The translations under genes and the position numbers were made by a program. DNA of 20,080 nt. Source: an uncultured Thermococci archaeon (lineage in GTDB: Archaea; Methanobacteriota_B; Thermococci; Thermococcales; Thermococcaceae). The notes under the pieces were generated by a model. The model was not told the DNA's origin. It searched no databases and worked only from the letters and a program-made list of their open reading frames with translations. Where the stretch lies: the NCBI GenBank assembly GCA_964615185.1, contig CAZTOS010000043.1, positions 1-20,080 on the forward strand. Direction: 5' to 3'. Positions 1 to 20,080 of this stretch are shown here, one piece after another; position 1 is the first letter of the stretch; each line of letters starts with the position of its first letter.

Positions 1-1638
<1,638 letters not shown>

Positions 1639-1647
1639 ATCACCACC

Positions 1648-3254
<1,607 letters not shown>

Positions 3255-3256
<2 letters not shown>

Positions 3257-3314
3257 TACAAATTCACCTATAACAAATTAATTTGTAATTATTTTTATAG
3301 TTTTTCTTGTAATC
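3255..3314 (-). promoter_or_regulatory. Internal promoter (BRE/TATA) of the ATPase-cas4-MBL-cas1 unit with palindromic operator-like boxes
   Basis: Minus strand reads AAGAAAAAC-TATAAAAA (3308-3292). Perfect palindrome ACAAATTAATTTGT at 3273-3286; inverted pair ATTACAAATT (3255-3264) / AATTTGTAAT (3280-3289); extra TTGTAAT at 3307-3313. Confidence 0.6.
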
Positions 3315-3322
3315 ATGCATAA

Positions 3323-5533
3323 TCATAAAATTTCGTCCTCCTCCAACTCATCAAGGAGACCGAGCTCATGACTATACTTCAAGTTAGCAATCGTTATATG
3401 ATGCTTTCTATCGTAAGTAAAGACATTCCCGAGTCTGCTTTGCACTGCGAAAAATTTCCAATAGGGGATTGGTACTAAATAGCGGTGAATCTCAATTCCT
3501 TTTCCTTTATAAATTAATTCACCAACTCTACCCGCAAACTTTATTGGAACAACTTCTAAACCTTGGAACATATTGTAGAATTCTCTTTCGCTTTCACTCT
3601 TCTTCAGAGGCTGTAATCCACTAAAAAGATCGAGAGCTATTTGTCTGTACTCCTTAATTGTTTCTGTAAGCTCCTTCTTTACAGGAGAATAAGCTTCACT
3701 CACGAGTTCTGGAATCTGTGATTCCCTGAGTTCTTGCCCATTTAAGTCCTCCAAGATTCTAATACTCTGTTCTACAATGGTATATGGCTTATACACATTC
3801 TTATCTTTCTCAGAACCCTCAGTTAAAACATGCACATCAGCTATTCTTTTTTCTCTCCATCCTTGTCTGTTGACTCTTCCAAAGCGCTGAATGAGGGCAT
3901 CAAGAGGCGCGGGTTCACTCAAGATTGTTTTAAAACTTATATCTAATGAAACTTCAACTACTTGTGTAGCCACCACAAAATCATAGCTATTTAGATTATT
4001 TCTGAGCTTTCTTTCGAGCTCCTCTCTATCTCCATAAGTAAAACGACTGTGAAGAAGCATGACACGATAATTAAGGCTTTTAAGTTGCTTATAAACTTCT
4101 ATTGCTCTATCAACAGTATTGCAGGTAATTAATGCAGGTGTAAGACTTTTCCTCTTGAATTCTTGTACAAGATCCTGAAGATTATAGTCGATTGCACCAT
4201 CCACGATTTTAACACGATGCCTTGTGAAATAATCGGCCTCCTCAGCTGAAACTTTTAACTCCTTAGGATGCAAGACTTCCGTAAAAAGTTCCTCAATGAA
4301 ATCTGGGAGCGTTGCAGACATAACTAACGTTTTTGTCTTGTATTTCTTCAATAGTTCCAACATTGCAAGGATTATACCCAGAACATTTGGCTCGTAGGCA
4401 TGTATCTCGTCAAAGATAAGTAAAGCATTAGCAAGTTCGCTTAGTGTCATTTCAAAGAAGCCGACGCCAAAAAATGCTTTCATTATCTGGAATGGTGTCG
4501 TAACTTTTAATGGTGTGAATATCTTCTGGTATAGACTTGAAAGACGTTTATATTCAAGATTTGAAGCATAAAGGTAATAGGTCGATGAACTGTGGAGCAC
4601 TCCAACTAGTTCGGGACTTTTAAAATATCTCAACAGACGATCATGCATTGCATTAATGCTTGCCTTATAGGGGAGAACATAAAAAATCCTGTTTGAAACT
4701 CCTTTTTTAGTCCAATGGGTATTAGCATCTGCCCAGAGAAGAGCAGCTTCCGTTTTGCCATATCCCGTTGGTGCCCTTAGAAGAAGGTTTCCTCTAATCT
4801 GATTGGCTTGTTTTTGGATTGGTCTCCATTTTTCTCTTGGAATTTTAAGCTCGATACTCTCAGCCACAAATGGAAGGAGCCTTATTGAATTTTCACCAGC
4901 TGAAGAGAGATGATCACATGCATTTAACAAGCCTTTGAGAAAAATCAACACATCCTTGTGACTTTCACAATTTTGCTCATACCACTTGAGCAACCTATCA
5001 AAATCGTACTCCTTAACTTTCTCTTTCCAGTCACTAGGAAGTTTGAACTTTCCAAGAGTCTTCCCAAGAATGTAGATTTCCCAATAGGGAATTTTTGGAA
5101 GGAACACTTCTTCAATATAGTCAGCATTTTTAAGAAGCTCATCAATCTTCTCAAGGTAGTTTTCCCACACAAATTCCTCAACTTTAGTAGGAACTGGTAG
5201 CTCAGTCAAGTATCTATGATGAGTCAGAATTGCAAGTGCAATTAAGTTCTTATCTTCCTCTGTATAATCCAAAAACTGTGTAAACGCTGTCGAAAGAATC
5301 TCATGACGATAACCCCAGATCTTCCTTTGTGCTCCGGCTTTTTGAAAACCTACAGCACATTTACCAAGATCATGTAAAAGGATAGAATAAAAGAGAAGCT
5401 CCCAAATATCTTTTCTGGATAGTTCAGGAATCCATGGAAATGTTGTTTTCATGCTCTTCATAACATTAAGGGCATCATTGATATGGCACTCAAGAAAGTC
5501 ATTTGGATTGAACTTCGCCATACAGACTTTCAT
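3323..5533 (-). CDS. cas3: CRISPR-associated helicase/nuclease Cas3 (HD + SF2 helicase)
   Basis: HD domain (LECH, LLHDLGK, RHE, HH, CDH), Walker A APTGYGKT, DEIH, SAT, ATQVVEVSLDI, QRFGRVNR. Start set at ATG 5533 behind GGAGTG. Confidence 0.96.
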   Translation of the reverse strand: MKVCMAKFNPNDFLECHINDALNVMKSMKTTFPWIPELSRKDIWELLFYSILLHDLGKCAVGFQKAGAQRKIWGYRHEILSTAFTQFLDYTEEDKNLIALAILTHHRYLTELPVPTKVEEFVWENYLEKIDELLKNADYIEEVFLPKIPYWEIYILGKTLGKFKLPSDWKEKVKEYDFDRLLKWYEQNCESHKDVLIFLKGLLNACDHLSSAGENSIRLLPFVAESIELKIPREKWRPIQKQANQIRGNLLLRAPTGYGKTEAALLWADANTHWTKKGVSNRIFYVLPYKASINAMHDRLLRYFKSPELVGVLHSSSTYYLYASNLEYKRLSSLYQKIFTPLKVTTPFQIMKAFFGVGFFEMTLSELANALLIFDEIHAYEPNVLGIILAMLELLKKYKTKTLVMSATLPDFIEELFTEVLHPKELKVSAEEADYFTRHRVKIVDGAIDYNLQDLVQEFKRKSLTPALITCNTVDRAIEVYKQLKSLNYRVMLLHSRFTYGDREELERKLRNNLNSYDFVVATQVVEVSLDISFKTILSEPAPLDALIQRFGRVNRQGWREKRIADVHVLTEGSEKDKNVYKPYTIVEQSIRILEDLNGQELRESQIPELVSEAYSPVKKELTETIKEYRQIALDLFSGLQPLKKSESEREFYNMFQGLEVVPIKFAGRVGELIYKGKGIEIHRYLVPIPYWKFFAVQSRLGNVFTYDRKHHITIANLKYSHELGLLDELEEDEIL

Positions 5534-6155
5534 AAATCCACACTCCAATATCTATTTCTGAGTCATAAGTTAGTGTTCCTCTGTATGTTTGTCTCTTTCT
5601 CTGACCTTTAGTCTTCGGAAATGGAAGAATCGTAAAAGGCTTTACGAACTTTGCTCTTCTTGGAATTGTTGAGTAGTCAAACTCCACTGGAAGAGCGTGA
5701 ATTATCCCTGGCAAACCTGCGGACACTGGAACAATTGTACCTCCAACAGGAACGTTTTCACGCTTTTCAAGTTCACTCTGCTTGATTTCTTCCACTGTAG
5801 CTATATCGCTCGAACGCCCAAGCAACAGCTGGAATTTTGGTTTTCTGAAATACTTTTCCCATTCATCAGGAAGGTAAAGATAAAGAGTGTTGTCAAGGAG
5901 CACTTCACGCTTCATTACATCGGTTTCAGGTTTTCCTAAGGCGTAAATTCTTTCAAGGTCAACACCCCTCCCTTCACTGATAAAGACATAGCCGACAAAT
6001 GGTACTTCACTGAAGGAGATAATTTCACCTTTTGCTGCAGACAAGAGTCCCTGAATAGTCGAAAGAGGAGGCACTGGTAACGTAGGTTGGTAACCCGACT
6101 GGAATGTGGGGTATCGAAAGCTAGCTGTCCAACTTTTGAGCTTTACTCGTATCAT
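5499..6155 (-). CDS. cas5: Type I-B Cas5 (Cas5t)
   Basis: N-terminal WTASFRYP...PTLPVPPLSTIQGLLSAA and LLLGRSSD; lies between cas7 and cas3. Start at ATG 6155 after GGTGAG. Confidence 0.93.
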   Translation of the reverse strand: MIRVKLKSWTASFRYPTFQSGYQPTLPVPPLSTIQGLLSAAKGEIISFSEVPFVGYVFISEGRGVDLERIYALGKPETDVMKREVLLDNTLYLYLPDEWEKYFRKPKFQLLLGRSSDIATVEEIKQSELEKRENVPVGGTIVPVSAGLPGIIHALPVEFDYSTIPRRAKFVKPFTILPFPKTKGQRKRQTYRGTLTYDSEIDIGVWIYESLYGEVQSK

Positions 6156-6159
6156 GAGC

Positions 6160-9714
<3,555 letters not shown>

Positions 9715-9756
9715 TCACCACAACAAAAATGCATCATGGTAAATATGCAATTCATG

Positions 9757-9770
9757 TATATAAGTTTTTT
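9757..9770 (-). promoter_or_regulatory. Putative BRE/TATA promoter of the cas operon
   Basis: Minus strand AAAAAAC-TTATATA about 45 nt upstream of the cas6 start; GGTGA RBS just before the ATG. Confidence 0.55.
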
Positions 9771-9834
9771 CTAAGAACATGTTTAGATTCTTAAAACTAA
9801 ATTGAATAATTAGACAAAAATCAACAGGCGGCTT

Positions 9835-10485
9835 TCAATATTTCACTAAAGAATGTAGAAATCGTAAAATGTCCTCAAGCCTAAAATGACCGGTTTCAAC
9901 ACCATAGATCATCGAAACCGGAACTTCCTTTACCCTCGCACCCTTTTTCACGGCCTTTATCAAAACCTCAGTTTCAACTTCATACCTCTTGCTTTCAATC
10001 TCGGGTAAAAATTCCCTCCTGATTGCTCTGAATCCACTTTGAGTATCCTTGACACTGATTCCAAGCTTTAAACGAATGAGAGATGTTGTTATGAAATTGC
10101 TTATCTTCCTTATTAGTGGCCTCTCCCCCTGAACTTTTATCAGACGGGAACCAATAACAAAATCCGCTTCACTATTGACAATGGGCTTGACGAGTTTTAT
10201 AATCTCCTCAGGCTTGTGCTGTCCGTCAGCATCAATAAAAACGATTATATCTCCATTAGCCTTTTTAATACCTTCACTCATGGCTCTGCCCTTTCCCTGA
10301 TTCCGCTCAAGTCTAATGACTTTTGCTCCAAATCCTCTCGCCACTTCACTTGTTTTATCTTTACTCCCATCATCGACCACAATGACCTCATCGATGAAGT
10401 CAGGCATCCTCTGAAGAACTTTCCCTATTCTCTTTTCCTCGTTGTAAGCTGGTATTATCACGCTTATTCTCTTTCCATTCAACAT
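9835..10485 (-). CDS. Family 2 glycosyltransferase (DPM1-like)
   Basis: SVIIPAYNEE, VVDDGSKD, RNQGKG, DADGQH, FVIGSR, DTQSGFRA. Confidence 0.93.
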   Translation of the reverse strand: MLNGKRISVIIPAYNEEKRIGKVLQRMPDFIDEVIVVDDGSKDKTSEVARGFGAKVIRLERNQGKGRAMSEGIKKANGDIIVFIDADGQHKPEEIIKLVKPIVNSEADFVIGSRLIKVQGERPLIRKISNFITTSLIRLKLGISVKDTQSGFRAIRREFLPEIESKRYEVETEVLIKAVKKGARVKEVPVSMIYGVETGHFRLEDILRFLHSLVKY

Positions 10486-11164
10486 TTCTCTTCAGCTCCA
10501 AAAAGCATTTAGGACAAAAATCGGGAACCCTGGAGTCCCATTCCTCAATGGTTAAAGGAGGATTCATAACACAGTTTTCAGAACAGTGGCTCAATCCAAA
10601 GGCATGACCAAGTTCATGGAGAATTGCCTTAAAAATCCTGTTTGAGAACTTAAACTTGTTTGGATGATAAAACGGGCTCACAGAGACAGCTATAATATTC
10701 AGACCAGAAACCTTTTTTTGAACCCCAAGGAACTTTTCGTAGAAATCGAGATATGGATTCCTTGTGACAAGAGGAAAACTGACAACCCCTATGACAGTAT
10801 CAGGGATTTCATCACCGGAATTGATTTGATACCTCTCGTATATCTCCTGAACTTCATGCCGAGTTTTGACCAGCCATCCATAGAGAACATCAAGAATTCC
10901 TTCAAGGGAGTATGCTATCACCTTCTCCTTTCCGGTGTTGATTGTTATTGTGAAACCGGGTTTGGATTCTAAGATAATATCCTTTTCTGGGCTTGATTTG
11001 CTGTTCTTATTTTCATATTCCTTGATTTTAATCTGAGGATGATGGAAAATAAGTCTAATGGGAATGCTATTCTCAGCTAAGTATTTATTAACATCAGTGT
11101 ATGCATAAAAAACGACATCTCTGTATGAATTGTTGCCTATGTACACGAACCACACAGTTTCCAT
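10400..11164 (-). CDS. Archaemetzincin-like zinc metalloprotease (M54-like)
   Basis: HELGHAFGLSHC (HExxHxxGxxH+C), CVM Met-turn, FCPKC; GGTGA RBS upstream. Confidence 0.85.
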   Translation of the reverse strand: METVWFVYIGNNSYRDVVFYAYTDVNKYLAENSIPIRLIFHHPQIKIKEYENKNSKSSPEKDIILESKPGFTITINTGKEKVIAYSLEGILDVLYGWLVKTRHEVQEIYERYQINSGDEIPDTVIGVVSFPLVTRNPYLDFYEKFLGVQKKVSGLNIIAVSVSPFYHPNKFKFSNRIFKAILHELGHAFGLSHCSENCVMNPPLTIEEWDSRVPDFCPKCFLELKRNVEWKENKRDNTSLQRGKENRESSSEDA

Positions 11165-11199
11165 GATTTCACCTGCAAATGCTTTAATTAAAACAATGA

Positions 11200-11216
11200 A
11201 CCAAAATCTTTAAATG
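11200..11216 (+). promoter_or_regulatory. Putative BRE/TATA promoter for the riboswitch-led operon
   Basis: CCAAAATC-TTTAAAT, with the TATA element at 11209-11215, about 22 nt before the first nucleotide of the riboswitch P1 stem. Confidence 0.55.
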
Positions 11217-11237
11217 TTTTCTTTCTCACGTTTAGTC

Positions 11238-11299
11238 GGGCGATGGCGTCCGCCCGGGCTTCGAGCCCAAACCGCCCGTTAAGGGCTGATGACGCCTGT
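11238..11299 (+). ncRNA. Fluoride riboswitch (crcB RNA motif)
   Basis: GC-rich island in AT-rich DNA: GGGCG-ATGGCGTC-CGCCC (P1, 11238-11255), hairpin GGGCT-TCG-AGCCC (11256-11268), AAACC linker, GCCC-GTTAA-GGGC stem (11274-11286), then TGATGACGCCT. Loop GGCGTC (11245-11250) pairs with GACGCC (11291-11296) as the pseudoknot. Matches the GGCGAUGG...GCUGAUGAC.CCU consensus. Confidence 0.93.
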
Positions 11300-11340
11300 T
11301 CTACCCACTCGTGCTCATAAAAATGAAAGGAGGCGGTAGA

Positions 11341-12186
11341 ATGGGCTCGAAGCTTGCGAGATATGTAAATTTAAATGCAGTTATAAACTACATCTCAAAG
11401 AGGCGTCATGAAGATGGCGGTTACTGCTTTGTCTCAATGTTGAACGAGACTAATATAAATGACACCTACTACGCTGTTAAAATCTATGACCTGCTCAATC
11501 TTGAAATTCCAGAAAAGGAAAAAACAATTGAATTTTTAAATAATTCCGCTCAGCCTTACAGAGCCACAGTTGCTTTGGCCATGGCCGGCGAAGCACTTGC
11601 AATTTTAGGTGCTGAGGATTTGGCAAAAGAAAAACTTGAGCACATCTTTACGAAATATAATCCCCTGAAAGAGCAGTTCTCCGTTGGCTTGGGAGGAAGC
11701 GAGGAATTCGGAGCAGCAACTCCATTAGAATCAACCTATTGGGTCATGAGGCTTGTTTCATTGCTGAACTATAAAGTCACCGATGAGATGAAAGAGAAGA
11801 TTAGGGATTTCATAGAAGGTTTTAGAAAAGGAAACGGATACGGAGTGAACCAGCCGACTGTTACAATGACGTATCAGGCTATATATTCCCTCAATGCTCT
11901 GGGATATCCAATACCAAAAACAAGATTTTTTGAAGAGTGCGAAGTCTATGGAGGATTTACAGAAGTTCCAATGTCTCTACCCCCATACCTCGAACCTACC
12001 TTCTATGCGGTAAGGGCTTTGAAGCTTCTTGGGAAAAAGCCAAGGCACATAAAAGGGCATGTAAGATTCATTAGAGCACTGCAGAATCCCAATGGAGGAT
12101 TCAGACGATCCCTTGAACTTGGAATTTCAAACTTCCAGAACACATACAGAGCATTGAGAACGTTAAGCGATTTGCTCAGCTTCTGA
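11341..12186 (+). CDS. Prenyltransferase/squalene oxidase-repeat (alpha/alpha toroid) protein of unknown function
   Basis: Repeated units RRHEDGGY, GNGYG, YGGFT, LQNPNGGF, each followed by TY/TFYA..L helices. Start moved to ATG 11341 behind GGAGGCGG. Confidence 0.75.
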   Translation: MGSKLARYVNLNAVINYISKRRHEDGGYCFVSMLNETNINDTYYAVKIYDLLNLEIPEKEKTIEFLNNSAQPYRATVALAMAGEALAILGAEDLAKEKLEHIFTKYNPLKEQFSVGLGGSEEFGAATPLESTYWVMRLVSLLNYKVTDEMKEKIRDFIEGFRKGNGYGVNQPTVTMTYQAIYSLNALGYPIPKTRFFEECEVYGGFTEVPMSLPPYLEPTFYAVRALKLLGKKPRHIKGHVRFIRALQNPNGGFRRSLELGISNFQNTYRALRTLSDLLSF

Positions 12187-12189
12187 GGA

Positions 12190-12906
12190 ATGGCTATGGG
12201 TTTGATTGAGATTTATTTAAGAGAGGCTATTCAAGAGTCCGGCTGTCCAGTGTGCAGGATACTCAAAAAGTACGAAGAGGATATAATCGGCCAGATACTT
12301 TATGAGCATGTCAACAGTCCCAGCGTTAGAGAGAAGTTTGCAGAGAGCTTAGGCTTATGCACCTATCATGCATGGAAGCTTAAAGAGATAGCATATTCAA
12401 ACCCCCTCTACGGTGGGCTTGGAGTTGCAATAATTTACGAACACATGCTTTCAATTTACATTAATTCCCTCAAAAGCAAGAAAAATCTCGAAGAGAAGAA
12501 ATGCTACCTTTGTGATTTAGTCGAGATAAAGGAGCAGCACACCATAGAAGCTCTATCTGACAGATTCAGCGAACTTATTGAAGACTATAAGAACTCAGAA
12601 GCAATTCTATGCAAAAAGCACTATGAAGAGCTGATGTCCCTCCTTCGGAAAAGAAGTCCAAAACTAACCGAAGAGCTGAGAAAAATTCAAATAAAAAAGC
12701 TTGAAACACTAAAATCTCTCATGAGGTCTTTTATTGAAAAATTTGACTACCGCTCAAAAGAAGCTCCGACAGAAAGAGAAGCAACATCAGTGCTCAAAGT
12801 TATTGAGAGCCTTAAGGGTCTCCCATTGAAGGTTAATTTTGTAAAGAAACGAAAACCGCACTCAATCTTTAGAGGTGTTTTTCTTGGAAATAGAGATTGG
12901 GGTTAG
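12190..12906 (+). CDS. Duplicated zinc-binding CxxC..CxxH protein (DUF6062-like)
   Basis: GCPVC...GLCTYH and KCYLC...ILCKKH internal duplication; FIEKFDYR near the C-terminus. Confidence 0.72.
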   Translation: MAMGLIEIYLREAIQESGCPVCRILKKYEEDIIGQILYEHVNSPSVREKFAESLGLCTYHAWKLKEIAYSNPLYGGLGVAIIYEHMLSIYINSLKSKKNLEEKKCYLCDLVEIKEQHTIEALSDRFSELIEDYKNSEAILCKKHYEELMSLLRKRSPKLTEELRKIQIKKLETLKSLMRSFIEKFDYRSKEAPTEREATSVLKVIESLKGLPLKVNFVKKRKPHSIFRGVFLGNRDWG

Positions 12907-13192
12907 CTGTGAGGAATTTCAAAAAATTAGAAAGGAAAAGCGAGAAATCCAGAAGAAGTTCACTTCCTTTGACGAGCTTGAGAGGACTCTGGAGCTCCTT
13001 GAAATTAAGTATATAGCTGAAAAGCGTGAGAGGCTGGAAAAGAAGCTCAAGGAAGTTGAAGCTCACTATAAAATGCTGTTAGAGTTCAGTGAAAAAGCCA
13101 AGCGAGATAAAGAAAAAATGAAAAAGCTTAGATTGCAACTCAGCTTGGAAAACAGAAAACTGAGAGAAGAAATGAAAGATAGTAAAGCCTGA
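12884..13192 (+). CDS. Small coiled-coil protein of unknown function
   Basis: E/K/L-rich heptads. Start probably TTG 12884, 6 nt after GAGGTG; the ORF track starts at the GTG inside the RBS. Overlaps the upstream gene. Confidence 0.75.
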   Translation: MEIEIGVSCEEFQKIRKEKREIQKKFTSFDELERTLELLEIKYIAEKRERLEKKLKEVEAHYKMLLEFSEKAKRDKEKMKKLRLQLSLENRKLREEMKDSKA

Positions 13193-13595
13193 AGTAGGTT
13201 GGAGAAAAGTCGTATTTCAAATTGATGATGAAGTTTTTAAGAGGATTAGGGAGATTGCCGAAAAGCATGGGTTTAGATTAGATGAGGCCCTCAAAATAAT
13301 CCTTCTCGGAGAGTTTTTAGATGAAAGCATCAACATGAATGTTGAAAAGCTGAGAAAAGAAGTGAAAAAGCTTGAAGAAAAGCTCTACGAAGTTGAAGGC
13401 AAATGGTCTCCGCTAAAGTTTGCTTCCTATGGAATAGCAATGGACAACCAAAACTTGGCAATCCAGCTTTCTGGACTTGTTGCGGAAAATAAAAGGCTTA
13501 GAAAGATGCTTGGGAAAGAAGAGAAAGACTACAGAGAAATTGAGGGGCTGATCCACTGTTATCTCCAATTTAAAGGTAGTAAAAATAAACGCTAA
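13176..13595 (+). CDS. Probable RHH-like + coiled-coil protein; canonical start missing for the N-terminal 53 codons (possibly disrupted)
   Basis: Frame is open from 13176 (KIVKPEVGWRKVVFQIDDEVFKRIREIAEKHGFRLDEALKIILLGEFLDESIN) into ORF 13335..13595; the first in-frame ATG is only at 13335. Confidence 0.65.
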   Translation, partial: KIVKPEVGWRKVVFQIDDEVFKRIREIAEKHGFRLDEALKIILLGEFLDESINMNVEKLRKEVKKLEEKLYEVEGKWSPLKFASYGIAMDNQNLAIQLSGLVAENKRLRKMLGKEEKDYREIEGLIHCYLQFKGSKNKR

Positions 13596-13671
13596 GCCTA
13601 TGGTCATAATTGCTCTTGAAGGAGCACTGACATGATTTTACAATCTTGAAAGCTTTCCTCCTTCAGGATGA
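13585..13671 (+). pseudogene. crcB: Probable degenerate 5' remnant of the fluoride exporter crcB/fluc
   Basis: Translates as INAKPMVIIALEGALT*FYNLESFPPSG*, resembling the CrcB N-terminus MN......IALGGALGA..RFY......FP.GT. Located at the end of a fluoride-riboswitch operon. Confidence 0.5.
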
Positions 13672-13737
13672 GGAGTGTTATTTTTCAAAAACCTTAATGT
13701 TATAAACACAAAAGATGATACCTTCTTGGTGAGAATT

Positions 13738-14952
13738 ATGCTCCATCATGTTAAGCTGATTTATGCCACTAAAAGCAGAAAGCTTGTTGGTAAGAAAATT
13801 ATTCTTGCCATTCCCGGAAGCATAGCAGCAGTTGAGTGTGTAAAGCTGGCGAGAGAGCTGATAAGACACGGGGCAGAGGTTCATGCTGTTATGAGCGAAA
13901 GCGCCCAGAAAATAATTCGTCCCTATGCAATGGAGTTTGCAACTGGAAATCCCGTAGTTACTGAGATTACCGGGTTTATAGAGCATGTTGAACTCTGTGG
14001 TGAGCATGAAAATAAAGCGGATTTGGTTTTAGTGTGCCCAGCAACTGCAAACACAATTTCAAAGATAGCATGCGGAATTGACGATACTCCTGTAACAACA
14101 GTTGTAACAACGGCTTTTGCCCATACGCCGATAATGATAGCCCCTGCTATGCATTCAAGCATGTATGAACATCCAATAGTGAAGGAGAATATAGAGAAGC
14201 TCAAAAAACTTGGTGTCGAGTTTATAGGGCCAAAATTCGAAGAAGGCAAAGCAAAAGTTGCCAGCATTGATGAAATCGTTTACCGCGTTATTAAAAAGCT
14301 CCACAGGAAGGATTTGAAAGGTAAGCGGGTTTTAGTCACAGCGGGGGCTACAAGAGAATACATTGACCCAATAAGGTTCATCACAAACAAAAGTTCTGGA
14401 AAAATGGGCGTTGCTCTGGCGGAAGAGGCTGACTTCAGGGGAGCTGAGGTAACGTTAATCAAAACCAAGGGAAGCGTACCAAGCTTTGTGGAAAACCAAA
14501 TTGAAGTTGAGACCGTTGAAGAAATGTTACATGCAATAGAAAATGAGCTGATGAGTAAAAAATATGATGTTGTAATCTTGGCAGCTGCTGTCAGCGATTT
14601 CAAGCCAAAAGAAAGGGCTGAAAAGAAGATAAAGAGCGGACAAACACTCATTTTGGAATTGGTTCCAACCCCAAAGATAATCCAGAGGGTAAAGGAGATA
14701 CAGCCGAATGTGTTCTTGGTTGGATTTAAGGCTGAATATGGTGTTAGCGAGGAAGAGCTTATTGCTCAGGCAAGAAACCAGATTGAGAAAGCCAAAAGCG
14801 ATGTTGTGATTGCCAACAAAGGCGAGATCGCCTTCGGCAGCGAAGAAAATGAGGTTTACTTGGTCACAAAAGATAAAGTCGAAAAGTTCCCAAGAATGAA
14901 CAAGAGAGAACTGGCTGAAAAGATCTGGGACAAGATTGTTGAGATGCTTTAG
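13738..14952 (+). CDS. coaBC: Bifunctional phosphopantothenoylcysteine decarboxylase / phosphopantothenate-cysteine ligase
   Basis: GSIAA, PATANTISK.ACGIDD, APAMH..MY, VTAGATRE.IDPIRFITNKSSGKMG, AAAVSDF, LVGFKAE. Start at ATG 13738 after GGTGA. Confidence 0.97.
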   Translation: MLHHVKLIYATKSRKLVGKKIILAIPGSIAAVECVKLARELIRHGAEVHAVMSESAQKIIRPYAMEFATGNPVVTEITGFIEHVELCGEHENKADLVLVCPATANTISKIACGIDDTPVTTVVTTAFAHTPIMIAPAMHSSMYEHPIVKENIEKLKKLGVEFIGPKFEEGKAKVASIDEIVYRVIKKLHRKDLKGKRVLVTAGATREYIDPIRFITNKSSGKMGVALAEEADFRGAEVTLIKTKGSVPSFVENQIEVETVEEMLHAIENELMSKKYDVVILAAAVSDFKPKERAEKKIKSGQTLILELVPTPKIIQRVKEIQPNVFLVGFKAEYGVSEEELIAQARNQIEKAKSDVVIANKGEIAFGSEENEVYLVTKDKVEKFPRMNKRELAEKIWDKIVEML

Positions 14953-14953
14953 T

Positions 14954-14996
14954 TTTATGAAGACGTTTTCATTAAAAAGTCTCATAAACTTTTTTT
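14954..14996 (+). terminator. Possible terminator after coaBC (imperfect inverted repeat + T-run)
   Basis: TTTATGAAGAC...GTCTCATAAA followed by T7 at 14990-14996. Confidence 0.35.
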
Positions 14997-15017
14997 CAAT
15001 TTCTCGGAGGTGGAAGT

Positions 15018-15698
15018 GTGAAAAAGATAGGGATAATAGGTGGAATGAGTCCAGAATCAACACTCTACTATTACAAAAAATTCATTGAGATCTCAAGAGA
15101 AAAGTTTGAGCCATATTTTTATCCGGAGCTAATCATTTACAGCATCAACTTCAAGGAGTTCAAGGACAACCCTAATGGCTGGGAAGGGAGAAAGAAAATC
15201 CTAATAAATGCAGCAAAAGCCTTAGAAAGGGCTGGAGCTGAAGTGATTGGGATTGCGGCAAACACTCCCCACATGGTGTTTTCCGATGTTCAAAGGGCTG
15301 TAAACGTTGAAATGGTCAGCATAGTTGATGCAGTTGCTGAGGAAGCTAAAAGAAGAGGACTGAGAAAGCTTCTTCTTTTAGGAACCAAAACCACAATGAC
15401 AATGCCGTTTTATAAAGAAGCACTCAAAGAGAAGGGCTTCGAGATCATAGTACCAAATGAAAATGAGATTGAGGAAATAAACAGAATACTCTTCGAAGAG
15501 TCCGTATTTGGAAACTTTAAAAGCAACCCCTACTTATTAGACCTCATAGAGAAATATATAAGCGAACAAGGAATTGAAGGTGTTATATTAGGATGCACGG
15601 AGCTTCCATTAGCCATAAAACCAGGGGATGTTAGTGCTGAAGTTCTCGATACCGCGGAAATTCACGTTAGAGCATTGATTGAAAAGGCTTTGGGATAA
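15018..15698 (+). CDS. Aspartate/glutamate racemase family protein with only one catalytic Cys
   Basis: IGIIGGMSPEST..YY; AANTPH where the family usually has CNT.H; LLGT..TM; ILGCTELP. Confidence 0.92.
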   Translation: MKKIGIIGGMSPESTLYYYKKFIEISREKFEPYFYPELIIYSINFKEFKDNPNGWEGRKKILINAAKALERAGAEVIGIAANTPHMVFSDVQRAVNVEMVSIVDAVAEEAKRRGLRKLLLLGTKTTMTMPFYKEALKEKGFEIIVPNENEIEEINRILFEESVFGNFKSNPYLLDLIEKYISEQGIEGVILGCTELPLAIKPGDVSAEVLDTAEIHVRALIEKALG

Positions 15699-15801
15699 AT
15701 TGCTGGGTTAGATTTTATTTTGATTGATTACATTTTCAAAGACAGCATGTGAAATGCTCTAACCAATATACTTATAACACTTTCCAGAGTAAAAGTAAAG
15801 C

Positions 15802-16002
15802 ATGAAGTGGATAGTTGTTGATCCCGAAATTTGTCATGGAAAACCTGTTTTTAAAGGAACAAGGATACTGGTTAGTGATGTACTTGAGATGTTAGCTGCT
15901 GGTATGAGCATTGAGGAAATACTTAAAGAATATCCACAGCTAAGCGAGGAAATGATAAGAGAAGGCAACGCTGAAATCTCAAAGAATTTAAAGGGAAGCT
16001 GA
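15802..16002 (+). CDS. DUF433 family antitoxin-like protein, C-terminus apparently altered by a deletion
   Basis: IVVDPEICHGKPVFKGTRI.V..VLEMLAAGMS.EEIL.EYP.L signature. TTATAA at 15772-15777 suggests a leaderless mRNA. Confidence 0.85.
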   Translation: MKWIVVDPEICHGKPVFKGTRILVSDVLEMLAAGMSIEEILKEYPQLSEEMIREGNAEISKNLKGS

Positions 16003-16043
16003 TTATTGCAGCAAAAGAGGGCTTCAAAATTATTGAAGTTTGA
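15975..16043 (+). pseudogene. Probable C-terminal remnant of a DUF5615/PIN-like toxin
   Basis: A second frame reads NLKEFKGKLIIAAKEGFKIIEV* with no start, resembling the beta-rich tail of DUF5615 proteins that usually follow DUF433 genes. Confidence 0.45.
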
Positions 16044-16045
16044 TC

Positions 16046-16873
16046 CTAAACCTCCTTTGGCGGCACCAAAATCCCAAGTTCCGTAATAATCCCTCTCACA
16101 TACTTCCAAGATGTTATATCAAAGAGATAGTTTCTTATCAGAAAATGATTTCTCTTGAATTTTCTTTCCACGATCTCAACTTCCTCAGCCCTAAGCTCTG
16201 GGTGAATCTTAAAGCTCTCAGCCGCAACATAAAAAGGAACGCCGCTATCATGACAAGCTAACGCCAAAAGATACGTGCCGGCTTTGTTTATCACGCAACC
16301 ATCTCTGGTTATATTATCTGCCCCAACTAACGCTAAAGTCGCTTTCTTTGCAAAGAGCCCGAGCTGGGCATCGGTGATAATTTCAAAAGGAATCTCGAGT
16401 ACCTCAAGCTCTTTAGCTAAAGCTAAGCCCTCATAATCTGGAGCACTCTCCGTGAGAATTACCCTAAAGCGCTTACCTTTCATCTTTGCTACTTTTAGAA
16501 CCTCCAAAACCGTTGAAGAAAAGGAGTGCGTGATTATTACCTCGTTTTCATCAATCAGCTCGCTTCCTATATTACCAATCTCCCTTTTTGCTTCTTCACT
16601 AAGCTTTATGAACTCCTCGGCTTTTGCTCTAACGAACTCTGGATTGTTTGTCAGAGGAATAAAGCGAATCAAGTTGTAGAGAGATGCCATGGTTGGGTTA
16701 ACCCTTATTATCTCAGTTCTCATCTCCTTCAGAGCATCAAAAAGCTCTTCTCCAGTCAAAAGCTCGGCAAGCTTTAGGTAAGCTTCGGCACCTCTTTTAG
16801 CCAAGTAGCTTGCCCCTCGAATTCGCTCAGCTTTCATTTCCTCAATGATTGTCCGGACTTCTTGGGGAAGCAT
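16046..16873 (-). CDS. Archaeal eIF-2B alpha/beta/delta family subunit (PH0440-like)
   Basis: RIRGAS.LA, NPTMASLYN, ITHSFSSTV, TESAPDYEG, VGADNI, NKAGTY.LA, FDIT, IITELG. Start at ATG 16873 after GGAGTGA. Confidence 0.92.
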   Translation of the reverse strand: MLPQEVRTIIEEMKAERIRGASYLAKRGAEAYLKLAELLTGEELFDALKEMRTEIIRVNPTMASLYNLIRFIPLTNNPEFVRAKAEEFIKLSEEAKREIGNIGSELIDENEVIITHSFSSTVLEVLKVAKMKGKRFRVILTESAPDYEGLALAKELEVLEIPFEIITDAQLGLFAKKATLALVGADNITRDGCVINKAGTYLLALACHDSGVPFYVAAESFKIHPELRAEEVEIVERKFKRNHFLIRNYLFDITSWKYVRGIITELGILVPPKEV

Positions 16874-16901
16874 AACAATCACTCCAGAGGATTGTGTTAA
16901 C

Positions 16902-17174
16902 TCATTTGTATGCATCTTCCCTTGTTTTTAACCGATGAATCATTATAAGACGCTCCTTCCAATTGACTGAGTAAATTATCCTGTAGCTTCCCAAGCGTAT
17001 ACGATAGATGTCAATATTCCCAGTTCCCTCAAGTTTTATTATATCATACTTGTCTCTTGGGACTGCTTCATAGTGAAGTATATCTTTCAGCTCCAGAAAA
17101 CATCTGCGATGGACATTTGGAAGTTCTTTCAGCTTTTTCTTGACTTGTTTGTGAACCTTGACGGTGAATGTCAT
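16902..17174 (-). CDS. relE: RelE/ParE family toxin (aRelE-like)
   Basis: MTFTVKVHKQV...KLEGTG..DIYRIRLGSYRIIYSVNW...R..AYK closely resembles P. horikoshii aRelE. Start at ATG 17174, right after the antitoxin stop. Confidence 0.92.
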   Translation of the reverse strand: MTFTVKVHKQVKKKLKELPNVHRRCFLELKDILHYEAVPRDKYDIIKLEGTGNIDIYRIRLGSYRIIYSVNWKERLIMIHRLKTREDAYK

Positions 17175-17175
17175 C

Positions 17176-17382
17176 TTACTCCTCCTCATCAAGCTCGTCA
17201 GCATCAACCCAGTCGCCAGGATTTGGATTTCTTGCCTCCCTGAGAATCTCCTTTATCTCTTCCTCACTTATCCCATCATCCTTTTGAACCGGCATAAGCA
17301 TTGCCTCTAAGCGCTGAATCTCAACCTTAAGTCTTTCCAATTCCTTCAAAACATACTCAACATTAACTGAAGCGCGCTCCAT
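17176..17382 (-). CDS. relB: RelB-type antitoxin (aRelB-like)
   Basis: VLKELERLKVEIQRLEAMLMP...ISEEEI.EIL..AR...W.DA.EL with an acidic tail; directly upstream of relE. Start at ATG 17382 after GGAGG. Confidence 0.88.
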   Translation of the reverse strand: MERASVNVEYVLKELERLKVEIQRLEAMLMPVQKDDGISEEEIKEILREARNPNPGDWVDADELDEEE

Positions 17383-17437
17383 CAAACCAGCCTCCCAGAC
17401 TAACTCCACGTAAGTAGTTTATTAGGATTTCCCACCA

Positions 17438-18196
17438 TCACCAACCTTCCTCAAACCTTATCCCTTTTTCCTCCATGAAGCTTTTAGCCTTTTCTATGAT
17501 CTCTTCATCTTCACCAAAGAGAATTATGCCAATATATTTTCCAAAGCCCTTCGGTGAGGAGTGAATCTTCACGGGAAAATGCTTTAAAGTTTCATTCAAA
17601 ATTGGAGCAAGCTTTGACTCATCTGTGATTTCCGCCAGCAGCTTTCTTTGAATGAACTTCCTTTCGCCAAGCTTTGGAAGAACTTCGTTCTCAAGCATAG
17701 CCTTCATTTCCCTCGGCATCCCGGGCAGAACAAAGATTTTAACGCCTTCATGCTCGATGTAAGCTCCCGGAGCAGCACCCTCCCTGTTTTCAAGAGGTTG
17801 AGCATTTTCAGGGAGATATGCCATCTTTTTACGTGCTTCATTTAGCTCTGGATCATCTATGAGACCTTTCTCATAAAGCTCGTGGTAAAATTTCTTAATT
17901 CTCTTCAAACAGTCTTTCCTCAAAACGAGCTTTTTGCCTAAAGCTTCTGCCACGGCAAGCATTGTAACATCATCATGAGTCGGCCCCAATCCTCCAGAAA
18001 TAATCAGTACAGAGGGCTTTCTTGAGAGTATCTCCCTGATTACGGTTTTTATCTCCTCAACATCATCCCCCACGGTTGTTTTTCTCCTCACCCAGTAACC
18101 TTTCTCTGTTAATCTCTGAGCAATATAAGAGGAGTTGCTGTCAACGGTGTGCCCAGTTAAGAGTTCATCACCAATCGTGAGAATTTCAGCGAACAT
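17438..18196 (-). CDS. CinA N-terminal-like / molybdopterin-binding domain protein (COG1058)
   Basis: AEILTIGDELL.G.TVDSNS, TVGDD, SGGLGPTHDDVT, GAAPG, LPGMPREM. Confidence 0.92.
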   Translation of the reverse strand: MFAEILTIGDELLTGHTVDSNSSYIAQRLTEKGYWVRRKTTVGDDVEEIKTVIREILSRKPSVLIISGGLGPTHDDVTMLAVAEALGKKLVLRKDCLKRIKKFYHELYEKGLIDDPELNEARKKMAYLPENAQPLENREGAAPGAYIEHEGVKIFVLPGMPREMKAMLENEVLPKLGERKFIQRKLLAEITDESKLAPILNETLKHFPVKIHSSPKGFGKYIGIILFGEDEEIIEKAKSFMEEKGIRFEEGW

Positions 18197-18613
18197 TTAC
18201 ATCACCTCCAAAGTTCTTTCAACGGTCTTTAAAAACTCTTCAGCAAAAGAAATTGCAAACAATACCTCCTCCTTGGAAACCCTTTTTCCTCCATACTGCA
18301 CATTGTGTCTTGAAATACGAAGTCTGTCAAAGGTATTGATCATATCATTAAGTTCAGGATAGAGCTCTCTGATAGCAACAGACAAACAAAGATGACTTCT
18401 CTCTATGTACCCTTTAGCAAACAATAGAGCCCTTGCAGCATGAAAGGTTGCATTATATGCCGCTATCTGAGCCATTTCATACTCTTCTATATCCAAATTT
18501 CTCTTTGCGGAGCGTAGGAACCTATAAGCAATCTCAATGGAGCTCTCAACTCTATATTGAGCAGAAAAGTCTTGTCTTATAAAGCCCTTCTCGATGCATT
18601 CCTGCAGATTCAC
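18197..18613 (-). CDS. HEPN domain protein (UPF0332/COG1895-like), partner of the MNT
   Basis: A...L.SA, AY.A.FHAARALL..KG...RSH, R..RH...Y; GTGA overlap with the MNT stop codon. Confidence 0.85.
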   Translation of the reverse strand: MNLQECIEKGFIRQDFSAQYRVESSIEIAYRFLRSAKRNLDIEEYEMAQIAAYNATFHAARALLFAKGYIERSHLCLSVAIRELYPELNDMINTFDRLRISRHNVQYGGKRVSKEEVLFAISFAEEFLKTVERTLEVM

Positions 18614-19155
18614 AAAGGCACCCCCTTAATAAGCACATGATTCCTGAGGATTTCATTGACAAGGGGATTTTTATTCCTTTTCATGATCTCCCACTCATGA
18701 GGCTGGAATACGGTTAGCTGAATCTCTTTTCCAAGAGCCGCCTCGATTTTTCTGATAACCGAATAGTCTATGCAGCTTTCCTTGCTTATTACAAGCAGAT
18801 CTATATCACTTTTTTCGTTAAATTCTCCAGATGCTACGCTCCCGTAAACTGCAAGAGAATAGCAGGAAGAACACAGGCTTTCAACTCCAACTTCTTTAAG
18901 CTTTAAAATCATGTATGCTCTTTTAATTTCTTTAACGGCAAAGTAGTCATTGTTCAGCTTGAAAATTCTCATGTTGCCGATCCTTTTGACGATGAGTATA
19001 CCTTCTTTTGCAAAAAGATCACAATAGTGCTTTACTGTAGCAGGAGAAACCTCCAGCTCCCTTGCCAGCTCCTTTAGATGCACCTCTCTTGTGGGATTGA
19101 GAAGAAAGTATTCCAAAATCCTAAAGCCAGCAAACTTCCTAAATTCATCAATCAT
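18610..19155 (-). CDS. Winged-helix + minimal nucleotidyltransferase (MNT) antitoxin
   Basis: N-terminal HTH (HLKELARELEVSPATV) and MNT signature YGSVASGEFNEKSDIDL (GS-x10-DxD). ATG 19155 lies about 22 nt below the TATA box, suggesting a leaderless mRNA. Confidence 0.9.
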   Translation of the reverse strand: MIDEFRKFAGFRILEYFLLNPTREVHLKELARELEVSPATVKHYCDLFAKEGILIVKRIGNMRIFKLNNDYFAVKEIKRAYMILKLKEVGVESLCSSCYSLAVYGSVASGEFNEKSDIDLLVISKESCIDYSVIRKIEAALGKEIQLTVFQPHEWEIMKRNKNPLVNEILRNHVLIKGVPL

Positions 19156-19170
19156 GACCAATGTTAAGAT

Positions 19171-19228
19171 CGTTCAGTATATAAAACTATCGTTTGATAA
19201 ATCGAACGTTCGTTTCATATATCAAACG
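19171..19228. repeat. Three tandem 18-bp imperfect palindromes with 20-bp period (operator array) overlapping the MNT-HEPN TATA box
   Basis: CGTTCAGTATATAAAACT (19171-19188), CGTTTGATAAATCGAACG (19191-19208), CGTTTCATATATCAAACG (19211-19228). Minus-strand TTTATATA at 19185-19178. Confidence 0.8.
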
Positions 19229-19236
19229 GTTCTTCA

Positions 19237-19267
19237 TAACACCTCCAGTGAAAGCAACGTTTAAGTA
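19237..19267 (+). promoter_or_regulatory. gap promoter: TGM-like site just upstream of BRE/TATA
   Basis: TAACAC-CTCCA-GTGAAA (19237-19253) versus TGM consensus TATCAC-N5-GTGATA (2 mismatches); TTTAAGTA at 19260-19267. Confidence 0.55.
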
Positions 19268-19302
19268 TCAACTTGTTAAAATAATTTTTGGAGGTGGTTT
19301 CT

Positions 19303-20080
19303 GTGAAAGTTAAGGTGGGAATTAACGGTTACGGGACAATAGGGAAGAGAGTAGCTTATGCTGTCACAAAGCAAGATGATATGGCACTTATAGGTGTAAC
19401 AAAGACAAAGCCAGACTTTGAAGCTTACAGGGCAAAGGAGCTTGGCATTCCAGTATATGCGGCGTCAGAGGAATTTTTGCCAAGGTTTGAAAAAGTAGGT
19501 TTTGAAGTTGCCGGAACCTTAGAAGACTTGCTTCAGAAAGTTGACGTTATCGTTGATGCGACTCCAGGAGGAATGGGAGCAAGGAATAAGCCAATTTATG
19601 AAAAGTACGGAGTTAAAGCAGTGTTTCAAGGTGGAGAAAAGGCTGATGTTGCAGAGGTTTCCTTTGTTGCTCAGGCAAACTATGAGAAAGCTCTCGGGAA
19701 GAGCTACGTTAGAGTAGTTTCTTGCAACACAACCGGATTAACAAGAACACTCTCAGCTCTTCAAGAGTACATTGACTACGTTTACGCTGTGATGATTAGA
19801 AGAGCCGCTGATCCAAATGACATCAAGAGAGGTCCGATCAATGCCATAAAACCAACCGTTGAAGTTCCATCCCATCACGGGCCGGATGTTCAAACAGTTA
19901 TTCCAATAAACATTGAGACGACAGCTTTTGTTGTGCCAACTACAATAATGCATGTTCACTCAATAATGGTCGAGCTGAAGAAGCCAATTACAAGAGAGGA
20001 TGTCGTTGATATCTTTGAGAACACCACAAGGGTTCTCCTCTTCGAGAAGGAAAAGGGCTTTGACAGCACCGCCCAGCTGA
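19303..20080 (+). CDS. gap: Phosphorylating glyceraldehyde-3-phosphate dehydrogenase, archaeal type II (3' end beyond right edge)
   Basis: Not in the ORF track. From GTG 19303, after [25 protein letters not shown]...VDATPGG...FQGGEK...VVSCNTTGL...RRAADP...PSHHGPDV. Confidence 0.97.

What the first reader, a model, noticed from the sequence alone, without database searches (positions are those of the whole stretch)
11238..13595. Fluoride riboswitch controlling a four-gene operon of uncharacterised soluble proteins
Seen: a complete fluoride aptamer ends about 30 nt before the RBS of a tightly coupled operon (alpha/alpha-barrel protein, double Zn-finger protein, two coiled-coil proteins). None of these has a clear transmembrane segment. 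Known: fluoride riboswitches usually control Fluc/CrcB or CLC-F exporters or fluoride-sensitive enzymes, and a functional one is described in T. kodakarensis. Inference: these four genes are a fluoride-responsive module of unknown biochemistry, perhaps a protein complex or a replacement for a fluoride-inhibited enzyme. This is the best candidate for an undescribed system in the window.
Basis: partly seen in the sequence, partly recalled or inferred. Interest (0 to 1): 0.75.

Follow-up and report, generated by a model that had tools for sequence, protein, structure and literature searches.

The report
Fluoride switch operon missing its exporter
A fluoride-sensing RNA switch heads this archaeal family's standard fluoride operon, but here the fluoride-channel gene has been deleted, and the ring-shaped protein left in first place, which also sits behind such switches in bacteria where no channel was found, is likely a separate, uncharacterised arm of fluoride defence.

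Summary
The riboswitch is real (RF01734, 53.6 bits, cut-off 34). The four genes are not a stand-alone system. They are the front of the standard Thermococcaceae fluoride operon: riboswitch, barrel, optional DUF6062 and RHH-coil genes, crcB, DUF190. In 24 of 32 riboswitch-bearing relatives crcB lies within about 4 kb downstream. Here two deletions removed crcB and DUF190, leaving a crcB stub (13585-13635). Contigs from six studies bridge the gap, and no crcB was found elsewhere in this genome. Gene 4 lost its start codon, and sister strains carry other lesions in genes 3-4. Only the prenyltransferase-beta-like barrel is constant: first gene in 32 of 32, present in 92 of 96 family genomes, and riboswitch-led in 13 of 34 mostly bacterial loci, 8 of them in genomes where crcB was not found. 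The switch likely acts on translation, since an aptamer insert is predicted to pair with codons 1-5. The switch-then-non-exporter layout is published (TK0513/TK0514); I found no function for the barrel in papers searched, and could not read Speed 2018. This scan noted the barrel and DUF6062 link before on other DNA.

The parts
11209..11214 (+). TATA-like box (TTTAAA) of the likely archaeal promoter
   Evidence: Read by eye from the sequence; similar AT boxes lie at about the same distance in relatives. Not tested by an archaeal promoter tool.
11230..11305 (+). Fluoride riboswitch aptamer (RF01734)
   Evidence: 53.6 bits, cut-off 34, model positions 1-64; both stems and the pseudoknot 100% paired in 12 of 12 aligned relatives, with changes on both sides at 2 pairs
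11256..11268 (+). Thermococcaceae-type insert in the aptamer; 11258-11268 is complementary to 11343-11353 (last base of the ATG and codons 2-5 of the barrel gene); predicted anti-start strand of the switch
   Evidence: Lowest-energy fold -60.2 kcal/mol, z -3.69; 8 or more insert-to-coding pairs in 33 of 38 leaders; 11-bp helix 100% paired, 3 pairs vary on one side only, none on both
11298..11342 (+). 3' tail (11298-11305), predicted to pair with the ribosome-binding region and start codon (11335-11342); GGAGG at 11329-11333
11341..12186 (+). Barrel protein, 281 aa, prenyltransferase-beta-like alpha/alpha toroid; inferred orthologue of TK0513; the constant target of the switch
   Evidence: PF00432; model pLDDT 92.5; Z 23.5, rmsd 2.9 A, 256 aligned, to GGTase-I beta; first gene in 32 of 32 riboswitch-bearing family genomes; dN/dS 0.03-0.05
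12190..12906 (+). DUF6062 protein, 238 aa, two C-x2-C...C-x2-H clusters (predicted zinc sites); accessory gene
   Evidence: PF19538 77.2 bits; C19, C57, H60, C108, C141 and H144 invariant in 60 sequences; found in 30 of 60 family genomes
12884..13192 (+). Gene 3 (CC1), about 102 aa from a TTG start, short beta strand plus coiled coil; frameshifted in two sister strains
   Evidence: +1 nt at 13112 in run X3; -10 nt at 13113 in run X9
13176..13595 (+). Gene 4 (CC2), RHH-like N-terminus plus coiled coil; the ATG start found in relatives is lost through a 12-nt deletion
   Evidence: the 12 nt are present in runs X3 and X11; weak NikR, RelB and ParG matches over the N-terminus
13585..13635 (+). Decayed 5' stub of crcB (Fluc): start codon changed, stop after 16 codons. 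About 410 nt (with a third coil gene) are missing before it and about 700-800 nt (rest of crcB plus DUF190) after it.
   Evidence: 82% identity over 56 nt to the crcB start of L031, E 1e-11; sizes; no crcB or DUF190 found in the genome; junction bridged in runs X1, X2, X3, X6, X9 and X11

Best explanation
This is the family's standard fluoride-riboswitch operon with its channel genes (crcB, DUF190) deleted; the switch likely turns on translation of the first gene when fluoride rises, and that gene's barrel protein likely serves an export-independent part of fluoride defence. Shown: the aptamer, the two deletions, the crcB stub, the lost start of gene 4, and the barrel's constant first position. 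Predicted: without fluoride the aptamer insert pairs with codons 1-5 and the 3' tail covers the ribosome-binding region and AUG; fluoride-locked pseudoknot folding would release them. Downstream genes would follow only by translational coupling. Inferred, about 40% within this reading: the barrel binds or turns over a Mg2+-complexed phosphate or diphosphate compound that builds up when fluoride blocks phosphoryl-transfer enzymes, using conserved acids (D41, E218, and E/Q266) and an invariant Arg (R256) at the inner-helix ends; it is not a zinc protein prenyltransferase. Alternatives within this reading are a Mg-fluoride sink (about 20%) or a lipid or membrane role alongside dynamin-like proteins (about 20%). 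DUF6062 and the RHH-coil genes are an exchangeable accessory block, and the coil genes are decaying in this species.
For: Riboswitch in 32 of 36 family genomes; barrel first in 32 of 32. crcB lies on the same strand within about 4 kb downstream in 24 of those 32, and elsewhere in the other 8, all one genus. crcB stub and deletions. The junction is bridged by contigs of 6 of 8 runs laid, from six studies, one possibly the source, with up to 40 differences in 935 nt. Barrel found in 92 of 96 family genomes against DUF6062 in 30 of 60. Outside Thermococcaceae, a riboswitch over cut-off lies within 2.2 kb upstream on the same strand in 13 of 34 barrel loci (6 directly adjacent, 2 more below cut-off), against a rough background of 0.0005. 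8 of those 13 lie in genomes where crcB was not found. Codon 2 is GGC in 35 of 35 and codon 3 TCG in 33 of 36, against a mean top-codon share of 0.43 (maximum 0.82) at 77 other conserved degenerate columns; the three TCA cases match the three leaders lacking the canonical insert. Barrel differences to crcB-less run X3 are 11 synonymous of 14 listed, against 2 of 7 for gene 4.
Against: No expression or fitness data exist for this organism. 19 of 34 outside barrel loci show no riboswitch upstream (4 of them have under 200 nt of upstream sequence). G036 keeps the barrel and the same start codons although no riboswitch, crcB or CLC was found there. The insert-to-coding helix shows no change on both sides, and my crude bound-state folding did not open the start region (8 leaders before the script failed). 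The genomes lacking crcB are draft assemblies of unknown completeness from few clades, and I left the 5 riboswitch-led loci with crcB in view out of that search. The invariant Arg aligns one position off the GGTase Arg. The X3 count uses only the differences the tool listed (92 not shown). The biochemistry is inference from fold and motifs only.
Confidence: 0.7

Rival explanations
1. Relic: the barrel is a housekeeping enzyme of Thermococcaceae that happens to lead the crcB operon. After loss of crcB the switch persists only because it is welded to the barrel's start codons.
For: The barrel is near-universal in the family (92 of 96) and is kept in G036, where no riboswitch was found. 19 of 34 outside loci show no switch. 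The rest of the operon is decaying here.
Against: The barrel has its own directly adjacent riboswitch in 6 bacterial loci, and in G133 and G136 that is the only riboswitch found in the genome. In genus g2 the switch stayed with the barrel when crcB moved away. G012 lost the switch and broke the barrel while keeping crcB.
Confidence: 0.13
2. Exporter helper: the barrel works with Fluc (or the MFS transporter nearby), for example by freeing fluoride from Mg complexes for export, and is now orphaned in this genome.
For: It is co-operonic with crcB and DUF190 in 24 of 32 family genomes and in 5 outside loci (L074, L078, L086, L087, L089); MFS genes are near 8 of 34 outside loci.
Against: Riboswitch-led barrels occur in 8 genomes where crcB was not found. 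The barrel stays conserved in this crcB-less species. crcB has its own primary start site in T. kodakarensis (PMC4247193).
Confidence: 0.1
3. One reading: the four proteins form one fluoride-induced complex or module that stands in for an exporter or a fluoride-inhibited enzyme.
For: The genes are tightly spaced. Barrel and DUF6062 are also neighbours in L073, L077 and L079. No Fluc and no CLC-F-type motif were found in this genome.
Against: All gene subsets occur in relatives: barrel alone, barrel plus DUF6062, barrel plus coils. Gene 4 has no ATG here, and genes 3-4 carry different lesions in runs X3, X9 and X13. The barrel is closest to L032/L035 while the DUF6062-coil block is closest to L031/L033/L034. 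A paralogous coil pair without a riboswitch occurs in nearly every family genome.
Confidence: 0.07

Closest known systems
T. kodakarensis crcB RNA - TK0513 - TK0514 (crcB) - TK0515 locus (Jaeger 2014, PMC4247193: passages and supplement rows read; Speed 2018: not held, seen only as cited in PMC8241225 and PMC9855744)
   Same: A riboswitch upstream of a non-exporter gene, with crcB further down. TK0513 is 867 nt with its start site 85 nt upstream, followed by crcB and a 381-nt gene. This matches the minimal riboswitch-barrel-crcB-DUF190 layout seen in relatives, so TK0513 is inferred to be the barrel orthologue. Translational control is reported second-hand.
   Different: The window has the DUF6062 and RHH-coil block inserted, and crcB and DUF190 deleted, with no copy found elsewhere in the genome.
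Fluoride riboswitch regulon (RF01734; Weinberg 2010, PMC2864571, passages; Stockbridge and Wackett 2024, PMC11139923, passages)
   Same: The aptamer meets the model. Neighbours of outside barrel loci include crcB, a Na+/H+ antiporter, Usp and MFS genes.
   Different: The passages read list exporters, Na+/H+ antiporters, pyrophosphatase, HAD phosphatases, enolase, formate hydrogen lyase, chorismate mutase and mutS, but no prenyltransferase-like barrel, DUF6062 or dynamin-like protein. I recall, unverified, that Baker 2012 may list COG1689 among associated genes; that paper was not held.
Protein prenyltransferase beta subunits (GGTase-I 1n4p, FTase 2zir, RabGGTase 1dce)
   Same: Same (alpha/alpha)6 toroid: Z 23.5, rmsd 2.9 A over 256 residues; sequence profile E 8e-14.
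   Different: The Asp and Cys of the PDVCY motif (zinc ligands, recalled) align to N264 and Q266 here, and to T/F/S and mostly E in other members. No Cys or His is conserved across the family.
Class II terpene cyclases (squalene-hopene cyclase 8paj and 1gsz, MstE 6sbb)
   Same: Related barrel, Z 16-20; an acidic residue (D41) at the place of a DxDD-like motif.
   Different: The motif reads N-x-N-D in Thermococcaceae and T/D-x-E-D in most others; single small domain; no activity shown.

Membership tests
Fluoride riboswitch (RF01734) | Covariance-model score above the gathering threshold over the full model | tested here: met
   53.6 bits against 34, positions 1-64
Fluoride riboswitch (RF01734) | Two stems plus a pseudoknot, conserved in relatives | tested here: met
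   100% of cells paired in 12 sequences; both-side changes at one pseudoknot pair and one stem pair
Fluoride riboswitch (RF01734) | In a 5' leader on the coding strand with an expression platform | tested here: met
   35 nt upstream of the ATG; start-sequestering helix predicted. No terminator-like site near the aptamer.
Fluoride riboswitch (RF01734) | Fluoride binding and fluoride-dependent expression | not testable with these tools
   Needs probing or a reporter; the RNA runs found hold only 0.05 of the words
Riboswitch-Fluc export operon | Intact crcB downstream of the switch | tested here: not met
   Only a 16-codon stub; no PF02537 match in a 95.6% complete genome; intact in 24 of 32 relatives' operons
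CLC-F fluoride antiporter (as a replacement exporter in this genome) | CLC-F signature motifs (GNNLI/GMGLI, GREGT, GEVTP; recalled, source paper not held) | tested here: not met
   The single CLC found reads GNGVP, GREGP, GGIFAP
Protein prenyltransferase beta subunit | (alpha/alpha)6 toroid with prenyltransferase repeats | tested here: met
   PF00432 over cut-off; Z 23.5
Protein prenyltransferase beta subunit | Asp-x-Cys...His zinc site (ligand roles recalled) | tested here: not met
   Aligned positions are N264 and Q266 (E in 37 of 43 non-Thermococcaceae rows); no conserved Cys or His
Protein prenyltransferase beta subunit | Diphosphate-binding Arg (role recalled) | tested here: inconclusive
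   R256 is invariant in 64 of 64 but aligns one position before the GGTase Arg
Protein prenyltransferase beta subunit | Partner alpha subunit | not tested
   No genome search for an alpha subunit was run
Class II terpene cyclase | DxDD general-acid motif | tested here: inconclusive
   N-x-N-D41 here; Asp at the first position in 12 of 43 other rows, with Glu usual at the third
DUF6062 (PF19538) | Pfam score over cut-off and two Cys/His clusters | tested here: met
   77.2 bits against 27; invariant Cys and His
Ribbon-helix-helix proteins (gene 4) | N-terminal RHH domain | tested here: inconclusive
   RHH_1 matches 1 of 21 members (E 1.9e-4); NikR E 0.044, RelB and ParG E 0.4-0.7 over profile positions about 8-58

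The most novel reading that the evidence does not exclude
The barrel family is an enzyme of a fluoride defence that works without export, shared by archaea and bacteria. With DUF6062 and dynamin-like partners where present, it lets organisms that have neither Fluc nor CLC-F tolerate fluoride, and this species is a natural channel knockout that has kept exactly that arm under a switch that reads into its own first codons.
Probability: 0.3. Interest if true: 0.75.

Novelty: new variant of a known kind. Interest (0 to 1): 0.45.

Why it matters
Fluoride resistance is usually explained by export. The one archaeal riboswitch described as experimentally tested (PMC8241225) sits before a gene of unknown function rather than before crcB, which Jaeger 2014 called surprising. 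The comparisons here suggest that this first gene, not the channel, is the switch's constant target. A species that lost the channel but kept the switch and barrel, plus bacteria with the same pairing, makes the question directly testable with existing Thermococcus genetics. The four-gene unit itself is an eroding local variant and matters less.

Tried and rejected
Complex prediction of barrel with DUF6062 gave no answer (score 0.00), which is no evidence either way. Fold searches with the DUF6062 model found no clear match (best Z 5.2, Foldseek E over 0.6), which does not show a new fold. A search for longer, fused DUF6062 proteins found none among 7987 candidates, which is weak evidence; the Atlas did list DUF6062-dynamin fusion clusters. 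An Atlas search with gene 4 gave only generic coiled-coil rows. NCBIfam had no family for genes 1-3. A dynamin search in the own genome gave only short P-loop matches. My bound-state folding proxy did not open the start region and cannot model the pseudoknot. The RNA model built had a poorly registered second stem and was not used. An assembly artefact at the crcB gap was rejected; runs X4 and X13 did not bridge it, and X4 has one loose end at 13692. A programmed frameshift joining genes 3 and 4 was considered and rejected, because relatives have a normal ATG in the 12 nt that are missing here. A name look-up for TK0513 among 10 barrel clusters found none. Literature searches. No paper held both 'fluoride riboswitch' and 'dynamin'; DUF6062 and COG1689 had no occurrence in any listed paper, and TK0513 only in PMC4247193. 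Speed 2018, Baker 2012 and Stockbridge 2012 were not held. The 8 text supplements of Weinberg 2010 had no hit; its per-motif gene listings may not be among them. PMC12667848, PMC4113899 and bioRxiv 10.64898/2026.10.21.760802 (passages) added nothing on these genes.
Full report
Observation. Rfam finds one full-length fluoride aptamer at 11230-11305 (+), 53.6 bits against a cut-off of 34, the only one in the genome. Four frames follow: a 281-aa prenyltransferase-repeat barrel (11341-12186), a 238-aa DUF6062 protein (12190-12906) and two coil-rich frames. None has a hydrophobic stretch of membrane-spanning strength. Homologue names place the organism in Thermococcaceae. Gene 4 is longer than the listed 86-aa ORF: its frame is open from 13176, and relatives start it at an ATG within 12 nt that are missing here.

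The operon in relatives. The riboswitch was found in 32 of 36 other family genomes and in 2 of 24 more distant ones. The barrel is the first gene in 32 of 32. In 24 of these 32, crcB lies on the same strand within about 4 kb downstream; in the other 8, all one genus, crcB lies elsewhere (one only as a partial match) and the switch stayed with the barrel. The usual order is riboswitch, barrel, optional DUF6062, optional coil genes, crcB, DUF190, coaBC (families confirmed). Barrel alone, barrel plus DUF6062 and barrel plus coils all occur. The barrel was found in 92 of 96 family genomes and DUF6062 in 30 of 60. A coil-gene paralogue without a riboswitch exists in nearly all (59 of 60 have some match), including this genome at C7:39395-40100.

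What happened in this genome. No crcB and no DUF190 were found in a 95.6% complete assembly. After gene 4, 13574-13629 is 82% identical over 56 nt to the crcB start of a congener, with the start codon changed and a stop after 16 codons. About 410 nt before the stub and 700-800 nt after it are missing. Contigs bridge the junction in 6 of 8 runs laid (X1, which may be the source, X2, X3, X6, X9, X11; six studies), some with up to 40 differences in 935 nt, so the loss is real and shared across the species. The coil genes carry different lesions in different strains: the lost start here, +1 nt in gene 3 in X3, -10 nt in gene 3 in X9, and -1 nt in gene 4 in X13 (depth 3, possibly an error). Among the X3 differences the tool listed, synonymous changes are 11 of 14 in the barrel, 5 of 11 in DUF6062, 6 of 7 in gene 3 and 2 of 7 in gene 4 (92 rows were not shown). 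Against five congeners the barrel has dN/dS 0.03-0.05, and DUF6062 0.19-0.24 against the three where dS could be computed. The barrel is closest to L032/L035 while the DUF6062-coil block is closest to L031/L033/L034, which points to recombination between them. The one CLC found has GNGVP/GREGP/GGIFAP motifs, not the CLC-F motifs as I recall them.

How the switch likely works. The leader folds at -60.2 kcal/mol (z -3.69; 1 of 200 shuffles as stable). A 13-nt insert between the aptamer stems pairs with codons 1-5, and the 3' tail pairs with the ribosome-binding region and AUG. 33 of 38 leaders give 8 or more such pairs; two of the five misses are start mis-calls by my script (14 and 13 pairs), and three have a diverged or absent insert. 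Codon 2 is GGC in 35 of 35 and codon 3 TCG in 33 of 36, against a mean top-codon share of 0.43 at 77 other conserved degenerate columns, and the three TCA cases match the three insert-less or diverged leaders. In 12 aligned leaders the 11-bp helix is always paired, with three one-sided changes and no two-sided change. Against: G036 keeps the same start codons though no riboswitch was found there, and my bound-state proxy did not open the helix. No terminator-like site lies near the aptamer. A translational ON switch for the first gene is therefore inferred, in line with the second-hand account of Speed 2018 (PMC8241225). In T. kodakarensis crcB has its own primary start site (PMC4247193), so control of the downstream genes is not established.

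Is the barrel a real fluoride-regulon member? Seeding from a non-Thermococcaceae homologue, a scan of species genomes gave 34 loci, mostly Thermodesulfobacteriota and deltaproteobacterial records plus Thermoplasmata, Methanofastidiosum and Anaerolineae (L074 is the seed's own record). A riboswitch over cut-off lies within 2.2 kb upstream on the same strand in 13 of 34, directly adjacent in 6. Two more have a match just under cut-off, 19 have none, and 4 of those have under 200 nt upstream. The rough background is 0.0005 per such window. Neighbours include crcB, DUF190, MFS, dynamin-like GTPase, DUF2267-like, DUF6062, a Na+/H+ antiporter and Usp. Five of the 13 have crcB in the locus. I searched the genomes of the other 8 with 14 further ones: crcB was found in 0 of those 8 and in 9 of the other 14. 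Their CLCs, where found (6 of 8), lack the recalled CLC-F motifs. These are draft genomes from few clades, so this is suggestive only. For DUF6062, 16 of 37 metagenome loci hold a riboswitch: 11 with the barrel (L110 is 99.98% identical to the window) and 5 without it. Several switch-free DUF6062 loci have an RHH-coil-like neighbour, and the Atlas lists DUF6062-dynamin fusion clusters.

What the proteins are. The barrel model (pLDDT 92.5) matches protein prenyltransferase beta subunits best (Z 23.5, rmsd 2.9 A, 256 residues) and squalene-hopene cyclases next (Z 19.6). The Asp-x-Cys zinc motif is replaced (N264, Q266; E in 37 of 43 outside rows). D41, E218 and R256 are conserved across both groups, R256 one position off the GGTase Arg (residue roles recalled). 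I infer a Mg2+ and phosphate or diphosphate pocket. DUF6062 (pLDDT 92.5) has two invariant Cys/His clusters and no clear fold match. Gene 4 has weak but concordant RHH matches at its N-terminus, so the coil genes are probably DNA-binding regulators; gene 4 here would lack that domain if translated from 13335.

Known and new. The layout is in print: the T. kodakarensis crcB RNA lies upstream of TK0513 rather than crcB (PMC4247193, passages and supplement rows). TK0513's size and neighbours match the minimal barrel operon, so it is inferred to be the orthologue. Passages read from Weinberg 2010 and Stockbridge and Wackett 2024 do not name the barrel, DUF6062 or dynamin-like proteins, and searches found no functional account. 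Speed 2018 and Baker 2012 could not be read and may already cover TK0513 or COG1689; I recall that Speed deleted parts of the pathway. This scan reported the barrel-riboswitch and DUF6062-dynamin-riboswitch links before on other genomes; those notes were leads, and the counts above are my own.

Verdict. A real riboswitch on a known kind of operon, here a naturally channel-less and partly eroding variant. The four-protein module is not supported. The barrel as an export-independent fluoride-response protein is a credible, testable lead. Interest 0.45.

Noticed in passing
L040:1547-8501 (G018): A second fluoride riboswitch (56.5 bits) heads a hydrogenase-4 / formate-hydrogenlyase-like membrane operon, with a gene like the third coil gene just upstream. 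Gene names by eye, not scanned.
   Followed up: no
L147:3395-4100 (G000 C7:39395-40100): Paralogous pair of genes 3-4 behind a DNA-glycosylase-like gene (name by eye), without a riboswitch; a copy occurs in nearly all family genomes. Function unknown.
   Followed up: partly
L146:2450-3523 (G036): A complete genome where no riboswitch, crcB or CLC was found but the barrel is intact; only the 3' end of the aptamer is recognisable.
   Followed up: partly
L066:4261-5479 (G012): The opposite case: riboswitch not found, barrel truncated, crcB kept.
   Followed up: partly
L077:5274-12713; L081; L084: Clusters of three or four fluoride riboswitches within about 6 kb, heading DUF2267-like, barrel, DUF6062 and dynamin-like genes in genomes where crcB was not found.
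   Followed up: partly
L140:1972-5837: A riboswitch directly ahead of three DUF6062 paralogues, with no barrel in the locus.
   Followed up: no
L031:5327-6088: Genes 3 and 4 are in one reading frame (253 codons) in this congener; L031 and L035 also carry a 660-670-codon frame between DUF190 and coaBC.
   Followed up: no
L108, L109, L118, L124: Other Thermococcales-like metagenome loci where crcB does not follow the coil genes, so its loss from the operon has probably happened more than once.
   Followed up: no
window 1-9711 (-): A cas gene cluster (cas1, cas4, cas3, cas5, cas7, cas8-like, cas6, named by eye, not scanned) interrupted by a metallo-beta-lactamase-fold gene and an archaeal ATPase.
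   Followed up: no
window 10400-11164 (-): Divergent archaemetzincin-like M54 peptidase gene (PF07998) sharing the short upstream region with the riboswitch; a common neighbour in the family.
   Followed up: no
window 16902-19161 (-): Small gene pairs that look like RelE/antitoxin and HEPN/nucleotidyltransferase modules around a competence-damage-like gene (by eye).
   Followed up: no
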